64,000 nt of DNA from Acidimicrobiia bacterium (GTDB lineage Bacteria > Actinomycetota > Acidimicrobiia > Spongiisociales > ZC4RG35). The notes under the pieces are model-generated. The model saw only the letters and a program-made list of their open reading frames with translations, was not told the origin of the DNA and searched no databases. This document shows, in pieces, positions 1 to 64,000 of this stretch. Both the position numbers and the translations under genes were made by a program. Positions within the stretch are counted from its first letter, which is position 1. Each line of letters begins with the position of its first letter. Where the stretch lies: positions 683,361 through 747,360 of the forward strand of contig OZ244163.1 in NCBI GenBank assembly GCA_965216495.1, in the 5' to 3' direction.

Positions 1-1333
1 ACACCCAGATCGAGGGTGCGTGCATCAACGCTGAGAGGCGTACCGCTGGCCGCATGTAGTCGCTGAACACGAAGAAGGTGGCTCCGTACGGCTTGAGTCC
101 GCCGTGCACCGCCATGCCGTTGACGATGGTCCCCATTGCGTGCTCGCGAATCCCGAAAGGTATGTCGCGTCCAGAGGGGTTGTCTTTGGAGTACAAATCA
201 TCGGCGTCGATCACGGTCTTGGTCGATCCGGCCAAGTCTGCCGAGCCGCCTAGGAAGCCAGCCGATTTCTCGGCAATCTCGGTAAATAGCTTGCCTGATG
301 ATGCCCGAGTGGCCATTGCCTGACCGACGTCGAAGGCGGGGCCGTCCAGCTTGACCTTCGGTGGGTCATAGAGCTGGGACCACAGATTCTGATCGGCACT
401 GGCGAATCGGTCTGTCCATCTCTGGTGTGCTGCCCGCCCCTTGTCCATTGCCTTTCTGAAGAAGTCGTAAACCTCACTCTCCACATGGAATGGCTCGAGC
501 GGATAGCCCATCTGTTCCTTGGTGCGAGCGATTTCTTCGGTCCCGAGGGGAGACCCGTGAGACGCTGCGGTGTCCTGCATGGTTGGTGCGCCGTGGGCGA
601 TGTGAGTGTGGCAGACGATCAGCGACGGTTTGTCTTCGTCGGACACAGCGTCGAAAAGAGCTTCCGCGACGGCGCTCCGATCGTGCCCGTCGACGTCAAG
701 GGTGTGCCAACCCTGCGCCGCAAATCGGGTGGCGACGTTCTCACTGAAGGTGATATCGGTCGAACCATCGATGGAGATGTCGTTGTCGTCGTACAGGTAG
801 ATCAGGCGACCGAGCCCAAAGTGTCCTGCAAGGGAGCCGGACTCGGCACTGATGCCCTCCATGAGATCGCCGTCTGAGACGAATCCGTAGGTCCGATGGT
901 TCACTAGGTCGGACCCGAGGCGGGAGCGGAGGTGGGCCTCCGCCAGAGCCATCCCGACACCTGTGCCGAAGCCTTGGCCCAGGGGGCCAGTGGTCATCTC
1001 GATCCCTAGCTGGCGACTGATCTCAGGGTGGCCGTCGGTGGGATATCCCCATTGCCGGAAGTTCTTGATGTCTTCGAGGCTGATTGGGAAGCCCGAGAGG
1101 TGGAGCAGTGAATACAGGAGCATCGACCCGTGACCGTTGGAGAGAACGAATCTGTCACGGTCGGGCCAGGCCGGATCATCAGGGTCGACCACCAGGAACC
1201 TGGTCCATAGGGTCACCGCTAGGTCGGCCATCCCCATCGGCATTCCGGGGTGGCCGGAGTTGGCTGCCTGGACGGCGTCCATCGAGATGGCTTTGATGGT
1301 GTTGACGGCTAGCTGTTCAAGATCGCGCTGTTG
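1..1333 (-). CDS. tkt: Transketolase, N-terminal ~445 aa (C-terminal part lies beyond window start); not in ORF track because it runs off the edge
   Basis: Reverse-complement translation gives ...LSVSDQQRDLEQLAVNTIKAISMDAVQAANSGHPGMPMGMADLAV...HGSMLLYSLLHLSGF...GPLGQGFGTGVGMALAE...ATFFVFSDYMRPAVRLSALM, continuous with no stops. This is the classic TPP-binding transketolase N-terminus. Start is TTG/GTG around 1327-1333. Confidence 0.85.
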
Positions 1334-1562
1334 ATCGGACACGCTCAAGATCGTAACGCGCGCCACCTGCCGTGGAGCCCGCGCCGAGTGGCGTCCCCGC
1401 ACCGTCGACGCTCCTGCCGTGGCGCCCGCGGCGGGTTTTGACCCTTACCGTCGACCCTCCCTTCCGTCGAGCCTGCACCGTGTTGCTCTCTTTGCGTCCA
1501 GCCTGCACCACGTTGCGGAATCCGCTACCTCGTGCAGGGTCGAGGAAGGAAGATGAATCGCG

Positions 1563-2153
1563 CTACAGCCGGAGATCTTCTACAACGACACCCTCAGTCT
1601 TCAGAAGGGTCACCTTGTTCCGGCGTCCGCCGAGCGAGTAATTGCCGATGTGTCCGTCAGAACGAACCACGCGATGGCACGGCACCACCAGGGGAACTGG
1701 GTTCCTGGCGAGAGCCGTTCCGACGGCTCGAACCGCCTTCGGACGGTCGATCTCCTTGGCAATCCACCCATATGGGCGGACCTCGCCGAGTGGGATCCTC
1801 GCGGTTTCTTGCAGAACGAGACGTTGAAACTCGGTGACGGCGCGATAGTCGATAGGCAGCTTTCCGGGAGTTCCTCGCTCCAGCGCCTCCGGGATGTATT
1901 CGGCCCAATCACGCGGTGCCTCGGCTCGGATCAGTTGCCTGCCAAAACGATCCACAAAGCGTCCCTCGAAGCCGTCGACCACGTCAACCGAGGAGACGCC
2001 GGCCTCGTTGAAGGTCACCACGACGTCCCCGATGGCGGCCTCGTAGACCTGGTATCCGTCGGCAAGTCCGGTTCCGAGGGCAACACCACGGTCAACCTCG
2101 GGCGGGATCGCACCAACTAGCTCTGCGAGTTTGGGTTCAATGTTCATCTTCAC
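1563..2153 (-). CDS. Methylated-DNA-[protein]-cysteine S-methyltransferase (MGMT/Ogt) family protein with atypical ~110-aa N-terminal region
   Basis: C-terminal ...NPVPLVVPCHRVVRSDGHIGNYSLGG contains the PCHR active-site motif of O6-alkylguanine alkyltransferases. The gene overlaps the upstream sigma gene by 17 bp. Confidence 0.75.
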   Translation of the reverse strand: MKMNIEPKLAELVGAIPPEVDRGVALGTGLADGYQVYEAAIGDVVVTFNEAGVSSVDVVDGFEGRFVDRFGRQLIRAEAPRDWAEYIPEALERGTPGKLPIDYRAVTEFQRLVLQETARIPLGEVRPYGWIAKEIDRPKAVRAVGTALARNPVPLVVPCHRVVRSDGHIGNYSLGGRRNKVTLLKTEGVVVEDLRL

Positions 2154-2658
2154 TTTCCATTGCCTTGCGGAGCCGCTCGAGTCCGCGGTGGACGTCAGCT
2201 TTGACAGTGCCTTCGGGTCTTCCCGTGATCTCGGAGATGTCGGCGATGCCCATTCCGGCCAGATGCCGTAGCACCACGGCGTTCCGTTGATGACTGCTCA
2301 ACGCAGAGAACCGTCGGTCCCAGGCCACGTTGTCGATCGGATCGGGGTCTTCGTGTCCGCTGTCTTCGAGAGCCACCGCTCGGGGCCGGCGGTCGCGATC
2401 GCGTAGGTGGTTTCGGCCCAAATTCATGGCGATGGTCCACAGCCACGGAGCGACCCTGAGGTCCAGGATCCGAACTCGCTCATATCCCTGAAGTGCCCGA
2501 TAGGCACGGATGAACGTCTCCTGCGTCAGGTCCTCTGCTTCCTGGTGGTCCCCACACATCCGTCTCAACCCCCAAAACAACTGTCGACCGTGGGAGGCCA
2601 CGACATCAGGAAAGGCCGCATCGAGGTCGGCGGCTAGAAGCCGGTTCAACTCATCCAT
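2137..2658 (-). CDS. ECF-type RNA polymerase sigma factor (sigma-70 family)
   Basis: Region 2 (DLTQETFIRAYRAL) and region 4 (ISEITGRPEGTVKADVHRGLERLR) signatures are present. Length is 173 aa. Confidence 0.8.
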   Translation of the reverse strand: MDELNRLLAADLDAAFPDVVASHGRQLFWGLRRMCGDHQEAEDLTQETFIRAYRALQGYERVRILDLRVAPWLWTIAMNLGRNHLRDRDRRPRAVALEDSGHEDPDPIDNVAWDRRFSALSSHQRNAVVLRHLAGMGIADISEITGRPEGTVKADVHRGLERLRKAMESEDEH

Positions 2659-2722
2659 CTATCATCATGAACACCGTCGGTGTCCATCCGGTTGCATCGT
2701 CGGCACCGTACTAATAGTGGTT

Positions 2723-3403
2723 ATGGAAACGCAGAAATACGACGACACGTTGGCGCGGGCTCAGGCCGCTGTCGAAGCAGGCAACGGGCTGGCCGGCACC
2801 GGGTTTTGGAAGATGGTCGGGGAGGTAAAACGATCCCCGGACCTTGTAGAAAAGTATGCCGACCAAATTGCGGCCGTCGATCAGAAGGCTCACGCCAACT
2901 GGGCCCTGCTCAGGATTCCGCTATCGGTCGGAACCTTCCTAGCTGCGCTGGCAACGGTCGTCGGCGGCTACCTGGTGTCAGGCGCATCGGGCCAGACTGG
3001 GAACCTTGCCGGACTGGTGTTGTTGGTCGGCATGGGAGTGATATTGGTTGCCACCCACGGGCTGGCCCACCTGGTGACAGGTTGGATGTTTGGGATGAAG
3101 TTCACGTCCTGGTTCGTCGGAACCATCAAACGTCCTCAGCCAGGGGTCAAGGTCGACTATTCGACTTACCTCAGAACACCAGCGAGCCTTCGGGCTTGGA
3201 TGCACGCCTCGGGTGCCATCGTCTCGAAGATCGTGCCGTTCGCCGTCCTGCCCTTTGCCTTGGCCGATGGAACGGCTGACTGGGTCCCCCTCGTCCTCAT
3301 CGTTCTCGGAGTCGGGCAGATTCTCACTGACATTCTGTGGTCGGTTAAAGCGTCGGACTGGAAGAAGTTCCGACGCGAGATGCAGTTCCGTCAGGAATCC
3401 TGA
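2723..3403 (+). CDS. Hypothetical polytopic membrane protein
   Basis: ATG at 2723 (METQKYDD...) sits inside the longer tracked ORF. Several hydrophobic helices follow. The gene is divergent from the ECF sigma gene. Confidence 0.5.
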   Translation: METQKYDDTLARAQAAVEAGNGLAGTGFWKMVGEVKRSPDLVEKYADQIAAVDQKAHANWALLRIPLSVGTFLAALATVVGGYLVSGASGQTGNLAGLVLLVGMGVILVATHGLAHLVTGWMFGMKFTSWFVGTIKRPQPGVKVDYSTYLRTPASLRAWMHASGAIVSKIVPFAVLPFALADGTADWVPLVLIVLGVGQILTDILWSVKASDWKKFRREMQFRQES

Positions 3404-5049
3404 TACCCCTTGGGTATCGACCCGTCTACCTGATGTAGCTGTTCGTGCTCGACGATGAGGTCGTCGAAATCGGGCGGATGCTCGACGTCGATGGCGACTA
3501 GGTGCCGTGTCCGCGGCCCGTCGGCCCGGTCGAATTCGCGTGCTTTTCGAATCAGTTCTGCTGCCTGGTCGTCGATCCTTCGGTGTTGAGCCAGGTGCTC
3601 CTCCCAACTAGACACCGCCATCAACTCTGTGATGCGTGTCGGGTCCGCGGTACTGCGGAACAACCGCCATCTGTAGGCACCGGTGGTCAGTCGGACGAGA
3701 CGTATCTGATTCATCAAGGCTGTGAACTCGGCGAAGTCTGCTTCGTCGATCTTCCAAGTGGAGAGCACGATCACCGGCCCACCTTCGAACGACAGGTCGT
3801 CTTCGTGAGGCGTCTGTGACTCGCCAATGCTGAACTCTGGAGTCTCGACGTCGTCCACGTGAGGGATACCAAATCGCGGCGCGATCAGCCCAAGCCCAAC
3901 CGCTCCCACTGAGAACAGGACCAACGACCCGCGAGTTGTCAGTCGGTCGGCGACGAATCCCGAAGCTATTGACCCAAGGGGAAGAATCCCCACGAAAGCC
4001 AACGTGTAGATCGACATGGCACGACCCCGGATCCAGTTTGGTGAGAGAAGCTGAGCCGTAGCGTTGAGCGTGGCAAGTGTCAGGAGCCAAAAAAGCCCCG
4101 CGAGGAACATGGCCGCAAAACCCACGACGAGGTTTGGGGCTAGCCCCAAGAGGATGCCCGCTCCGCCAAATGAGGCAATCGAATAGGGCACCCACGATCC
4201 CTCGATCCACTTGCCGAGCCGAGGTCGAACAACAACTCCTGCCAAGGCTCCGGCTCCCATGGCGCCGTAGAGAATTCCGAATGCACCGGCTCCGCCGCCA
4301 AGGGTGTCAGTGTGTACCGGTAGAACTGCCTGGACGACAGCCGAGCAAAAGGCGAACAGCCCCACCAGTGTGATCAACTTGCGGAACGTAGGTGTGTAGC
4401 GGGCAAATCGGATCGCCGCCGAGATGGCACCAGCCATGTTGATGGGTACCTCACGGTCGGGCTGCCTCAGGTGGGGCCCGATCACCAGTAGCGCCACGAT
4501 GATGGCCAAATACGAAAGTGTGTTGGCGGCGAAGCCCGCTTCGGCACCGTACGCCACGACCAGGGCACCGCCGATTGCGGGACCGACTGCTCGGGCCGCG
4601 TTGAAGGCCGCCGAGTTCAGTGCTACGGCCGACGCGACCAACCCTCTTGGTACTAGGTCAGGAACCAGTGCTTGCCAGGCAGGCAGACTGAGGGCAAGGC
4701 CGGTCCCGAGGATCAGACCCAGTGTCAGCAACAGCTCGGGGGTCATCGCCCCTCGATAGGTGATGATGGCCATGGCTCCGGCCGCTCCGCCCATGATGCC
4801 CTGTGCAATCAGCATGATCTTGGCTCGGTCGAACATGTCGGCGAGGGCTCCCGCCGCCAGTGAGAGGAACAGCAGGGGCAGGGTGGCCGACGCCACGATG
4901 AGGCCGACCCAGGTGTTGGAGCCGGTGAGCTCGAACATCAGCCACGAACCGGCCACCGCCTGAATGAATGTCCCGGATGCCGACAGCACATTGCCCATCC
5001 ACAGCCAGCGGAAGTTCGGGTAGCGAAGTGGCTCCACGGCTGATGACAT
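3391..5049 (-). CDS. MFS transporter (EntS/MFS_3-like) with C-terminal cytoplasmic ABM (antibiotic-biosynthesis-monooxygenase-like) domain
   Basis: 12-TM MFS body (RYPNFRWLWMGNVLSASGTF...). The ~150-aa tail (PVIVLSTWKIDEADFAEFTALMNQIRLVRL...VSSWEEHLAQHRRIDD) has the ABM/Dabb alpha+beta barrel pattern. Confidence 0.75.
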   Translation of the reverse strand: MSSAVEPLRYPNFRWLWMGNVLSASGTFIQAVAGSWLMFELTGSNTWVGLIVASATLPLLFLSLAAGALADMFDRAKIMLIAQGIMGGAAGAMAIITYRGAMTPELLLTLGLILGTGLALSLPAWQALVPDLVPRGLVASAVALNSAAFNAARAVGPAIGGALVVAYGAEAGFAANTLSYLAIIVALLVIGPHLRQPDREVPINMAGAISAAIRFARYTPTFRKLITLVGLFAFCSAVVQAVLPVHTDTLGGGAGAFGILYGAMGAGALAGVVVRPRLGKWIEGSWVPYSIASFGGAGILLGLAPNLVVGFAAMFLAGLFWLLTLATLNATAQLLSPNWIRGRAMSIYTLAFVGILPLGSIASGFVADRLTTRGSLVLFSVGAVGLGLIAPRFGIPHVDDVETPEFSIGESQTPHEDDLSFEGGPVIVLSTWKIDEADFAEFTALMNQIRLVRLTTGAYRWRLFRSTADPTRITELMAVSSWEEHLAQHRRIDDQAAELIRKAREFDRADGPRTRHLVAIDVEHPPDFDDLIVEHEQLHQVDGSIPKGYQDS

Positions 5050-5075
5050 ATGCTCAAGCGTAGGCGTGGCCTATC

Positions 5076-5729
5076 TTGAGTCACGTGGTCAAAGACCTCG
5101 CTTACTTCGTTCAGCCGGAATCGCCAGGACCCGGTGTCCTTTTCCTGCACTCTCTTTGGGGTTTGACCTCGTCTGTCCGCAAGAAATGTGACCGGCTGGC
5201 TGATCTCGGCTACACGACGCTGGCACCCGACCTGAATCAGGGCGAACTTCCCGAGTCCGAGGCCGATGCCCTCGCAAGGCTCGGTGAGGCGTCGCCCGAC
5301 CGACTGGCATCGCTGGTGCTGTCGTCGGCCCACCTGTTGTCCGAGAAGGCGGCGAGTGATGAGATTTCCGTCGTGGGTTTCGGTATGGGCGGCTCCCTCG
5401 GGCTGTGGGCCTCGGTTCGGCTGTCCGACGTGATCAGCTCAACGGTCTCGTTCTACGGAACCCAGCAAATCGATTTCGCTGGAGCCAGATCGTCGTACCT
5501 TTTGCATCTGGCAGAGAAAGACGAATTCATCACTGATGACGAGGCTGCGTTCATGGAAGCAACGATGGGTCTGGAGGCACTCCAGGTCGAAGTTGTTCGT
5601 TATCCAGGCACCAGTCATGGGTTCTGTGACCCCGAGGGAGCGGACTTCGACGCCGCGATGTGCGAAGAAGCCTGGGAGCGGACGATCAGCTTCCTAGCTC
5701 GGGGATCCGGCCGCGGCTCAGCCTCGTAG
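5076..5729 (+). CDS. Dienelactone hydrolase family (alpha/beta hydrolase)
   Basis: VLFLHSLWGLT...VVGFGMGGSLGLW...SHGF motifs. TTG start at 5076; an alternative GTG lies at 5085. Confidence 0.65.
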   Translation: MSHVVKDLAYFVQPESPGPGVLFLHSLWGLTSSVRKKCDRLADLGYTTLAPDLNQGELPESEADALARLGEASPDRLASLVLSSAHLLSEKAASDEISVVGFGMGGSLGLWASVRLSDVISSTVSFYGTQQIDFAGARSSYLLHLAEKDEFITDDEAAFMEATMGLEALQVEVVRYPGTSHGFCDPEGADFDAAMCEEAWERTISFLARGSGRGSAS

Positions 5730-6181
5730 GAGTTCGACCTCGTCGCCTGTTCTGAGATGTCCTTCTTCGGTCACTCGCGCGTAGACCCGTGACTCGCCGG
5801 GGTGCTTGTCGTTGTGGATCCGCGTGAACCGACCGTCCGCGAACCAACCCGTCTGTTGGTTGCAAGGGGTTGCGTAGCCCGTGACTTCCAGGCGCACCTC
5901 CCCGAGACGTAGCTGAACCCCAGGGACGACTTCACTCCAATCGAGCCCGCTGACCGTGACGTTCTCGCCGGCGGCCCCGGGAAAGATCGGATGACCCTCC
6001 GCTTGGAGCGCCTCGATCACCTCCAGTGAATAGAGGCATACAGCGCGGTCCGGTCCTCCGTGAAACTCGGGGTGTGCTTGGCGATCCTCCGACAATCCCA
6101 ACGAATTGACATGGGCCGCATCGACCGGAAGCTTGGGCACTCCGCCGTTTGACACGCTGATCTGATAGACCTTGGCCATTC
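5718..6181 (-). CDS. MOSC domain-containing protein (YiiM-like)
   Basis: MAKVYQISVSNGGVPKLPVD...GAAGENVTVSGLDW...GYATPCNQQ is typical MOSC. The internal ATG at 6181 is preferred over the tracked start at 6284. Confidence 0.65.
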
Positions 6182-6214
6182 CATCAGCGTATCTCTCTGT
6201 GTACCCTCGGGCGG

Positions 6215-7780
6215 GTGAATTTGGACCGCCCTGCACACCTAGACGAAACCATTGCTCGGGCGAGTCGCCGGGTCTCCGTTCCATCAGACCGTGAAGCTTT
6301 GGAGGTCACGGCACCCTTCACTGGTGAGGCAATTGGATCGGTGCCGCGAGGCACACCCGACGATGCTGCCGCTGCCGTTGGCAGGGCACGAGCAGCCCAA
6401 CGGGAGTGGGCGAGGTGGCCGGTGCGACGGCGAGCGGCTGTTCTCTCGGCGTTTCACGATCTGTTCTTGGAAGAGGCCGACCAGATCATGGATCTTGCAC
6501 AGCTGGAGGCCGGGAAGGCTCGGGTCCCAGCGCTGGAGGAGGTCTTCGACACCGTGGCCACCACCAGGTATTACGTCAACACTGGGCCAAGGCTACTGCG
6601 TAGGAAGCGACGTTCTGTCTCGCTTCCTGGGTTTACGACGGCATATGAGTATCGGCATCCCCACGGTGTGGTGGTCAACATCTGCCCGTGGAACTTCCCT
6701 GTGACGTTGGCGATCGCCGACATCATCGCGGCTCTGCTGGCCGGCAATGCAGTTGTGATCAAGCCCGATGAGAAGACACCGTTCTCTGCGTTGCTTGGGG
6801 CTGACCTGCTCTACCAAGCCGGAATCCCCAACGATTTGGTGCAGGTTGTGACCGGTGTAGGTGAAGAGATCGGTCCTGCCTTGATCGGACATGCCGATTT
6901 CGTGATGTTCACAGGTTCGACAGCGGTCGGCCGCAGCGTGGCCGAGCAAGCAGGTAGCCGATTGATCGGTTCGTCCATGGAGTTGGGCGGCAAGAACGCT
7001 GCGCTGGTCCTGGCGGATGCTGACTTCAAGGTGGCGATTCCGGGTTTATCCCGCGCCGTTTTCGCCAACGGCGGTCAGCTCTGTATCGCCATGGAGCGAA
7101 TCTATGTGGACAACCGCATCAGGGATGAATTCACGGAGCGATTCGTTGACCATGTACGGGGCCTGGAGCTGAGTGCCGGCTTCGATTTCTCCTCATCCTT
7201 GAGTTCGATGGTCTCTCAAGAACAGCTGAGCAACGTGACCGTCCACGTTGAGGACGCCGTCGACCGGGGCGCCACCCTCCTGACGGGAGGCAAGGCCCGT
7301 CCGGATGTGGGACCACTGTTCTTTGAGCCGACAGTGCTCACCGACGTGGACGAGTCGATGGCCCTATGCCGTACAGAGACGTTCGGTCCGGTGGTGTCGA
7401 TCTACGGATTTGACGAGGTCGAGGATGCGGTGGTGGCAGCGAACAACTCAGAATTCGGCCTGAACTTCAGCGTTTGGACGCGAGACACAAAGCTCGGAGT
7501 CGATGTTGCTTCTCGGCTTGAGGCCGGGACGGTGGGGGTCAACGATGGCTATTCGGCTGCCTGGTCGACCTATGACGCTCCCATGGGTGGATTCAAAGCA
7601 AGCGGTGTTGGTAGACGTCACGGCGCGGAGGGGCTGCTCAAGTACACCGAGTCTCAGACCGTTGCCGTGCAGCGTCTTGTCCCGGCCTTCGCGCCGCCTG
7701 GCAACATGAGTTACGAGACCTACCGTCGGTTGCTCGGCCCGTTGCTGAAACTCTTGAAGCGGCTCCCTTTCTACAAGTAG
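6215..7780 (+). CDS. NAD(P)-dependent aldehyde dehydrogenase
   Basis: ELGGKNA glutamate motif and GQLCIAMERIYV catalytic Cys are present, along with the FTGSTAVG Rossmann motif. Length is 521 aa with a GTG start. Confidence 0.85.
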   Translation: MNLDRPAHLDETIARASRRVSVPSDREALEVTAPFTGEAIGSVPRGTPDDAAAAVGRARAAQREWARWPVRRRAAVLSAFHDLFLEEADQIMDLAQLEAGKARVPALEEVFDTVATTRYYVNTGPRLLRRKRRSVSLPGFTTAYEYRHPHGVVVNICPWNFPVTLAIADIIAALLAGNAVVIKPDEKTPFSALLGADLLYQAGIPNDLVQVVTGVGEEIGPALIGHADFVMFTGSTAVGRSVAEQAGSRLIGSSMELGGKNAALVLADADFKVAIPGLSRAVFANGGQLCIAMERIYVDNRIRDEFTERFVDHVRGLELSAGFDFSSSLSSMVSQEQLSNVTVHVEDAVDRGATLLTGGKARPDVGPLFFEPTVLTDVDESMALCRTETFGPVVSIYGFDEVEDAVVAANNSEFGLNFSVWTRDTKLGVDVASRLEAGTVGVNDGYSAAWSTYDAPMGGFKASGVGRRHGAEGLLKYTESQTVAVQRLVPAFAPPGNMSYETYRRLLGPLLKLLKRLPFYK

Positions 7781-7803
7781 GCCTTCGCGCGGGACCTCGG
7801 AGG

Positions 7804-8280
7804 CTAGGAGCTCATCTGGTCGAGGTCGTCCTCGAGCACTTTCCGGTCGTCAGAGTCCTCGATCTGGCCGGCTAGCTGACGTGCCAACTCGAGATGTGTC
7901 GTGAAGGTCGAAAGGTCGTCGACTTCTGCTGCAGCGCGTGCGATGGCCTCATGCGCAAAACCCTCCACAAACGGGCCCAGTTCGCTCTCCTGGGCAATCG
8001 TCAAGGATCGTTGGGCGAACCGTCGAGCCAGGTCGGCATAACCCAACACTGTTGCAACCCTTGACACCTGCCAGTCGGCGATCGCACGGTTCTTGGGGGT
8101 TCCCACTTGGTACCAGTGTGAGCGCTGGGCGAAAGTCGAAGCCAGCATCTCCTCTTCCTCCTCGGCGTTGAGACCATCGCGATCAAGCAGATCCCAGGTG
8201 TGGTTGAAGGCGAGCGGGGCGAGAGTGCGATGCCACGAGGCAATCTGATCTTCGGTTGGGTTGGCGATGGGTTCGGTCAC
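7804..8280 (-). CDS. Hypothetical protein
   Basis: 158-aa ORF with good GC3 bias and no recognisable motif. Confidence 0.45.
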   Translation of the reverse strand: MTEPIANPTEDQIASWHRTLAPLAFNHTWDLLDRDGLNAEEEEEMLASTFAQRSHWYQVGTPKNRAIADWQVSRVATVLGYADLARRFAQRSLTIAQESELGPFVEGFAHEAIARAAAEVDDLSTFTTHLELARQLAGQIEDSDDRKVLEDDLDQMSS

Positions 8281-8329
8281 GATGCGTCCCTAGTCTTGGC
8301 GGCCATGCATTGCCTGAGAATAAGACACG

Positions 8330-9331
8330 ATGGCTGAACACGCCATGGTCGACGTAGGCGGTGATGTGGTGAGGATCTCGTCACCCGACCGCGTCGTCTT
8401 CCCGGAGCAGGGCTGGACAAAGCTGGACGTGGTGGAGCATTTTGCACTCGTAGCCGAGGGTGCCGCCAGGGGGGTGTCCCGACGTCCGACGATGCTCAAG
8501 CGATACATGAAGGACGTCACGGTCGACCCGATCTATCACAAGAGGGCCTCGAAGAACACACCGTTCGAGACTGTTCAGATCAGATTCCCTTCTCAGCGTC
8601 CAGGAAGAATGAATGTGCCCATCACCGAGGCTGATGTCGTCCGGCTAGCCCAATTGGGTTGCCTCGACTTCCACCCTTGGCCGGTTCGTTACGAAGACAT
8701 CCACCATCCAGACGAACTTCGCTTCGACTTCGATCCGACTCCGGGTTTTGGGTTCGACAGGGTGAAGGAAGCGGTGGCGGGAGCCAAAGAACTTCTTGAT
8801 GAGGTTGACCTGGTGGGCTGGCCAAAGACCTCAGGTAGCAGGGGAATTCACGTCTACGTGCGCATCGAACCGATATGGGACTTCTTCCAGACGAGACGTG
8901 CGGTTCTTGCGTTCGCCCGCGAGTTGGAGCGTCGCATGGATGGGCTGGTGACCACCAAATGGTGGAAGGAAGAGCGTCGAGGGATCTTTGTAGATTACAA
9001 CCAGAACGCTCGCGACAAGACTGTGTCGTCGGCCTACGGAGTTCGGCCGACGGGGTTCGTATCCGCTCCATTCGCCTGGAATGAGTTGGCCGATATCGAA
9101 ATCGAGGACTTCCCATTGGGGGAATTTTCCGAGCGATGGAAAGACGTCGGCGATCTCACGGAAGGCATCGACGAAGCCGAGGGACGGATTGACACGTTGT
9201 TGGAGTGGGTGATTCGGGACGACGAGAACGGTGTGGGCGACGCTCCATGGCCACCGCACTATCCGAAGATGCCGGGTGAGCCTCCTCGTGTCCAGCCGTC
9301 AAAGCAGAGACGAGCCGACGACGAGTACTGA
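8330..9331 (+). CDS. Stand-alone primase-polymerase (LigD polymerase-domain-like, Prim-PolC-type)
   Basis: LRFDFDPTP (DxD metal site) and KTSGSRGIHVYVRI (K-x-SG-x-x-G-x-H signature of archaeo-eukaryotic primase-type LigD Pol domains) are both present. Confidence 0.8.
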   Translation: MAEHAMVDVGGDVVRISSPDRVVFPEQGWTKLDVVEHFALVAEGAARGVSRRPTMLKRYMKDVTVDPIYHKRASKNTPFETVQIRFPSQRPGRMNVPITEADVVRLAQLGCLDFHPWPVRYEDIHHPDELRFDFDPTPGFGFDRVKEAVAGAKELLDEVDLVGWPKTSGSRGIHVYVRIEPIWDFFQTRRAVLAFARELERRMDGLVTTKWWKEERRGIFVDYNQNARDKTVSSAYGVRPTGFVSAPFAWNELADIEIEDFPLGEFSERWKDVGDLTEGIDEAEGRIDTLLEWVIRDDENGVGDAPWPPHYPKMPGEPPRVQPSKQRRADDEY

Positions 9332-9336
9332 TCCGG

Positions 9337-10065
9337 CTATAGGGCGTCGCGTCGACGCAACGCCCAGGTGAGAACGGACAGGCCGACTATCAGGACAACC
9401 ACCAGCTTCGCGATTCCTCCACCGGCTCCCGGCGCGATGGGTCCCAACACGTCACCAGCGTTGCGCGGATCCCAGGCCGCAGCAATGTCAGCGAAGATCG
9501 AAAGTGCGATCCTGAAGATCGATAAGTTGGCAAGTCCGGTGACCACCGCTGCGAGGATCGACTCAACTACCACCACATATCCAAGACCGACGAGTATCGA
9601 ACGAGGCACCAGGTAACCCAGGGGGACAAACACAGCGCCGTATCCCACGGCGGCAGCCCCAAAGTGAGCGAGGCCGGGAACGGCCATCGCTATGTCCCCG
9701 CCGATGGCTAGGAGAGCCACAGCCGAAGCGATCCATGCGCCAAGAGCCAGAGTCAAAGCGGCTGCGACTCCTGCCCCGGTGGCTGCCAAGGACATGCCGA
9801 ACCTGCTGATGGGCCTCATGTAGAGGTAGGGAAGAGTTCCGGCGTCACGCTCTTCCCGCAGTACGGCAACCGTGAGAATCAGCACGGCGATGGCAAAGGA
9901 ATATCCGACTGTGGCCAGCACGTCCGAGTAAAGGGTTGCAGGGTCGTTGTCGCCGTCGAGGCCAACCAGCCATAGCGTCAAGGCAGGTGCCGAAGACAGC
10001 GCCAAGAGACCGATGACGCGTCCGCGACGCATCACTCGCCTGAAAAGGTGGCGGGCCATGATCAC
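9337..10065 (-). CDS. ABC-2 type transporter permease
   Basis: Six hydrophobic segments. Its start abuts the stop of the upstream ATPase gene. Confidence 0.6.
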   Translation of the reverse strand: MIMARHLFRRVMRRGRVIGLLALSSAPALTLWLVGLDGDNDPATLYSDVLATVGYSFAIAVLILTVAVLREERDAGTLPYLYMRPISRFGMSLAATGAGVAAALTLALGAWIASAVALLAIGGDIAMAVPGLAHFGAAAVGYGAVFVPLGYLVPRSILVGLGYVVVVESILAAVVTGLANLSIFRIALSIFADIAAAWDPRNAGDVLGPIAPGAGGGIAKLVVVLIVGLSVLTWALRRRDAL

Positions 10066-10067
10066 GG

Positions 10068-10985
10068 TCAGCTGCCTTCTACCAGGTAGCGGAACACCGA
10101 TTCGAGCGACTCATCAGCAGGCTCGAGCCGGCGAATCGAGACGCCCTGTTCGACGGCTAAGCCAGGAAGCTCCAGGGCAAGGCGACCAGCGTCGACTGCT
10201 TCGATTCTCAAGCGCGGGCCCTCGAGATGGGTGCCGATGACAGATGATGATGCGATGAGCGCGGAAGCGAGGTCGCGGGGCCGGTCGCATTCAACGAAAA
10301 CCTGACGCGGCCGATCGGTCATCGCCGCTCGGATCTCGGCGACTGAGCCAACAGCGGCGAGTCGCCCGTCGACCATTGCAACCACCCTGTCGGATACCCG
10401 TTCGACCTCAGTCAGGACGTGCGACGAAACCAACAGGGTGCGCCCATCCGAGCCGAGCTGTTTGAAGAGATCAATGAGTTGGGCCCGTTGGACGGGGTCG
10501 GCCCCGTTGAGGGGCTCGTCCAAAAGGATGACCTCGGGGTCTGAAACCAGGGCAGCCGCCACCTTGGCCCTCTGCTTCATGCCTTTGGAGAATCCGCCCA
10601 GAGCCCGGTCGGCTGCTGCCACGAGATCAACTGTTTCCAGAACTTCCTGGGTGCGAGCCTCCGGCGAGTTGACCTTTGCGAGTTTGGCCGCAAGTTGGAC
10701 GAACTCGCGACCGCTGAGACGGTCATACACCGACTCGTCCTCGGGGACCAGCGCGATTTTGCGATAGATGTTCGGGTGTCGGCGCGGATCTTCTCCCAGC
10801 ACTTCGACCGAACCTTGGGATGGGCGCTGCAACCCGGCGATGACTCGGAGCAGAGTCGTCTTACCAGCACCATTTGGGCCCAGCAGCCCGGTGACACCTG
10901 GTTCGAAGTCGATTGTGAGATCCGAGACGGCGACTTTCGGCCCGAACCATTTCGACATCTCCTTGACCCTGATGGCGCGTGTCAT
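10068..10985 (-). CDS. ABC transporter ATP-binding protein
   Basis: Walker A GPNGAGKTT, signature LSGGMKQR-like (FSKGMKQR), Walker B ILLDEP. The internal ATG at 10985 overlaps the upstream stop by 4 bp (ATGA). Confidence 0.85.
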   Translation of the reverse strand: MTRAIRVKEMSKWFGPKVAVSDLTIDFEPGVTGLLGPNGAGKTTLLRVIAGLQRPSQGSVEVLGEDPRRHPNIYRKIALVPEDESVYDRLSGREFVQLAAKLAKVNSPEARTQEVLETVDLVAAADRALGGFSKGMKQRAKVAAALVSDPEVILLDEPLNGADPVQRAQLIDLFKQLGSDGRTLLVSSHVLTEVERVSDRVVAMVDGRLAAVGSVAEIRAAMTDRPRQVFVECDRPRDLASALIASSSVIGTHLEGPRLRIEAVDAGRLALELPGLAVEQGVSIRRLEPADESLESVFRYLVEGS

Positions 10986-11863
10986 GCGAGCCTCCGGTAG
11001 CGGGCTCGGACGAATATGCCTCCGGTCACAACCAGGGCAGCGATCACGACGGCCGACATCCACACCTCGAATCCAGCGGCTTCCGCGGGGTATGTGATGG
11101 TGTTTTCGAAGAAGTGGTCGCGGATAATCCGGGGGTGCTGATCGAGTGCCAGCAGCGATACCCAGCGCGCACCGGGGAAGGAAGCCTCGGCGACACGACC
11201 GGCAACGGCTCCACCTGCCGTAAGCAATCCGAGGAATGCAGCGGAGGCGATGCCGTTGCGGTCGATGACAGACGAGAGGATGAACACGACCGCTCCGTGC
11301 AGAGCGACGAAGGCAAGGGCAGTCAGAGGGACCTTCCAGAGGATGTCTGCGGTGTCTGTCAGGTAAGGCAAGAAACCGTCTTGGCTTATGAGCGCTAGGC
11401 CAATGTGCAGAATCACCTGTGGCACTAGATAGATGGCGCCGACTACCGAAGCGAAGGAAGCTGTCTTTGCGCTGAGATACCCGTCAACGGTCAGCGGACG
11501 TGAGAAATAGACCGAAAGGGCGCCGGAGGTGCGGTCGGGGATCAGGAGCTGGGGGCCGGCCAGAGCGATGAACAGCAGCCCGATTGCTGAATAGAAGTCG
11601 AAAAGCCCGCCATAGCTGGGCAGTCCCGAACGGAGGCTCTCCTCAATGTTCCCGATCGTCCAGTGAAGGCCGATGAAGACGGCCGCCGCGATGATCGCGA
11701 TGGTTATGAGCGCCCAGGGGAAGATCTTTTGACGGGCCTTTCTTCCCAGGCCGAGAACCCGGCGGATGCCGTCGACGAACACGGCCTGGCGCGCCCCTGC
11801 TGGCCCAGCCCTTGGTCCGTCGTAGGTGCGATAGCCGCGGTCGTAAATGACTTGCTCAGTCAT
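10982..11863 (-). CDS. ABC-2 type transporter permease
   Basis: Hydrophobic, 293 aa, translationally coupled on both sides. Confidence 0.6.
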   Translation of the reverse strand: MTEQVIYDRGYRTYDGPRAGPAGARQAVFVDGIRRVLGLGRKARQKIFPWALITIAIIAAAVFIGLHWTIGNIEESLRSGLPSYGGLFDFYSAIGLLFIALAGPQLLIPDRTSGALSVYFSRPLTVDGYLSAKTASFASVVGAIYLVPQVILHIGLALISQDGFLPYLTDTADILWKVPLTALAFVALHGAVVFILSSVIDRNGIASAAFLGLLTAGGAVAGRVAEASFPGARWVSLLALDQHPRIIRDHFFENTITYPAEAAGFEVWMSAVVIAALVVTGGIFVRARYRRLA

Positions 11864-12770
11864 CGGCTCTCCGATGCGAGGAAGAGATCTTCGAGTGAGG
11901 ATGATCCGCGAACCATGCGAACGAGCCCCGTCCCGGTCTCTGCGGAAAGCCTGACAATGGTCCTCTCCAAGGTGTGGTCACCCGGTCCTACCATCATCTG
12001 ACGACCCCTGAGAGCAACCTCGATTCCGGCTGCTTTCAGCGCCTCGGTCAACGCCTTCGGATCTCGCAAGACTTCGACGTTCACCGTGCCCAGCTCTTCG
12101 GCGCTGTCGAGTGGACCTGATCGAAGTAGTTGGCCACCGTCGAGCATCACAACCCAATCGCAGGTCTGCTCGATATCAGTGAGCACGTGGGAGCTGACGA
12201 TCACATTGATGTTGAACGCGCCGAGACGTTGGATGAGTTGGAGCATCTGCACACGTCCTGCCGGATCTAGGCCGGATGCCGGTTCGTCCAGTAGCAGTAA
12301 ATCGGGGTCGTGCACGATCGCTTGCGCGAGCTTGACCCTCTGTTGCATGCCGGTCGAGAAGTCACCGAGGTATCGAAATCTCTCCTCCTCGAGCCCCACC
12401 AGGAACAAGGTCTCGGACGATCGCCGGCGTGCCTCTCGTCGGGGGATCCCGGCTAGCTGGGCCGCGTAGGCAACAAAATCTGCAGCGGTCTGGTCTTTCG
12501 GAAGACATTGACCTTCCGGCATGTATCCCAGCTGTGCCCGAACGATGAGGGGGTCGGTCTCGGGGTTGGCTCCCATCACTGTCATCTCACCGGCGGTGGG
12601 GTGAAGCAACCCGAGGATGAGACGGAGCATCGTGGTCTTACCGGCACCGTTGGCTCCGACCAGGCCGGTGACTCCTGGCGGGACGGTGAGGTCAAGGTCC
12701 TTGAGCGCAACCACCTCGCCGTTGTAGGCGTGGGTGAGTCCCCTGATGTCGACGACCGCTTCCTGGCTCA
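11860..12770 (-). CDS. ABC transporter ATP-binding protein
   Basis: GANGAGKTT, FSTGMQQR, LLLDEP. Start is the ATG at 12770 (MSQEAVVDIRGL); alternatives lie upstream to 12861. Confidence 0.85.
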
Positions 12771-12901
12771 TTCGCTGCCAGTGTGCCATCGCCGTGGAAT
12801 TGACCCAATGGGGGATGTCCCTGAGCCAACCCGACGATCCCTTACCTTTCAGGGTCGCCAATCTGTGCCATAGCGTGGGTTAAGCGACACAGAAAGGGGT
12901 G

Positions 12902-13924
12902 TTAGCCGTCCACCACCTCGCGAAAGCCTCGGCCTTCAGGCCGTTCCAGCTGATCCATGGTGCACTGGGTAGCGTCTTTGTCCGGGCGCCATCGGTGGAA
13001 TCGGGAGGCATGACGGAAGCGATCTCCCTCGAGTTGGTCGTAGCTGACTTCGACTACAACACCCTGCTGAACAGGGGTCCATGAGTTGTCCTTGCCAGCC
13101 GACCAACGGGAAGGTCCTCCAGGAGCGCGGGCAGCAGAGTCGAAGCTGTCCTCGGCCTTCAGCTCCATGAATCTTTCGAAGATCTCTACCCGGTCGGTGT
13201 TGGGGAACCCGGAGCAGTGCCCGATGAAGTGGAAGTCCCCCTTGTCGTTGTACAGGCCGAGTAGCAACGAGCCGATCTTGCCGCCGTCCTTGTGTTCCCT
13301 GAATCCTCCGACCACCACGTCGATTGTTCGCCGATGTTTGATCTTGATCATGGCCCGCTTGCCGTGCTGATAGGTCAGTTCGGGCTTCTTGGCGATAATG
13401 CCGTCGCAGCCCGCCGGCTCGAACTCGTGGAACCATGACTTGGCCTCGTCTTCGCTATCGGTCTGCGGCGTGAGGTGCCATGGGTGGCTAAGTGACTGTG
13501 CAAGAGCTACAAGCCGCGCCCTGCGCTCGGAGAAAGGATTCTCCCGAAGGTCCTCTCCGTCAATCGCCAGGAGATCGAACGCCACAAGTTCGGCCGGGGT
13601 TTCGCTGCTGAGGCGGGTGATCCTCGATTCGGCGGGGTGGATCCTCTGTTGCAGCGTGTCGAACGTGGTCACCCCATCGATCACGACAACGATCTCTCCA
13701 TCGACCACCGTGCCTCTCGGCAGTTGGTCCAGAGCCTGCTGCAGCTCTGGGAAGTAGCGCAACAGGGGACGCTGATTCCTCGAATCGATCCTCGCCTCGG
13801 GCCCCGACCAGGACAGCGAACGAAAGCCGTCCCACTTCGGTTCGTAGACGAACTCACCCTTCGGCCACTTCTCCGACACTCGAGCTTCCATTGTCTGGAC
13901 CGGTGCAACGAAGGGGTGGCTCAT
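12902..13924 (-). CDS. Stand-alone ATP-dependent DNA ligase (LigC/LigD-ligase-domain type)
   Basis: Motif I EPKWDGFR (adenylated Lys). Nucleotidyltransferase and OB-fold motifs are present; length is 340 aa. Confidence 0.85.
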   Translation of the reverse strand: MSHPFVAPVQTMEARVSEKWPKGEFVYEPKWDGFRSLSWSGPEARIDSRNQRPLLRYFPELQQALDQLPRGTVVDGEIVVVIDGVTTFDTLQQRIHPAESRITRLSSETPAELVAFDLLAIDGEDLRENPFSERRARLVALAQSLSHPWHLTPQTDSEDEAKSWFHEFEPAGCDGIIAKKPELTYQHGKRAMIKIKHRRTIDVVVGGFREHKDGGKIGSLLLGLYNDKGDFHFIGHCSGFPNTDRVEIFERFMELKAEDSFDSAARAPGGPSRWSAGKDNSWTPVQQGVVVEVSYDQLEGDRFRHASRFHRWRPDKDATQCTMDQLERPEGRGFREVVDG

Positions 13925-13960
13925 GGTCGATGAGTGTACGACCCGATACTCTGATGGCAG

Positions 13961-14941
13961 ATGTGGGAACGCACTAAAGCCGGGGCACGGCTGACCTTTG
14001 CCGTGTTGAAGCAGGCTGGCAAGTCTTTCGGAGAAGACCGCGCCAGTCGTATGGCTGCTGCAGTGGCCTACCGAACGATGTTCGCCCTGGCACCGCTTCT
14101 ACTGCTCGCGATTTACGTGCTGGGTCTCGTGGCTGAGGGTGACGCTCGCATCGAGATTCTCGATTCGGTTGAGGAGGTGGCCGGTGGGACGGTGAAACAA
14201 GCCGTTGACCAGTTCCTCGATTCGGTAAGCACCAGTGGCAATACAGCGGGTTTGGTCGGCTTTGCCCTGCTGATCTGGACCGGATCGAGTTTGTTCCTCG
14301 AGGTGCAGAACGACCTGAACGACATATTTGGGGTGCCGTACGATCACACGACGGGGTTGGTGAAAAACCTCCGCAAGCGCGGGCTCGCGTTTCTGTGGGC
14401 AACCGGCCTCGGGTTGGTGTTGGTGTTCGTCTGGCTGCTCAACGGCATCTGGCAATACATCGGCGAGTTCCTGCCGGAAAGCTTCGGGCCAGCCCACCGG
14501 GTCATCGCCGTGCTGACCCCGGTGGTCTCAGTGATCGTCCTCCCGTTCGTATTTGCCCTCACCTTCCAGGTGTTGTCGCAGGCGAAACTTCGTTGGCGAG
14601 CTGTTTGGTGGGGTTCGTTCTTCACGTCGGTCTTGTTCTTGGCAGCTGCCTATCTCATTGGCGTCTACTTCAGGCTCACCGACGACTCGGCAGCCACAGC
14701 TGCCAGCGCCATATTCGTGCTCATCTTGTTGGCATTTGTGTTGGCGTCTGTGTTTCTGCTCGGGGCTGAGGTGACAAAGACGGTCAACGGTCTCATCGTG
14801 AACGGCGACACTCCAGATTCCGGCTCCTCCGCGGCAGACTCCGAGGAGGTGGTCACCGATGCCCCCTCCCCGGTCCCGACTGCTGCGATCTTTGGTTTTC
14901 TCGGTGGGCTGCTGGTTGGTTGGCGTCGGTCCAACAAGTAA
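13961..14941 (+). CDS. YihY/BrkB (virulence factor BrkB / RNase BN-like) family membrane protein
   Basis: N-terminal ...RMAAAVAYRTMFALAPLLLL... is the YihY family signature, followed by six TM segments. Confidence 0.75.
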   Translation: MWERTKAGARLTFAVLKQAGKSFGEDRASRMAAAVAYRTMFALAPLLLLAIYVLGLVAEGDARIEILDSVEEVAGGTVKQAVDQFLDSVSTSGNTAGLVGFALLIWTGSSLFLEVQNDLNDIFGVPYDHTTGLVKNLRKRGLAFLWATGLGLVLVFVWLLNGIWQYIGEFLPESFGPAHRVIAVLTPVVSVIVLPFVFALTFQVLSQAKLRWRAVWWGSFFTSVLFLAAAYLIGVYFRLTDDSAATAASAIFVLILLAFVLASVFLLGAEVTKTVNGLIVNGDTPDSGSSAADSEEVVTDAPSPVPTAAIFGFLGGLLVGWRRSNK

Positions 14942-14982
14942 CCATCTCCACTTTGCTCGGATCGTGAAATAGGCTCGCACCC

Positions 14983-15546
14983 ATGGCCATCGACATTCCA
15001 GGATTCGTCGCCGACTTCAAGGAACATGCAACCGACCACGGTTTCCACGTCCATGACGAGCGGCACTTTGTCGAGACCTACAGCTTGCGCCAGTCGTGGG
15101 AGGTAGACGTTCACCCCGAAGCCGGATGCGGTGGCCCTCTCGATCTGCATGTGGCGCTAGATGTGAATCCAACGGTCCTCCTGTCTTTGCGGGAGAAGTT
15201 GGAGTCGATGGACGACTTCGCCGAGCCGGAAGACGACTATCACTTCGACCTCTACTTCAACTGGGCGGTCCCACCGCTGACTGATCCCCCGGATCTATTG
15301 GTACTTGCCACCGACCTGGCTGGCGTGGGAGGTCTCACGCTTCCAGTGGAGGTGTCAGCGGTCGACTCATTCGCTGACGTGATTGGTGCACCTGAGAGGC
15401 GGCTGCAGATCACCGGCAAGAGTCAGGTGAGCCTGGTCGCCATCCTGATGGGTCGTGAGCAGTTGTGTGAGGTGTTGGACACGTCCCGCGAGGTGAGCGA
15501 ATATCTGCTCGATCGCGTCTCTGGATGGATGGAGCAGCCCGACTAA
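14983..15546 (+). CDS. Hypothetical protein
   Basis: 187-aa ORF with ATG start and coding-like codon bias. Confidence 0.4.
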   Translation: MAIDIPGFVADFKEHATDHGFHVHDERHFVETYSLRQSWEVDVHPEAGCGGPLDLHVALDVNPTVLLSLREKLESMDDFAEPEDDYHFDLYFNWAVPPLTDPPDLLVLATDLAGVGGLTLPVEVSAVDSFADVIGAPERRLQITGKSQVSLVAILMGREQLCEVLDTSREVSEYLLDRVSGWMEQPD

Positions 15547-15553
15547 CTGCCAG

Positions 15554-16000
15554 TCAGCCGATGATCATTCGGATGAGCGCCCAGATTCCGAGACCGGCCG
15601 TAGCTGCGCAAAGCACCAGGAACGCAACGAAGGTCATGGTGCTGGGTGGTGGTACTTCGACATCCCTGTTGCTAGCGGTTGCGAGGTGCCGTCCGCGGGG
15701 GATAGCCACCAAAGGTTCGGCATGGTTCGGGAAGTGGCCGTTGACGGCTGACGCGAACGCCGAGGTGTCATGAGGCATGAAGCGGAGAGTCTCGTCCTCA
15801 GCGGTTATGCCGAACGCCGGCCCGTCTAGACGCCGGATGTTGCACTCGGCGCGCGTCCAGGAGCCGATCTCGCTTTCCCCGGAAAGCATTCGCACCCCCT
15901 CGTCCGTGATGTCGACGACTACTGGGACTTCTGTCTTATCGATGCTTACGACGCCCTTGAAGGCGGTCAAGCGCGGTTTACCCCCTATTGACCCACACAA
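15554..16000 (-). CDS. Hypothetical C-terminally membrane-anchored protein
   Basis: A single C-terminal TM (FVAFLVLCAATAGLGIWALI) follows a soluble N-terminal domain. Confidence 0.4.
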   Translation of the reverse strand: MCGSIGGKPRLTAFKGVVSIDKTEVPVVVDITDEGVRMLSGESEIGSWTRAECNIRRLDGPAFGITAEDETLRFMPHDTSAFASAVNGHFPNHAEPLVAIPRGRHLATASNRDVEVPPPSTMTFVAFLVLCAATAGLGIWALIRMIIG

Positions 16001-16026
16001 ACTAGCCGACAGTCGCCCGCTCTAGG

Positions 16027-16728
16027 TCAGAAAGGTACGCCTATTGCCTCACACAAGAATCGTGTGTAATCCGCGGCGGCGCGGTAACGCTTGGCCAAAT
16101 CGGACCCAAAATCCGGTGACGTCACGAGTTTCTGGCTCAATCGTCCACCGGCAGTGAAGCTTTTTAGTCTGAGGTCGTCAGGGAAGGGGTGACCTTCATC
16201 GAGTTCCTTAGGAATTCGTTTGAGTCGGTTGTCGTCGCCTTCTCCGATCTTCCATGTGTCGGTGAACCGCTTGTAGTGAGCGGCCTTCTTCCACCCGGCA
16301 GGATCGTCGTTGATTGCCTGACGAATCTGGCGGGCGACCTTGGGCTCGGGTGTCCACATTCCCACTCCGGCGAAACTCTCGCCAGGGGCCAGGTGGAGGT
16401 AGAACCCCGGGGCATGAACGTCCTTGCCGCTGGCGTGGCGGAACTGAATACCAACGTTTGTCTTGTAGGGGGTCTTGTCCTTGGAGAATCGCACGTCGCG
16501 ATAAGGCCTCATCAACGAGCCCCCGTTCACCCGGGTGTCAGCGGTGAAGTGAGGTGAGATCTCGTTGATCTGCTTCCCGAAGTCCTCGACGAAGTCGAGC
16601 GCAGGTTCGCGAATTGTCTCGACGTAACGTGTCTTGTTCTTCTCCCACCACGGCTTGTTGTTGTTCGCTTCCAACTCCTTCAAGAAGTCGAAGACGCCCT
16701 TGGTGAAGTATTTGGTGCCCATGTCCAT
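16027..16728 (-). CDS. DUF2461 / TIGR02453 family protein
   Basis: FDFLKELEANNNKPWWEKNKTRY...RPYRDVRFSKDKTPYK is the conserved-family pattern. Confidence 0.7.
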   Translation of the reverse strand: MDMGTKYFTKGVFDFLKELEANNNKPWWEKNKTRYVETIREPALDFVEDFGKQINEISPHFTADTRVNGGSLMRPYRDVRFSKDKTPYKTNVGIQFRHASGKDVHAPGFYLHLAPGESFAGVGMWTPEPKVARQIRQAINDDPAGWKKAAHYKRFTDTWKIGEGDDNRLKRIPKELDEGHPFPDDLRLKSFTAGGRLSQKLVTSPDFGSDLAKRYRAAADYTRFLCEAIGVPF

Positions 16729-16806
16729 ACCTTTCGTCGTCTCACCTGGTTGACGAACCGCTCGTCAGTCGCTCGACGTCGAATGTACGCGACAGAGCCG
16801 ACGAAT

Positions 16807-18132
16807 TTAAGAGTGGTGCAGGTTGTCCTGCTCGAGCTCAGACCACGGCGTTCGGAACCCATCTCGCAGGACTCGGGTGAATCTCCTGAAATCCCCGCGC
16901 AGAACCCAGGCGGCAGCGATGAGGAACATGACACCGACGCTGAACCGTGCCGTTGCCGACAGGCTCTCCGAAATCACACCTTGTTCAGCGAGGAACGACT
17001 CCCCGAGTTGAATGGCGAACAGGCCAAGCATGGCCCACGCTTCCGTTACTCCGACAGAGCGGCTGGCAATGATTGCTACGGCAAACACCGACTGAGTCGC
17101 CGTCACCCACAGCTCGTCACGTTGGATCTCGTTCAGCGGAAGTCCTGTGAACTGCCCGGCGAACATCATGAAGACGATCGGAAGGGTTCCGACCAACAGC
17201 GTCCATTGGTTCACCTTGGACGAGATGAGAGCACCGATTCCGGTCCTCGCAGCCAGACGCCATGCGAAAAGCGAGGCGATGAGCAGTTCGGGAGCTTCGG
17301 AGGCCAACGGCGCCAGCCACTTGATCAAGAAGAACTCGGATATTCCTATCGCTGACCCAAGCTCCTTGAGTGACTCGGTGAAGGGCTCGGCGACGAGGAC
17401 GATGACGGTGGCCGAGACGAGGAAGAACAGATAGTTGAGGATTCGACGCTGCCGCTTGGGGAGACTCCCCACATAGGCGGACGGTCCGACGAGGTGCGGC
17501 TCCTCGGGTGAGGCTCCCGCAAGTCGAATCATGTAAGCGATGTAGATAGCTACGAGGATGACCGCATCGACCGGGCTGAGTGTGTCCTTCAGGAACAGTG
17601 TGATGCCGTACAGCGAAGCGACAGCCAAATAGGCGATATCAACCGATTGTGCCTTGGTCAGATACACCGTGGTCGGGGTGGCCATTTCGGCCTCAGCTGG
17701 TGTGGCGTTGGTCTTTCTGACTCTCCAGGTTCCCAGGAGGATCACCAGCGGCCACCCGAATCCGATCAGGAGCTGATTAGCGCCGGTCATGTTGGCCAGG
17801 GCAAGGGTTGAGGCCTCTCCTGCTTCACCGTTGGCTGCGAACTCGCGGCCGGCGTCAGCGGTCAGCACGAAATCGACCGCGTATTCAGGCAGAACCGCGA
17901 TGAGCGCGAGCAGGGCGAGGGCCAGCCCACCACCCACGTCGAGTTGGATGATTTCGGCGGCCCAGGAGATGATAAACGCCGCACCGACGATGGCGATGCC
18001 GTACAAGATGGCGGCCAAGATCGGATGGGGGTGTTCTACGAAGAAGCTCAGGTATACGCCGGGAAGGGTCACCAGGATCGAAAGTACGATCAGCCCAATC
18101 TGGCGGCGTGGGTCAAGGTCGTGGGTCTCCAT
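16807..18132 (-). CDS. CaCA-family cation/calcium exchanger membrane protein
   Basis: Two alpha-repeat-like regions (GAAFIISWAAE... and ...LAPLASEAPELLIASLFA). Start is the ATG at 18132 (METHDLD...). Confidence 0.65.
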   Translation of the reverse strand: METHDLDPRRQIGLIVLSILVTLPGVYLSFFVEHPHPILAAILYGIAIVGAAFIISWAAEIIQLDVGGGLALALLALIAVLPEYAVDFVLTADAGREFAANGEAGEASTLALANMTGANQLLIGFGWPLVILLGTWRVRKTNATPAEAEMATPTTVYLTKAQSVDIAYLAVASLYGITLFLKDTLSPVDAVILVAIYIAYMIRLAGASPEEPHLVGPSAYVGSLPKRQRRILNYLFFLVSATVIVLVAEPFTESLKELGSAIGISEFFLIKWLAPLASEAPELLIASLFAWRLAARTGIGALISSKVNQWTLLVGTLPIVFMMFAGQFTGLPLNEIQRDELWVTATQSVFAVAIIASRSVGVTEAWAMLGLFAIQLGESFLAEQGVISESLSATARFSVGVMFLIAAAWVLRGDFRRFTRVLRDGFRTPWSELEQDNLHHS

Positions 18133-18160
18133 CAGCGGCGGCAGTCTAGGGCGACCGAGC

Positions 18161-19285
18161 TCAGTCCAGGACGCGCTTGCAGTTCCACGCGGTCCAGTAG
18201 TAGTAGCCGAGCTCCTCGTATCGGTTGGCCAGCCATGCGGCCGACGCGGTGTTGGCTTCTGGATCGAACGGGCTGTACCCGGCATATCCGGCCTTGGGTG
18301 CAGTGGTGGCCCAGGTGGACGGTAGGAACTGGAACAGGCCTGACGCGCTCGAGTACGGGTTCACCGCGTTGGGGTCACCGTTTGATTCGCAGTTGATGAT
18401 GCGAAGGGCTTCCTCAACGCGGTGGCTGGGGAAAAACTGCTGCACCAGGCTCCGCCAGCGCTCCACGTTCGGGGGGTGGTTCCACGTCTTGCCGCCGGAG
18501 GTTGTCGAGGTGTTGGAAGGTGCCGTAGTCGTGGGGGAACTGCCCGGTGTGGTGGTGGTGGTCGTCCCGCGGTTTGCCTGTCTCTCGGCTTCGGCTTCTT
18601 TGGCCCGTGCGATGTCCACCGCACTCAACGCAGCTCGGTAGGCGGCATCCGCTGTCTGCGCCTGGGTGATTGCCTCAGCCACAACTTGGTCGGCTTGCTC
18701 GTACAGCGCCGTGTAGCGAGCTACCTCGGCGTCCACTTCGCCCTGAATTGCCTGGAACTCTTCCTGCTGACTCAAAAAGGTCTGGACCAAGTCGTGAAGG
18801 GTCTTCTGGCGTGCGTGCAGCGCACCGACCGTAGCTCGACCGTCGGCGACGACATCTCCTACTACAGCGCTAGTGACCAGCGCTTCAGCAACGTTGGAGC
18901 TGTTGACCACGCTGACCGTTGGCGATGCAAGGGCGGTCATGTAGGCGTCGACGGCTTGGATCTCGATGTCGGATTGGATCGACGCCAGCTCGACGTCGGC
19001 GAGTCCCACCTGTGTTGCGACACGATCGATCTGAGACCCGATCTGAGAAAGCTGGGCGGTCAGCTCGTTGAGTCGGGTGATCGAGTCGGCAAGCTGTCGC
19101 TCGATCTCGTCACGGTTGGCTACAGCGTCGTCGACAAGTCCCGATGCGGCCGCAGCACGTTGCCGGGCTTGTTCAGCCTGACGTTCAGCTTCGTCCGTGG
19201 TTTGGGCACCAGCACTGACACCTGCAACGAGGGAGGCGGTCAGAGACAGGACGAGGGTTGCGACAACAGCGCGCACAGAAACCAT
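18161..19285 (-). CDS. Secreted coiled-coil protein with C-terminal lytic transglycosylase (SLT/GH23-like, Rpf-like) domain
   Basis: Signal peptide, then long Q/A/E-rich coiled coil and a T/P-rich linker. C-terminal ...NCESNGDPNAVNPYSSASGLFQFLPSTW is the transglycosylase catalytic motif. Confidence 0.7.
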   Translation of the reverse strand: MVSVRAVVATLVLSLTASLVAGVSAGAQTTDEAERQAEQARQRAAAASGLVDDAVANRDEIERQLADSITRLNELTAQLSQIGSQIDRVATQVGLADVELASIQSDIEIQAVDAYMTALASPTVSVVNSSNVAEALVTSAVVGDVVADGRATVGALHARQKTLHDLVQTFLSQQEEFQAIQGEVDAEVARYTALYEQADQVVAEAITQAQTADAAYRAALSAVDIARAKEAEAERQANRGTTTTTTPGSSPTTTAPSNTSTTSGGKTWNHPPNVERWRSLVQQFFPSHRVEEALRIINCESNGDPNAVNPYSSASGLFQFLPSTWATTAPKAGYAGYSPFDPEANTASAAWLANRYEELGYYYWTAWNCKRVLD

Positions 19286-19332
19286 CTGGTGTCGTCAAGG
19301 GTAACGAACCCTGGCGTGTGGGTGAAGTGAGG

Positions 19333-20298
19333 TCAGTCGACCAGGTGGGACGGAGGGAGCCCCATACGCTCGTTGAGGGTTTCCTCTCGGTCGCGCACAA
19401 TGCGATCGGCGATGGTCTCAGCCGCGTGATTTAGCCACATTGCAGCGTGTGAACCTTCGCGATAGTCAGCTTCGCCAAAAGCGTCGACTCGGTTCTGTTC
19501 GAGAAGGCGTGCTGCCTGTTTGAACTCGGCCTGAGATCCCGGTCGGTAGACCGCGTAGGTCTTGCCACCCTGGCCATTGACTATCGAGAACACTGGGACA
19601 TCCGACGGCCCGTCGGCAATGTAGATCATGTTCTGGAAGGGGACCCGGCGGTCCTCGTGTGCGATCTTGGCGTTCACGTCGATCGAAGGGTTCTTGTTGG
19701 TCCCTTTGTTGATCTCGAATACGGCACGGGTCTTCGACGTGTTGTCGATCGTGTAGATCAACTGGCGAATCTCGCCTTCGGGCGAAAACAGCCTGTCCTG
19801 GGTTTCGCGGTACCCGGGTGGTGCTACCAGTTCGATGAACTCGCAGGCCCACACGTACTCGACTTGTGGGGCCACCGAAGATCCCAGGATCATCTGGCGT
19901 AGTCCCGTCGACACGATGTAATGCTCGACCTTGATCTGGTGCTCGGCGAACCGCGGTTGGGACTCGATGTTCTTGCGAACCATCTCAAAGAAGTCCGGGA
20001 TCCCTGGGTTGAACTCGATCTCAGCACCCAGGCGCCGGAGGAGGGCATTGTCGAGACCAGCCATGCGGCCTTCGCGGGCATAAGTCAGGATGTGGTTGAG
20101 GTACAGGTGGTCGCGTTGGATCAGTTCGGCACCGTGGTCGGCGTAGAAACTGGCAAGACCGTCCACCTCAGACCAGAAGTCGCTCTCGTTGATGTCGTAG
20201 TGATTGAAGAGAGGACCTTGCATGTTGCCCGGGATCAGGGTCTTGTCGAAGTCCCAGACCATGGCGATCACGTTTTGGGGGAAGAGTTGTCGGGGCAT
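19333..20298 (-). CDS. HAD-superfamily hydrolase-like protein
   Basis: Motif I VWDFDKTL (DxDxT) and C-terminal GDGPSD are present. Length is 321 aa. Confidence 0.6.
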   Translation of the reverse strand: MPRQLFPQNVIAMVWDFDKTLIPGNMQGPLFNHYDINESDFWSEVDGLASFYADHGAELIQRDHLYLNHILTYAREGRMAGLDNALLRRLGAEIEFNPGIPDFFEMVRKNIESQPRFAEHQIKVEHYIVSTGLRQMILGSSVAPQVEYVWACEFIELVAPPGYRETQDRLFSPEGEIRQLIYTIDNTSKTRAVFEINKGTNKNPSIDVNAKIAHEDRRVPFQNMIYIADGPSDVPVFSIVNGQGGKTYAVYRPGSQAEFKQAARLLEQNRVDAFGEADYREGSHAAMWLNHAAETIADRIVRDREETLNERMGLPPSHLVD

Positions 20299-20357
20299 CG
20301 GACCTAAAAGGCTATCGAGTTATCCACAGGAGGCAACCGGGGATCTAGATTTGGCGG

Positions 20358-20741
20358 GTGACCAGAAGAAACATCTCCTCGGGCTCGCCTTACGAGCCAA
20401 CAGTCGGTTTCAGCCGCGCCGTCGTGGCGGGCGATCGAGTGATCGTGGCCGGCACCGCACCAATCTGGCCCGACGACTTCGTCGACCCCGACCCCAAGAC
20501 CCAGGCTCGCCGGTGTCTTCAGATAATGCTCGATGCCCTGGAGGAGGCTGGAGGCAGGCCCGAGGACGTGGTTCGGACACGAATGTTCATCACGGACGCA
20601 GCATTGGCTGACCCAGTGGGAGAGGCCCACGGCGAGGTCTTCGCAGCGGTCAGGCCCGCGGCGACAATGGTGGTTGTGGGAGGACTGATCGACCCTCGCT
20701 GGGTCGTCGAGATGGAACTTGAAGCTGTCTTAACGGGTTGA
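20358..20741 (+). CDS. ridA: RidA/YjgF family reactive-intermediate deaminase
   Basis: 127 aa with ...TRMFITD...VVGGL...EMELEA typical of RidA. Confidence 0.75.
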   Translation: MTRRNISSGSPYEPTVGFSRAVVAGDRVIVAGTAPIWPDDFVDPDPKTQARRCLQIMLDALEEAGGRPEDVVRTRMFITDAALADPVGEAHGEVFAAVRPAATMVVVGGLIDPRWVVEMELEAVLTG

Positions 20742-20771
20742 CGTGTTTGATCGCACCTAAGGAGGTCTTTG

Positions 20772-21410
20772 ATGTTTGGACGTAGAAAGCCAGAGATGCC
20801 GGCAACCGACGAGATGCTGCCGGGTCGCAGCCAGGCAGTGGAAGTGCCCGTGGCCCACTTCGTCAATGGCAATCCCTTGGTTGGGCCGTTTCCTGAAGGC
20901 ACCGAGGTCGCCGTCTTCGGGATGGGATGCTTCTGGGGCGCTGAGAGAAGGTTTTGGCAGCTCGACGGGGTTTACTCAACTTCGGCCGGATATGCCGGTG
21001 GAGCCACCCCCAATCCGACTTATGAAGAGGTGTGCTCCGGGGCCACCGGCCACGCCGAGGTGGTGATGGTCGTTTACGACCCGAATGTTGTGTCGTACGA
21101 CACCCTGCTCAAAGTTTTCTGGGAGACCCACGATCCGACTCAGGGTTATCGCCAGGGGAACGACATCGGCACCCAGTACCGGTCGACGATTTATACGACA
21201 ACCGACGGGCAGTTGGACCAGGCCAAGCGTTCCGCCGATATCTACCAGTCGGTTGTCTCGGCAGCCGGTTTCGGCGGAATCACGACCGAGATCGCTCCGC
21301 TGGGTGAGTACTACTACGCAGAGGACTACCACCAGCAGTATCTCGGCAAGAACCCTCACGGTTACGACTGCCATGCCAACACCGGCCTGGCGTATCCGGG
21401 GCTTAGCTGA
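20772..21410 (+). CDS. msrA: Peptide methionine-S-sulfoxide reductase
   Basis: GMGCFWGAE active-site motif. AGGAGG RBS 6-7 nt upstream of the ATG at 20772. Confidence 0.9.
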
Positions 21411-21507
21411 CGCGTTGCTATAGCAACAGGGTGCGGAATCCGCTCCCTAATGCACGTGCAACGCTTCCTCACGGCAGGGGGCTGGTTATGGCGCATAGGA
21501 TGGCGCC

Positions 21508-21888
21508 ATGAATCACGATCGCGTTCTCTGGATCCTTCAATGGGTGTTTGGCATCTACTTCATTGCCGTGGGGGTGATGCACTTCATTGTTCCCGAAGGC
21601 CTGCCAGCGATGATGGGGTGGATGTACGAACTCGGAGACGGGCTTCATGCAATCAGCGGGACGGCGGAAATCCTGGGTGGACTCGGGCTGATTCTGCCGG
21701 GCCTCACCAAGATCCGGCCCGAACTCACTCAATTGGCCGCACTTGGTCTGGCGATCGTGATGATCGGAGCCGCCATATGGCATATCGGCCGGGGGGAGTA
21801 TTCCAACCTCGCCACCAACGTGTTGGTCGCGGCCATCATGCTCTACGTTGCCTACGGTCGGTCCCGTCTGGCTCCACTCACTGCTTAA
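21508..21888 (+). CDS. DoxX family membrane protein
   Basis: 126 aa with four TM segments and a DoxX-like pattern. Confidence 0.7.
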   Translation: MNHDRVLWILQWVFGIYFIAVGVMHFIVPEGLPAMMGWMYELGDGLHAISGTAEILGGLGLILPGLTKIRPELTQLAALGLAIVMIGAAIWHIGRGEYSNLATNVLVAAIMLYVAYGRSRLAPLTA

Positions 21889-22120
21889 CAACCAACTCAG
21901 CTTGGGTCGGAGCGGCGGCCAAGGGCTTTCGGACTGACTAGCCTCTAGGGCGGCGTTCTGTCACGCCACACCTTCGCTCCGGTGCCCACGCCACCGGACT
22001 CGAGAAGGCAAAGGGGACCACGAGTGCTCGGCAGGTTCGATCAGGTCTGATACTGACGTGTTCGACAAGACGTGAGCGTGGGTGGCGGCGTCTCGTCGCG
22101 GGCACGAGGAAGCAGTTGAC

Positions 22121-22768
22121 ATGACCAAGCAAGAGTCCTTCAAGCGTCGAGTTCGCGCGCGCATGGAGCACACCGGAGAGCGCTACAGCGCGGCCCGGCG
22201 TGTCATCCTTGAGAAGACAAGCAACCAGGGCCGCACCTGGATTTCACTGCCGGAGGTGAATGACGACTCGGTCCGTGATCACACCGGTCGAGGCTGGGAT
22301 GAGTGGTGCGACCTGATCGACTCGGGGCCGGGACGCTCGGCCGGACACACTGCGATCGCTGCATGGGTACAAGATGAGCATCGTGTTGGGGCGTGGTGGG
22401 CACAGGCTGTGACCATTGGATACGAGCGAATAACCGGGCTTCGGCTCCCCGGCCAGATGGCCGACGGCACGTTCACCGCAACGCGATCACGAACGATGAA
22501 ACTCGACGCCGACGCAGTGCGAGAAATGCTGCTCAGCGAGACCGATCGCCAGGACCTCTTTCCCGAACACGACACAGTGCTTCGATCGAGGGAAAGCGCC
22601 AAGAGGGTTCGTATTGCGATGGGTGGAGGCGTCGCCGAGTTCTCCATAGACCCCAGGGACGATGGGAAGGTCAAAATCACGGTCGCACACGTCAGCCTCC
22701 CGGATGTTGAATCCATGGAGCATTGGAAGTTCTATTGGAGAGAATGGCTTGACGCGTTGACTGAATGA
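22121..22768 (+). CDS. Hypothetical protein (DUF4287-like N-terminal region)
   Basis: Start is the ATG at 22121 (MTKQESF...). The ...GRGWDEWCDLID...HTAIAAWVQDEHRVGAWWAQAVTIGYE pattern is DUF4287-like. Confidence 0.5.
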   Translation: MTKQESFKRRVRARMEHTGERYSAARRVILEKTSNQGRTWISLPEVNDDSVRDHTGRGWDEWCDLIDSGPGRSAGHTAIAAWVQDEHRVGAWWAQAVTIGYERITGLRLPGQMADGTFTATRSRTMKLDADAVREMLLSETDRQDLFPEHDTVLRSRESAKRVRIAMGGGVAEFSIDPRDDGKVKITVAHVSLPDVESMEHWKFYWREWLDALTE

Positions 22769-23203
22769 TCAATCAGTCAACGCCCAGTGAGCCTTCCAGT
22801 TCTCCGGTATGGCGATTCCCAGGCTATAGGCGAATCGAATGAGCTGACCCTGGTGCTGCGCCTCATGCTCATTGAGGCGGAGCACCATTCCGGTCTGGTA
22901 TTCCGTGAGTGACTCGGGTTCGAGTCGGTCCCAGTCGGCTCGAGTGGCAGCGAGCCTCTCAACGAGTACTTCGGGGGAGTGAGTCTCTGCGTCGTTGAGG
23001 GAGCAGGCGAAACCCTGCCACTTGCCGGCCCGCAAAGCCTCGAGATAGCTCTCCCGGCCACCAACGACGCACCAAAACTGACTTCCAATGGTGTTCGACC
23101 GTCCGGGAAGTTCTAAACGAAGTTCGTCGGCCGAAAGCGACCGGGCAAGGTCGTCGGTCAGGGTTGTCAGCGTTTTCGTTTGACGCATGACGATTTCGCT
23201 CAC
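22769..23203 (-). CDS. DinB/YfiT-like (DinB_2 superfamily) protein
   Basis: ...NEHEAQHQGQLIRF four-helix-bundle metal-binding pattern. Confidence 0.5.
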   Translation of the reverse strand: MSEIVMRQTKTLTTLTDDLARSLSADELRLELPGRSNTIGSQFWCVVGGRESYLEALRAGKWQGFACSLNDAETHSPEVLVERLAATRADWDRLEPESLTEYQTGMVLRLNEHEAQHQGQLIRFAYSLGIAIPENWKAHWALTD

Positions 23204-24591
23204 GAACTCACAGCCTCAACTAACTCTTCCGCCGTGAGGGCTCCTACCTCGAGTTCAACGTCGGGCACCACGCCTGTCCCACCGAAGTCAAGACCACCGG
23301 GAGTCAGCCAACGAGCGATGGTGAGCTTCAACGCACCGCCATTGGAGAGGCCGAACCTCTGTTGGACGGTGTTCTTGCCGAACGTGTTCTCGCCAACGAC
23401 TGTGATCCGTCCGTTCTCCTGAAGGGTGGCCGAGACCACCTCGGATGCCGAGGCTGAGCCTTTGTTGACGACGAATGTCACCGGCATATCTTCAGGCACA
23501 ACCACGGCGCCACTCACGGGATACCCAATCGATTCGTCAGGCCCTTGAGTCTTGACCACGTCACCTTCGGCCATAAACGCGGAAGCGACCTGAATCGCGG
23601 TGTCTAAGAATCCCCCCGGATTGTCCCTGAGGTCGATGACCAACTCACCGACTCCCTGCTGGAGAACCTCGCTGAGGGCTTCGACGAACTGATCTCCGGC
23701 GCTGGCGTTGAACGATCGCAACCTGACATATCCAATGTCACCAAAGACATCTTGCTCAATGACGGGTATGACGACTGCAGCGCGAGTGATGGTCACGTCG
23801 AAGAGGTCGCTCTCCCGGTCGATCGTGAGCACAACGTCGGTTCCAGCCGGGCCACGGACGGTGGCTGTGACCTCGTCTACGGTCCATCCCAAGATCGATT
23901 CGCCGTCGACTGCCACGATTGCGTCGTCGCGTTGCAGGCCGGCCTCTTCGGCGGGAGCCCCCGTGATCGGGGTGACAATGAGGATGCGGCAGGTCTCGGA
24001 GATGACACCGCATTGCTTGTTGTCTCCCGGAAGCGTCTCATCTTCCGGAGAAACCAGAGCCCCGATGCCTTCGATCTGTCCCTGCTGTTCTTCCTGAAGG
24101 AGTTCCAGAGCCCGAGGATCCAGGTACCCAGAGTTGGGGTCGAGTGCGAATGCAGACAAGCTGGCCACGATCGTCTCTGCAGCCTCCGCTGTGCTGTCCG
24201 CTTCGATGGCGGCCAGGTTGCAGGTTTCTCCGAACTCCGGTGTGGGGATGGCACACACCAGCAGGTCGTCGCTGTCTGCCCCGTCCAATAGTGCCAGCCC
24301 TTCGAGGGCTGCCTCTGCCAGCACAGCGTCTTCAATCGGGTCGACGTACCGATCTTTGATGAGGTCGTAGGCTTCACAGACGATGGCGGCTTCGTCGGGT
24401 GCCCGGTCGCACTCAACGATTCCTACCTCGCGCCCCTCGATGGTCGAGGTTGGAATGGGGGCCGTGGTGCCCGGAGACTCACTAGTCGTTGTTGTGCTCG
24501 GGTTGGTCGGGTTCGAGAACGGGGATCCCGTACATGCGCTGGCGATGAGGGCCAGGGCCGTTATGGCCGATATGAATGTCGTTTTCTTCAA
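23200..24591 (-). CDS. S41 family C-terminal processing peptidase, lipoprotein
   Basis: Lipobox LIASAC, T/S/P-rich linker, PDZ region, and catalytic ...LRDNPGGFLD... / ...GSASASEV... The stop/start overlap with the next gene is ATGA. Confidence 0.8.
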   Translation of the reverse strand: MKKTTFISAITALALIASACTGSPFSNPTNPSTTTTSESPGTTAPIPTSTIEGREVGIVECDRAPDEAAIVCEAYDLIKDRYVDPIEDAVLAEAALEGLALLDGADSDDLLVCAIPTPEFGETCNLAAIEADSTAEAAETIVASLSAFALDPNSGYLDPRALELLQEEQQGQIEGIGALVSPEDETLPGDNKQCGVISETCRILIVTPITGAPAEEAGLQRDDAIVAVDGESILGWTVDEVTATVRGPAGTDVVLTIDRESDLFDVTITRAAVVIPVIEQDVFGDIGYVRLRSFNASAGDQFVEALSEVLQQGVGELVIDLRDNPGGFLDTAIQVASAFMAEGDVVKTQGPDESIGYPVSGAVVVPEDMPVTFVVNKGSASASEVVSATLQENGRITVVGENTFGKNTVQQRFGLSNGGALKLTIARWLTPGGLDFGGTGVVPDVELEVGALTAEELVEAVSS

Positions 24592-25973
24592 GATGATGCT
24601 TCCAGCGCGAGGTTGACGATCTCTTCGATCGATGCGTCTGCCGGCCAGTCCAGTTGGACGTCCGGGCTGAGGCCGTCGCCCTCCGCCGTTTCTCCGGCCG
24701 GGGATGACCAGCGCGCCACGACCACATAGAACTCGCCGTCGTTTCGAAGCCTGAAGGGTATCTGTACAGCGTCTTTACCGAACGTGTTTGTCCCTACCAC
24801 GACAGCGTTTCGGCGATCTCGAAGCGCACCGGTCAGAATCTCGGCAGCCGAAGCCGTCCCATTATCGACAAGGACGACCAGTCGGCTGGAAGTGCCAGGA
24901 CCCCCGGGCTGGGCTGTGTAGTCCCGGTCGTCGTTGGGCGATTCGGTGATCAGAACGGTACCGCCCGAGATGAAAAGGTCGGATACCGAAACGACGGCAT
25001 CTACGAAGCCTCCCGGGTTTCCTCTGAGGTCAACCACCAACGTGTTCGGTGAGCCCAGTTGAGCCAAGCCTTCTGAAACAAGAGTTGGGATATCCCAGTC
25101 GAAGTCAGGAATACGGATGTAGCCAACGCCTGACCGGACCGTAAGAGTCTCAACGGTCGGAAAGACCAGGGGAGCGCGCTCGATCTCGAACTCGACGATC
25201 TCGCCGGACCGCTCAACCGTCAGTCCAACCAAACCGGACTCATCACCAGCGATCAAACCCACGACGGTTGAGAATCCTTGACCATCGACAGGTACGCCAT
25301 CGACCTCGGTTATCAGATCGCCGCTCCTGAGGCCGGCTCTGAAGCCAGGGTTGTCTTCGAGAACAGTCACCACTTCGAGGACGCACGCACCGCCGAGTCG
25401 GGCGCATTTCGATCCGACTGGGTCTCGTGAGTCCAACAGAACCCCAACTCCTCCCACGACTCCGTTGGCCCGAAAGGCGTCTCGTTGCTCAGGTGACACG
25501 TAATAGGTGAAAGGGCCCAGCCCAACGTCCACCATGTGGGCCATTGATGCTTCGACCGCGTCCTCGAGAGGGACATTGCGGATCACCAAGGCTTCTCCCA
25601 GGGCCTCGCAGTACGGCAAGAATGCATTGTCCGGAATGGCGCAAGTCAGAGCGCGCGGCGGATCAGCCGACTCATCAGGTTCAAATCGGTCGAGACCCTC
25701 AATAGCAAGATCGGCCAGGACAGCTGGGTCAAGAGGTCGGTCGACATGCCATTCCTCGAGCAACTCCCACATCTCGCAAAGAGGGACGAACATCACGGGA
25801 GGCGTGACACAGTTCTGGACGACCATTGGCTGGGTGGGGGTCGTGGTAGTCACCAGAATCGTTGCGCGGGTGGTGTCGACACTGGCTGCCGTCGTAGTGG
25901 TGGGTTCCGCAGCACCCCCGCAGGCCGAAACCATCAGTCCGACCGCCAAAACAATCCAGCGCATTGAAATCAT
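24588..25973 (-). CDS. S41 family C-terminal processing peptidase, lipoprotein (paralog of the adjacent gene)
   Basis: Lipobox LMVSAC and LRGNPGGFVD...GTASAAEI. Start is the ATG at 25973 (MISMRWIVLAVG). Confidence 0.8.
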   Translation of the reverse strand: MISMRWIVLAVGLMVSACGGAAEPTTTTAASVDTTRATILVTTTTPTQPMVVQNCVTPPVMFVPLCEMWELLEEWHVDRPLDPAVLADLAIEGLDRFEPDESADPPRALTCAIPDNAFLPYCEALGEALVIRNVPLEDAVEASMAHMVDVGLGPFTYYVSPEQRDAFRANGVVGGVGVLLDSRDPVGSKCARLGGACVLEVVTVLEDNPGFRAGLRSGDLITEVDGVPVDGQGFSTVVGLIAGDESGLVGLTVERSGEIVEFEIERAPLVFPTVETLTVRSGVGYIRIPDFDWDIPTLVSEGLAQLGSPNTLVVDLRGNPGGFVDAVVSVSDLFISGGTVLITESPNDDRDYTAQPGGPGTSSRLVVLVDNGTASAAEILTGALRDRRNAVVVGTNTFGKDAVQIPFRLRNDGEFYVVVARWSSPAGETAEGDGLSPDVQLDWPADASIEEIVNLALEASS

Positions 25974-26006
25974 TATGAAGCTGGATCGGCCGTTAGCGTC
26001 TCCTTC

Positions 26007-27074
26007 GTGAGAACTCGTGTCCATCTCCGTTCGCCCGACGGCGAATCAGTCGTGCGCGATGTCGTAGGCGAATACTGGTCCGAGGGGTCGAGTGCCATCC
26101 CTGATACAGAGCTGGGTAAAGGGCTGTATGCCTTGCCGGGATTGATCGATGCCCACGCCCATCTAGCTACATCGGAACTCAATTGGCAGCCGGGTGTGTT
26201 TGAGGAGGCGGTGGACCGAGCGCGGGCCTCACTCCGCGCCGGAGTGACGCTCGTTCTGGACAAGGGTTGGCGGGACGCCACGACCATCCGGGTCATCGAC
26301 GAGCTAGCGCCACATGAAAGACCAGACATAGAGGCGGCGGCGCAGATCATCGCTTCACCGGGTGGGTACTACCCGGACTTCGGATACGAAGTCGAAGAGG
26401 GCCGGTTGACCCAGGCAGTGCTCCAAAAGTCACAGGAGGGCCGAGGTTGGGTCAAGCTCGTCGGGGACTGGCCACGCAAGGGTGTTGGGCCGAAGGCCAA
26501 CTTCAGCCTGGAGGCGATGAAGTCGGCAGTCCGAGCGGCCCATGACTCAGGGTCGAGAGTGGCCATTCACACGATGGCCCCTGAGGTGCCCTCTGCTGCG
26601 GTGGAAGCCGGGATCGACTCGATTGAGCATGGGCTTTTCATGACCGAGGCCGACGTGGAGACTCTTGCCGAGCGGCGGGGCATGTGGGTTCCGACCGTCC
26701 TCAGAGCCGAGGCGGTGCTGGCACAACTGGGTGCCGAATCGTCGGGAGGACGGTTGTTCGTGCAAGGACTCGAGAACGTGCGCCGTCTGCTGCCGTTGGC
26801 AGCCGAGGCGGGAGTGGAGGTTCTGGCTGGCACAGATCTCGTTGGTTCACCGGTTGACGTGGCAGCGGAGGCGATAGCGCTGTCTCGCTTTGGTTTGTCT
26901 AACAGCCAGATCCTGCGCGCCGTTTCGAGCGGAGGTTTCCTTGCTACTGGACGACCCGCTCGGTTTGAGGTGGGTGCTCCCGCTGACGCAGTCTTCTTCG
27001 CCGATAACCCGTTGGGCGATCTCGACGTGTTGGCACATCCCGTGGCGGTAATGAGGCTGGGAAGGGTCGTGTGA
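26007..27074 (+). CDS. Amidohydrolase-family metal-dependent hydrolase
   Basis: GLIDAHAHL metal-binding motif and ...HTMAP...DSIEHG... GTG start. Confidence 0.7.
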   Translation: MRTRVHLRSPDGESVVRDVVGEYWSEGSSAIPDTELGKGLYALPGLIDAHAHLATSELNWQPGVFEEAVDRARASLRAGVTLVLDKGWRDATTIRVIDELAPHERPDIEAAAQIIASPGGYYPDFGYEVEEGRLTQAVLQKSQEGRGWVKLVGDWPRKGVGPKANFSLEAMKSAVRAAHDSGSRVAIHTMAPEVPSAAVEAGIDSIEHGLFMTEADVETLAERRGMWVPTVLRAEAVLAQLGAESSGGRLFVQGLENVRRLLPLAAEAGVEVLAGTDLVGSPVDVAAEAIALSRFGLSNSQILRAVSSGGFLATGRPARFEVGAPADAVFFADNPLGDLDVLAHPVAVMRLGRVV

Positions 27075-27649
27075 AACTGATCCTCGCCTCGACCTCGCCG
27101 CGGCGGGATGAACTGTTGCGGCAACTTGGTCTGGCCTTCGAGATCGTTTCACCAGATATCGATGAGACACGAAACCCCGGCGAGTCTCCGGCTGCCTTTG
27201 TGGAGAGGCTTGCTCGAGAAAAGGCGATGACGGTCGTTGAACCGGATCATGTGGTCGTTGCCGCGGACACAGTTGTGGTTCATGCCGGTCGCATTTTGGG
27301 TAAGCCCGGCCATCCGGCCGAGGCTCGAACCATGCTGAGTCTGATTGCGGGCGAAACACACGATGTGTTCACCGGGATGGCCGTGGCTCACGCCGGGAAT
27401 GTGTCGGCTCTGGTGGATGTCACCGAAGTCGAGTTCATGCCTCTCACCGATGGCGAGATCGCGCGATATGTGTCGGGTGGGGAACCAATGGACAAGGCCG
27501 GCGCTTACGCGCTTCAGGGCGAGGGAGGACGTTTCGTCCAAGCCGTCAGAGGCAGCCCTTCCACGGTGGTTGGGCTGCCGATTCATCTGCTCGAAAGGCT
27601 TGTGCGCGCTGTGGGTGCTGACCTCGAGCGCTTCAAAGCCACGCCCTAG
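27071..27649 (+). CDS. maf: Maf-like nucleoside triphosphate pyrophosphatase
   Basis: MKLILASTSPRRDELL...AYALQG... The GTG start overlaps the upstream stop (GTGA). Confidence 0.85.
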   Translation: MKLILASTSPRRDELLRQLGLAFEIVSPDIDETRNPGESPAAFVERLAREKAMTVVEPDHVVVAADTVVVHAGRILGKPGHPAEARTMLSLIAGETHDVFTGMAVAHAGNVSALVDVTEVEFMPLTDGEIARYVSGGEPMDKAGAYALQGEGGRFVQAVRGSPSTVVGLPIHLLERLVRAVGADLERFKATP

Positions 27650-27691
27650 TTCTGCCGACAAACGAGAACTCTGGTCTAGCTTGGTTCCAAC

Positions 27692-28645
27692 ATGAGACGA
27701 ATTGCACTGGTTCTTGCGATCTTGGTAGCCGCATGCAACCCGGACGCCGTAAGCGAAAGCACCACGTCGACGTCCTCTCCGGCCACAACCTCCACCACCG
27801 GCGTGCCGGAAACCACCACAACATCGGCTCTCACTACGGCGTCGACTTCTACGACTTCCACAACAGTTCCGCCCAGCACGACGACCTCAACAACCCTGGT
27901 CGCGGGCAACTGGGCTGATGAGCCGGTGGTGACGACGGGTTTCGGTGCGCTCGGGTGGTGGGATGGCTCAGCGTGGCGAATTGCCGAAGACGAGGGCGCT
28001 CTGCCAGTGCTCGGAGGCGAGGACTATCAGGCGATTGTCCTCGATCAAGTGGGCACAACCACGGGCGGACCCCAAACCCTGGCGTGCGATCCGCTTGGAC
28101 TGATAGGTGTTGACTTGGCCGACCCCGATCTGTTGGGCGCGTTCCCCGGCCCCTACGGCGTTGCGATTTCGGCCCCATATGCCCTTCAGCCCCACTTGTT
28201 CGAGGCAGTTCCCGACGATGGAACCTACGCCGGTTTTGCATCTGATCTGCTCGACTCGCGCGGTCTGGCCGTGCCCGCGCCGATCGTCAAGCAGCTCTTC
28301 CGAACCGATCTCGAAGGCGACGGGGTCAACGAGGTCATCGTCGTGGTCGAGGATGTGACCCCTGGCTACCTCATGGAGGTCGGCGACTACTCCCTGGTGT
28401 TCATGCGAAGGGTCATCGAAGGTGAGGTTCAGACGGCGATTCTGGCAGAGACAGTGGTGCTCGGGGAAGACCAGCAGTTCGCCGGAGCACACTCGGTAGG
28501 CACTGTTGCCGATCTGAACGGCGACGGGAAGATGGAGATTGTCACTAACAGTGCGTTCTTCGAGGGCTTCAGTGTTGAAGTCTGGGAGTATGTGAACGAC
28601 GACTTGGGGCCGGTGTCGGTCTTCCAGGTCGGCTGCGGTTCCTGA
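27692..28645 (+). CDS. Hypothetical lipoprotein with S/T-rich linker
   Basis: Lipobox LVAACN, ~60-aa Ser/Thr-rich low-complexity region, then an acidic globular domain. Confidence 0.55.
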   Translation: MRRIALVLAILVAACNPDAVSESTTSTSSPATTSTTGVPETTTTSALTTASTSTTSTTVPPSTTTSTTLVAGNWADEPVVTTGFGALGWWDGSAWRIAEDEGALPVLGGEDYQAIVLDQVGTTTGGPQTLACDPLGLIGVDLADPDLLGAFPGPYGVAISAPYALQPHLFEAVPDDGTYAGFASDLLDSRGLAVPAPIVKQLFRTDLEGDGVNEVIVVVEDVTPGYLMEVGDYSLVFMRRVIEGEVQTAILAETVVLGEDQQFAGAHSVGTVADLNGDGKMEIVTNSAFFEGFSVEVWEYVNDDLGPVSVFQVGCGS

Positions 28646-29052
28646 TGGACAATCCGTTCGCCGACCGACCGACGTACGTCGGCCACACCGGGATCGAGAT
28701 TATTGAGGCGTCGCCCGACCATTGCGTGGGCAAGATCGAGATCACTGAGAATCATCACCAACCCTATGGAGTGGTCCACGGTGGCGTCTATTGCGCTCTC
28801 ATCGAGACTCTCGCCTCAACGGGGGCCGCTATCTGGGCGATGGGCAACGGCAAGGCTGGTGCCATGGGTGTCAGCAACAAGACCGATTTCCTGAGAGCCA
28901 CCACCGAAGGGGTACTTACCGGTACCGCTACCCCGATTCACCGTGGTCGAACACAGCAGCTGTGGCAGGTGGATGTGATACGTGACAGCGACGGATCGCT
29001 GGTGGCTCAGGGCCAGGTAAGGCTCCACAACGTCAACAAGACGGAGTTCTAA
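28645..29052 (+). CDS. PaaI-family hotdog-fold thioesterase
   Basis: ...YGVVHGGVYCALIET... motif. Length is 135 aa; the start overlaps the upstream stop. Confidence 0.75.
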   Translation: MDNPFADRPTYVGHTGIEIIEASPDHCVGKIEITENHHQPYGVVHGGVYCALIETLASTGAAIWAMGNGKAGAMGVSNKTDFLRATTEGVLTGTATPIHRGRTQQLWQVDVIRDSDGSLVAQGQVRLHNVNKTEF

Positions 29053-29477
29053 CCAGGGCCGGTGTCTGGGCCGGGATCCGATCCGGTAGCGGCGGCCTCT
29101 AGGCGGGGCAGGTAGTGATCCCAGCCGGCCTTGTGGATGGGAACCTCATCTGTAGGAAGTCCTGAGTGGGTCAGGGTTAGTCGAGTTGAGGTCCCTACGG
29201 CCTCAAGGACGACCGTCACCGTCGACTGTCCTGGCGGCAGGTTGGGATTGCCGACCCATCCCCAGGTGAAGACCACCTTCTCGTTCGGGACCAGCTCGAC
29301 ATAAGCGCCCTGAGCGTTGAGACCGTTGGGCATGAACATTGAAAAGAGACCACCCACACTCGGGGTCAACTCCGCACTCGAACCCTGCCATCTCGCCCAC
29401 TTCTCCTGGTCGATGAAGTACGAGTAGACGGTTGATGGCGGTGCCCCAATCAATCGGGTGATCACGATCTCGGTCAT
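29049..29477 (-). CDS. SRPBCC (AHSA1/Aha1-like) family protein
   Basis: Start is the ATG at 29477 (MTEIVITRLIGAPPSTVYSYF...). It overlaps the ArsR stop with ATGA. Confidence 0.65.
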   Translation of the reverse strand: MTEIVITRLIGAPPSTVYSYFIDQEKWARWQGSSAELTPSVGGLFSMFMPNGLNAQGAYVELVPNEKVVFTWGWVGNPNLPPGQSTVTVVLEAVGTSTRLTLTHSGLPTDEVPIHKAGWDHYLPRLEAAATGSDPGPDTGPG

Positions 29478-29767
29478 GCTTCGTCCTCGATGATCTCCAC
29501 CAATCGATCCAGCTTCTCGCCCCACATCGCTTCGAGAATCGGTGCGAGTTCGCCAAGACCTTTCCTATTGGCCTTGTATAGACGGCGGTTTCCGTCAGCC
29601 CGCATGCTCACGAATCCATGCTCGCGCAGCGTGGCTAGATGCTGGGAAACGGCGGCGAATGAGACGTCGAACTGATCTGCGATGTCGCCCGCGGGAAGTT
29701 CTTCGCTCCATACCAACTGCAAGATCCTTCGCTTGCGAGGTTCTGCGACAACTTGGAGCGCATCCAT
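29474..29767 (-). CDS. ArsR/SmtB-family transcriptional regulator
   Basis: ...EPRKRRILQLV...AGDIADQFDVSFAAVSQHLATLREHGFV winged HTH. The internal ATG at 29767 is preferred. Confidence 0.75.
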   Translation of the reverse strand: MDALQVVAEPRKRRILQLVWSEELPAGDIADQFDVSFAAVSQHLATLREHGFVSMRADGNRRLYKANRKGLGELAPILEAMWGEKLDRLVEIIEDEA

Positions 29768-29812
29768 AGAGGGCACGATAGGGCAATTTAAGCTCAAATT
29801 GAAATAGGTCAC

Positions 29813-29870
29813 CGGTTTGAGGTAGGGTCACCTTGAATTTCAGTCCATACTTAAATAAAAGGGAGCTGCA
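29813..29870. promoter_or_regulatory. AT-rich divergent promoter/operator region between arsR-like and SRPBCC genes
   Basis: Locally AT-rich (...atttaagctcaaattgaaat...), containing the imperfect dyad ATTTaAG/CtcAAAT and two direct AGGTCACC repeats (taggtcaccggtttgaggtagggtcacc). Confidence 0.4.
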
Positions 29871-30305
29871 GTGGGCAGTTATGCGATCAGAGCAAGGTTC
29901 GATTCGGATGTGGAACCGGAGTCAGTAGGCAAGTGGCTCGTCTCGACCGAAGGGATAAGCGGGTGGTGGTCCGACACGGTCGAAGGTGCCGCGTCAGCGG
30001 TTGGTGATGAGTTCGTGATTCGTTTCCCAACGACAGATGTTCCCTTCTCTTTGGTAGTGCGTGAGCTCGACGATGACGTCGTCGTGTGGGATGTGCCCGA
30101 AAGCCCCCCATGGTGGAAAGGAACGACAATCCGCTTCGAGGTGGGAGGCGGTCCTGACGGCGGGACTTCGCTGCTCTTTGTTCATGAGGGCTTCGAGCCT
30201 TCTGACCCGATCATTGAGGTGATTACGCCGGCATGGATCGGTTTCGTGAACAACTTGATGGAGGTAGCCGCTACAGGTCAAGCCAGCCCAGCAGTCATCA
30301 ACTAG
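29871..30305 (+). CDS. SRPBCC-family (polyketide-cyclase/Aha1-like) protein
   Basis: 144 aa. GTG start with GGGAG RBS 5 nt upstream. Confidence 0.55.
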   Translation: MGSYAIRARFDSDVEPESVGKWLVSTEGISGWWSDTVEGAASAVGDEFVIRFPTTDVPFSLVVRELDDDVVVWDVPESPPWWKGTTIRFEVGGGPDGGTSLLFVHEGFEPSDPIIEVITPAWIGFVNNLMEVAATGQASPAVIN

Positions 30306-30315
30306 AACAGTCGGG

Positions 30316-31467
30316 TTGTCCACAAGGTGGGACACCGGCGAAAATGGGCTTGTGAGTCTCCAGATCGGCCCGATCGCTGTTGACCCGCCTGTGGTGCTTG
30401 CGCCGATGGCCGGGGTGACCAACGCGCCCTTTCGGCGGTTGTGCCGTGAGTTTGGAGCCGGCCTCTACGTGTCAGAGATGATTGGGGCCCGAGGGCTGGT
30501 CGAGGGGAATGTCAAGACGCGCGACATGGCGCGCTTTGCTGACGATGAGGTGCCCCGGTCGATCCAGCTCTATGGGACCGATCCCGAGTACGTCGGCCGC
30601 GCCGTAGCCCTCCTGGTTGCCGAGCACGCCGTTGACCACATTGACATGAACTTCGGTTGCCCCATGGCGAAGGTGACTCGCCACGGTGGTGGAGCGGCTC
30701 TCCCTTGGAAGACCGGGCTCTTTGCTTCCATCGTTGAAGCGGCCGTAATGAGTGCGGGACCGGTGCCGGTGACCCTCAAGTTCCGCAAGGGTATCGACGA
30801 CGATCACTTGACCTACCTGGAGGTCGGCCGGATCGCCGAGTCTCTGGGTGTGGCAGCCATCGCCCTTCATGCCAGAACGGCGCATCAGCTCTATGCGGGC
30901 GTCGCCGATTGGAGCGCAATCGCCGCCCTCAAGGATGAGGTTGACTCAATCCCGGTCCTGGGCAATGGCGATATCTGGGTGGCCGACGACGCGGTGAGGA
31001 TGATGGCCGAGACGGGCTGCGATGGTGTCGTGGTGGGTCGTGGGTGCCTGGGGCGTCCTTGGTTGTTTCGTGACTTGGCCGACGTGATGGCCGGGAGGGA
31101 GCCTCAGTCGCCGCCGAGTCTCGGCGAGATTGGTGAGATCATGCTCCGGCACGCTCAGCTGTTGGTGGACCACTTCGGTGATCCGCGTGGCGTGGTTCTC
31201 TTCCGCAAACATCCGCCCTGGTACTTGAAGGGATTCCCTGTCGGGCCGAGAATCCGTGATCGCTTCTCACGCATATCCTCACTCAATGAGTTGGCGGAGC
31301 TCGTGGCGGGTCTTCCTCATGATGAGGAATACCCCGCAGCCGCCAACACCATGGTCAGGGGTCACAGCCATGGACCTCGAATGGTTCGACTTCCCCATGG
31401 CTTCTTGGACGATCGGACTTCTGAGGGTCTGCCGGCCGAGGCCGCGGTGGCGGTCAGTGGCGGCTGA
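30316..31467 (+). CDS. dus: tRNA-dihydrouridine synthase (Dus family)
   Basis: ...LQIGPIAVDPPVVLAPMAGVTNAPFR...NFGCP... The likely true start is the GTG at 30352 rather than the TTG at 30316. Confidence 0.8.
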   Translation: MSTRWDTGENGLVSLQIGPIAVDPPVVLAPMAGVTNAPFRRLCREFGAGLYVSEMIGARGLVEGNVKTRDMARFADDEVPRSIQLYGTDPEYVGRAVALLVAEHAVDHIDMNFGCPMAKVTRHGGGAALPWKTGLFASIVEAAVMSAGPVPVTLKFRKGIDDDHLTYLEVGRIAESLGVAAIALHARTAHQLYAGVADWSAIAALKDEVDSIPVLGNGDIWVADDAVRMMAETGCDGVVVGRGCLGRPWLFRDLADVMAGREPQSPPSLGEIGEIMLRHAQLLVDHFGDPRGVVLFRKHPPWYLKGFPVGPRIRDRFSRISSLNELAELVAGLPHDEEYPAAANTMVRGHSHGPRMVRLPHGFLDDRTSEGLPAEAAVAVSGG

Positions 31468-31472
31468 CTGAC

Positions 31473-32393
31473 TCAGCCGGTCTTACCAGGTCGCCTGGTC
31501 GCATACCCAGCTACGGCCGAGAGGAGAAGGTGAGCAGTTGTATCGACGGTCAGGTGGTCCCGATCGATCGAAGGGTCTACTTCGACAAAGTCCATCGCGA
31601 CTACAGATGAGTGACTGGCACAGCGAGTAACGCCTTCGCTCAGCTGTCGGACGGTGAGGCCTCCGGGGCGTGCGCCGGGGCAGCCCGGAGCGAACGCGCT
31701 GTCCAGGACGTCAACGTCGACGTCAACATAGACGCGGGAACAGAAGCCACCTAGGTGGGCGAGAGCTACGTCGACCGCGGCCCTCATTCCAACCTTCTCG
31801 ACCTGTTCGACCGTCACCGTCTCGATCCCGACCTCGTCGCAGTAGCCGCGGTATTGGGCCGAGTTGGCGAAGGAGTGGATGCCAATCTGGACCACGTTCT
31901 TGCCTGGCAGGCCGTGTTGCTCGATCAGACCTCGAATCGGGGTCCCGTTGCTGGGCCCATCGTCAAGTGAGCGAACGTCGTGGTGCGCGTCGAATGTGAT
32001 GACACCGGTCTTGCGAATGTCATCGCCTGACAGCCCGGCCACGAGAGGCCGAGTGATGGCGTTGTCGCCGCCGAGGAACAGTGTCAGGTCAGCATCAGGA
32101 AGGCTTCCAACCAAGTCGGCTACCGCGACGATCATCTCGTTTGGTTCGAGACCTGTGACGGGCCAGTTGCCCAGGTCCGCGGTCGAGACGGTGGAGAAGT
32201 CGACGCCGAGTTCGCCGTGGAAAGTGGAGAAGCGGCTGAGTCGGTCGCGAACATGCAGAGGTGCGAGGTCGGCGCGAGATGGTGTCAGCGATGCCGCAGA
32301 CGACGGGACTCCGACCACTAGTACGTCAGGAGAGGGTGTGTCTTGAGCGAGCCACACCGAGGCACGGGGCCAGTTCGGATCAACGATCGCCAT
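31473..32393 (-). CDS. hutG: Formimidoylglutamase (arginase/ureohydrolase family)
   Basis: Arginase-fold Mn sites (...FDAHHD..., ...DVDVDVLD..., ...[12 protein letters not shown]). It overlaps the hutU stop. Confidence 0.75.
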
Positions 32394-34047
32394 CGAGCAT
32401 GGGGATGTCTACTCCCCGTTCCTTGGCAACTCTGCGCGCCTTTTCATACCCGGCGTCGGCGTGGCGCATGACCCCGGTCCCAGGGTCGTTGGTCAAAACC
32501 GTTTGGACTCTCTTTGCGCCCTGGTCCGTTCCGTCGGCGACCACCTGGGCTCCGGAATGGATGGAGTTCCCGATGCCCACCCCACCGCCGTGGTGAACTG
32601 CAACCCAGGCTGCGCCCGACGACACGTTCAGCATCGCGTTGAGAATGGGCCAGTCGGCCACAGCGTCTGATCCGTCGGCCATGGCCTCTGTCTCTCGATA
32701 CGGTGATGCCACCGAGCCGGAGTCGAGGTGGTCTCTTCCAATCACAATCGGTGCTGAAACCTCGCCGGAAGCCACCAACTCATTGAACCGTAGGCCTGCG
32801 AGATGCCGTTCCCCATAGGAAAGCCAGCAGATGCGCGCCGGAAGACCCTGGAAATGGACCTTCTCGCCCGCCATGTGGAGCCATCTCAGCAGGGGTTCGT
32901 TGTCTGGGAACAGATCTGCCAGGGCGCGATCGGTGGCCGCGATGTCGGCAGGATCCCCGCTCAGGGCCATCCATCGGAAGGGTCCGGATCCCTCAGCAAA
33001 CAGGTCTCGGATATATGCGGGGACGAATCCTGGATAGGAGAAGGCGTCGGAGTAGCCGGCCGTCTGTGCTTCGCCGCGAAGGTTGTTGCCGTAGTCGAAC
33101 ACTTCCGATCCGGCTCGCTGGAAGCCCACCATGGCTTCGCATTGAGTGGCCATGGACTCACGGGCCGCCTTGATGTATGTGTCGGGATCATCTCGCCTGA
33201 GGTCTGCCGCTTCTTCCAACGTGTAGCCGGAAGGCACATAGCCGTACAACGGATCGTGCGCAGAGGTCTGGTCGGTGACGATGTCGATCTCGACGTCTGC
33301 CTTGAGCAGCTCAGCGAATAGGTCGGCCGCGTTCCCCTCGATGCCGATCGAGAGTGGGCGCCGCTCGGCCTTTGCCTGTGTCGCCAATCTGATCGCCTCT
33401 TCCAGAGTTTCGGCTTTCACGTCGAGATAGCCGGTCTCGAGTCGCCGCTCGATGCGGTGGGGATCGACGTCCACGCAGAGAGCAACACCACCATTCATTG
33501 TGATGGCGAGGGGTTGAGCGCCTCCCATGCCACCGAGACCTCCGGTCAGGGTGAGGGTCCCAGCCAGTGTGCCGCCAAACTCCTTATCGGCGATCGCCAC
33601 GAAGGTTTGGTACGTGCCTTGAAGGATCCCTTGGGTTCCGATGTAGATCCATGATCCGGCGGTCATCTGTCCGTACATCATCAGCCCTTTGGCTTCGAGG
33701 TCCCAGAAGTGGTCCAACGTTGCCCACTTCGGAACCAGGAGACTGTTGGCGATCAGTACGCGTGGGGCCATGTCGTGTGTGCGGAAGACGCCCACTGGCT
33801 TGCCCGACTGCACCAGCAGGGTCTCGTCGTTTTCCAGTCGTTGCAGAGTCGCCACGATCGCGTGCAGGGACTCGATGTTGCGGGCCGCCTTGCCGCGTCC
33901 CCCGTAAACGATCAGGTTCTCTGGGTCTTCGGCAACGTCGGGGTCGAGGTTGTTCAGGAGGCACCGCAGTGCTGCTTCCTGGAGCCAGCCTTTGGTGTTC
34001 AGGTCGCTACCCCGGGGGGCGTGTAGGGGGAAGGTGAGGTCGAGCAT
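32380..34047 (-). CDS. hutU: Urocanate hydratase
   Basis: Full length with strong family pattern (...[14 protein letters not shown]..., ...[10 protein letters not shown]..., ...DQTSAHDP...). Confidence 0.95.
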
Positions 34048-34072
34048 TCTCCACGCAGCCTATACGCCCCAG

Positions 34073-34190
34073 CTGTTGTGCAGATCCGTACCCGTGAGGC
34101 TCATTTCTGCACAACAGATCTGTTGTGCAGCGTCCAATGGATCTGTTGTGCAATTCCGTGCCCGTTAGGACCGTATCTGCACAATCGATC
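34073..34190. promoter_or_regulatory. Repeat-rich putative operator array upstream of hutU
   Basis: Five copies of a TTGTGCA(G/A) core, including a perfect 24-bp palindrome CTGCACAACAGATCTGTTGTGCAG (34107-34130). There are also two ~27-bp direct repeats TGTTGTGCA(g/a)(a/t)TCCGT(a/g)CCCGT(g/t)AGG (34074-34100 and 34144-34170). Confidence 0.6.
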
Positions 34191-34999
34191 TACTTGCGGA
34201 GCATCCCGTCCAGCCGACGCGAGGCGACGAGAGCCCCCAGCAAACCCATTACCACCAGGTAGGCGGCGTGGCCCACCATGGACAGGTCAGGCGCACCAAG
34301 GGTGAAGCCGCGGAGTAGCTCGGTACCGTGATAGAGCGGAGAAACTCGGGCAACCTGCTGCAGAGCCTCCGGGTAGATGTCGAGGGGGTAAAACGTTCCC
34401 GAGAACAAGAACAGCGGCATGGTGACCAGCGTGACCAAATCGAAGTCCTGCCACGAACGCATGTAGGTGCTGGCGGCGAGCCCCACGGCCCCGAAGGCGA
34501 ACCCGATGAGGGTGGCGGCCGGGACCGCAAGGAGCGCGAGCCACGAGTTGGTGAGACCCATCAGCGCCATGACCCCGATGAAAGCGGTCGAGTAGAGGGC
34601 GCCGCGCAGCAATGCCCAACCGATCTCCCCAATGGCGATGTCCATCGGCTTCATGGGGGTGGTGAGGATTCCTTCGTAGGTCTTGCCGAAGTGCAGCTTG
34701 AAGAAGATGTTGAAGGTGGTCTCGATGACCGAGCCGTTCATCGCGGATGCGGCCATCATGGCGGGCGCCACGAAGGCGGCGTACGGGATGAGCGTTCCGC
34801 CCGGGCCGGCTACATCTCCGACTAGGGCTCCCACTCCGACCCCGACAGCGAACAAGTAGAACACAGGCTCGAAGAATCCGCTGAACACCACCTTCCACAG
34901 ACGGCGGTAGGCGATGTAGTTCTTCTCCCATATCCGATGGGCACGGAAGGGCGTGATCGACCCAACCGGAGTAATGCGACTCGGGGCCTGGACGCTCAT
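34190..34999 (-). CDS. ABC-2 type transporter permease
   Basis: Start is the ATG at 34999, overlapping the upstream stop (ATGA). Six TM segments. Confidence 0.65.
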   Translation of the reverse strand: MSVQAPSRITPVGSITPFRAHRIWEKNYIAYRRLWKVVFSGFFEPVFYLFAVGVGVGALVGDVAGPGGTLIPYAAFVAPAMMAASAMNGSVIETTFNIFFKLHFGKTYEGILTTPMKPMDIAIGEIGWALLRGALYSTAFIGVMALMGLTNSWLALLAVPAATLIGFAFGAVGLAASTYMRSWQDFDLVTLVTMPLFLFSGTFYPLDIYPEALQQVARVSPLYHGTELLRGFTLGAPDLSMVGHAAYLVVMGLLGALVASRRLDGMLRK

Positions 35000-35784
35000 G
35001 GCCGAATTCTCCGGTCGAGAAACCTGATCGAGAGGTATATGCCAATGGCCAGCATCACCATCAAATACACAAGGTGAATCCACGGTGACATGTCCGTCAC
35101 CACTGGAGCGCCGGCATCAGGAAGGGCCAGCTTGCGAACGAGTTCGACACCATGGAAAAGGGGAGTGACGAACGCCACCGGCTGCAGCCACCCCGGCAGT
35201 TGGCTGATCGGAAAGAAGGTGCCCGAAAAGAGAAACAGCGGCACAATGGCGAAGCGAAAAAGTGCTGACAGGCTCCGTCCGTCCTCTTGGGTGAGAGTCC
35301 ACGCTGTGATCACGGAAACGAATGCGAGACCGGTGAGCACCGCAGGGCCGAGTGCGGTCAGCGCTGGCACTAGATCGATGGCATCAAACGCTACGGCGAT
35401 GCCGGTGAAGACTGTCACCACGAAGAGCAGGCGACCGACTCCCCAGATGAGTCTCCCCCAAATGATGTCAGCAGGATCCAGTGGTGTGGTGATCGTGCCG
35501 TGGAAGTTCTTTCGCCACTCGACAGCCGCCATCACCGGGAACGAGCCATCGCCAGCACCCACTTGCATGGCAGTGGCTGCCATCAGCCCGGGGGCCAGGA
35601 AGACTACGAAAGGCATTCCTAGAACGTTTTCGCCGCGGTCGACCATGGTTCCCAGACCCAGCCCCATCGCGGCCAGGTAGAAGATTGGGTTCACGAACGA
35701 ACTGATCACCGTCCCCCGCCACGTCCGGCGGTAGGCGATGACCTCAGACTCGGCGAACCGAAGCGACCTCGATAGCGCCGTCAT
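34996..35784 (-). CDS. ABC-2 type transporter permease
   Basis: 262 aa, hydrophobic, translationally coupled to the ATPase gene. Confidence 0.65.
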   Translation of the reverse strand: MTALSRSLRFAESEVIAYRRTWRGTVISSFVNPIFYLAAMGLGLGTMVDRGENVLGMPFVVFLAPGLMAATAMQVGAGDGSFPVMAAVEWRKNFHGTITTPLDPADIIWGRLIWGVGRLLFVVTVFTGIAVAFDAIDLVPALTALGPAVLTGLAFVSVITAWTLTQEDGRSLSALFRFAIVPLFLFSGTFFPISQLPGWLQPVAFVTPLFHGVELVRKLALPDAGAPVVTDMSPWIHLVYLMVMLAIGIYLSIRFLDRRIRP

Positions 35785-36710
35785 CAGTCGACGAGCCTCC
35801 GTCCTGTAAGACGAAGGAACACGTCTTCAAGAGTCGACCGACGAACGAGGACCTGCTCGGGGTGAATACCTCGAGAGCTCATTCCGTGCTGGGTGTCGTC
35901 GGCGTCTTCGGTATAGAGCAGCACTCGATCGGCAAGCACTTCGGATCGGGTGGCCAATCCGTCTAGTTGGAGCACGGCAGCGTCCTTCTGACCGTTGGCG
36001 AATCTCAGTTCGACCACCTCCTTGGTGGCATAGTCCTCGATCAGTTTTCTCGGCGAGCCCTCGGCCACGATCTTGCCTTCGTCCATCACCACGAGACGGT
36101 CGCAGAGCTGTTCAGCTTCGTCCATGTAGTGCGTCGTCACGATCAGCGTCGCGCCCTCCTGCTTCAGGCGATAAAGCCGATCCCACAGCAAGTGACGGGC
36201 GGCGGGATCGAGACCGGTTGTGGGTTCGTCGAGGATGATCAGGTCGGGGTTGTTGATCAGAGCACGTGCGATGGTCAGTCTCCGCTTCATTCCACCCGAC
36301 AGTGGCTCGACCCGTGAATCCCGGCGCTCGGACAGTTGAGCGAACTCGAGAAGCTCGTCGATACGTGGATTGATCTGGGCCTTCTTCATGTCGTGGTAGC
36401 GGCCGTAGACATAGAGGTTTTCGGCGACCGTCAACTCCATGTCGAGATTGTCCTCTTGGGGTACGACTCCCAGTCGACTGCGGATCGAACGGCCATCTAC
36501 TCGGGGGTCGATGCCGAACACGGTGAGGTGGCCCTCGGTGATGGGACTCACCGTTGTGATCATCTTCATCGTCGATGTCTTGCCAGCACCGTTGGGTCCC
36601 AGGAACCCGAAGGCCTCGCCCGGATGTATCTCAAAATCGACGTTGTCTACTGCGGTGAAGTCGTCGAAACGTTTGGTCAGGCCGCGCGCTTCAACCAGAA
36701 AGTCGTTCAT
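35784..36710 (-). CDS. ABC transporter ATP-binding protein (DrrA/NodI-like exporter ATPase)
   Basis: GPNGAGKTST, LSGGMKRR, ILDEPTTGLD. Confidence 0.85.
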   Translation of the reverse strand: MNDFLVEARGLTKRFDDFTAVDNVDFEIHPGEAFGFLGPNGAGKTSTMKMITTVSPITEGHLTVFGIDPRVDGRSIRSRLGVVPQEDNLDMELTVAENLYVYGRYHDMKKAQINPRIDELLEFAQLSERRDSRVEPLSGGMKRRLTIARALINNPDLIILDEPTTGLDPAARHLLWDRLYRLKQEGATLIVTTHYMDEAEQLCDRLVVMDEGKIVAEGSPRKLIEDYATKEVVELRFANGQKDAAVLQLDGLATRSEVLADRVLLYTEDADDTQHGMSSRGIHPEQVLVRRSTLEDVFLRLTGRRLVD

Positions 36711-36784
36711 TCGGCGCCACGGTACAGCTGCCAGCCGACAAATAACTCCGGATTAGGCAGACCGGCGACCGGTTTAGCGATCCG

Positions 36785-37279
36785 CTAGTAGCGATCAAGC
36801 CGGATCACGGCGTCGGCGTTCTTCCGCCCCCCGAACCGTGCAGGCCGAGCGTCCTCGGCCGGGTATCCGAGTGCGATGGCATACCGAACGATGGCTCCCT
36901 GAGGAGCTTCCATAAATGCCGCGGCATCGGAGTGTCGATGCAGGGTGATGGGACAGGAAGCGACTCCAATGGCCTTGGCCGCCAGCATCATGTTTTGCGC
37001 CGCCCGGCCGATGTCGAACATGTTGCCCCCGGGTTCTTGAACCAGGACGATGGTCGCCACTGAGTCCCTGACCGGCTGGGTGAAGTCGCCGTGAGCGGCG
37101 AGTCCTTCGAGTCGCTCACGGTCGGTGACGGCGACGAAGGTCCACGATTGGCGATTCTTTGAGGACCCTGTCCATCGCCCGGCCTCGAGGATGGCTCCGA
37201 GATCGTCGTTGCTGAGCGGCTCAGCCTTGTAGGAACGCAAAGCTCTCAGCCCAAGGATGAATTCATAGTGGTCGTTCAT
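36785..37279 (-). CDS. Nitroreductase family protein
   Basis: ...RALRSY...NRQSWTFVAV... FMN-binding pattern. Length is 164 aa. Confidence 0.7.
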   Translation of the reverse strand: MNDHYEFILGLRALRSYKAEPLSNDDLGAILEAGRWTGSSKNRQSWTFVAVTDRERLEGLAAHGDFTQPVRDSVATIVLVQEPGGNMFDIGRAAQNMMLAAKAIGVASCPITLHRHSDAAAFMEAPQGAIVRYAIALGYPAEDARPARFGGRKNADAVIRLDRY

Positions 37280-37297
37280 GCCCCAACGATACGTTGG

Positions 37298-37759
37298 CTA
37301 TTTGGGGTAGAGGATCATCTGAGTGCATCGGAAGTGCGCCAACGGACGGCCGGTCTCCTCGTCGGAGACGACTACATCCCAGACCTGTGTTGTATTTCCG
37401 CCGTGAACCAAAGAGGCCTCGCCAACCAACGACCCTTCGAGCAAGGTGCCGACGAAGTTGGTTTTCAGCTCGATCGTCGTGAATCCGGATGCGCGAACTG
37501 GGAGCGATGCCATGCATCCATAGCCAGCGGCCGTGTCTGCCAGGCTCACGACGGTCCCCGCGTGCAAGTAGCCGTTAGGGGCGAGGTGTTTGGTCGCGAG
37601 TTCGCAACGGATCGACGCCTGTCCCTCTGCCAACGACACGATCTCGAGACCGAGATGGCCGGGAAGCCGATCGGCGCCGATGGCGTTGAGCATGTCGCGA
37701 AGTTGGTCGGGTGGGGCCGGCGTCATCCGAAAGACGTTACCGGCCGGTCGCTTTTGCAT
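37298..37759 (-). CDS. PaaI-family hotdog thioesterase
   Basis: ...GYLHAGTVVSLADTAAGYG... motif. Start is the ATG at 37759. Confidence 0.65.
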   Translation of the reverse strand: MQKRPAGNVFRMTPAPPDQLRDMLNAIGADRLPGHLGLEIVSLAEGQASIRCELATKHLAPNGYLHAGTVVSLADTAAGYGCMASLPVRASGFTTIELKTNFVGTLLEGSLVGEASLVHGGNTTQVWDVVVSDEETGRPLAHFRCTQMILYPK

Positions 37760-37779
37760 AGAGGTGATAGGTTTTGGCC

Positions 37780-38505
37780 ATGGCAACTCCAACTCCACAC
37801 ATCTCTGCCGAAGCCGGCGACTTCGCTCCCTCCATTCTTCTTCCGGGCGACCCGTTGCGCGCCAAGCACATCGCCGACAACTTCTTCGGCGACTCCCGCC
37901 AGGTGACTGCCGTCCGGAACATGCTGGGATTCACCGGCACATACAAGGGGACGCCTGTTTCCGTGATGGGGACCGGGATGGGCATCCCGTCGGCTTCGAT
38001 CTACGCCACGGAGCTTGTCAACGACTATGGGGTCGAGAACCTGATCAGGGTCGGATCGTGTGGTGCCGTCACCGAGAAGGTGGCGGTGCGCGACGTCATC
38101 CTGGGGATCGGCGCCTGCACCGACTCGTTGGTCAACCGGACCAGGTACGGCGGGCTCGACTTCGCTGCCACGGCCGACTTCTGGCTCCTGAAGGCCGCCG
38201 CTGAAGCGGCCTCAAACAAGGGAATCCAGGTGAAGGTCGGGAACCTTCATTCGGCCGACCTGTTCTACAACCCCGATAGTGAAGCCTTCGATCGCATGGA
38301 GCGAATGGGTGTGCTCGCGGTGGAGATGGAGGCTGCGGGTCTCTATGGAGTGGCGGCTGAGCACGGTGCCCGCGCACTCACCATCTGCACCGTCTCCGAC
38401 CACATCCGCACCGGGGAGGCAACCTCCTCCGATGAGCGTCAGAGCACCTTCAACGAGATGGTTGAGATTGCCCTCGATGCAGTGATCATCGACTCGTCGC
38501 GCTGA
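37780..38505 (+). CDS. deoD: Purine nucleoside phosphorylase, DeoD-type
   Basis: [32 protein letters not shown]...[16 protein letters not shown]... matches DeoD across its whole length. Confidence 0.9.
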
Positions 38506-38506
38506 A

Positions 38507-39463
38507 CTAAGGATTGATCGATCGAGCCTCCCAATCGGCTCGATCGATCACCCAACATCCGTCGCTCTGGAAGTAGGCGGACCACGCCTCGCAGCTTCCG
38601 TTTATACGGAACTCGATTCGGTCGACCGCCGGGTACTGGAAGATGTTGGTGTGCAGTTCCGCCTGGAATCCCTCACTCCCGGACGAGGTGGTCGCGTTAT
38701 TGACGTAAATAGCGTCATTGAAGTCCACGACCAGATAGCCGTCTTCAAGATTCGCCGAGATGAGCGCGTCAGCGGTCTCAGGTCCGAAGAACGAACTGAA
38801 TCCGATCGACCTTTCGAAGTCGGTCGGCCCAGCCAGGAGACCGAAGATCGTTCCCAAGACGGGGTCAGTCCCAACCTCGAGCGGTCGCATCACGGGCTTG
38901 AACGGGAACTCGTTGTCCAGGCCCATGTCACACGGGAAGGCCACGGCAATGGCGTTCTCTGGGGTCGGAGGCTCAAACTCGTAGTCCTGGCACGCACCGA
39001 AAACCGACTCGGTTGAGAGAATCACCGTGGTCCCGTCGGAGATCGGTTCTCCTGCGCTTGGCACCTGCCCTGCGATTGTGGCTGTCGGGTCGGCGGTTTC
39101 TGGCTCAACAGAAAACTCCACGACGAGCTCATCGAGTTGCTGGGAGGCCTCTGCCACCGTCAGACCGATCAGATCAGGCATCATGAGACTGGGAGCCAAA
39201 GTCGACGGAGGGGTGGTATCGACTGAGGTCGTTGGCGGTGCCGGGGGAGTTGTGCCAATCGGATCTGTTTCGGTTGCTCGGTCGAAGAGCAATGGGACCG
39301 CAAACAACAGGGCAACGGCCATGGCTCCGCCGGCAAAGGCAACCACCGGGTTCGCCCACCAGTTGGTCCGTGCGGGCCTGGACCTCAGGTCGGTGTAGCG
39401 GGGAGGCAGGGGAGCCTCATCGACGATCTCTTCGAACGCAGCTTTGATTTGGTTTTCGGTCAT
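38507..39463 (-). CDS. Sigma-associated single-pass membrane protein with extracytoplasmic PASTA and GerMN-like domains (possible anti-sigma)
   Basis: Short N-terminal cytoplasmic segment and a TM (VVAFAGGAMAVALLFAVPLLF). PASTA-like segment (PDLIGLTVAEASQQLDELVVEF...TVILSTES) and C-terminal GerMN-like region. Overlaps the sigma gene with ATGA. Confidence 0.55.
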   Translation of the reverse strand: MTENQIKAAFEEIVDEAPLPPRYTDLRSRPARTNWWANPVVAFAGGAMAVALLFAVPLLFDRATETDPIGTTPPAPPTTSVDTTPPSTLAPSLMMPDLIGLTVAEASQQLDELVVEFSVEPETADPTATIAGQVPSAGEPISDGTTVILSTESVFGACQDYEFEPPTPENAIAVAFPCDMGLDNEFPFKPVMRPLEVGTDPVLGTIFGLLAGPTDFERSIGFSSFFGPETADALISANLEDGYLVVDFNDAIYVNNATTSSGSEGFQAELHTNIFQYPAVDRIEFRINGSCEAWSAYFQSDGCWVIDRADWEARSINP

Positions 39464-39948
39464 GACAGAACCCTTTCGACCCGCTCTCGGGCCAGATGGA
39501 GATAGCGGCGCACCGTGGCCGGTCGCACGCCGAGAATGCGAGCTGCTTCTACGGCTGTCCGTTCTTCGTAAAAGACGAGATAGGCAGCGGCGCGTTGACG
39601 AGATGGAAGGTCATCGAGAACCTGGCGAACTTCGTAGGTGCTGTCGATGCCGCCCGACGCTCGTTCGGGGACAGACGCCATGGCCATGGTCCGGCGCCGT
39701 GCGCGGGTCCGCTTGAGCCCGTTCGACTCGTTGAGGACGGCCTTCATCAAGTATGGACCGGGCTCATCCAGGGCCACCAAACCGCCTCGCCGAGTTAGGG
39801 CTTTCGTGATGACAGCACTGACGACGTCCTCAGCCTCGGTGGGACCCACCAGCGCAGTGGCGAATCGCATCAGCCGTGGGCTGACATCGTTGTATATGTC
39901 TTCGTTGGTCACACCCGTATCACGCTGTGGGTCCGACGAACGTTGCAC
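39460..39948 (-). CDS. ECF-type RNA polymerase sigma factor
   Basis: Region 2 and region 4 (AARILGVRPATVRRYLHLARERV) are present. Length is 162 aa. Confidence 0.8.
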   Translation of the reverse strand: MQRSSDPQRDTGVTNEDIYNDVSPRLMRFATALVGPTEAEDVVSAVITKALTRRGGLVALDEPGPYLMKAVLNESNGLKRTRARRRTMAMASVPERASGGIDSTYEVRQVLDDLPSRQRAAAYLVFYEERTAVEAARILGVRPATVRRYLHLARERVERVLS

Positions 39949-40027
39949 GAAAGTTTGCGAGTTTGCCAGTCGTGGGTCTCGGTAATAACCGTTAGACAGT
40001 TAGCTTATTACAGGTTAACCTCGCTGG

Positions 40028-40711
40028 ATGCCGGAAACGACTAGAGCCATTGTGGGTCGCGCGGTGAAGGACTCGCTTCCACTGTTTGTGCCTGCGGTGC
40101 CGTTCGCGTTCGTAATCGGTCTGGCGATCATTGAATCGGGGATTAGCAAGTTCGTCGGATGGTCGACCTCGTGGCTGATTTTTGGTGGGGCTGCACAGCT
40201 GACCCTCATCTCGTTGCTGGGCTCCGGAGCAGCAGTAGCAGCGGCGATCGCGGCCGCATTGGTGGTAAATGCCCGCCACCTCATGTATTCGGCGGCGTTG
40301 GCCCCGGTGTTTCAGCCTCAGCCGACGTGGTTTCGCTGGGCGGGACCGTATGTGCTCATCGATCAAGTGTTTGCGCTGGCCACCCTCGAGGCCGAGTCAG
40401 ATGCCCAGACCTTGCGGGCCTACTACATCGCGTCCGGTCTCACGTTCTGGACTCTATGGCAGGTAACGACCGCCCTCGGCCTGTTCCTGGGGCCGGTCAT
40501 CCCCGTGTCATGGAATCTTCAGTTCGCGGTTCCCCTCCTGTTCATGGGTCTGATCGTCATTGGCAACGACAAGGCCTCGAAGTGGGTCGCAGCCTTCGTC
40601 GGTGCAATGGTCACCTACCTAACGGCAGGTCTGCCAAGCCGGTCCGGTCTTCTCGTCGGGGCAGTCGTCGGAATCCTTGCTGGAACACTGGCCGAGAGGA
40701 CTCGACGATGA
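40028..40711 (+). CDS. azlC: AzlC-family branched-chain amino acid permease
   Basis: 227 aa with the AzlC pattern (...VPFAFVIGLA...). Confidence 0.8.
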   Translation: MPETTRAIVGRAVKDSLPLFVPAVPFAFVIGLAIIESGISKFVGWSTSWLIFGGAAQLTLISLLGSGAAVAAAIAAALVVNARHLMYSAALAPVFQPQPTWFRWAGPYVLIDQVFALATLEAESDAQTLRAYYIASGLTFWTLWQVTTALGLFLGPVIPVSWNLQFAVPLLFMGLIVIGNDKASKWVAAFVGAMVTYLTAGLPSRSGLLVGAVVGILAGTLAERTRR

Positions 40712-41016
40712 CCGTTTTGCTCGCCGTGATCATCGTCGGGATCGGTACCTATCTGAGCAGGTCGATCTTCATCCTCGCGCTGGCCAACAGGACCATTCCC
40801 GAGGCAGTACGCACCGCGCTTCAGTTCGTAGCTCCAGCCGTGCTGGCGTCGCTGGTCGTAGCGCTTCTGATCGACTCCGAGGGCAACGTTGCGGTAGGGG
40901 CTCCGGAGTTGGCCGCCTTCGCCGTCGGTGGCCTTGTCGCAACCAAGAGCCGCAACCACATCTACACCCTGATCGCGGGGATGACGGTGTTTTGGCTCGT
41001 CCGAGCTCTTCTGTGA
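40708..41016 (+). CDS. azlD: AzlD-family branched-chain amino acid transport protein
   Basis: ATG at 40708 overlaps the azlC stop (ATGA). Length is 102 aa with three TM segments. Confidence 0.75.
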   Translation: MTVLLAVIIVGIGTYLSRSIFILALANRTIPEAVRTALQFVAPAVLASLVVALLIDSEGNVAVGAPELAAFAVGGLVATKSRNHIYTLIAGMTVFWLVRALL

Positions 41017-41154
41017 GGGAAAACGCTGGCCTAGGCCGCAAAAACCCTCACAGAAACTGAGAAAACCCCTGGTCACAGCGACGCGATACGGTCTCGCCGT
41101 CTAGCTTTGCCACGCCGACGACCTCAAGACCTGAGGTCGCGGCGGGAGGAGAAC

Positions 41155-42519
41155 ATGACAGACACCAAAGAACGGAGTTCTGCCGCCGGCGGCTCCGGTC
41201 TCGACTCGTACTTCAAGCTCTCGGAGCGGGGTACCGACGTTGGCACCGAGGTTCGGGCTGGTATCACGACTTTCCTGGTGATGGCCTACATCATCTTCGT
41301 GAACCCGAGCATTCTGAGTGCCGCGGGCCTAGACCCTGGAGCCGTTGCCGCGGGAACGGCCCTGATAGCCGGTCTGTTGAGCATCCTCATGGGAGTTGTG
41401 GCCAACTCTCCGATTGCGATGGCCACTGGTCTCGGGATCAATGCAGCCGTTGCGTTCGGACTCGTACTGAACGACGGACTCACTCCCGAAGGCGCGATGG
41501 GTGTCATCGTGTTGGAGGGTTTGATCGTTGCAGCCTTGGTCCTCGTGGGGCTACGGGAGGCGATTATGAACGCTGTCCCGATGAGCCTCAAGAGAGCTAT
41601 CGGTGTGGGAATCGGGCTCTTCATTCTGTTCATCGGATTCGTCAACGGCGGTCTGATCGCACAGGGTGGAGGAACACCGGTCGAGTTCGTCTTCCCTAAC
41701 TCGGCTGGCGCCTGGGTGACCGTGATCGGCTTGCTAATCACAGTGCTGCTCTACGCCAAGAAGGTGCCCGGTGCGTTGATTATCAGCATTCTGGCTACCA
41801 CCGTTGTGGCGTTCATCTTTGGCATCGCCAGCTTCCCAGAGTCAATCTCGGTGACACCGAGCTTTGACACCCTCGGAGCATTCGATCTTGGCAACGTGTT
41901 CACCAAGCTCGGATTTGTAGCTGCCGCGCTGACCATCTTCAGCTTCATGTTGACCGACTTCTTCGACACCATGGGCACGGCAACTGCCATCTCGGAGCAG
42001 GCCGGTCTGATCGACGACGAAGGCAACATCGAGGACGTCGGCAAGGTGCTGTTCATCGACTCGATCGGTGCCGCCATCGGTGGCGCCGCAGGTGTCAGCT
42101 CAAACACCAGCTACATCGAAAGCTCGGCGGGAGTAGCCGAAGGTGGCCGAACGGGCCTCACCTCGGTTGTGGTCGGTGTCCTGTTCTTGCTGTCGATTTT
42201 CCTTGCTCCTCTTGCGGGCATCGTGCCTGCCGAGGCGACAGCGCCAGCTCTGATCCTGATCGGGTTCCTGATGGCTGGGCTCATCAAGGGGATCGACTTC
42301 GACGACCTCGAAGAGGGATTCCCGGCCCTTCTAGCCATCGTTCTGATGCCCCTCACCTACAGCATCACCGTCGGCATTGGCGCCGGCTTCGTGTTCTACA
42401 CACTGATCAAGGTGGTCAAGGGCAAGATGGACGAGATCCATCCGCTCATGTGGGTGGTCACCATTTCGTTCCTGATCTACTTCGGCCAGGCCGTTCTCGG
42501 CCAGGCGATTTCGGGCTGA
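41155..42519 (+). CDS. NCS2-family nucleobase (adenine/guanine/hypoxanthine, AzgA/PbuG-like) permease
   Basis: ...DSYFKLSERGTDVGTEVRAGITTFLVMAYIIFVNP... is the hallmark N-terminus. GGGAGGAG RBS lies before the ATG at 41155. Confidence 0.85.
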   Translation: MTDTKERSSAAGGSGLDSYFKLSERGTDVGTEVRAGITTFLVMAYIIFVNPSILSAAGLDPGAVAAGTALIAGLLSILMGVVANSPIAMATGLGINAAVAFGLVLNDGLTPEGAMGVIVLEGLIVAALVLVGLREAIMNAVPMSLKRAIGVGIGLFILFIGFVNGGLIAQGGGTPVEFVFPNSAGAWVTVIGLLITVLLYAKKVPGALIISILATTVVAFIFGIASFPESISVTPSFDTLGAFDLGNVFTKLGFVAAALTIFSFMLTDFFDTMGTATAISEQAGLIDDEGNIEDVGKVLFIDSIGAAIGGAAGVSSNTSYIESSAGVAEGGRTGLTSVVVGVLFLLSIFLAPLAGIVPAEATAPALILIGFLMAGLIKGIDFDDLEEGFPALLAIVLMPLTYSITVGIGAGFVFYTLIKVVKGKMDEIHPLMWVVTISFLIYFGQAVLGQAISG

Positions 42520-42613
42520 AACTGAAAGCCGTGTGCAGCTGGAGTCCGAAAGTGGCTCCAGTTGCGCATGCGCAGCTTCCTAAAGGCTTGCCGGGTGCGA
42601 TAGCGTCGCTGAT

Positions 42614-42994
42614 ATGACCGACTTCTTCGTAAACGCGCACTCTGGCTGGCAGTACGTGGTGCTGGTGGCGTTGATCGTCGCCCTCTACTTCGCCTTTGCC
42701 CGACCCACACTCAACGCCACGTCATCGCGGGTGTACTCACTGTCGGCTGTGGCCGTGGATATCCAGGTGACGCTTGGATTGATTGTCTGGATCCTCAAGA
42801 GCGGGTGGTCTCTCGGCGTTGTCCAAGGTTGGATTCACCCGATCATCGGCCTGGCCGCCTTAGGAGTGATCCATGTTTTCTTGGGTCGTGCCCGCAAAGG
42901 TCATCCCGAGGTGGCTGGCAAGACCGTGAAGCTCGGCTTCGCCATTGCCTTGGCATTGGTCGTGGTGGCGATCGGAATCGCCGAGTCGGCTTAA
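42614..42994 (+). CDS. Hypothetical membrane protein
   Basis: 126 aa with four hydrophobic helices. Confidence 0.45.
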   Translation: MTDFFVNAHSGWQYVVLVALIVALYFAFARPTLNATSSRVYSLSAVAVDIQVTLGLIVWILKSGWSLGVVQGWIHPIIGLAALGVIHVFLGRARKGHPEVAGKTVKLGFAIALALVVVAIGIAESA

Positions 42995-43002
42995 CGCCGG
43001 GC

Positions 43003-43290
43003 TCAGTCTTCGGTCTCGACGATTGTGAACTGCCTCACCGAGGCGGACAGCGCCTGGCCGAGGATTGCTTGATACTCGTCTGACTCGTAGGCCTCAACGG
43101 CTCGTTCGAATGTAGGAAATCTCACCAGCACGTTCCGTGGGAAGTCGCGTCCCTCCTTTTGGACGTAGCGACCTGCCCGCGCCACAAACTCCCCGTCGAA
43201 CGCAGGCACCACCTGACTCGAACCCTTGACGTATTCGGCGTACTGCCCTTCGTCGGTGACGTCGATATGCACTACCCACATTCCCGCCAT
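43003..43290 (-). CDS. DUF1330 domain-containing protein
   Basis: MWVVHIDVTDEGQYAEYVKG...FPTFERAVEAYESDEYQ matches the DUF1330 pattern. Start is the internal ATG. Confidence 0.6.
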   Translation of the reverse strand: MAGMWVVHIDVTDEGQYAEYVKGSSQVVPAFDGEFVARAGRYVQKEGRDFPRNVLVRFPTFERAVEAYESDEYQAILGQALSASVRQFTIVETED

Positions 43291-43292
43291 TG

Positions 43293-43652
43293 TCAGCCCT
43301 CCAGTGTCGTTGCCTGCATGAATCGCAGTTTCCAACTCGATCCATCTTGCACCCATACCGAGCTTCGACGGGCTCTCTCCGGCTTGCCGTCGCGCCGAAC
43401 CACGTTCTCGTATGTGACCAAGACGACTTCGTGGGTCAGCGCTTCGACCTTGAAATTCTCGAACGGGTATTCCACCTCGACAGAAGGAACGGTTGGCTGC
43501 AGGAGGTGCTCACGGTCGTAGACATTCCCAAATCGGCAGAAGTCAGCAACGTCGGCTGCCAGTAGCTGGTCTCGCCGGGTTGGGTCACTGCGCCAGATGT
43601 CTTCTTCCAGCGTCCTGAACAATTCAGTGTCGATGGTCATCTCCATCACCAC
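43293..43652 (-). CDS. NTF2-like (SnoaL/DUF4440-like) protein
   Basis: 119 aa with ...WVQDGSSWKLRFMQAT at the C-terminus, typical of NTF2-like folds. Confidence 0.5.
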   Translation of the reverse strand: MVMEMTIDTELFRTLEEDIWRSDPTRRDQLLAADVADFCRFGNVYDREHLLQPTVPSVEVEYPFENFKVEALTHEVVLVTYENVVRRDGKPERARRSSVWVQDGSSWKLRFMQATTLEG

Positions 43653-43853
43653 AGCGTATCGAGAAGCAGGGTCGTGGGGGCGATGGGAGGAGGGGTTTGA
43701 AAGGGGACGGCTCGCTCTAGTTCGGAGGAAGGATCGTCCCCTTTCTGGTCCAACTAGGAGAAATTGGAGTTCGCCTGGCTTATCGTCTGAGAACGGCTCT
43801 CCTGTCGCGCAATGCCGAGAAAGATCGCGCGACAGTTTCAGCAGGTGAACACG

Positions 43854-44402
43854 ATGAACAGGACGATGGCGAACGGGCCCGCCGCTGATGGCTCAGCACC
43901 TGTGATGGACGCAGGCCAGTTCGACGCGCTCTATCGCCAAAACGTCGGATCGATCCACCGGTACGCCGCATCGCGGCTTGGGGTGCACGAAGGCGAGGAC
44001 GTTACCGCCGAGGTTTTCCACGCCGCCGTCCGTGCCATCCAGTCGGGTGTCGACGTCAACGGTGCCTGGCTGATGGCGGTGGTCAAGAACAAGGTCATCG
44101 ACCACTGGCGCCGCACGGAGCGGCGTGACAAGAAGCTGCATCTGATTTGGAGTGATGAAGGACAACCTGAACCACATGAAGGACTGTTTTCGAGGCTCAG
44201 CCAGCAACAGGTGGTGTCCGTGCTCGACCGCCTGTCTGAGAGGCATCGGTTGCTGCTGATGCTCCACTACGTGGACGGCTACACCGCCGCTGATCTCGCC
44301 GAGCTTTCGGGCGGTACTCCGGTCGCCGTTGAGTCTGCCCTCGCCCGGGCACGTCGCTCGTTCCGAAGTCTTTGGGAAGAGGTGGAGGCTCGCAATGCCT
44401 GA
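43854..44402 (+). CDS. ECF-type RNA polymerase sigma factor
   Basis: Region 2 (FDALYRQNVGSIHRYAASRL...) and region 4 (YTAADLAELSGGTPVAVESALARARRSFR). Start is the ATG at 43854; a GTG alternative lies at 43845. Confidence 0.8.
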   Translation: MNRTMANGPAADGSAPVMDAGQFDALYRQNVGSIHRYAASRLGVHEGEDVTAEVFHAAVRAIQSGVDVNGAWLMAVVKNKVIDHWRRTERRDKKLHLIWSDEGQPEPHEGLFSRLSQQQVVSVLDRLSERHRLLLMLHYVDGYTAADLAELSGGTPVAVESALARARRSFRSLWEEVEARNA

Positions 44403-45021
44403 CGCCGGGTTCAAAGAGATGGTCGCCGAGGTCGAGGACTGGTACGACCCGAGTCCCGAGTTCGTCGAGACCCTCTCGTACGAGCTCCACGCTGCGTTGG
44501 AAGGGTCGGTGTTAACGCCACCGAGCGGTCGTCGGAAGGGATCGTGGCTGACGGCAGCCGTCGCGATGGTGGCGGTGGTGAGTCTCGTCGGAGCCTCGGT
44601 CATCAACTCTGGGACGGGGGCGAAGGTGGCTGGAGAAGCCGTCGTTACAGCTCCCATCCAGGTGTCGGTCCCGCGCACAGTAAGCCCGGTGTGTGATCGG
44701 CTGGTGATGAGCGGCGCCGCTACCGGTGCTGGCATCCAAACTCAAGCCGCTTCGATGAGTGTGGTGCCCGGACTCCCGCAGGTGTCGATCGCTGACATGC
44801 GTCAAGCTCTGTTGGATGTGGCGGCGGCCTACGAGGCAAACCCCGAAGCCAATCGGGTCATGGCGGCTGGTCTCCAGTCAGCGATCAGCGACTTTGGTCT
44901 GGCGTCTCTTTACATGCGTCTCGGTGAATTTGCCGAGGCGCAACTGCACCTGGACACTGGACGGGAGACCCTCGGCGCTCTTCACTCCGACCCGTTTTTC
45001 GCGGCCTGTTTCGGTCTCTGA
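44395..45021 (+). CDS. Putative anti-sigma factor-like single-pass membrane protein
   Basis: Overlaps the sigma stop by 8 bp. One TM (WLTAAVAMVAVVSLVGASVI) separates the cytoplasmic and external parts. Confidence 0.5.
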   Translation: MPDAGFKEMVAEVEDWYDPSPEFVETLSYELHAALEGSVLTPPSGRRKGSWLTAAVAMVAVVSLVGASVINSGTGAKVAGEAVVTAPIQVSVPRTVSPVCDRLVMSGAATGAGIQTQAASMSVVPGLPQVSIADMRQALLDVAAAYEANPEANRVMAAGLQSAISDFGLASLYMRLGEFAEAQLHLDTGRETLGALHSDPFFAACFGL

Positions 45022-45190
45022 TAGGAGGTTGATGTCAGTCGTCTGTGTCGGGGTAAACCCCGATGGACGGCCGCAGACACACCTCTAGTGTCTCTGATGT
45101 GTTGTGGTTGAAACGGCCGTTGGTCGTTTGGGTGCTTGCGTTGCCGTTGATGGCGTTGTCGTGTCAGGGGCCAGCTCCGTTCCTGCCTGA

Positions 45191-45598
45191 ATGCGGCGGG
45201 AATGTCGAACAGGAACGACCGGCGATCTAGCCACCGATATTGTCGGGGCCTGGTCGGGGTCTCCAAGCGCGAGTCCAGAACATCACCCAATCGCGCATTT
45301 GGGTCAAACATTCGGAGGGATCGAAGGGCATCGGGTGTGGATGTTTCGTAGCGACGGATCCGGCCACGTCTGGTACGGAACCGAATTCGCCGGAGGAGCC
45401 GTGGATAATGACGTGTCGTTTCTGTGGCGCATCGACGAAGAAGGACTACTCGTGGTCGACGATTTGCCGCCAGGCGACTTCGACATCGGCACTCCGGTGA
45501 GTGCTGCCCTTTTCGGGGCGGGGGAACCCCGGAGGACGCTTAGTCTCATTCGATGCGACCTGGTGGTTCCTGATGGGATACGGGGATTGGATCGGTGA
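45191..45598 (+). CDS. Hypothetical protein (possibly 3' part of a frameshifted lipoprotein gene)
   Basis: 135-aa ORF. An upstream sORF in another frame (45099-45230) encodes a lipoprotein-type signal peptide. Confidence 0.3.
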   Translation: MRRECRTGTTGDLATDIVGAWSGSPSASPEHHPIAHLGQTFGGIEGHRVWMFRSDGSGHVWYGTEFAGGAVDNDVSFLWRIDEEGLLVVDDLPPGDFDIGTPVSAALFGAGEPRRTLSLIRCDLVVPDGIRGLDR

Positions 45599-45693
45599 TC
45601 ACATCCTGACCGGCAACAAAGCTGTCCAGAAGTTTTTCTGTTGACTGTCCCTGTGAGGCGAAATCTGTCGGGGGTACCCGATAGGTTCTCAGT

Positions 45694-46851
45694 ATGGGAG
45701 TGGGAGCGAAACGTCGAACAGCACCGGTAGTCATTCCACGTTTGGGCGACCCGAAGGCAGCAACCTTCGACGTCCGTGACGAGCACCTGATGTTGCTGGA
45801 GGCCGCCCGACACGAGTTGGAGGTGGAGTGGACCCGAGTCCTCGCCGCCAGCGACGCTGCGTCCGATCACGACGCCATGAACTACCCATCCACGGTCGCC
45901 TACTTGAAGCACCGGATGGGGCTGTCGGGCAGTCGGGCCAATCGATACGTCCGAAACGCTCGAATTGCCGCAGCGCACCCCGCAACCCAGTCTGCATGGG
46001 AGAACCGTCAGATCTCAACCGATGAAGCCGAACTCATGTTTCGTGCCGCCGAGCGAGATCTCGATCGTTATGCGAAAGCCGAGCCAGTGCTCCTCGAACT
46101 CGTCGGAGACGGAGTCGACGAAACAAGAACGGTGCTCGAATACTGGCGCAACGACGTCGACCTTCCGGGTGTTCTCCTCGATGCGGAAGAGCAGCTTGCG
46201 AAACGCCGGTTCGACATCAGCCGACGGTCGAACGGAATGATTCGCGGTGAGTTCGAACTGCCCTCACTTGAAGGGGAGGGTCTCCTGTCGTCGCTTGACG
46301 CCTTGATGCCACCACCGTCCTCGGACGACGAGCGAACCACCGTGCAGCGTCGCGCCGATGCATTAGGTGACCTTGCCCGGTCGTTTCTCGACGGAGGGAG
46401 TACTCCCACGGCGGGCGGCGAACGGCCGCACTTCAACGTCCATGTCGACTTTCAGGCCCTCGTCGGAGACTCGGGCGGTTTGCACGAGACCACAGACGGT
46501 CTGGTCCTAGACCCGTTTGCGATTAGTCAGCTGGGATGTGACGCCTCAGTCACTCGCATCGTGTTTGGCCCCGCATCAGAAGTCCTGGATGTCGGTCGCC
46601 GAACACGGGTGGTCCCGGCAGCACTGCGTAGGGCCGTGGTGGCGCGAGATCGCCACTGCGTCGCTCCAGGCTGCGGTCGGTTCGCAGGGTGGTGCGATGT
46701 TCATCATGTCATCCCCTGGGCAATGGGCGGCGAGACAGTGGTCACAAATCTCGTCCTGGTGTGTCGGTACCACCACCGATTGGTTCACCTCGACCTACTC
46801 GATCTGAGCGAGGTGGTTCCAGTGTCAGAGGGCCGCGGTCGCAGTCCCTGA
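45694..46851 (+). CDS. DUF222-domain HNH endonuclease (REP13E12-family-like)
   Basis: N-terminal DUF222-like region and C-terminal HNH (...HHVIPWAMGGETVVTNLVLVCRYHHRLVH). Confidence 0.8.
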   Translation: MGVGAKRRTAPVVIPRLGDPKAATFDVRDEHLMLLEAARHELEVEWTRVLAASDAASDHDAMNYPSTVAYLKHRMGLSGSRANRYVRNARIAAAHPATQSAWENRQISTDEAELMFRAAERDLDRYAKAEPVLLELVGDGVDETRTVLEYWRNDVDLPGVLLDAEEQLAKRRFDISRRSNGMIRGEFELPSLEGEGLLSSLDALMPPPSSDDERTTVQRRADALGDLARSFLDGGSTPTAGGERPHFNVHVDFQALVGDSGGLHETTDGLVLDPFAISQLGCDASVTRIVFGPASEVLDVGRRTRVVPAALRRAVVARDRHCVAPGCGRFAGWCDVHHVIPWAMGGETVVTNLVLVCRYHHRLVHLDLLDLSEVVPVSEGRGRSP

Positions 46852-46859
46852 GTGGGAGC

Positions 46860-47474
46860 TCAGCGTCGAGCCCTCACGAAGTAGTAATGCCAATGCTTGG
46901 TGTTTCCCTCCAGTCCGAAGGGGCCCTCGGCGTCGACTTCCTCGACGTCGACATCGGACCACGCGTCAAAGGCCTCGTCTATCCACGTGCGGTCGACAGC
47001 CGCCACGTTGACTCCATCAATCCAGTCGTCGTTGTTGCCGAAGAAATGGCCGGCGAAACTGCCTTCGCCGTTCACTGCATCGAGGGCGTTAGCCACTGCG
47101 GCTTCGAGACGAGAACCAGCGAAAGGCAGCGACATCTGTGCGTATACGAGGTCTGCCTTCGGCAGCTCGACTTCCTCGAAGCTCCCGATACTGATCTCGA
47201 GATCTTCTTGAAGGTCGGTGTCGATGTGGTTCTGGAGCAACTTCTCTGCCGTCGGAGATGAGTCGGTGGCAAAAACGCGCCACCCCCGTTCGAGGAACGC
47301 TCGGGACTCAGCCCCACCGCCGCAACCGAGATCTATGACGAGTCGTTGGTAGTCCGCTTCGCCCACCCACTCGAGCGCCTGGTGAAAGAAGGGAAGAGGT
47401 GGGCGGTTGGTCGTCCCTTCGAGAAACGGCGCCCATCCGTCCTTCTTGGTGTCCCACGGTGCGGTTTCAGTCAT
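46860..47474 (-). CDS. Class I SAM-dependent methyltransferase
   Basis: Motif I VIDLGCGGG. Length is 204 aa. Confidence 0.7.
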   Translation of the reverse strand: MTETAPWDTKKDGWAPFLEGTTNRPPLPFFHQALEWVGEADYQRLVIDLGCGGGAESRAFLERGWRVFATDSSPTAEKLLQNHIDTDLQEDLEISIGSFEEVELPKADLVYAQMSLPFAGSRLEAAVANALDAVNGEGSFAGHFFGNNDDWIDGVNVAAVDRTWIDEAFDAWSDVDVEEVDAEGPFGLEGNTKHWHYYFVRARR

Positions 47475-47496
47475 CTGACGAGCCTAAGGCCACGCA

Positions 47497-47529
47497 AAAG
47501 GGAGGGGCGGCGAAACCACCCCTCCCTTT
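47497..47529 (-). terminator. Rho-independent terminator for nrdJ
   Basis: Perfect 11-bp inverted repeat AAAGGGAGGGG...CCCCTCCCTTT. On the minus strand it is followed by TTTTGCG. Confidence 0.7.
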
Positions 47530-47546
47530 GGTTCGATCTCGATCGG

Positions 47547-50500
47547 TTAGCTGCAGCCCGTTGTGTCGCCGCAGGTGAGGCACACGTAACAACTGCCGTT
47601 GCGAACCGTCATGTGGCCACAGTTGGAGCACGCAGGCGCATCGCCCATGTTCTCCGACAGAGCTGCGTCGGCAACAGCAGCTTTGCCGTTGGCGGTTGCG
47701 GCCATGGCCTTGGCCGGCTCAGGCGCTTTGACCTTGTCGTCGGAACTATCGAGAAACTCGACAGCCGATTTCACTGCCTCGACGTCGGCATCGGCGGCGG
47801 CATCCGTCAGATCTAGCTGGACCCCGGCGTCGGCGGCGAGACCTGCTGGCGGCTCCGGGAAGTCGCTGTCCCGGTTCGGGGGAACCTGGGCCAGCTCATC
47901 GCGGTGCAAGTACTCGACTCCGAGGGCGCGGAACACATAGTCAACGATGGAGTTGGCCATCTTGATGTTGTCGTGTCCCTCGACCATCCCTCTCGGCTCG
48001 AAGGTTTGGAACGTGAAGGTGTCCACGTACTCCTCGAGCGGAACGCCGTACTGGAGCCCCTTCGATACGGCGATGGCGAAGCAGCTGAGGATTCCCTTGA
48101 GGGTCGCCCCTTCCTTGGCCAGGTCGATGAAGATCTCACCGAGGGTGCCGTCGTCGTACTCGCCGGTCCGGAGGAACACCTTGTGTCCACCGACCCGTGC
48201 CTCCTGGTTGAAGCCGTTGCGGCGTGCCGGAAGCATGAAGCGCGGTGGCTTGATTCCCTGGGCGTACGCCTGCGTTGGCGAGATTCCTGCTGGCAGGTTG
48301 CCCCAGTGAATCACCTTCTCCGTTTCGATGGCCTTGGCCAGCTCTTCGGACTCTTCCTCGCCGTCGTCGCCCTCGTCGGCCGTGGCGTTCAGCGGCTGCG
48401 CCGCCTTTGAGCCGTCTCGGTAGAGAGCCATCGCCTTGAGGCCGAGCTCCCATGAAAGGAAGTAGGCATCTTCGATCTCTTCGACGGTCACCTCGTGAGG
48501 CATGTTGATTGTCTTCGAAATCGCACCCGAGATGAACGGCTGAGCGGCGGCCATCATCTTGATGTGACCGTTGTGGTGGATGTAACGCTTCCCGTATCGA
48601 CCGTTCTTGTTGGCTGTATCGAAAACAGCCAGATGGTCGTCGGCGATGTGAGGAGCCCCTTCGATGGTCTGGCGGCCACAGATGTGGTCGTTGGCTTCGG
48701 TGATCTCAGCCCTGGAGAAGCCGAGAGCCTTGAGTAGGTCGAAGTCCCATCCGGTGTAGTCGTCCACCGTGAAGCCGAGCCGCTGAAGAGTGTCCTCGCC
48801 AAACGTGAAGACGTTGAAGGCGTGCTTCAGCTCGAAGACCCCGGGCAGGGTTGCCTGGAGCTTGATCAGGTCCTCTTCCGAGAAGCCAATCTCGAGAAGC
48901 GACTCGGTGTTGATGTGGGGAGCGCCTTCGATCGAGCTGGTTCCCACGATGTACGTGACAACGTTTTCGATCTGATCGGAGCTGTAGCCGAGACGGTTCA
49001 ATGCTGGAGCGACCGACTGGTTGACGATCTTGAAGTAACCGCCACCGGCCAGCTTCTTGAACTTCACGAGGGCGAAATCAGGCTCGACGCCGGTCGTGTC
49101 ACAGTCCATGAGGAGTCCGATAGTTCCCGTTGGTGCCAACACCGTGGCTTGAGCATTCCGATAGCCGTGCTCTTCGCCTCGCTCGAGGGCTAGGTCCCAT
49201 GACTCCTGGGCGGCCGTCACCAGCTCTGCTGGGCAGACTGCAGCATCGATACCCATGACCTTCGTGGAGATGTTGTCGTATTCGTCTCCGTCGTAGGCGG
49301 CGACACGATGGTTGCGGATGACCCGCAGCATGGCATCGCGGTTCTCGTCGTACTTGGGGAACGGTCCGGTCACTTCGGCGATCTCTGCCGAGGTGGCATA
49401 CGAGTATCCGGTGAGGATCGAAGTGAGGCCACCGGCGATGGCCCGACCATCGTCGGAGTCGTAGGCGATGCCCTGTCGCATCAGAAGAGAACCGAGGTTG
49501 GCGTAGCCGAGACCGAGTGTCCGATAGTCGTAGCTGCCCTGAGCGATTTCTCTCGAAGGGAAGTGGGCCATGGCCACCGAGATTTCCAGAACGATGGTCC
49601 ACAGCCGAATGGCGTGCTGGTAGGCGGCCACGTCGAACTCACCGGTCTTGTCGTCGTACAAGCGGACGAGGTTGATCGACGCCAGGTTGCAGGCCGTGTC
49701 GTCGAGGAACATGTATTCAGAGCACGGGTTGGAAGCGTTGATTCGACCGCCGGCAGGGCTGGTGTGCCATTCGTTGATTGTCGTGTCGAACTGGAGCCCA
49801 GGGTCGGCGCAGGCCCAAGCGGCCTCGGCGATACGGTTCCACAGGTCTCTGGCTTTGATGGTCCTACGCACGGAGCCGTCGACTCTGTTGATCAGATCCC
49901 AATCGCCGTCCTCTTCGACTGCCTTGACGAAGTCGTAAGAAACCCGGACCGAGTTGTTCGAGTTCTGGCCGGAGACCGTGGCGTATGCCTCACCGTTGAA
50001 GTCGGCGGGATAGCCACCAGAGGAGATGAGGACCTTGGCCTTCTCTTCTTCGATCTTCTTCCAGTCGACGAAAGTCTCGATGTCTGGGTGGTTGACGTCG
50101 AGGATGACCATCTTTGCGGCGCGTCGGGTTGTACCGCCTGATTTGATGGCGCCGGCAGCCCGATCACCGATCTTGAGGAAAGACATGACTCCCGAGGACT
50201 TGCCCCCACCGGAAAGCAGCTCGCCCTCACCTCTGATCTTGGAGAAGTTGGAGCCGGCACCGGAGCCGAACTTGAAGATCCGTGCTTCACGAACCCATAG
50301 GTCCATGATGCCGCCCGGGTTGACCAGGTCGTCCTCCACACCGTTGATGAAGCAGGCGTGGGGAGCGGGTCGGCTGTAGGAGTCCGGTGACTCGACAAGC
50401 TCGCCGGAGTCCTCGTCTACGTACCAGAAGCCTTGAGCCGGGCCAGTGAGTCCGTAGGCGTGGTGCAGGCCGGTGTTGAACCATTGAGGAGAGTTCGGTG

Positions 50501-50912
50501 CTGCGATCTGGTCGGCGAGCATGTATTTGAGCTCGTCTTCGAAGGCATCGGCGTCAGTGGCGTCGGCGAAATAGCCGCCCTTCTCACCCCAATGCCTCCA
50601 GGTCTTGGCAAGCCGATCAAAAACTTGCTTGGCGGACCGCTCCGGTCCGGTGACCGGGTTTCCTGAATCGTCAAGGATGGCGTTGCCGTCGCCGTCGAAC
50701 TGGGGGACTCCAGCCTTGCGGAAGTACTTCGAAACCATGATGTCGGATGCGACCTGGCTCCATCCGGCCGGAATCTCGGCATCGGTCATCTCAAAGACCA
50801 CAGATCCGTCGGGGTTCACGATCTTCGAGTCTCGTGTCGTCCACTCGAAGTTTTGGTAGGGGTTCTCACCTGTCTGGGTGAACCGTCGGGTAATCCGTAA
50901 GCCTTTGCTCAT
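47547..50912 (-). CDS. nrdJ: Adenosylcobalamin-dependent (class II) ribonucleoside-diphosphate reductase
   Basis: Full-length class II RNR signature (...[21 protein letters not shown]...) with a C-terminal Cys-rich tail [26 protein letters not shown]. Start is the ATG at 50912 ([11 protein letters not shown]). Confidence 0.95.
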   Translation of the reverse strand: [1121 protein letters not shown]

Positions 50913-51023
50913 ACTGCAGTGCCTCCTCGCACACTTGCCGTCCCGAAACCGCCTGGTCCGATTGTCGGGAATACGTCCATTGCCAATACCAACCACAAGA
51001 TGTTGTGGCATGCGGGGAAGTGG

Positions 51024-51041
51024 CCACTACATATTGTATGG
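51024..51041. promoter_or_regulatory. NrdR-box-like palindrome upstream of nrdJ
   Basis: ccACTACATATTGTATgg loosely matches the NrdR consensus acaCwAtATaTwGtgt. A second palindrome, TGTAATTACA, lies at about 51052-51061. Confidence 0.45.
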
Positions 51042-51117
51042 ACTTCAATACTGTAATTACACGCGTGTGATGCGTCAACTACCAGAGTTTTCCACAGGTA
51101 GCAGCGTCTGAAACGCT

Positions 51118-51188
51118 CGGGGGAAGCGGACGCGGGACACGACCGGGGGAAGCGATTTGCACCCTAGACCCAACGGGAAGCGATTGAC
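51118..51188. repeat. Three direct repeats GGG(GG)AAGCGATT in the nrdJ far-upstream region
   Basis: cgGGGGAAGCGgA (51118), ccGGGGGAAGCGATTTGC (51145), acGGGAAGCGATTGAC (51175), spaced 27-30 bp apart. Confidence 0.5.
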
Positions 51189-51223
51189 CAGCTGTGCGAC
51201 TGTCGCGTTTTCGCGACTACTGC

Positions 51224-51775
51224 TCAGCTCTCCTCGATATCAACCTCGAGTTTCCCATCGTGCCATTCGACCCGTATCTCGAACTCGTATTCCTCAGACT
51301 CGAACGACACCCTCACCTTGGGTGGGCCTGCATCCTCGAGTTCGGTTTCGAACCCGGCGGCCGGTGTCGCTGACACAAATTCGACTTCTTCCGGACGATG
51401 GCGGACCACCACCGTGCCACCGCCCGTAGGAATCGTTCGCAGGGTCCATTCTTCGGTTTCGGTGGTTGTGGGTGATGGCGATGGAGACGTTGCCGGAACT
51501 GTGGTTGGCGGTGACGTAGCAGGAGTGCTCATCGTGGTCGTGGTCGACGAGGTGGGCAAGGTATCGAAAGTGGTGGAGGTGGAACCGACGATGCTGTTGT
51601 CGACGGTGGTCGAAGTCGAGGCAGATGATGTGGGGAGTGGGTCCGCCACCACCGTTGCCGGGGGTGCGTTGAGTCGGCTATCGGCGGCACGCACAATCTG
51701 CCAGGCGAAGCCTGTTGTGATTATCAGAACGAGCAACCACGCAGCGACCAGCTTGGCGATATTCACGAGTTCCAT
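51224..51775 (-). CDS. Secreted/membrane-anchored protein with S/T/P-rich linker and C-terminal PepSY-like domain (paralog A)
   Basis: N-terminal TM (LVAAWLLVLIITTGFAW), a T/S/P-rich linker, then a C-terminal ~70-aa domain ...KVRVSFESEEYEFEIRVEWHDGKLEVDIEE. Confidence 0.55.
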   Translation of the reverse strand: MELVNIAKLVAAWLLVLIITTGFAWQIVRAADSRLNAPPATVVADPLPTSSASTSTTVDNSIVGSTSTTFDTLPTSSTTTTMSTPATSPPTTVPATSPSPSPTTTETEEWTLRTIPTGGGTVVVRHRPEEVEFVSATPAAGFETELEDAGPPKVRVSFESEEYEFEIRVEWHDGKLEVDIEES

Positions 51776-51868
51776 TCTCGCCGCCGATTGGCAAACGTTT
51801 ATCAAACCAACCTCAAGGTTTTATCAAGGGCACTGGTTCTTTGGCGCGTCGCAGATAATCTCGGCGTT

Positions 51869-52552
51869 GTGGCCCAGATCGTTCTGATCGAAGATGACGT
51901 ACAGATTCGTCAACTTGTCGCCCGGTCTCTGGCCGACGGTGGCCACGATGTCGAGTCGGCAGCCGCGGCGCTCGAAGGGTTGGAGCTGGTGGTCAAGGGC
52001 AACCCCGACCTGGTGATACTCGACCTTGGTCTGCCGGATCTTGATGGCACCGAATTGCTTCGAATGATCCGCGCGGTGAGCCAGGTGCCGGTGATCATCG
52101 TGACTGCCAGGGGAGCTGACGACGTTGTCGTCAAGACCCTCGACGCCGGTGCTGATGACTATCTGGTCAAGCCCTTCTCGATGAGTCAGCTCGAAGCCAG
52201 GATCCGCGCCATTCTGAGACGAGGAGCCGGGGAGGAGCAGGAAGGCCCCATCCAAATCGGCGCTCTCGTTCTCGATCGGCGGGCACGGACGGTGGTGCTT
52301 GACGACAAGCCGGTGGAGTTGAGCCCCAAGGAGTTCGACCTGTTACACGTTCTGGCTGACCGAGTGGGCCAGGTGGTCAGCAAACGCGACTTGATGGCAG
52401 AGGTCTGGCGGGAACCTTATGGGGGCTCGGACCGGACGCTCGACGTGCATCTTTCGTGGCTCCGCTCCAAGCTCGGAGAGTCGGCATCGAATCCGGTGTA
52501 CATCCACACGGTCCACGGCGTGGGTGTCAAGCTGGTGGACCCGACCAGTTGA
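51869..52552 (+). CDS. OmpR-family two-component response regulator
   Basis: Receiver (...VLIEDD...LVILDLGLPDLDG...) plus winged-helix output. The GTG start at 51869 gives ~227 aa. Confidence 0.85.
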   Translation: MAQIVLIEDDVQIRQLVARSLADGGHDVESAAAALEGLELVVKGNPDLVILDLGLPDLDGTELLRMIRAVSQVPVIIVTARGADDVVVKTLDAGADDYLVKPFSMSQLEARIRAILRRGAGEEQEGPIQIGALVLDRRARTVVLDDKPVELSPKEFDLLHVLADRVGQVVSKRDLMAEVWREPYGGSDRTLDVHLSWLRSKLGESASNPVYIHTVHGVGVKLVDPTS

Positions 52553-53826
52553 GGAGTCGGCTGCGTTGGATGAGCCTGGCGACGACATCCCTGGTCGTCG
52601 TCTCCCTCATCGTTCCTCTCGCCCTCCTCGTGCGCCGTCAGGCCGAGGAAGGTGCCGTGTCCGACGCGGAGTTGCGTGCCTCTTCGATGGCGTCGCTTAC
52701 CGCGCTCGCAATGGCGGTCGACCCAGCTCCCGACTCGGTGCGCAATGCACTCGGGCCGCTACCGGCGGGGACCATTGTGGCGCTGCCTGACGGCCAGACC
52801 CTCGGCACAGCGTTCTCTGCCCAACCGAGCCTCGCCGAGAGGGCGGCTACCGACGCGGCCACTCTTTCGGAGATGGTTCAAGGCGGATGGGAGGTGGCGA
52901 TACCCGTGGTGGCCAGGAGTGGTGTTGCTGTTGTCGACGTATTTGTGCCTATCGAAGACCTACGAAGCGGTGTGTCGGGAGCTTGGAGTCTTCTTGCATT
53001 GCTGGGAGTCGGATTGATTGCGGCTGCAGCTGTGGTTGCCGAAGCCCTCGCTCGACAGTTAGCGCGTCCGATGGCCACGGTTGCCGGGTCGGCGCGGCGA
53101 TTGGCCGAAGGAGACCTGGACGCTCGCGTCGAGGTCGACGGTCCCGGAGAAATTCGTGACGTTGCCGCTGCTTTCAACTATCTGGCCAGACGTCTCAACG
53201 AATTGCTAGCGGAGGAAAGGGAGTCGATGGCCGATCTGTCACACCGACTGCGAACGCCCTTGACTTCGCTACGTCTCCAGGCCGACTCTCTGAACTCCGT
53301 CGATGAAAGACAGGAGATGCTTGTTCAGGTGGATCGTTTGGAGGGTGCCGTCAGTGAGCTGATCGAAACTGCCCGGTCTCCCGGAGCGCGCGAGGCATCT
53401 TCCGTCGTCTTGGATGAAGTGGTCCGCTCAAGAGCGGCGTTTTGGAAGGTTCTTGCCGACGAGCAAGACCGTGCGATGGAGATCTCGGTCGGAAGCGGTG
53501 GCGCATCGGTAGGGCTCAACCAGCCTGACTTGGCCTCTCTGATAGACGTCCTCGTCGAGAATGTCTTCAGTCATACCGAACCGGGCACCGGCTTGGGTGT
53601 GAGAACGGGTGTGAGTGGCCGGGGTGTCTATCTCGAGGTGGTTGACGATGGTCCGGGGATTCCGGCATCTGTGATCCAGCGTGGAGTCAGCGGCGGGGGT
53701 TCAACGGGTCTCGGACTGGATATTGCTCGACGACTGGTGGTCTCGGCTGGAGGAACGTTGGACACGGACGACCGCCAGGGAGGGGGAGCGATCGTCCGTG
53801 CAACCTTTGGGGAATCAGTCGTCTGA
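52549..53826 (+). CDS. Two-component sensor histidine kinase
   Basis: Two TM segments flank an external domain, followed by HAMP, the H-box (...MADLSHRLRTPLTSL...) and the ATPase G-boxes (GTGLGL). The start overlaps the response-regulator stop. Confidence 0.85.
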   Translation: MRSRLRWMSLATTSLVVVSLIVPLALLVRRQAEEGAVSDAELRASSMASLTALAMAVDPAPDSVRNALGPLPAGTIVALPDGQTLGTAFSAQPSLAERAATDAATLSEMVQGGWEVAIPVVARSGVAVVDVFVPIEDLRSGVSGAWSLLALLGVGLIAAAAVVAEALARQLARPMATVAGSARRLAEGDLDARVEVDGPGEIRDVAAAFNYLARRLNELLAEERESMADLSHRLRTPLTSLRLQADSLNSVDERQEMLVQVDRLEGAVSELIETARSPGAREASSVVLDEVVRSRAAFWKVLADEQDRAMEISVGSGGASVGLNQPDLASLIDVLVENVFSHTEPGTGLGVRTGVSGRGVYLEVVDDGPGIPASVIQRGVSGGGSTGLGLDIARRLVVSAGGTLDTDDRQGGGAIVRATFGESVV

Positions 53827-54456
53827 GTCGTCGTCCTCGTCGTCTGAGTCGTCGTCCTCGTCGTCCTCGTCGTCTGAGTCGTCGTCCTCGTCGTCCTCGT
53901 CGTCTGAGTCGTCGTCCTCCTCGTCCTCGTCGTCTGAGTCGTCGTCCTCATGGTCCACTTCGATCTCGATCGACACGGCGCCGTGTTCGAACTCGGCTTC
54001 GAATTCGACCTCGGTGTCGCCTCGTGACCATTCCAGCTCGATCTTGTCGGGTTCAAGCTCCTGACTGTCGAGGTCCCACCCTGGAGCGGAGAAGTCGACG
54101 AGAACCAGGCGGCCGTTGCTGACTTCGATAGTCACCGACCCCACACCGGGCACTTCGCAGGTCCGCGGGCCGAAGTCTTCCACTGGATCGTCGTCCATGC
54201 TGGTCGAGGTGGTGGACTCGATGGTTGTAGACGTGGTTTCGCCCTCGGTCGTCGATGTCGTGTCTTCAACAGTTGTCGAGGTGGTGTCGTCGTCAATCGT
54301 CGAAGTGGTTGCCTCCGATGTCGAAGTGGTGTCCTCGATGGTCGACGAGGTGCTGACCGAAGGTGAATGATCCTCGGACGCCCAAGCGACTCCGACGAGG
54401 AGTAGCGCCACTGTGAGAGCGGTCAACAGTCCGATGGTTTTGCTGAACATGGCCAT
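53815..54456 (-). CDS. Secreted protein with S/T-rich linker, PepSY-like domain and poly-acidic (DDDSDDEDDE)n C-terminal tail (paralog B)
   Basis: Signal/TM (LLTALTVALLLVGVAWA), a T/S/E/D-rich linker, and the domain ...KIELEWSRGDTEVEFEAEFEHGAVSIEIEV paralogous to 51224-51775. A ~43-residue acidic repeat tail follows. The 3' end overlaps the histidine-kinase gene convergently by 12 bp. Confidence 0.6.
   Translation of the reverse strand: MAMFSKTIGLLTALTVALLLVGVAWASEDHSPSVSTSSTIEDTTSTSEATTSTIDDDTTSTTVEDTTSTTEGETTSTTIESTTSTSMDDDPVEDFGPRTCEVPGVGSVTIEVSNGRLVLVDFSAPGWDLDSQELEPDKIELEWSRGDTEVEFEAEFEHGAVSIEIEVDHEDDDSDDEDEEDDDSDDEDDEDDDSDDEDDEDDDSDDEDDDSDD
53822..53950. repeat. Tandem ~36-bp coding repeat (gtcgtctgagtcgtcgtcctcgtcgtcctc)n
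   Basis: About 3.5 near-identical units encoding DDDSDDEDDEDD on the minus strand. The plus-strand poly-Ser ORF over it is an antisense artefact. Confidence 0.8.
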
Positions 54457-54531
54457 GTCTCCTTGGTTGAGGCACAGCCAAGTCTTTCGGACTGGGTGTC
54501 AGGGGCGCTTCAGGGAAGTCTCAAGATGATG

Positions 54532-55191
54532 TCAACGTGCGGGATGGTCCCAGGAGTCCTCTGGGCGACCGGTATCGACAGTCCATCGAGGGAGGAAGAA
54601 CTGGACGATTGGCCCAATCAGAAGCGCGAAACCGATTGTTCCGATCCCGAACGTTCCCCCGAGAAGGATGCCGATCACCAATACGACAACCTCCATGACC
54701 CATCGGGTCAGACGAATCGAAGGTCCTCTTCGCGCGATTGCGGTCATCAGGCCGTCGCGCGGCCCCGGACCCAAGTTGGCGCCGATGTATAGGCCCGACG
54801 CGATACCCACTAGGAGAATGGCGACTCCAGACATCGCGATCTGGCCGACGGTTGTCGCCGGCTTGGAAACAACGGCCGAGGTGATGTCGATGAACGCCCC
54901 AATCAAAATGGCGTTGAGCAAGGTGCCGATGCCGTAGCGCTCACGGAATGGAATCCAGAGAAGGAGGATGACGAAGGAGAGGAGGATCGACCAGACCCCC
55001 ACCGTCAGGCCGAACTGCCGGGTGAGTCCCTCCCCGAGCACATCCCACGGCGGCAACCCCTGCCCCGATTCGAGCATCAACCCGATGCCGATTCCGAAAA
55101 GGATCACCCCTACGAGAAGTTGTGCCAGTCTCCGATTCCGGTTCAGGCCGGATACCGGGATGAAACTTATCAACGGCCTTTCACTCGTCAT
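54532..55191 (-). CDS. YitT/DUF161-like integral membrane protein
   Basis: 219 aa and polytopic, with ...GIGIGLMLESGQGLPPWDVL... like the YitT/YczE family. Confidence 0.55.
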   Translation of the reverse strand: MTSERPLISFIPVSGLNRNRRLAQLLVGVILFGIGIGLMLESGQGLPPWDVLGEGLTRQFGLTVGVWSILLSFVILLLWIPFRERYGIGTLLNAILIGAFIDITSAVVSKPATTVGQIAMSGVAILLVGIASGLYIGANLGPGPRDGLMTAIARRGPSIRLTRWVMEVVVLVIGILLGGTFGIGTIGFALLIGPIVQFFLPRWTVDTGRPEDSWDHPAR

Positions 55192-55235
55192 CGGCGAGGG
55201 ACGGTAACAATGGAACCAAACGTCAAGGAGCCAGA

Positions 55236-55919
55236 TTGACCACAGACTTCACCATCAAGGACCACGCCGGCAACGATTGGACGCTTTCGGAGTACTTTGA
55301 CGCTGCAGCAGTGATCATTTTTCACCGAGGCGACTTCTGAACGTACTGTCACGGCCAGTTGGCCGTCATGGCAGAACGTCATCAGGAATTCCTGGATGCA
55401 GGGGCTCGCGTGTTCAGTGTTTCGGTAGACACACCCGAGATGAACGCCGCGGTAGTCGAGAAGCTCTCCCTTCCGTTCCCCTTGCTTTCCGATCCGAGCA
55501 GGGAGGAAGCCATCACTCCGCTCGGCTTCGCAGACGAAAAGGATCCACGCCTGATTTCTCTGCCCGGCACGGTGATCTTTGCGCCAGGTGGTGCTCGGGT
55601 CTTCTCCACCACGGGCAGCGATTTCGCCGATCGACCCCACGAGGACGACCTTCTCGAAGAGGTCAGGAAGCTGGAGTTGCCACCGACCTCGCAAGCAGCT
55701 CCAGAGCGTGGCAAACCCGAACCTGGGCCGAAGGCCGTCCCTTTCGAAGCTCTGAAGCGCTATATGAGCGGCGCCAAGTTCGCGGTTCTGGTCATGAGAC
55801 GGCGCCACCGTGAGCTGGGCGAGGAGTTCAGGGATGACGCCAAGAGGTACGTTCAGATGCTGGAGCGTTACCTTTTTGCTCTAGAGGCGGTTGAAGGGCG
55901 ACGATCAAGGAGAACATGA
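55236..55919 (+). CDS. Peroxiredoxin/redoxin-fold (AhpC-TSA/Bcp-like) protein with in-frame TGA at the redox motif (UxxC): candidate selenoprotein, or alternatively a nonsense-disrupted CxxC gene
   Basis: AAGGAG RBS (55225-55230) with a 5-nt spacer before the TTG at 55236. N-terminal ...TTDFTIKDHAGNDWTLSEYFDAAAVIIFHRGDF-[TGA 55338-55340]-TYCHGQLAVMAERHQEF... fits the Prx thioredoxin fold. There are no other stops through 55919. Without read-through, a conventional ORF runs 55359/55368-55919 and lacks the active site. Confidence 0.55.
55351..55366 (+). other. SECIS-like stem-loop 11 nt downstream of the in-frame TGA
   Basis: ACGGCC-AGUU-GGCCGU has a 6-bp GC stem and a GU-containing apical loop. 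Its position (loop ~17-22 nt after UGA) matches bacterial SECIS geometry. Confidence 0.4.
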
Positions 55920-56638
55920 CGGCTCGGACCCAGCTTTTCGTTACGTGCCTGGTGGACGTTCTCAGGCCGGGGGTCGGCAAGGCCACCACCAAGGTCTTGG
56001 AGTCCGCTGGGTGCGCCGTGGAGTTCCCCCGTGATCAAGGTTGTTGTGGTCAGCCGGCGTTCAACGTGGGTATGTGGGACGAGGCCCGCACCATGGCAGC
56101 GCAAACTCTGGACGTTCTTGACGAGACCGAAGGTGACATCGTGCTTCCTTCCGGCTCCTGCGCCGCCATGATGGTTGCCCACTACCCGACCCTGTTTGCG
56201 GGATCCGAGCGAGAGGAGCAGGTATCTCGGGTAACGAGCCGGGTCTACGAACTAACGCAGTATCTCGTCGATGTGCTGGACGCGCCCGTCCATGCCGACT
56301 GTGAAGGATGCGATGTCGCCTATCACTACTCCTGTCACGGTTTGCGTTCTCTCGGCCTCAAGGACCAGGCGGATTCTCTCCTCGAGCCGGTGCAGCGCGC
56401 CGAGCTTGCCGAAGACGACGTGTGCTGTGGGTTCGGCGGCGTCTTCTCCGTGGAGATGCCCGCCGTGTCGGCGGCGATTCTCGAGCGAAAGCTGGACAAC
56501 ATCGTCGATTCAGGGGCCACCGTTGTCGTTGGAGGTGACGTCTCTTGCCTCGTTCACATCGAGGGCGGTTTACGACGACGGGACGCCGAGATCGAAGTCC
56601 AGCACATAAGTGAGATATTGGTCAGCGACGATGGCTGA
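55916..56638 (+). CDS. lutA: L-lactate utilization protein LutA (Fe-S oxidoreductase, CCG-domain)
   Basis: MTARTQLFVTCLVD...CCGQP...CCGFGG cysteine-rich CCG motifs. The start overlaps the Prx-like stop (ATGA). Confidence 0.85.
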   Translation: MTARTQLFVTCLVDVLRPGVGKATTKVLESAGCAVEFPRDQGCCGQPAFNVGMWDEARTMAAQTLDVLDETEGDIVLPSGSCAAMMVAHYPTLFAGSEREEQVSRVTSRVYELTQYLVDVLDAPVHADCEGCDVAYHYSCHGLRSLGLKDQADSLLEPVQRAELAEDDVCCGFGGVFSVEMPAVSAAILERKLDNIVDSGATVVVGGDVSCLVHIEGGLRRRDAEIEVQHISEILVSDDG

Positions 56639-58031
56639 TCCTGTCAGGTTTCTCTCTAGGGCAGAGGCGCTGATCGGTACCAGCGAGGCGAGTGCCGTGT
56701 CACACGGCGCCTTGACCCTCTTCGACAAGAGGAACCGAGCCGTCGCCGAGTTTCCACTCATGGAAGAGATGCGTGACCGCACGCGCGCCATTCGTCTTGA
56801 CGCCTTGCGACACCTCGATCGTCATCTGGCTTCATTCGCCGACAATCTCACGGCTGCGGGCGGTCAGGTCCATTGGGCTGCTGACGCCGCCGAGGCTCGG
56901 TCGATAGTGGCCGAGATTCTCGATGCTGCTCAGGCTCGAACCGTCGTGAAGTCGAAGTCGATGGTTTCAGAGGAAATCGAACTCAACCCTGCGCTTTTGA
57001 AAGCGGGTAAAGAGGTCGTAGAGACCGACCTAGGCGAGTTCATCGTTCAACTCGCAAATGACACGCCGTCCCACATCATCGCACCCGTTCTCCACAAGAC
57101 GGCGGCCGACGTCGGACGGCTCTTCGAAGAGAAGTTGGATGTTCCTTTCACCGACGATCCGTTCGAGCTCAATCGGATTGCTCGACGGCATCTGAGGGAG
57201 ATATTCCTCCGTGCCGATGCCGGTATCTCAGGAGTCAACCTGGCAGTTGCCGACTCCGGTTCGGTGGTCTTGGTCACGAACGAAGGGAACGGAAGGCTGA
57301 CGACCTCGGCTCCTCGCGTTCACATCGCACTAATGGGCATGGAGCGAATCGTGCCTACGTGGTCGGATGCCGCCGTTGTGCTCGAGACCCTTGCGCGGTC
57401 GGCGACCGGCCAACGGCTCTCGGTGTACACCAACGTGGTCACCGGTCCGCGGCGCTCCGACGAAGCGGATGGACCCGAGGAAGTTCACGTCGTGATCATC
57501 GACAATGGCCGGTCCGACGTCCTGGCTTCTGCCACTGCAGAGATCCTTGCGTGCATTCGATGTGGCGCTTGTCTCAACGCTTGTCCTGTCTTCCGCTCAG
57601 CCGGAGGGCACGCCTACGGCACCGTTTACTCCGGTCCCGTGGGCTCGGTGCTGACTCCGGGCCTGCTGGGTAGGGATCCTTGGTGGGATCTGCCGTACGC
57701 CTCGACGCTTTGTGGTGCCTGCGAGGAGGTCTGCCCTGTTCGGATCCAGATTCCGGACATGCTGCTCGAACTACGCCGACAGGCGGCGGCGGAAGGTCGT
57801 CTGCCTGCCTGGCTAGATAGAGGCTTACGCAGGTACGCCTCCACGGTGACCAAGCCGAGCAGCTGGGCTCGAGCAAAGCGATGGTCCCGACGTCTGGGAT
57901 GGCTGATGTCAAAGGACGGATGGATCGGACGCTTGCCGGGGCCCGGCCGGGGATGGTCAGAATCTCGGGATTTCCCGGAGCCTGCGTCAGAATCGTTTGC
58001 CGACTGGTGGGAGGCACATCGTGAAACGTGA
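56630..58031 (+). CDS. lutB: L-lactate utilization protein LutB (4Fe-4S cluster-binding, LUD domain)
   Basis: CIRCGACLNACPV and CGACEEVCPV ferredoxin motifs plus a LUD/DUF162 region. The ATG at 56630 overlaps the lutA stop. Confidence 0.85.
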
Positions 58032-58674
58032 AGCCTTCCTCAGCGCGGTGTCGCGATCGAGCATGGCTAGTCGGCTCCCACAGGCGAAGACGATGAGTGA
58101 CGAGTTGCCCGACTATCACACAGACGACCTGGTGACCCTCTTCCGAGTCAATGCTCAGGCAGTGAACGCCGTGGTCCACGGTCCTGTGAGCAGGCACGGG
58201 GTGCCACGGTCTGTCCTTGCCATTGCAGGAGGGCACCAGGTCAAGACCTTCATGTCGTGGGACGACCTGCCTGCCGCCGGTGTGAACGCAAGCCTTGTGG
58301 CGGAGGGTTACCGAAGGGTGGACCACGAGGTCCCGAACGACCGGCGGAGCGAACACAACCTGGCATATGCCGAACTCGACATGGGGGTTACCGGCGCCGA
58401 TGCCGGTCTGGCCCAGAGTGGGAGCGTGGTTCTGCTCCATGGGCCGGGACGGCAGCGAATGGCGTCACTCATCCCCGAGATCCACGTCGCGATTCTCGAC
58501 GTCGAGTTGCTTGCCATGACCCTTGCCCATTGGTCGGCCGTCAATCCCGACGCCTTGGCGGGTACGTCGAATCTGGCAATTGTGACTGGCCCCAGTCGGA
58601 CTGGTGACATCGAACAACAATTGAACCTTGGTGTTCATGGGCCGCGACACGTGCATATCGTGTTGTCGAAATGA
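58021..58674 (+). CDS. lutC: L-lactate utilization protein LutC (LUD domain)
   Basis: The GTG at 58021 overlaps the lutB stop. LutC-like pattern, ~217 aa. Confidence 0.75.
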   Translation: MKREAFLSAVSRSSMASRLPQAKTMSDELPDYHTDDLVTLFRVNAQAVNAVVHGPVSRHGVPRSVLAIAGGHQVKTFMSWDDLPAAGVNASLVAEGYRRVDHEVPNDRRSEHNLAYAELDMGVTGADAGLAQSGSVVLLHGPGRQRMASLIPEIHVAILDVELLAMTLAHWSAVNPDALAGTSNLAIVTGPSRTGDIEQQLNLGVHGPRHVHIVLSK

Positions 58675-59642
58675 CCGGCCTCCAAAAGCCTCCATCCAGT
58701 CAGCAGCCCAGTTCGCGGCTGGCACGGTTTGTACTGATCGTGTTCCTCGCTTCGTTGGCAGCGGTTTTGGGAGCCACCCTCTATCTGTCGTCTCAGGCCG
58801 ACTCGTCAGAAGGCCTTTCTTTGGCTGACATAGAGCGGCCCAACGCCATCGAGGTGAACGGAGTGACGCTGAATCTGGCGCGTCATCCGGGCGGCCCGTC
58901 TCAGGTAGTCCTGATTCACGATGATGAGGTGACCGGGATGTTGACCCTGGAAGCATTAGGCGAGGGTCTACCGGGAGGGTTCTCCGGTACGAGAATCGAT
59001 CTTCCGGGGTTCGGTCTCTCTGATCGTGTGCCTGAAGAGTCGCCGCTTCATACGGTCGGAGGTGTCTCCGGGCTGGTAGCGGACGCAATAGATCAGACCT
59101 TCAGTTTTCCAGTGATCCTCGTTGGGGTGGGATACGGCGGTGAGGTAGCCGTCGAAGTGGCGGCGACGCATCCCGAGTTGATCCGGGGGGTCGTGATGGT
59201 CGACACCGACTTCGGGCGTGAACCGAGTGTCGAGGAGAACCTCCAGTCGGCGCCCCTGATATCGAAGGCGGCCGTCTTTCTTTGGGAGACCGGTGGTCCG
59301 TTAGCCGTTCAGATGTGGGCCCCCGATTGCGAGACCGGTGGCTGGTGTCCCTCAGACGCGCAGCTGAGCGCTCGGCGCCAGATCGTGGCAATTGCCGACA
59401 CGACCGCGTCGTTTGAGCAGTTCCGTATGACTCCACCCTCTGCGATCGGCGGGTCGAGCCTCGATGAGCTCTCCATGCCGGTGGGTTATGTCTGGAGTAA
59501 TGCTGGCCCAGTGGGCAAGGATGTAGTGGACCGCTTCATAGCTCTCAACCCCGATCTGACGTTGATCGAGTCCCAAACCAGCGCAGCCCACCTACTCGAT
59601 GTGGCCGCGATAGCGTCCGCGGTCGAAGCGGTCGGCTCCTAA
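58671..59642 (+). CDS. Alpha/beta-hydrolase-fold protein with N-terminal membrane anchor
   Basis: N-terminal TM (FVLIVFLASLAAVLGATLYL) and ...VLVGVGYGGEVA... nucleophile-elbow-like motif. ATGA overlap with lutC. Confidence 0.6.
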   Translation: MTGLQKPPSSQQPSSRLARFVLIVFLASLAAVLGATLYLSSQADSSEGLSLADIERPNAIEVNGVTLNLARHPGGPSQVVLIHDDEVTGMLTLEALGEGLPGGFSGTRIDLPGFGLSDRVPEESPLHTVGGVSGLVADAIDQTFSFPVILVGVGYGGEVAVEVAATHPELIRGVVMVDTDFGREPSVEENLQSAPLISKAAVFLWETGGPLAVQMWAPDCETGGWCPSDAQLSARRQIVAIADTTASFEQFRMTPPSAIGGSSLDELSMPVGYVWSNAGPVGKDVVDRFIALNPDLTLIESQTSAAHLLDVAAIASAVEAVGS

Positions 59643-60607
59643 GGCCTGAGCAAAACCTTCCCGGTGGTCGCCCTACCTTCGAGCGCCCTGTGTGCCTCTG
59701 CTGCCTTAGACAACTCGAACTCCGCACCAATTCTCACGTTCAGTTTCCCGTCCTGAACCCATCCAAAGAGTTCGTTGGTTCTTGTCAGGAGTTCAGCCCG
59801 TGTCGCGATGTAGTGAAACATTGTCGGCCGGGTTAGAAAGATGGAGCCAGCCTGCGAAAGGCGTAGCGGTGACAACTCGGGTACCGGCCCCGAAGCATTT
59901 CCGAATGTCACCATCATTCCCCGAGGCCGTAACACTTCGAGGCCCTTGTCGAAGGTGGCAGCGCCGACACCGTCGTACACGACATCGATCTGGTTGGGGC
60001 CGTAAATGTCCTCTATCTCAAGCTTGAAATCGGTCTCGCGGTAGAGGATCACGTGGTCGGCCCCGGCTGCTCGGCTCAACTCCGCCTTTTCGGCTGAGCC
60101 CACGGTGGTGGTCACCTCGGCGCCTCGCAGCTTGGCGATCTGGGTGAGAAGCAGACCCACTCCTCCAGCCCCGGCGTGGATGAGGCACCGATCGCCGGGT
60201 CTGAGGGGAAAGGTGTCCGTTGCCAGGTAGTGGGCGGTGATCCCTTGTAGCAACAGGGCGGCGACAGTCTCCGATTCAAGGTCCTCGGGCATGGGAATTG
60301 CTGATGCCTCAGGTACCTGGACCTGCTCGGCGTAGGTCCCCAAGACTCCGGTCCAACCCACTCGATCGCCTGGAGTGAATTCAGAGACCGAATCGCCGAC
60401 CGCCTGCACCGTCCCTGCACCCTCGAGTCCGGGTGTGAATGGGAGGCCCAAAGGGTAGAGGCCCCCTCGGTGGTAGGTGTCGATGTAATTGACTCCCGCG
60501 GCTTCGACGTCGACCAGCAACTGGTTGGCTTCAACGGACAGATCGTCGACCTCCGTGTATTGGAGTACCTCGGGGCCGCCGGTGTTCTTGACGACGATCG
60601 CTTTCAT
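59639..60607 (-). CDS. qor: NADPH:quinone oxidoreductase (zinc-type ADH/MDR superfamily)
   Basis: MKAIVVKNTGGPEVLQYTEV... and the Rossmann motif HAGAGGVGLLLTQIA. Start is the ATG at 60607. Confidence 0.85.
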   Translation of the reverse strand: MKAIVVKNTGGPEVLQYTEVDDLSVEANQLLVDVEAAGVNYIDTYHRGGLYPLGLPFTPGLEGAGTVQAVGDSVSEFTPGDRVGWTGVLGTYAEQVQVPEASAIPMPEDLESETVAALLLQGITAHYLATDTFPLRPGDRCLIHAGAGGVGLLLTQIAKLRGAEVTTTVGSAEKAELSRAAGADHVILYRETDFKLEIEDIYGPNQIDVVYDGVGAATFDKGLEVLRPRGMMVTFGNASGPVPELSPLRLSQAGSIFLTRPTMFHYIATRAELLTRTNELFGWVQDGKLNVRIGAEFELSKAAEAHRALEGRATTGKVLLRP

Positions 60608-61023
60608 TCCCGCGTCACCTTCCATCCTCTCGATTCGAGTTCGTTCACCAGGTGCACTTCGTCGACGCCACTCAGGTCGACGGTTGGTCGTTCGACACCG
60701 AGAAGTCTTTCGACAACGTCTCGAAGGGTTCTAGCCCAGGCTTGCCCTTTGGCGTCCCCCTCGAGGGTCAATGTGGCGTCGCTATTGGCCACGTAGACCC
60801 GGGCCTGGCTCTGGGGGTTCGCTCGTGAGCCACGCTCTCCGTACACCAGAATGATGGAGCCCGCCGGCACATCTTGGATGCCGCCGGCCGCAATGAAAGG
60901 CCCTTCGAACGCCCAACCGGACGACTTGGTTACGTCGACCGACTCGACCACACGTGCCCAGTTCTTGTGTCGGTCGTCGCCCGCCATTGGCACGTCAACC
61001 GCCACCATCACCTGATCATTCAT
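60604..61023 (-). CDS. Hypothetical protein
   Basis: ~140 aa, translationally coupled (ATGA) to qor. No recognisable motif. Confidence 0.4.
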   Translation of the reverse strand: MNDQVMVAVDVPMAGDDRHKNWARVVESVDVTKSSGWAFEGPFIAAGGIQDVPAGSIILVYGERGSRANPQSQARVYVANSDATLTLEGDAKGQAWARTLRDVVERLLGVERPTVDLSGVDEVHLVNELESRGWKVTRE

Positions 61024-61081
61024 CAGGACGGAGCGTAGGCGCGTGTCGCATGTCGGGGGCAAAACGCTTTACGCTGAGGGA

Positions 61082-62077
61082 ATGGCCCAAGTTCGTCTCT
61101 TTGCCAACCTTCGAGAGATCGCGGGGACGTCCCGTCTCGAGATCGACGCGGGGACGGTGGAAGGTGTGCTCGATGAGACCCGTCGCCGTTTTGGTCCGGT
61201 GTTTGCCCAAGGGCTCGAGACCTCCCGCGTCTGGGTCAACGGTTCCGAGGCCGAGCAAAACCAAGCCCTTGCCCCGACGGACGAGGTGGTGGTTCTCCCG
61301 CCGGTCTCAGGCGGAAGCCAGCCGGTCATGACCGCTCCGGCTGACGTGTCGGCGTATGTCCCCCTGGTGCTAGCCGCAATCGCGGTCTTTGCGAACATGC
61401 AGGAACAGCCTTTGTGGGCTGCCGCCCTGGTCGGCGTTGCTGCGCTCTGGGCTTTCGACCTCAACTCGGCGATGTCGACGCGAGCCCGGCGGTTTGCTCC
61501 GCTTGCGGTGGTCACTGCAGCCACGGCGTCGGTTTTGGTGGCTCACGTGCTCGGTGGCACGGGATATGGATTGTCGGTAGCTATTGCTGTGGCCGTTGGG
61601 TCGGGCTGGGCAGTTGCCTTTCCCGAGTATCGAGCCGTTGATGTCTTCGGTCCCACCGCGCTCGCCGCGATCTTGGCATCTATGGCAACGGCGTCAGTCC
61701 TATTGTCTCGCTCGGCTTTCAGTCCTGACGAGAGGGCAATGGATGTTTTCCTGGTCTCCACAATCGTTGGTGTCGGACTCGGAGCAATCGTGAGCGGCCT
61801 TCCGGCCCTGCCTTTCGTCGACCGTTTCACTGTTACGGCGATTGGCGCCATTCTGGCCGCAATCGGTGCCGCGGCATTCTGGGAGTTGGACGCGGTCAAC
61901 TATTTCCTGGTGGGTCTGGTGATTGCCGTGGGGCTGGTCGCCGGCCAGGGTTTGTCGTCCATGCTTCGCAGTGGCTCCATCTCGCTGACATCGAAGCAAC
62001 CAGGATTGCTTGGGGCGGTTGACGGAGTGATGCTCGCCGCCGCCTTCTATTACCCGTTGCTGCGCCTCGTCTTCTGA
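61082..62077 (+). CDS. MoaD/ThiS-like beta-grasp domain ending in GlyGly fused in-frame to a polytopic membrane domain
   Basis: N-terminal MAQVRLFANLREIAGTSRLEIDAGTVEGVLDETRRRFGPVF...EVVVLPPVSGG matches the MoaD/CysO pattern with a terminal GG. It continues without a stop into an ~8-TM hydrophobic region. Confidence 0.5.
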   Translation: MAQVRLFANLREIAGTSRLEIDAGTVEGVLDETRRRFGPVFAQGLETSRVWVNGSEAEQNQALAPTDEVVVLPPVSGGSQPVMTAPADVSAYVPLVLAAIAVFANMQEQPLWAAALVGVAALWAFDLNSAMSTRARRFAPLAVVTAATASVLVAHVLGGTGYGLSVAIAVAVGSGWAVAFPEYRAVDVFGPTALAAILASMATASVLLSRSAFSPDERAMDVFLVSTIVGVGLGAIVSGLPALPFVDRFTVTAIGAILAAIGAAAFWELDAVNYFLVGLVIAVGLVAGQGLSSMLRSGSISLTSKQPGLLGAVDGVMLAAAFYYPLLRLVF

Positions 62078-62086
62078 GACGCTGGC

Positions 62087-62452
62087 TCAGCCGCTGAGAG
62101 ATCGACCTGCGAGCAGGCCGGTAACGGCAGCGGCTAGGCCGACCAGCACTGAGACTCCGACAGTTAGGACCGCAGCCGAGGCGCGGCCGTCTTCCCACAG
62201 CCGAATTGTGTCCAGCGCGAACGTCGAGAAAGTGGTGAATCCTCCGAGGAGGCCGACGGTGACACCTATCTGGTGCGGGTGCTCGAGGCGGAATCCCCAC
62301 AAGCCGATTAATAGCCCAAGCACAAAACTGCCCAGAAGGTTGACGGTTACCGTTCCCCACGGGTGGGACCGGCCGTTCATGAAATCCGCGATGGCGAATC
62401 TCGCGAGACTGCCGAAGGCTCCGCCGGCAGCGACCCACAGTGCGGTTGACAT
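62087..62452 (-). CDS. crcB: Fluoride ion channel CrcB/FluC
   Basis: 121 aa with four TM segments and ...GGFTTFSTF... signature. Confidence 0.85.
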   Translation of the reverse strand: MSTALWVAAGGAFGSLARFAIADFMNGRSHPWGTVTVNLLGSFVLGLLIGLWGFRLEHPHQIGVTVGLLGGFTTFSTFALDTIRLWEDGRASAAVLTVGVSVLVGLAAAVTGLLAGRSLSG

Positions 62453-62509
62453 GGAGCGGCAGCCTAGACCCGGTGACTACCTCAATCGGCGACTCTTGAT
62501 TAGCATCCA

Positions 62510-63601
62510 ATGCACATGACAGCCAGAAAGACGCCGGTACGCGTCTTGGTCATCGCTTTCGTCGCAGCCCTCATCGCAGCTCTTTTTCCTGCGCCGTCGG
62601 ATGCGGTAACCAAGACACAGGTCGATGAGGCCTGTGCTGATTCATCTGCCCAGCTGGCCGAGTACCGGGCGGCGCAGTCGGACTTCGAGGATGCAGCCTT
62701 TGGATATGAGACCGCACTGAACGAGGTCGAGGCTCTGGAGTACAAGCAGTCACGCATCGAGGGTCAGGTCGAGTCAAACTCGCAGCAGTACGACGATGTC
62801 CAAGCACAGTTGGAACAACAGGCGGTCCTGATGTACATGCGGGGTGGATTCAACAACCCCGGGTTGATCTTGTCGGCCTCCTCGGTTGACGAGGTGATGA
62901 CCTCGTCGGAATTCCTTTCTTCAGCCACGGTCGATGGGCAGCAGTCGATTTCAGACCTCGTCGCGGCCCGCGGTGAGCTCAACAGATTTCAGGATGACCT
63001 CGATGTCACCCACGGCGAGCTGAAGGACGCCGAAGCGGTTGCTCTTGAGTTTCTGGGCAAACAGGAAGCGGCGATGGAGGCCCAGCGTTCGGCCTACAAC
63101 AAGCTGAGTGAGAAGTGCCGCGAACTGACCACGAAGTACAACCAAGAGCAGGCAGCCCTCAAGGCCGCAGCCGCTCGTCGCGCCTCGGGTTCAGTTCAGG
63201 TTGGCAACTTCATCTGCCCCTTCACTCCAGGACGGACTTCGTTCATCGATTCCTGGGGTTACCCCAGGTCGGGTGGTCGGACTCACAAGGGAGTCGACAT
63301 GTTCGCTGCTCGCGGCGAACCCATGTATGCCGTCCAGTCAGGCACCGCTCGGGCCACCAGCAACAGCCTGGGCGGTCTCACGGTCCATCTGACGGCCGAC
63401 ACGGGCTACAAGTACTACTACGCCCACCTCGACCGCCATGCCTTCTCCGGGACACGCCGTGTCACCCAGGGTGAGGTGATTGGTTACAACGGCAGTTCCG
63501 GTAACGCCCGAGGGATTGCTCCCCACCTTCACTTCGAGATCAGACCCGGTGGTGGTGCTCCAGTGAATCCTTACCCGACTGTTCGCGCGGCCTGTTATTA
63601 A
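62510..63601 (+). CDS. Secreted coiled-coil M23-family (LytM) metallopeptidase
   Basis: Signal peptide and coiled-coil N-terminal half. C-terminal ...HKGVDMFA...HLHFEIRP zinc ligands of M23. Confidence 0.8.
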   Translation: MHMTARKTPVRVLVIAFVAALIAALFPAPSDAVTKTQVDEACADSSAQLAEYRAAQSDFEDAAFGYETALNEVEALEYKQSRIEGQVESNSQQYDDVQAQLEQQAVLMYMRGGFNNPGLILSASSVDEVMTSSEFLSSATVDGQQSISDLVAARGELNRFQDDLDVTHGELKDAEAVALEFLGKQEAAMEAQRSAYNKLSEKCRELTTKYNQEQAALKAAAARRASGSVQVGNFICPFTPGRTSFIDSWGYPRSGGRTHKGVDMFAARGEPMYAVQSGTARATSNSLGGLTVHLTADTGYKYYYAHLDRHAFSGTRRVTQGEVIGYNGSSGNARGIAPHLHFEIRPGGGAPVNPYPTVRAACY

Positions 63602-63602
63602 C

Positions 63603-64000
63603 GTGACCACCGTGAATGAACATCGCCGCCGGATCGACGTGGTACTCGAGCCGGAATATGTCCAAGACCTCGACGCACTGGATTTGAACGAGGTTCGTCG
63701 GCGTCGAGACACCGCCACCGACGTCGAGGCCATCATCTCGTATTACCGCCGGATGCTCCACGGTCGGATGGATCTGCTCGATTTCGAGCTGAAGAGACGG
63801 AGCGGCACCGAGGAGCGAACGATCCTCGAGGCTCTTCCCGAGATCCTCGCCTCAGGAATGGTGCTGGGCGCCGAACCGGTCCTGAAGCACATCGAGACCT
63901 TGCCTCCCTTGCCCGAGGTGACTGGAAGACGTTCTATCGACAAGGTTATGGCCGACGGGGTGCTGCTCAATCTCTCGGAGCTGACCGAAGATGACATTCA
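63603..64000 (+). CDS. Hypothetical protein, 5' partial (continues beyond window)
   Basis: The open frame from the GTG at 63603 to the window end has no stops (VTTVNEHRRRIDVVLEPEYVQDLD...). It is not in the ORF track because no stop falls inside the window. Confidence 0.35.
   Translation, partial: MTTVNEHRRRIDVVLEPEYVQDLDALDLNEVRRRRDTATDVEAIISYYRRMLHGRMDLLDFELKRRSGTEERTILEALPEILASGMVLGAEPVLKHIETLPPLPEVTGRRSIDKVMADGVLLNLSELTEDDI

What the first reader, a model, noticed from the sequence alone, without database searches (positions are those of the whole stretch)
51224..54456. Two-component system bracketed by paralogous PepSY-like secreted proteins, one with a poly-acidic tandem-repeat tail
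The OmpR-type response regulator (51869-52552) and histidine kinase (52549-53826) are flanked on both sides by minus-strand genes of the same unusual architecture.
- Each has a signal or anchor helix, a long Ser/Thr(/Pro)-rich linker, and a ~70-aa C-terminal domain.
- The two C-terminal domains are clearly homologous: ...FETELEDAGPPKVRVSFESEEYEFEIRVEWHDGKLEVDIE versus ...WDLDSQELEPDKIELEWSRGDTEVEFEAEFEHGAVSIEIEV.
- Both end in a PepSY-like ...EyEvE...G.levdiE pattern.
- Paralog B additionally carries a ~43-residue (DDDSDDEDDE)n tail encoded by near-perfect 36-bp DNA tandem repeats (53822-53950).
- Paralog B's 3' end overlaps the histidine-kinase 3' end convergently by 12 bp.

This looks like a sensor module in which extracytoplasmic accessory proteins flank the kinase; the acidic tail could be cation- (Ca2+/metal-) binding. 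No such arrangement is named in standard TCS families.
Basis: partly seen in the sequence, partly recalled or inferred. Interest (0 to 1): 0.6.

Follow-up and report, generated by a model that had tools for sequence, protein, structure and literature searches.

The report
Two-component system with paralogous envelope partners
An actinobacterial sensor kinase and regulator pair is kept together with two related secreted or membrane-anchored proteins of an unnamed all-beta domain family (not PepSY), and both partner genes carry the same predicted regulator-binding repeats, so the four genes appear to form one self-contained envelope signalling unit.

Summary
An OmpR-type regulator (51869-52552) and a HAMP histidine kinase (52549-53826) are bracketed by two minus-strand genes, A and B. 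Each has an N-terminal helix, a Ser/Thr-rich linker and a ~75-aa C-terminal domain.

- **Paralogy:** the two domains are homologous. Pairwise similarity is weak (22% identity), but profile-profile comparison gives 98.9% probability, E 1e-17. Both AlphaFold models have the same seven strands.
- **Corrections:** the acidic-tail repeat is 30 bp, not 36. The domain is not PepSY: there is no Pfam hit, it has no helix, and Foldseek finds no PDB match.
- **Family:** it belongs to a large family that neither Pfam nor NCBIfam covers (1370 cluster representatives). Members also sit next to other two-component systems and an ECF sigma factor.
- **Synteny:** in related metagenome contigs with enough flank, A sits beside the regulator in 58/60, the kinase in 34/34 and a B-type gene in 19/21.
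- **New finding:** phased (C)TTGA direct repeats, 11 bp apart, lie over the -35 region of both A and B. These are the only two such sites in 64 kb, and they are conserved upstream of B in 19/20 loci.

I infer that the regulator activates both paralogs. They probably also feed back on the kinase, but that was not tested. The acidic tail is a disordered, lineage-specific expansion.

The parts
51224..51766 (-). Gene A: a membrane-anchored paralog of 180 aa from GTG 51766 (alternative starts are 51775 ATG and 51805 TTG). It has an N-terminal TM helix with the conserved W..T...WQIV..A motif, a Ser/Thr/Pro linker and a C-terminal domain.
   Evidence: ORF. The start is inferred from the alignment of 58 intergenic regions, which shows a -10 element, 7 nt, then GTG/ATG, with coordinates. 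TM conservation is 50% against 31% for the linker.
51227..51454 (-). C-terminal domain of A (residues 105-180): a seven-strand all-beta domain of an unnamed family.
   Evidence: The AF2 model has pLDDT 94.6, seven strands and no helix. The family has 1370 representatives at E<=1e-3. There is no Pfam or NCBIfam match.
51791..51828 (-). Predicted RR-binding site upstream of A: three CTTGA/TTTGA direct repeats 11 bp apart, plus a degenerate fourth (TTTGC). It lies in the divergent RR-A intergenic region.
   Evidence: The repeats are conserved in the alignment of 58 intergenic regions. The pattern search matches only here and upstream of B, against 0.29 expected. The PWM score is 35.2 bits.
51774..51779 (-). 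-10-like hexamer GAGAAT of the A promoter, 7 nt before GTG 51766. This implies a leaderless mRNA (inferred).
   Evidence: The column is conserved as GAcAAT.
51856..51861 (+). -10-like hexamer TAATCT of the RR-HK operon, 7 nt before GTG 51869. This also implies a leaderless mRNA (inferred).
   Evidence: The RR-to-A start spacing is constant at about 92-93 nt across 65 loci.
51869..52552 (+). OmpR/PhoB-type response regulator, 227 aa.
   Evidence: Response_reg 2e-28 and Trans_reg_C 7e-25. It is below every NCBIfam equivalog cut-off; the best is MtrA at 181 bits against a cut-off of 300.
52549..53826 (+). Sensor histidine kinase, 425 aa: TM1, a ~120-aa extracytoplasmic loop, TM2, HAMP, HisKA and HATPase_c. 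Its start overlaps the RR stop (TTGA).
   Evidence: Pfam domains, sequence. Among 28 orthologs TM1 is the most conserved segment, at 71% against 47% for the loop.
53815..54456 (-). Gene B: a secreted paralog, 213 aa from ATG 54456. ATG 54450 fits the Shine-Dalgarno spacing better. It has a signal-peptide-like N-terminus (..LLLVGVAWA), a Ser/Thr/Asp linker, the domain and an acidic tail.
53950..54174 (-). Domain of B (residues 95-169), homologous to the A domain.
   Evidence: hhalign gives 98.9% probability and E 1e-17. The AF2 model has the same seven strands with pLDDT >=95.
53818..53949 (-). Poly-acidic tail of B (44 aa, 39 of them Asp or Glu). It is encoded by 30-bp tandem repeats (TRF 53828-53956, 4.3 copies, 96% matches).
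   Evidence: The tail is predicted to be coil with pLDDT 52-60. No C-terminal tail this acidic (>=80% Asp/Glu in 10-aa windows) occurs in the 22 other B-position proteins.
54499..54536 (-). Predicted RR-binding site upstream of B: four GTTGA/CTTGA/CCTGA/CCTGA direct repeats 11 bp apart, in the same orientation as B.
   Evidence: A PWM trained only on A-upstream sites scores this site at 20.3 and 18.2 bits, against 8.0 for the next best hit in the window. The equivalent site is the best non-A hit in 19/20 loci, at -66 to -82 from the B start.

Best explanation
This is a conserved four-gene envelope-signalling cassette of Acidimicrobiia and other Actinomycetota. It has an OmpR-type response regulator and a HAMP histidine kinase, plus two paralogous extracytoplasmic proteins. 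A is anchored by a conserved TM helix and B is secreted. Each carries one copy of an unnamed ~75-aa seven-strand all-beta domain, which is not PepSY.

Both A and B have the same three to four (C)TTGA direct repeats, phased 11 bp apart, over the -35 region of their promoters. The A copy sits in the intergenic region shared with the leaderless RR-HK operon. The most likely mechanism (inferred) runs as follows:
1. An envelope signal is sensed through the kinase's ~120-aa loop.
2. The regulator is phosphorylated and binds the repeats as tandem dimers.
3. It activates A and B, and perhaps its own operon.

The two partner genes stay attached to the system in distant lineages, sometimes inside the operon. 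The TM helix of A and TM1 of the kinase are unusually conserved. I therefore think A and B also act back on the kinase as accessory or feedback components, possibly as a two-domain pair, since most family members carry two domains in one chain.

The poly-acidic tail of B is a recent, lineage-specific 30-bp repeat expansion and is predicted to be disordered. Asp-rich tails and linkers recur in B-type proteins, so a role in cation binding or in surface charge is possible but unproven.
For: **Domains and genes**
- establish the four genes and their Pfam domains.

**Paralogy**
- Searches show that the two domains are homologous.

**Fold**
- The AF2 models reach pLDDT 94.6 and >=95 in the domain. 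Both have seven strands and no helix.

**Family size and architectures**
- There are 1370 representatives at E<=1e-3.
- Architectures are TM plus 1 domain, signal peptide plus 1-3 domains, lipoprotein plus 2 domains, and anti-sigma-like with 2-4 domains.

**Synteny in 80 metagenome loci**
- The RR is next to A in 58/60 loci, the HK in 34/34 and a B-type gene in 19/21.
- B abuts the HK 3' end in 22/23.
- NrdJ (10/35) and YczE (5/17) are not conserved neighbours.

**Distant cassettes**
- The bracket is kept with B co-directional and carrying two domains.

**Regulatory motif**
- RR-A spacing is constant at about 93 nt.
- Phased repeats are conserved, followed by a -10 element 7 nt before the start codon.
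- Only two sites exist in the 64 kb, against 0.29 expected.
- A PWM trained on A-upstream sites picks the B-upstream site as the best other hit in the window (20.3 bits against 8.0) and in 19/20 loci.
- Duplicated B-type genes each carry their own site.

**TM conservation**
-.

**Signalling context of the family**
- A member sits next to an ECF sigma factor.

**Tail**
-.
Against: - No binding, expression or interaction data exist. The motif could belong to another regulator.
- The loci are not phylogenetically independent, so the counts overstate the number of independent observations.
- The window site itself was included in PWM training. This affects only the 35.2-bit score of the A site, not the B sites.
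- The PWM does not match in the most distant cassettes, so co-regulation is shown only for the closer clade.
- Feedback on the kinase rests on synteny and TM conservation alone.
- The domain has no conserved His, Cys or other obvious ligand-binding residue; the conserved positions are Gly, Pro and hydrophobic.
- Two B-position genes lack the domain.
- Signal peptide and TM calls are by eye, not by a dedicated predictor.
Confidence: 0.6

Rival explanations
1. One reading: A and B are PepSY-like accessory sensor proteins flanking the kinase, as in DbfQ-DbfRS-type modules, and the acidic tail binds Ca2+ or another metal.
For: - The arrangement resembles known PepSY-TCS modules, including cases with two PepSY genes and opposite-strand layouts (PMC12714742).
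- Acidic PepSY proteins such as UipA and LanP bind metals (PMC9988556).
- The A and B domains are very acidic, with net charges of -13 and -15.
Against: - A and B have no PepSY HMM hit, and only 1 of 57 family members has one, at E 0.017.
- The models are all-beta with seven strands and no helix.
- No PepSY structure appears among the listed Foldseek hits.
- The tail is absent from B orthologs.
- The local proteome is generally acidic, with pI 4-5 for most proteins.
Confidence: 0.05
2. A and B are only outputs of the system. They are envelope or surface proteins induced by the regulator, for example structural, protective or adhesive surface proteins, and have no effect on the kinase.
For: - Both promoters carry the predicted RR boxes.
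- The proteins have long Ser/Thr-rich linkers, typical of surface-exposed actinobacterial proteins (established knowledge; sequence).
- B-type genes duplicate together with their promoter, and some copies lose the domain.
Against: - Pure target genes rarely stay glued to their TCS across such divergence and changes of gene order.
- In some lineages B is co-directional directly after the HK, like lpqB, cseA and afsQ3 (PMC9739842).
- The TM helix of A is as conserved as its domain, and HK TM1 is the most conserved HK segment.
- The same domain forms the extracytoplasmic part of an anti-sigma-like protein next to an ECF sigma factor.
Confidence: 0.3
3. The system is a metal or cation homeostasis module. 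The acidic beta domains and the Asp- and His-rich tails buffer or present a cation, and the kinase senses its level. This would be analogous in function to UipA-UipRS or PhoQ.
For: - Asp-rich tails, often with His, Asn, Ser and Gly, recur in the family: 12 of 149 representatives have tails with >=40% Asp/Glu.
- A CDF cation-efflux gene sits next to one cassette.
- A multicopper oxidase and a BlaI/BlaR-like pair sit next to the anti-sigma-type member.
- There is weak profile similarity to the copper-binding protein YcnI, at E 0.003 over 38 residues.
Against: - The domain has no conserved His, Cys or Met.
- Tail position and presence vary.
- YcnI is not among the Foldseek hits.
- The neighbouring genes are inconsistent across loci.
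- The proteome is acidic overall.
Confidence: 0.12
4. The adjacency is chance, and A and B are spurious low-complexity ORFs.
For: - Full-length BLASTP of A against B finds nothing.
- Much of each ORF is low-complexity.
Against: - The N-terminal helix and C-terminal domain are conserved in the same frame across 80 loci.
- The domain models are high-confidence.
- Synteny and shared promoter motifs are conserved.
Confidence: 0.01

Closest known systems
DbfQ-DbfRS and related PepSY-TCS modules (Vibrio cholerae; PA2658/PA2659-BqsRS in P. aeruginosa), PMC12714742
   Same: Small secreted proteins are encoded next to an OmpR-type TCS. There are sometimes two paralogs, sometimes on the opposite strand. 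The accessory protein binds the kinase sensor domain and controls its output.
   Different: The domain is PepSY (alpha/beta, Pfam PF03413). Here it is an unrelated seven-strand all-beta domain with no Pfam model. One partner is membrane-anchored. Interaction with the kinase has not been shown.
CseA-CseBC (Streptomyces sigE operon), AfsQ3-AfsQ1Q2 and LpqB-MtrAB: actinobacterial 'three-component' systems (PMC9739842)
   Same: These are in the same phylum. An extracytoplasmic lipoprotein or anchored protein is kept next to an OmpR-type TCS and is thought to modulate the kinase. In distant relatives of this cassette the B-type gene is likewise co-directional after the HK.
   Different: Those systems have one accessory protein, not a paralogous pair. 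No sequence relationship was detected: A and B match no NCBIfam model, and the RR is below the MtrA and CseB cut-offs. CseA itself could not be compared directly.
CpxP-CpxAR (E. coli)
   Same: An extracytoplasmic protein would be both a regulon member, with RR boxes in its promoter divergent from the TCS operon, and a feedback modulator of the kinase. This is the logic proposed here for A.
   Different: CpxP is an all-helical periplasmic protein of Proteobacteria and is not homologous. Feedback here is inferred only.
UipA and LanP (acidic PepSY metal-binding proteins; PMC9988556)
   Same: They are small, highly acidic, beta-rich extracytoplasmic domains that work as pairs (a dimer or a two-domain pseudodimer). 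UipA is anchored by a single-pass TM helix, like A.
   Different: They have the PepSY fold and demonstrated metal binding. Neither has been shown here.
HbpS-SenS-SenR (Streptomyces)
   Same: A secreted accessory protein acts together with the TCS (PMC9739842).
   Different: HbpS is a haem-binding octamer of an unrelated family, and there is a single accessory protein.

Membership tests
PepSY domain (Pfam PF03413 / PF13670) | Significant match to the PepSY profile HMMs | tested here: not met
   A and B have no PepSY hit even at E<=1. Only 1 of 57 family domains gives PepSY_2, at E 0.017, well below the cut-off. The sub-threshold PepSY_TM hit in A (E 0.096, 12.9 bits against a cut-off of 28.8) lies in the TM and linker region.
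PepSY domain (Pfam PF03413 / PF13670) | Alpha/beta fold: a helix packed against a small antiparallel sheet (from my own knowledge of PepSY structures such as UipA, 7ATH) | tested here: not met
   The AF2 models of A (pLDDT 94.6) and B (>=95 in the domain) have seven strands and no helix. No PepSY chain appears among the 50 listed Foldseek PDB hits for either model, and no hit reaches E<=0.001.
OmpR/PhoB-type two-component system | RR with a receiver domain and a winged-helix Trans_reg_C domain; HK with HisKA and HATPase_c | tested here: met
   Response_reg 2e-28, Trans_reg_C 7e-25, HAMP 1e-14, HisKA 4e-8, HATPase_c 2e-13.
OmpR/PhoB-type two-component system | Membership of a named equivalog (MtrAB, CseBC, PhoBR, EnvZ/OmpR and others) | tested here: not met
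   The best RR scores are MtrA 181 bits against 300 and CseB 176 against 350. The best HK score is EnvZ 91 against 415.
OmpR/PhoB-type two-component system | Target promoters with direct-repeat half-sites about one helical turn apart | tested here: met
   (C)TTGA repeats lie 11 bp apart upstream of A and B and are conserved across loci. Actual binding by this RR is not testable with these tools.
TCS with extracytoplasmic accessory proteins (three- or four-component systems: CpxP, CseA, LpqB, DbfQ types) | Accessory gene conserved next to the TCS across relatives | tested here: met
   RR 58/60, HK 34/34 and B 19/21 in loci with enough flank. Distant cassettes keep the arrangement.
TCS with extracytoplasmic accessory proteins (three- or four-component systems: CpxP, CseA, LpqB, DbfQ types) | Accessory protein located outside the cytoplasmic membrane | tested here: inconclusive
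   The N-terminal hydrophobic helices and an AWA-type cleavage motif are visible in the sequences. No signal-peptide or topology predictor was available.
TCS with extracytoplasmic accessory proteins (three- or four-component systems: CpxP, CseA, LpqB, DbfQ types) | Physical interaction with the kinase and an effect on its output | not testable with these tools
   The evidence is only indirect. HK TM1 is 71% conserved and the A TM region 50% against 31% for the linker. No multimer prediction was available.
Unnamed seven-strand beta domain family (this work) | Both A and B domains match the family profile and each other | tested here: met
   hhalign gives 98.9% probability and E 1e-17. Cross-detection gives 7e-15 and 2e-17. 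The A+B profile finds 1370 representatives.

The most novel reading that the evidence does not exclude
The ~75-aa seven-strand domain defines a new, widespread actinobacterial family of extracytoplasmic signalling modules. It is used by two-component systems and by ECF anti-sigma factors. In this cassette the anchored copy (A) and the secreted copy (B) would assemble into a two-domain unit on the kinase. A's conserved TM helix would dock on HK TM1. The result would be a four-component sensor whose partner proteins are themselves induced by the regulator, giving built-in feedback. The Asp-rich tails would tune cation or surface-charge sensing.
Probability: 0.3. Interest if true: 0.7.

Novelty: new variant of a known kind. 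Interest (0 to 1): 0.55.

Why it matters
Two-component systems with extracytoplasmic accessory proteins are known. Their accessory domains are few and mostly come from Proteobacteria and Firmicutes.

- **A new domain family.** This family is large (over 1300 clusters at 50% identity) and has no Pfam or NCBIfam model or any source-given name among the homologs retrieved. It is repeatedly wired to envelope signalling in Actinomycetota, next to both two-component systems and an ECF sigma factor. Its predicted fold has no Foldseek match in the PDB.
- **A compact, testable regulon.** The cassette has two operator sites, two leaderless promoters and two paralogous outputs. It comes from Acidimicrobiia, a class with almost no experimental genetics.
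- **A curation target.** If the partners prove to control the kinase, the family would join PepSY/DbfQ, CpxP and YycH/I as a general class of kinase modulators. It would then deserve a Pfam entry.

Tried and rejected
- **Exact look-ups.** Look-ups of A (193 and 183 aa), B (213 and 211 aa) and the HK in the contig index found nothing. The cluster look-up gave no names.
- **Word-indexed homolog searches.** The search with the A domain alone found nothing. The search with a broad domain alignment found only 10 unnamed hits. The exhaustive representative search was what opened up the family.
- **Genome-contig scan.** The scan with the HK returned only distant, unrelated kinases. No species-level taxonomy or cultured relative was obtained.
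- **RNA genes.** Rfam and tRNA scans of the window were empty.
- **Literature.** A search for the Acidimicrobiia TCS found nothing relevant.
- **Rejected: YcnI/DUF1775 relationship.** The profile hit is weak (E 0.003 over 38 residues) and no fold match supports it.
- **Rejected: NrdJ and YczE as cassette members.** They are present in only 10/35 and 5/17 loci.
- **Not attempted: an artificial A-B fusion for structure prediction.** The tool is restricted to natural sequences.

Full report
**1. What is in the sequence**

ORF listing and Pfam scans confirm four genes.

- **Gene A** is on the minus strand at 51224-51805.
- **The response regulator (RR)** is OmpR-type at 51869-52552, with Response_reg at 2e-28 and Trans_reg_C at 7e-25.
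- **The histidine kinase (HK)** is at 52549-53826, with HAMP, HisKA and HATPase_c. Its start overlaps the RR stop (TTGA).
- **Gene B** is on the minus strand at 53815-54456.

B ends in 44 residues, of which 39 are Asp or Glu. The HK and B stop codons overlap convergently by 12 bp.

One detail is wrong. Tandem Repeats Finder gives a 30-bp period (one DDDSDDEDDE unit), with 4.3 copies and 96% matches at 53828-53956. The period is not 36 bp.

**2. Are the two domains paralogous?**

Pairwise evidence is only marginal.
- Full-length BLASTP finds nothing.
- Domain-only BLASTP gives E 0.002 over 43 residues.
- A Smith-Waterman shuffle test gives p of about 5e-4.
- Identity is 22%.

Family-level evidence is decisive.
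- A profile of the two domains found 1370 cluster representatives at E<=1e-3 and 249 at E<=1e-10 among 1.84 billion proteins.
- I collected ortholog sets of A and B from 80 related loci. Their domain alignments match each other in hhalign at 98.9% probability, E 1e-17, over 72 columns.
- A profile containing no A-position sequence finds A at 2e-17. That profile does hold other family domains with the same GPD motif.
- A and B are the only carriers of the domain in the 64 kb.

**3. It is not PepSY**

- Neither protein hits PepSY in Pfam at E<=1.
- Of 57 family domains scanned one by one, a single one gives PepSY_2, at E 0.017.
- No Pfam or NCBIfam family covers the domain.
- Every source name seen is 'hypothetical protein', apart from one JGI label, 'cytoskeletal protein RodZ'.
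- AlphaFold2 models are confident. A has mean pLDDT 94.6 and pTM 0.79. B has pLDDT >=95 across the domain. Both show the same seven consecutive beta strands and no helix. From my own knowledge, PepSY is an alpha/beta fold.
- Foldseek against the PDB gives no hit at E<=0.001 for either model. The best TM score is below 0.5, to up-and-down sheets such as FABP/P2, avidin and lipocalins.
- A PDB sequence-profile search gives only noise.

**4. Lineage and synteny**

Named homologs come from Acidimicrobiia, Actinomycetota and Actinomycetia MAGs. A itself is on record from a 2.3-Mb NCBI/ENA contig.

A metagenome scan with an alignment of A-type proteins returned 80 loci whose A proteins are 33-58% identical to the window's. 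Counts below use only loci with enough flanking sequence.

| Neighbour of A | Loci with it / loci with enough flank |
|---|---|
| RR, divergent and adjacent | 58/60 |
| HK | 34/34 |
| B-type gene convergent on the HK | 19/21 |
| NrdJ downstream | 10/35 |
| YczE upstream | 5/17 |

Where both genes are present, the B-type gene abuts the HK 3' end (gap of 60 nt or less) in 22/23 loci. The conserved unit is therefore B> <HK <RR A>.

More distant cassettes keep the bracket but vary it.
- P0218 is a two-domain B in the same layout.
- P0212 is a two-domain B placed directly after RR-HK on the same strand, with an A-type gene divergent from the RR.
- In an Actinomycetia MAG, a 26%-identical A-type gene is divergent from RR-HK, and a two-domain B-type gene lies co-directionally downstream of the HK.

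The loci are related to one another, so the counts are not independent events. The divergence and the rearrangements still argue for selection on the linkage.

**5. A shared regulatory motif (new)**

- The distance between the RR and A start codons is nearly constant at 92-93 nt in 65 loci.
- The aligned intergenic regions show three CTTGA/TTGA direct repeats exactly 11 bp apart. In the window the site is CTTGATAAAACCTTGAGGTTGGTTTGA at 51802-51828, minus strand, with a degenerate fourth repeat. A -10-like GAcAAT hexamer follows, then 7 nt and the A start codon.
- The RR has a TAATCT hexamer 7 nt before its GTG. Both transcripts are therefore probably leaderless. A probably starts at GTG 51766.
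- Searching the whole window for the triple repeat with up to 2 mismatches finds only this site and one directly upstream of B. That site is 54499-54536, GTTGA-N6-CTTGA-N6-CCTGA-N6-CCTGA, in B's orientation. The chance expectation is 0.29 matches.
- A weight matrix trained only on A-upstream sites scores the B-upstream site at 20.3 and 18.2 bits. The next best position among about 128,000 scores 8.0.
- In 19 of 20 loci with a B gene, the best non-A hit in the whole locus lies 66-82 nt upstream of the B start, on B's strand. The one failure has B cut by the contig end.
- Extra, truncated B-type gene copies carry their own site.

Direct repeats one helical turn apart over the -35 region are the standard operator layout of OmpR/PhoB-family regulators (established knowledge). 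The simplest reading is that the adjacent RR activates A and B, and perhaps its own operon. This is an inference; no binding was tested. The matrix does not match in the most distant cassettes.

**6. Do A and B act on the kinase?**

Nothing here shows it directly. Five observations favour it.
1. The linkage survives changes of gene order, and in some lineages B is an operon member after the HK. This is the position of lpqB, cseA and afsQ3 in other actinobacterial systems (PMC9739842).
2. A's TM and juxtamembrane segment is as conserved as its domain, at 50% against 53% mean pairwise identity. The linker is at 31%. The segment has an invariant W..T...WQIV..A pattern.
3. TM1 is the most conserved part of the HK, at 71% against 47% for the sensor loop and 57-64% for the cytoplasmic domains. 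Points 2 and 3 together would be expected if the two helices contact each other.
4. The same domain forms the extracytoplasmic part of an anti-sigma-like protein encoded right after an ECF sigma factor. Similar long membrane proteins carry 2-4 copies.
5. Two domains per chain is the commonest family architecture, in 83 of 150 top representatives. The single-domain proteins are largely the A and B types, which occur as a pair in one cassette. An A-B two-domain unit is therefore plausible.

The main rival is that A and B are only induced surface proteins. It cannot be excluded, and I give it 0.3.

**7. The acidic tail**

- It is predicted to be unstructured, with pLDDT 52-60.
- It is encoded by near-identical 30-bp units, so it is a recent expansion.
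- Among 23 distinct B-position proteins, only the window's has a C-terminal tail with >=80% Asp/Glu in 10-aa windows.
- Seven of 21 have comparable acidic stretches in the linker instead.
- Distant B-type proteins and 12 of 149 family representatives carry Asp-rich C-terminal tails, often with Asn, Ser, Gly and His.
- The neighbouring proteome is generally acidic, with pI 4-5. The domains show no conserved His, Cys or Met.

Cation binding is possible, by analogy with acidic PepSY proteins such as UipA and LanP (PMC9988556). It is unsupported here.

**8. Comparison with known systems and verdict**

The closest functional parallels are these.
- The DbfQ-DbfRS-type PepSY modules, which include two-paralog and opposite-strand variants (PMC12714742).
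- The actinobacterial CseA, AfsQ3 and LpqB systems.
- CpxP-CpxAR, for the 'target that feeds back' logic (my own knowledge).

None is homologous to A or B. The RR and HK fall below every NCBIfam equivalog cut-off.

I classify the finding as a new variant of a known kind: a two-component system with extracytoplasmic partner proteins. The partners are a paralogous pair from an unnamed domain family, and a concrete predicted operator is shared by both partner genes.

- **Interest:** 0.55.
- **Confidence, cassette, non-PepSY domain and co-regulation (together):** about 0.8.
- **Confidence, kinase-feedback step:** about 0.45.
- **Confidence, overall:** 0.6.

Noticed in passing
window 51012-51223 (minus strand, upstream of nrdJ 47547-51011): The class II ribonucleotide reductase gene downstream of A has its own sigma-70-like promoter (TTGACG-17-TACAGT, 51078-51050). 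An NrdR-box-like palindrome (CATACAATATGTAGTG, about 51031-51046) lies just before the start codon. No cobalamin riboswitch was found by Rfam.
   Followed up: partly
window 51202-51217 (minus strand): A 6-bp GC-rich hairpin (GTCGCG-AAAA-CGCGAC) sits immediately after the A stop codon, without a T run. It may be a terminator separating A from nrdJ.
   Followed up: no
window 54450-54464: The Shine-Dalgarno sequence AAGGAGA ends 1 nt before ATG 54456, but it is well spaced for the second ATG at 54450 (MFSKT...). This matches the ortholog N-termini (MFRKML.../MARKML...), so B is probably 211 aa.
   Followed up: partly
L057 2057-2542 and L012 1095-1675: Some relatives carry a second B-type gene in tandem. 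It keeps the signal peptide, the Ser/Thr/Asp-rich region and its own copy of the phased TTGA repeats, but lacks the beta domain. L040 has only such a domain-less gene at the B position.
   Followed up: partly
L085 2114-2977: One relative has a third family member, with a signal peptide and two domains, directly downstream of A.
   Followed up: no
L095 443-5301: A family member with a cytoplasmic N-terminus, a TM helix and the domain follows an ECF sigma factor gene. Its neighbours are a BlaI/CopY-like repressor, an M48 peptidase and a multicopper oxidase, which hints at a copper or envelope-stress context.
   Followed up: no
window 52570-52640 (HK residues 8-29) and orthologs: TM1 of the kinase (RRRL...SLA.T.LVV....PL.LLVRRQA) is its most conserved segment. 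It is more conserved than the catalytic domains.
   Followed up: partly
window 38000-64000: Most predicted proteins in this part of the window are acidic, with pI 4-5 and Asp+Glu well above Lys+Arg. This suggests a generally acidic proteome, possibly a saline habitat.
   Followed up: no
window 54532-55191 (minus strand): The gene upstream of B is a YczE-family membrane protein (NCBIfam NF052291, 216 bits against a cut-off of 205). It accompanies the cassette in only 5 of 17 loci.
   Followed up: yes

What the first reader, a model, noticed from the sequence alone, without database searches (positions are those of the whole stretch)
55164..55919. Candidate selenocysteine (UxxC) peroxiredoxin/redoxin gene heading the lutABC operon, with a SECIS-like hairpin
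1. The ORF that a gene caller would report (55359/55368-55919) encodes only the C-terminal two-thirds of an AhpC-TSA/Bcp-like thioredoxin fold and lacks any redox motif.
2. The same frame stays open upstream to 55164 and encodes the missing N-terminus: ...DFTIKDHAGNDWTLSEYFDAAAVIIFHRGDF-*-TYCHGQLAVMAE..., aligning with the Bcp ...VLVYFYPKDFTPGCT... region.
3. The only stop is a TGA at 55338-55340. It lies exactly inside the redox motif, giving U-T-Y-C, the UxxC arrangement seen in SelU/PRXL2-type and other Trx-fold selenoproteins.
4. A TTG at 55236 has a perfect AAGGAG (55225-55230) 5 nt upstream, so translation initiation upstream of the TGA is well supported.
5. Eleven nt after the TGA lies a GC-rich hairpin ACGGCC-AGUU-GGCCGU (55351-55366). 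Its apical loop contains GU, and this distance and geometry are what a bacterial SECIS requires. The immediate post-UGA sequence ...CACGGCC... echoes E. coli fdhF.
6. The gene's stop overlaps the lutA start (ATGA), so it is co-translated with lactate oxidation genes.

The alternative is that TGC/TGT mutated to TGA (one substitution from Cys), making it a pseudogene of a CxxC redoxin. Either way, standard annotation would be wrong here.
Basis: partly seen in the sequence, partly recalled or inferred. Interest (0 to 1): 0.85.

Follow-up and report, generated by a model that had tools for sequence, protein, structure and literature searches.

The report
Mis-annotated selenocysteine redoxin heading lutABC
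The "stop" codon at 55338-55340 almost certainly encodes selenocysteine in the active site of a thioredoxin-fold redox protein that sits first in a lactate-oxidation operon; databases list only a truncated version, but this type of selenoprotein is already known.

Summary
A 227-codon frame (55236-55919) encodes a complete AhpC/TSA-type thioredoxin fold. It is interrupted once, by TGA at 55338-55340, giving GDF-U-TYC.

- **Conservation of the TGA:** All 52 evaluable species-level genome loci (almost all Acidimicrobiia MAGs) and 65 of 79 metagenome loci carry TGA at this codon. 12 distant homologues carry TGC/TGT and 2 carry TCC.
- **The N-terminus is translated:** The 34 upstream codons are conserved as protein with free synonymous change. 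A start codon at codon -34 is seen in 33 of 34 lut-linked orthologues.
- **Hairpin:** Codons +4 to +9 are frozen at synonymous sites (normalised entropy 0.07 against 0.71 elsewhere, p about 1e-5). They form a hairpin that meets all four criteria of the published bacterial SECIS consensus. There is no compensatory covariation within a subfamily.
- **Operon link:** The window's subfamily always directly precedes lutA-lutB-lutC.

The pseudogene alternative is excluded. Sec-insertion machinery could not be checked, because only the window and short flanks were reachable.

This is a new, universally truncated member of the known "Prx-like UxxC" selenoprotein kind. Its own features are a C-terminal helical hairpin and a strict lut-operon link. 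Interest is moderate.

The parts
55225..55230 (+). Shine-Dalgarno sequence AAGGAG, 5 nt upstream of the start codon
   Evidence: Read. A purine-rich GGAG/AGGA motif sits at the same distance before codon -34 in most subfamily A orthologues.
55236..55919 (+). Full coding sequence of the selenoprotein: 227 codons plus stop, with a TTG start. It comprises an AhpC/TSA-type thioredoxin fold (residues about 3-150) and a C-terminal helical hairpin (about 170-225).
   Evidence: Pfam AhpC-TSA scores 3e-22 over residues 3-118. A start codon lies at codon -34 in 33 of 34 orthologues. The AF2 model of the full-length Cys homologue has pLDDT 97.3, against 70 for the truncated ORF.
55338..55340 (+). UGA codon read as selenocysteine (residue U35 of the U-T-Y-C motif)
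   Evidence: TGA is present in 52 of 52 evaluable genome loci and 65 of 79 metagenome loci. Distant homologues have Cys (12) or Ser (2) at this codon.
55347..55349 (+). TGT codon for Cys38, the partner of U35. It aligns with the peroxidatic Cys of peroxiredoxins.
   Evidence: phmmer alignment to Aeropyrum pernix Bcp 2cx3: F-S-P-V-C against F-U-T-Y-C.
55341..55379 (+). SECIS-like stem-loop inside the coding sequence. The core is ACGGCC[AGUU]GGCCGU (55351-55366). An outer helix UGUC/GGCA (55347-55350 with 55370-55373) follows a 3-nt bulge. In this genome there is a further ACGU/ACGU extension.
   Evidence: MFE is -21.6 kcal/mol with z = -4.0; the core is -10 and the core plus outer helix -12.4 kcal/mol. 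Across 34 orthologues 95.9% of cells are paired. Codons +4 to +9 are frozen at synonymous sites.
55357..55360 (+). Apical loop AGUU, with GU at positions 2-3, beginning 16 nt after the UGA
   Evidence: Invariant in 34 of 34 subfamily A sequences. It fits the bSECIS rule of 'G in the first two loop positions, followed by G or U' (PMC13188914).
55368..55919 (+). The truncated ORF found in public databases, starting at an internal ATG inside the SECIS hairpin. This is an annotation artefact.
   Evidence: P0001 (183 aa, 99% identical) and all 120 listed homologues, most starting at the equivalent Met, lack the N-terminus.
55916..56638 (+). lutA (two CCG motifs). Its ATG overlaps the redoxin stop codon (ATGA).
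   Evidence: Pfam CCG on the 95%-identical orthologue. lutA is present immediately downstream in every subfamily A locus with enough sequence.
56631..58031 (+). lutB (LUD domain plus 4Fe-4S ferredoxin-type domain)
   Evidence: Annotation of the near-identical contig L060. Synteny holds in all subfamily A loci.
58021..58674 (+). lutC (LUD domain)
54532..55191 (-). Divergently transcribed DUF6198 membrane protein, a conserved neighbour
   Evidence: Pfam DUF6198 on orthologues. tblastn finds it 120-350 nt upstream in nearly all subfamily A loci.

Best explanation
Window 55236-55919 is one gene for a 227-residue selenoprotein. The points below mark what is shown and what is inferred.

**Shown**
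- Translation starts at TTG 55236.
- The frame continues through UGA 55338-55340.
- That codon is strictly conserved as TGA, and it replaces the first Cys of a CxxC motif found in distant homologues.
- The following codons carry an RNA-level constraint and form a hairpin of bacterial-SECIS geometry.
- The gene is the first cistron of the lutABC L-lactate oxidation operon in every member of its subfamily.

**Inferred from the established bacterial mechanism**
- SelB-GTP-Sec-tRNA(Sec) binds the hairpin while the ribosome sits on the UGA, and inserts selenocysteine.

**Inferred from fold and motif**
- The product has a peroxiredoxin/ResA-like thioredoxin fold.
- U35 sits at the N-cap of helix alpha1, the nucleophile position of a Trx-type CxxC. 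C38 is its resolving partner. Together they cycle through a selenenylsulfide.
- The protein is therefore a thiol:disulfide-type oxidoreductase, not a canonical PxxxTxxC peroxidase. A family-specific C-terminal helical hairpin follows the fold.

**Guess**
- The protein serves LutABC, either as a redox partner of the CCG-domain subunit LutA or as local protection of its Fe-S and cysteine centres.
For: **1. TGA is conserved.** 52 of 52 evaluable species-level loci carry it, at 40-67% protein identity. So do 65 of 79 metagenome loci.

**2. A Sec/Cys pair exists.** Full-length homologues of 211-260 aa carry RGDW-C-x-Y-C-NGQL and the same C-terminal extension.

**3. The N-terminus is translated.** Codons -31 to -1 keep their amino acids while their codons vary. 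For example, Gly -23 is conserved in 33 of 34 sequences with all four codons in use. A start codon lies at codon -34 in 33 of 34 subfamily A loci, mostly preceded by a Shine-Dalgarno-like motif.

**4. There is an RNA-level constraint.**
- Subfamily A codons +4 to +7 (CAC GGC CAG TTG) are invariant in every sequence that keeps the amino acid. Codons +8 and +9 (GCC GTC) are nearly so.
- Gly is GGC in 34 of 34 sequences, against entropy 1.89 at other invariant Gly columns. Leu is TTG in 34 of 34, although TTG is only 16% of Leu codons in the window.
- Normalised synonymous entropy is 0.07 inside this stretch against 0.71 outside (p about 1e-5). Subfamily B gives 0.15 against 0.68.
- Cys-form homologues are relaxed at the same codons: Gln is CAA 4 / CAG 5, against CAG 54 of 55 in Sec forms.

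**5. The hairpin meets all four published bSECIS constraints** (PMC13188914).
- Apical loop of 4 nt.
- Upper stem of 6 bp, plus 4 bp in an outer helix.
- Loop sequence A-G-U-U.
- Spacing of 16 nt and energy of -10 to -12.4 kcal/mol. For the window, z = -4.0.

**6. Other Sec subfamilies use different hairpin sequences at the same place.** All have G-U in the loop (GGUC, GUC/GUG, CGUG, AGUUG). The Ser codon (AGC or UCG) tracks the hairpin register. GGUC is also the E. coli fdhF apical loop, which lies 18 nt after the UGA.

**7. TGA is otherwise an ordinary stop here.** It ends 21 of 30 long ORFs, including this gene. A genome-wide reassignment is therefore excluded.

**8. The full-length protein folds well.** The AF2 model has pLDDT 97.3, with the CxxC at a helix N-cap. 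The closest structures are Bcp4, AhpE, BcpB and ResA.

**9. The class can use Sec.** Sec machinery is documented in another order of the same class, Actinomarinales (preprint 10.64898/2026.04.03.716425).
Against: - **No Sec machinery was seen.** No tRNA-Sec, selA, selB or selD was found in the 64-kb window or in about 1.2 Mb of fetched loci. These are only syntenic flanks, so the machinery in this genome remains untested.
- **No covariation.** There are no compensatory base-pair changes within a subfamily, because the stems are invariant. The structure rests on synonymous-site freezing, thermodynamics and fit to the consensus.
- **No Rfam match**. Rfam models represent bacterial SECIS elements poorly (preprint read).
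- **The subfamily B hairpin is weaker and ambiguous in single sequences.** It folds at -7.3 kcal/mol, and alternative folds exist.
- **One Cys-form homologue (L062) also has a strong hairpin at this place**. A hairpin alone is therefore not diagnostic.
- **The function is pure inference.** Both the thiol:disulfide oxidoreductase activity and the link to LutABC are unproven.
Confidence: 0.9

Rival explanations
1. Pseudogene: a CxxC redoxin whose first Cys codon (TGC/TGT) mutated to TGA, so nothing functional is made from the upstream part.
For: TGA is one substitution away from TGC/TGT. Cys-form homologues exist.
Against: TGA is kept in 52 of 52 species-level loci and in 65 metagenome loci, across 40-67% protein divergence. 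The upstream codons are under purifying selection, with a conserved start. There are no frameshifts or further stops.
Confidence: 0.01
2. UGA is a genuine stop. The locus makes a 34-residue peptide, plus a separately initiated 183-186-aa protein from the internal ATG/TTG, as annotated in databases. The two perhaps reassemble as a split fold.
For: A Met codon (+10) follows in 26 of 34 subfamily A sequences. Gene callers choose it.
Against: - The split would fall exactly at the catalytic residue, where homologues have Cys.
- The internal ATG lies inside a stable hairpin, and Met +10 is absent in 8 of 34 subfamily A sequences and in subfamily B.
- The truncated ORF lacks beta1, beta2 and the redox motif, and it models poorly: pLDDT 70 against 97 for the full length, although the alignment depths differ.
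- This reading does not explain the synonymous freeze in the shape of a SECIS.
Confidence: 0.03
3. UGA is recoded by something other than the Sec machinery. One possibility is hairpin-stimulated read-through, with a near-cognate tRNA inserting Trp, Cys or Arg.
For: The Sec machinery was not observed. Downstream structures can stimulate read-through in some systems (general knowledge).
Against: - The codon sits at the nucleophilic position of a CxxC motif, where only Cys or Sec works. Cys would be encoded far more efficiently by TGC, as it is in the Cys forms.
- The loop sequence and the spacing match the SelB-binding consensus.
- Sec use is documented in the same class.
Confidence: 0.05
4. The protein is a conventional peroxidase (a peroxiredoxin), with Cys38 as the peroxidatic residue and Sec35 as the resolving or auxiliary residue. 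It would detoxify peroxide made during lactate oxidation, and would not be a thiol:disulfide oxidoreductase.
For: Pfam AhpC-TSA is the best family. The closest structures are Bcp4, AhpE and BcpB. Cys38 aligns with the peroxidatic Cys.
Against: The Pro and Thr of the Prx PxxxTxxC signature are replaced (R-G-D-F-U-x-x-C). The residue aligned near the catalytic Arg is not invariant, and is Leu in the window. Scores lie far below the cut-offs of PrxU, PrxQ, Bcp and AhpC in NCBIfam. ResA-type CxxC oxidoreductases match the fold as well.
Confidence: 0.2

Closest known systems
Prx-like thiol:disulfide oxidoreductase selenoproteins ('Prx-like 1', Pfam PF00578, UxxC motif), predicted in bacterial genomes and in the Sargasso Sea and GOS metagenomes (PMC1088965, PMC2398784, PMC13188914)
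   Same: - Same Pfam family.
- Same thioredoxin-like UxxC motif in place of the Prx TxxC/TxxU.
- A bacterial SECIS lies directly downstream of the UGA.
- Cys-containing homologues exist.
- The gene is truncated by standard annotation.
   Different: - It carries a conserved C-terminal helical hairpin of about 60 residues that no solved Prx or ResA structure matches.
- It is found almost only in Acidimicrobiia.
- The window's subfamily is exclusively Sec and is strictly the first gene of lutABC. No paper in the searched library links Sec to LutA and LutB.
- Direct sequence comparison with the family's reference protein (WP_010940744.1) was not possible.
SelL-related redox protein (NCBIfam NF040769) and eukaryotic SelL
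   Same: It is the best NCBIfam match (E = 1.3e-10 over residues 4-90). It also has a Prx-like fold with a Sec-containing CxxC-type motif.
   Different: The score is 41 bits against a cut-off of 120, so the protein is not a member. SelL has UxxU, whereas this protein has UxxC.
Eukaryotic SelU / PRXL2 family (PRX_like2; UxxC or CxxC)
   Same: A peroxiredoxin-like thioredoxin fold that carries UxxC at the helix N-cap.
   Different: No detectable specific sequence relationship was tested or found here. Sec insertion in that family is eukaryotic, through a 3'-UTR SECIS.
Sec-containing peroxiredoxin PrxU (TxxU; Eubacterium acidaminophilum; NCBIfam NF040737)
   Same: An AhpC/TSA fold that contains Sec.
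   Different: In PrxU, Sec replaces the peroxidatic Cys (TxxU). Here Sec replaces the Thr position and the Cys is kept (UxxC). The score is 32.6 bits against a cut-off of 270.
E. coli fdhF SECIS element
   Same: A stem-loop inside the coding region just after the UGA. It has a 4-nt apical loop with G-U, 18 nt after the UGA in fdhF. The spacing here is 16 nt, and 20 nt in subfamily B, whose loop GGUC is identical to that of fdhF.
   Different: The stem sequence differs. No bulged U equivalent was identified. SelB binding has not been tested.

Membership tests
Bacterial SECIS element (consensus model, PMC13188914 Fig. 2) | Apical loop of 3-9 nt on an upper stem of 4-16 bp | tested here: met
   The loop is AGUU (4 nt). 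The stem ACGGCC/GGCCGU is 6 bp, with a 4-bp outer helix.
Bacterial SECIS element (consensus model, PMC13188914 Fig. 2) | At least one G in the first two loop positions, usually followed by G or U | tested here: met
   The loop is A-G-U-U and is invariant in 34 of 34 subfamily A sequences. Other subfamilies have GGUC, GUC/GUG, CGUG or AGUUG.
Bacterial SECIS element (consensus model, PMC13188914 Fig. 2) | [quoted passage not shown] | tested here: met
   The spacing is 16 nt (55341-55356), the lower limit of the range. It is 20 nt in subfamily B.
Bacterial SECIS element (consensus model, PMC13188914 Fig. 2) | Minimum free energy of -7.5 kcal/mol or lower | tested here: met
   The core is -10.0, the core plus outer helix -12.4, and the 48-nt context -21.6 kcal/mol. 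Subfamily B is borderline at -7.3.
Bacterial SECIS element | Binding by SelB and dependence of read-through on the hairpin | not testable with these tools
   This needs a reporter assay or a binding assay.
Bona fide bacterial selenoprotein gene (criteria of Zhang & Gladyshev, PMC1088965) | [quoted passage not shown] | tested here: met
   52 of 52 genome loci and 65 metagenome loci carry it. The flanks RGD[FW]-U-xYC-[HN]GQL are conserved.
Bona fide bacterial selenoprotein gene (criteria of Zhang & Gladyshev, PMC1088965) | Cys-containing homologues aligned to the TGA | tested here: met
   There are about 40 clusters of full-length CxxC forms. 12 metagenome loci have TGC or TGT at the codon.
Bona fide bacterial selenoprotein gene | [quoted passage not shown] | not testable with these tools
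   Nothing was found in the window or in 1.2 Mb of flanking loci. The rest of the genome could not be fetched. The machinery is documented in another Acidimicrobiia order.
Pfam AhpC-TSA (PF00578) | Score above the gathering threshold (26 bits) | tested here: met
   79.3 bits, E = 3e-22, covering profile positions 6-118 of 124 for the read-through product.
Catalytic peroxiredoxin | PxxxTxxC active-site signature (Pro, Thr and the peroxidatic Cys) | tested here: not met
   The sequence is R-G-D-F-U-T-Y-C. Pro is replaced by Arg and Thr by Sec, and only the Cys is kept.
NCBIfam NF040769 SelL-related redox protein | Score above the curated cut-off (120 bits) | tested here: not met
   41.2 bits.
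NCBIfam NF040737 PrxU (Sec-peroxiredoxin) | Score above the curated cut-off (270 bits) and a TxxU motif | tested here: not met
   32.6 bits, and the motif is UxxC.
Prx-like thiol:disulfide oxidoreductase selenoprotein ('Prx-like 1') | PF00578 domain with a thioredoxin-like UxxC motif in place of TxxC/TxxU | tested here: met
   The family definition is taken from PMC1088965, PMC2398784 and PMC13188914.
Prx-like thiol:disulfide oxidoreductase selenoprotein ('Prx-like 1') | Thiol:disulfide oxidoreductase activity | not testable with these tools
   The activity has not been shown biochemically for the family either; the family is listed as 'predicted with high confidence'.

The most novel reading that the evidence does not exclude
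The selenoprotein could be the dedicated redox partner of LutABC. The CCG-domain subunit LutA is related to the heterodisulfide-reducing HdrB. It would pass electrons from lactate oxidation to the U35-C38 selenenylsulfide, and the C-terminal helical hairpin would act as the docking module. Lactate oxidation in these Acidimicrobiia would then be coupled to a thiol or peroxide reduction pathway. This would name a physiological electron acceptor for a LutABC-type enzyme, which to my knowledge has not been established.
Probability: 0.12. Interest if true: 0.7.

Novelty: new member of a known kind. Interest (0 to 1): 0.45.

Why it matters
**Annotation.** Every public copy of this gene is truncated at the Sec codon: 128 clusters in one search, named 'hypothetical protein' or 'AhpC/TSA family'. 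The active site of a lineage-wide Acidimicrobiia protein is therefore missing from the databases.

**Biology.**
- The gene adds a strictly Sec-dependent protein to a widespread soil, sediment and marine actinobacterial class. It implies that these organisms need selenium and carry the Sec machinery.
- Its obligatory position in front of lutABC is a concrete and testable clue to how LutABC-type lactate oxidases, whose redox partner is unknown, are serviced or coupled.

**Methods.** The locus shows that freezing of synonymous sites can validate a bacterial SECIS when the stems are too conserved to show covariation.

Tried and rejected
- **Rfam.** A gathering-threshold search of the whole window and an E<=10 search of 55200-55480 gave no match.
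- **tRNA-Sec.** ARAGORN found none in the window, in 55 loci, or later in all 143 loci.
- **sel gene motifs.** Motif scans for SelD, SelA and SelB-type GTPase in six frames of 0.93 and then 1.2 Mb gave nothing.
- **Pfam on long ORFs.** Pfam searches of 20 long ORFs in the un-annotated part of the window found no sel genes.
- **Reaching the rest of the genome.** Three look-ups of window proteins were not on record. The contig of more than 1 Mb that carries a window protein could not be read.
- **Full-length query.** The truncated-ORF profile was used instead.
- **Covariation.** There are no compensatory pairs within subfamilies.
- **Other selenoprotein genes in the window.** TGA-split ORF screens gave only off-frame noise. 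MsrA at 20769-21410 is the Cys form.
- **Odd tRNA call.** An ARAGORN 'tRNA-???' in L026 was considered as a possible mis-called tRNA-Sec. It lies in coding sequence and has no Rfam tRNA match, so it was rejected.
- **afdb50 fold search.** The library was unavailable.
- **Genomic context of relatives.** The context of subfamily B and of the Cys forms shows no lut genes and no informative neighbours.
- **Promoter and terminator scan.** Nothing exceeded the shuffled expectation.
Full report
**The observation.**
- The frame is open from 55164 to 55919 and contains one in-frame stop, TGA at 55338-55340, in the context FHRGDF*TYCHGQLAVMAE.
- AAGGAG (55225-55230) precedes TTG 55236 by 5 nt.
- ACGGCC-AGTT-GGCCGT occupies 55351-55366.
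- The gene's TGA stop overlaps the lutA ATG at 55916-55919.
- One small correction: ten nucleotides, not eleven, separate the TGA from the stem.
- The ORF a gene caller reports (from 55359 or 55368) matches only positions 47-118 of Pfam AhpC-TSA (9e-10). The 227-residue read-through product matches positions 6-118 (3e-22).

**Are the TGA and the upstream part real?**
- A search of 5.8 billion proteins returned 128 homologues. All 120 listed are 151-194 aa and cover at most 81% of the query, so every database entry is cut at the same place.
- The DNA explains why. In 54 species-representative genome loci, almost all Acidimicrobiia MAGs, 52 reach the codon and all 52 have TGA. The other two are cut by contig ends.
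- The loci fall into two subfamilies.
  - Subfamily A has 34 distinct sequences with the motif RGDF-U-[TS]YC-HGQLAV. The window belongs here.
  - Subfamily B has 20 distinct sequences with the motif RGDW-U-[PA]YC-NGQLVS.
- Upstream of the TGA the amino acids are conserved while the codons vary freely. For example, Gly -23 is conserved in 33 of 34 sequences using all four codons, and Leu -18 in 33 of 34 using five codons.
- A start codon lies at exactly codon -34 in 33 of 34 subfamily A loci, usually behind a GGAG/AGGA motif. The N-terminal 34 codons are therefore translated and are under protein-level selection.
- TGA is otherwise the normal stop in this genome: it ends 21 of 30 long ORFs, including this gene. 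A global reassignment is excluded.

**Sec/Cys pair.**
- A profile search of 1.84 billion cluster representatives, followed by a further word-index search, found full-length relatives of 211-260 aa. They carry RGDW-C-x-Y-C-NGQL and the same C-terminal extension, and sources name them 'peroxiredoxin family protein'.
- A metagenome scan seeded with these Cys forms returned 79 loci with the motif. 65 have TGA, 12 have TGC or TGT and 2 have TCC (Ser) at the codon.
- The TGA therefore aligns with the first Cys of a CxxC motif. This is the standard criterion for a selenoprotein gene (PMC1088965).

**The hairpin.**
- In subfamily A, codons +4 to +7 (CAC GGC CAG TTG) are invariant in every sequence that keeps the amino acid, and codons +8 and +9 (GCC GTC) are nearly so. 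Other invariant Gly columns use all four codons, and TTG is a minority Leu codon (16%) in the window.
- Normalised synonymous entropy is 0.07 inside +4 to +9 against 0.71 outside (permutation p about 1e-5). Subfamily B gives 0.15 against 0.68.
- Cys-form homologues are relaxed at the same codons: Gln is CAA 4 / CAG 5, against CAG 54 of 55 in the Sec forms.
- The frozen bases form ACGGCC[AGUU]GGCCGU (-10 kcal/mol). With the outer UGYC/GGCR helix this becomes -12.4 kcal/mol. In the window a further extension gives -21.6 kcal/mol, z = -4.0.
- The published bacterial SECIS consensus has four constraints: a loop of 3-9 nt on a stem of 4-16 bp, G in the first two loop positions followed by G or U, 16-37 nt from the UGA to the loop, and an energy of -7.5 kcal/mol or lower (PMC13188914). 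All four are met.
- Other Sec subfamilies place different hairpins at the same site.
  - GCCAGCU[GGUC]AGC-N-UGGC
  - GGCCAGCUC[GUC/GUG]GAGCUGGC
  - AGCU[CGUG]AGCU
  - ACGGGC[AGUUG]GCC-U-CGU
  - The Ser codon (AGC or UCG) follows the register of the hairpin.
- GGUC is also the apical loop of the E. coli fdhF SECIS. I checked that sequence against 5,419 E. coli genomes and folded it. The loop lies 18 nt after the UGA.

**Caveats on the hairpin.**
- Within a subfamily the stems are invariant. The pair counts show 96-98% pairing but no compensatory changes.
- The subfamily B hairpin is weak and is not the unique fold of single sequences.
- Rfam has no match.
- One Cys form (L062) keeps a strong hairpin of the 'VELA' type. 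This may be a fossil SECIS.

**The protein.**
- The best PDB sequence match is Aeropyrum pernix Bcp (2cx3). There F-S-P-V-C aligns with F-U-T-Y-C. Sec therefore occupies the Thr/Ser position of the Prx TxxC signature, and Cys38 occupies the peroxidatic position. The Prx Pro is Arg here.
- NCBIfam places the protein nearest 'SelL-related redox protein', but far below the cut-off (41 against 120 bits). It is also far below the cut-offs of PrxU, PrxQ, Bcp and AhpC.
- An AlphaFold model of a full-length Cys homologue is very confident (pLDDT 97.3). It shows a Prx/ResA-like thioredoxin fold with the CxxC at the N-cap of helix 38-49, followed by a C-terminal helical hairpin (residues 170-216).
- Foldseek aligns about 150 columns to Bcp4, AhpE, BcpB and ResA. 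None of these covers the hairpin.
- The truncated window ORF models poorly (pLDDT 70), although its alignment was shallower.
- I infer a UxxC thiol:disulfide-type oxidoreductase that cycles through a selenenylsulfide. A peroxidase role is not excluded.

**Genomic context.**
- All subfamily A loci with enough sequence have lutA (CCG domains), lutB and lutC immediately downstream, then an alpha/beta hydrolase.
- Nearly all of them also have a divergent DUF6198 membrane protein upstream.
- Subfamily B and the Cys forms are not linked to lut genes.
- The Sec form is therefore the first cistron of the lactate-oxidation operon throughout one Acidimicrobiia clade.
- No paper in the searched library links selenocysteine with LutA and LutB.

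**What could not be done.**
- No tRNA-Sec, selA, selB or selD is present in the window or in 1.2 Mb of fetched loci. These loci are syntenic flanks, and the rest of the genome was out of reach.
- A 2026 preprint reports selA, selB, selC and selD in all 84 complete genomes of Actinomarinales, another order of the class. Sec use in Acidimicrobiia therefore has a precedent.

**Comparison with what is known, and verdict.**
- PF00578 proteins with UxxC ('Prx-like protein', 'Prx-like 1', 'Prx-like thiol:disulfide oxidoreductase') are long-recognised predicted bacterial selenoproteins.
- The present gene meets that family's defining features. It fails the tests for a catalytic peroxiredoxin, for PrxU and for NF040769.
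- It is a new member of a known kind. Its own features are the C-terminal helical hairpin, an exclusively Sec subfamily, and the strict lut-operon link.
The pseudogene alternative is excluded.
- Interest is moderate (0.45). The mechanism is textbook, but the gene is mis-annotated everywhere, and its operon position offers a testable handle on the redox partner of LutABC.

Noticed in passing
L036-L059 (subfamily B) and L064-L143 (metagenome loci): The wider family holds several further Sec subfamilies that are not linked to lut genes. Examples are RGDW-U-PYC-NGQLVSLA, ...QLASYAR, ...QLVSYAR and ...QLVELAR. Each has its own hairpin sequence after the UGA. Among the 79 best metagenome loci retrieved with a Cys-form profile, 65 have TGA, 12 have Cys and 2 have Ser (TCC; L127 and L143).
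   Followed up: partly
L062 6001-6642 (Cys-form homologue P0179, ENA contig_27939): This Cys-form gene (ADW-C-PYC-NGQLVELA) keeps the same strong hairpin, GGCCAGCUC[GUG]GAGCUGGC, that the Sec-containing 'QLVELA' forms have after their UGA. It may be a fossil SECIS left by a recent Sec-to-Cys replacement.
   Followed up: partly
window 53815-54456 (-), overlapping ORFs 53628-54064: The upstream neighbour encodes a probable secreted protein. It has an N-terminal signal-like segment, Thr/Ser-rich repeats (TTSTxxE) and a long acidic D/E/S tail (DDSDDEDDEDDD...). It has no Pfam match, and low-complexity repeats create long spurious ORFs on both strands.
   Followed up: no
record titles (L009, L010, L021, L024, L027): Several MAGs labelled Acidobacteria, Gammaproteobacteria, Boseongicola or Gemmatimonadetes carry the same syntenic block (DUF6198, redoxin, lutABC) as the Acidimicrobiia MAGs, at about 60% identity. 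These contigs are probably mis-binned, or the MAGs are mislabelled.
   Followed up: no
L026 17783-17878: ARAGORN called a 96-nt 'tRNA-???' with a four-base anticodon (cctc), 7.8 kb downstream of the selenoprotein gene. It lies inside apparent coding sequence and has no Rfam tRNA match, so it is a false positive and not a tRNA-Sec.
   Followed up: yes
window 25688-64000 vs ENA ERZ25072999 contig ctg315986_46x_l: The right-hand 38 kb of the window is collinear with one end of a 131.7-kb long-read metagenome contig. Protein identities are 91-100%, with the redoxin at 99%. One window protein is also recorded on a contig of more than 1 Mb that could not be read. A near-complete genome of this organism therefore probably exists in public data.
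   Followed up: partly
window 8330-9331 (+) and 12902-13924 (-): A LigD primase-polymerase domain protein and an ATP-dependent DNA ligase, both non-homologous end-joining components, lie 3.5 kb apart with an ABC-transporter pair between them. Two tandem S41 (C-terminal processing) peptidase paralogues lie at 23200-26024 (-).
   Followed up: no
window 20769-21410 (+): Methionine sulfoxide reductase A is present in its Cys form (GMGCFWGAE). This family has Sec forms in some bacteria, but not here.
   Followed up: yes
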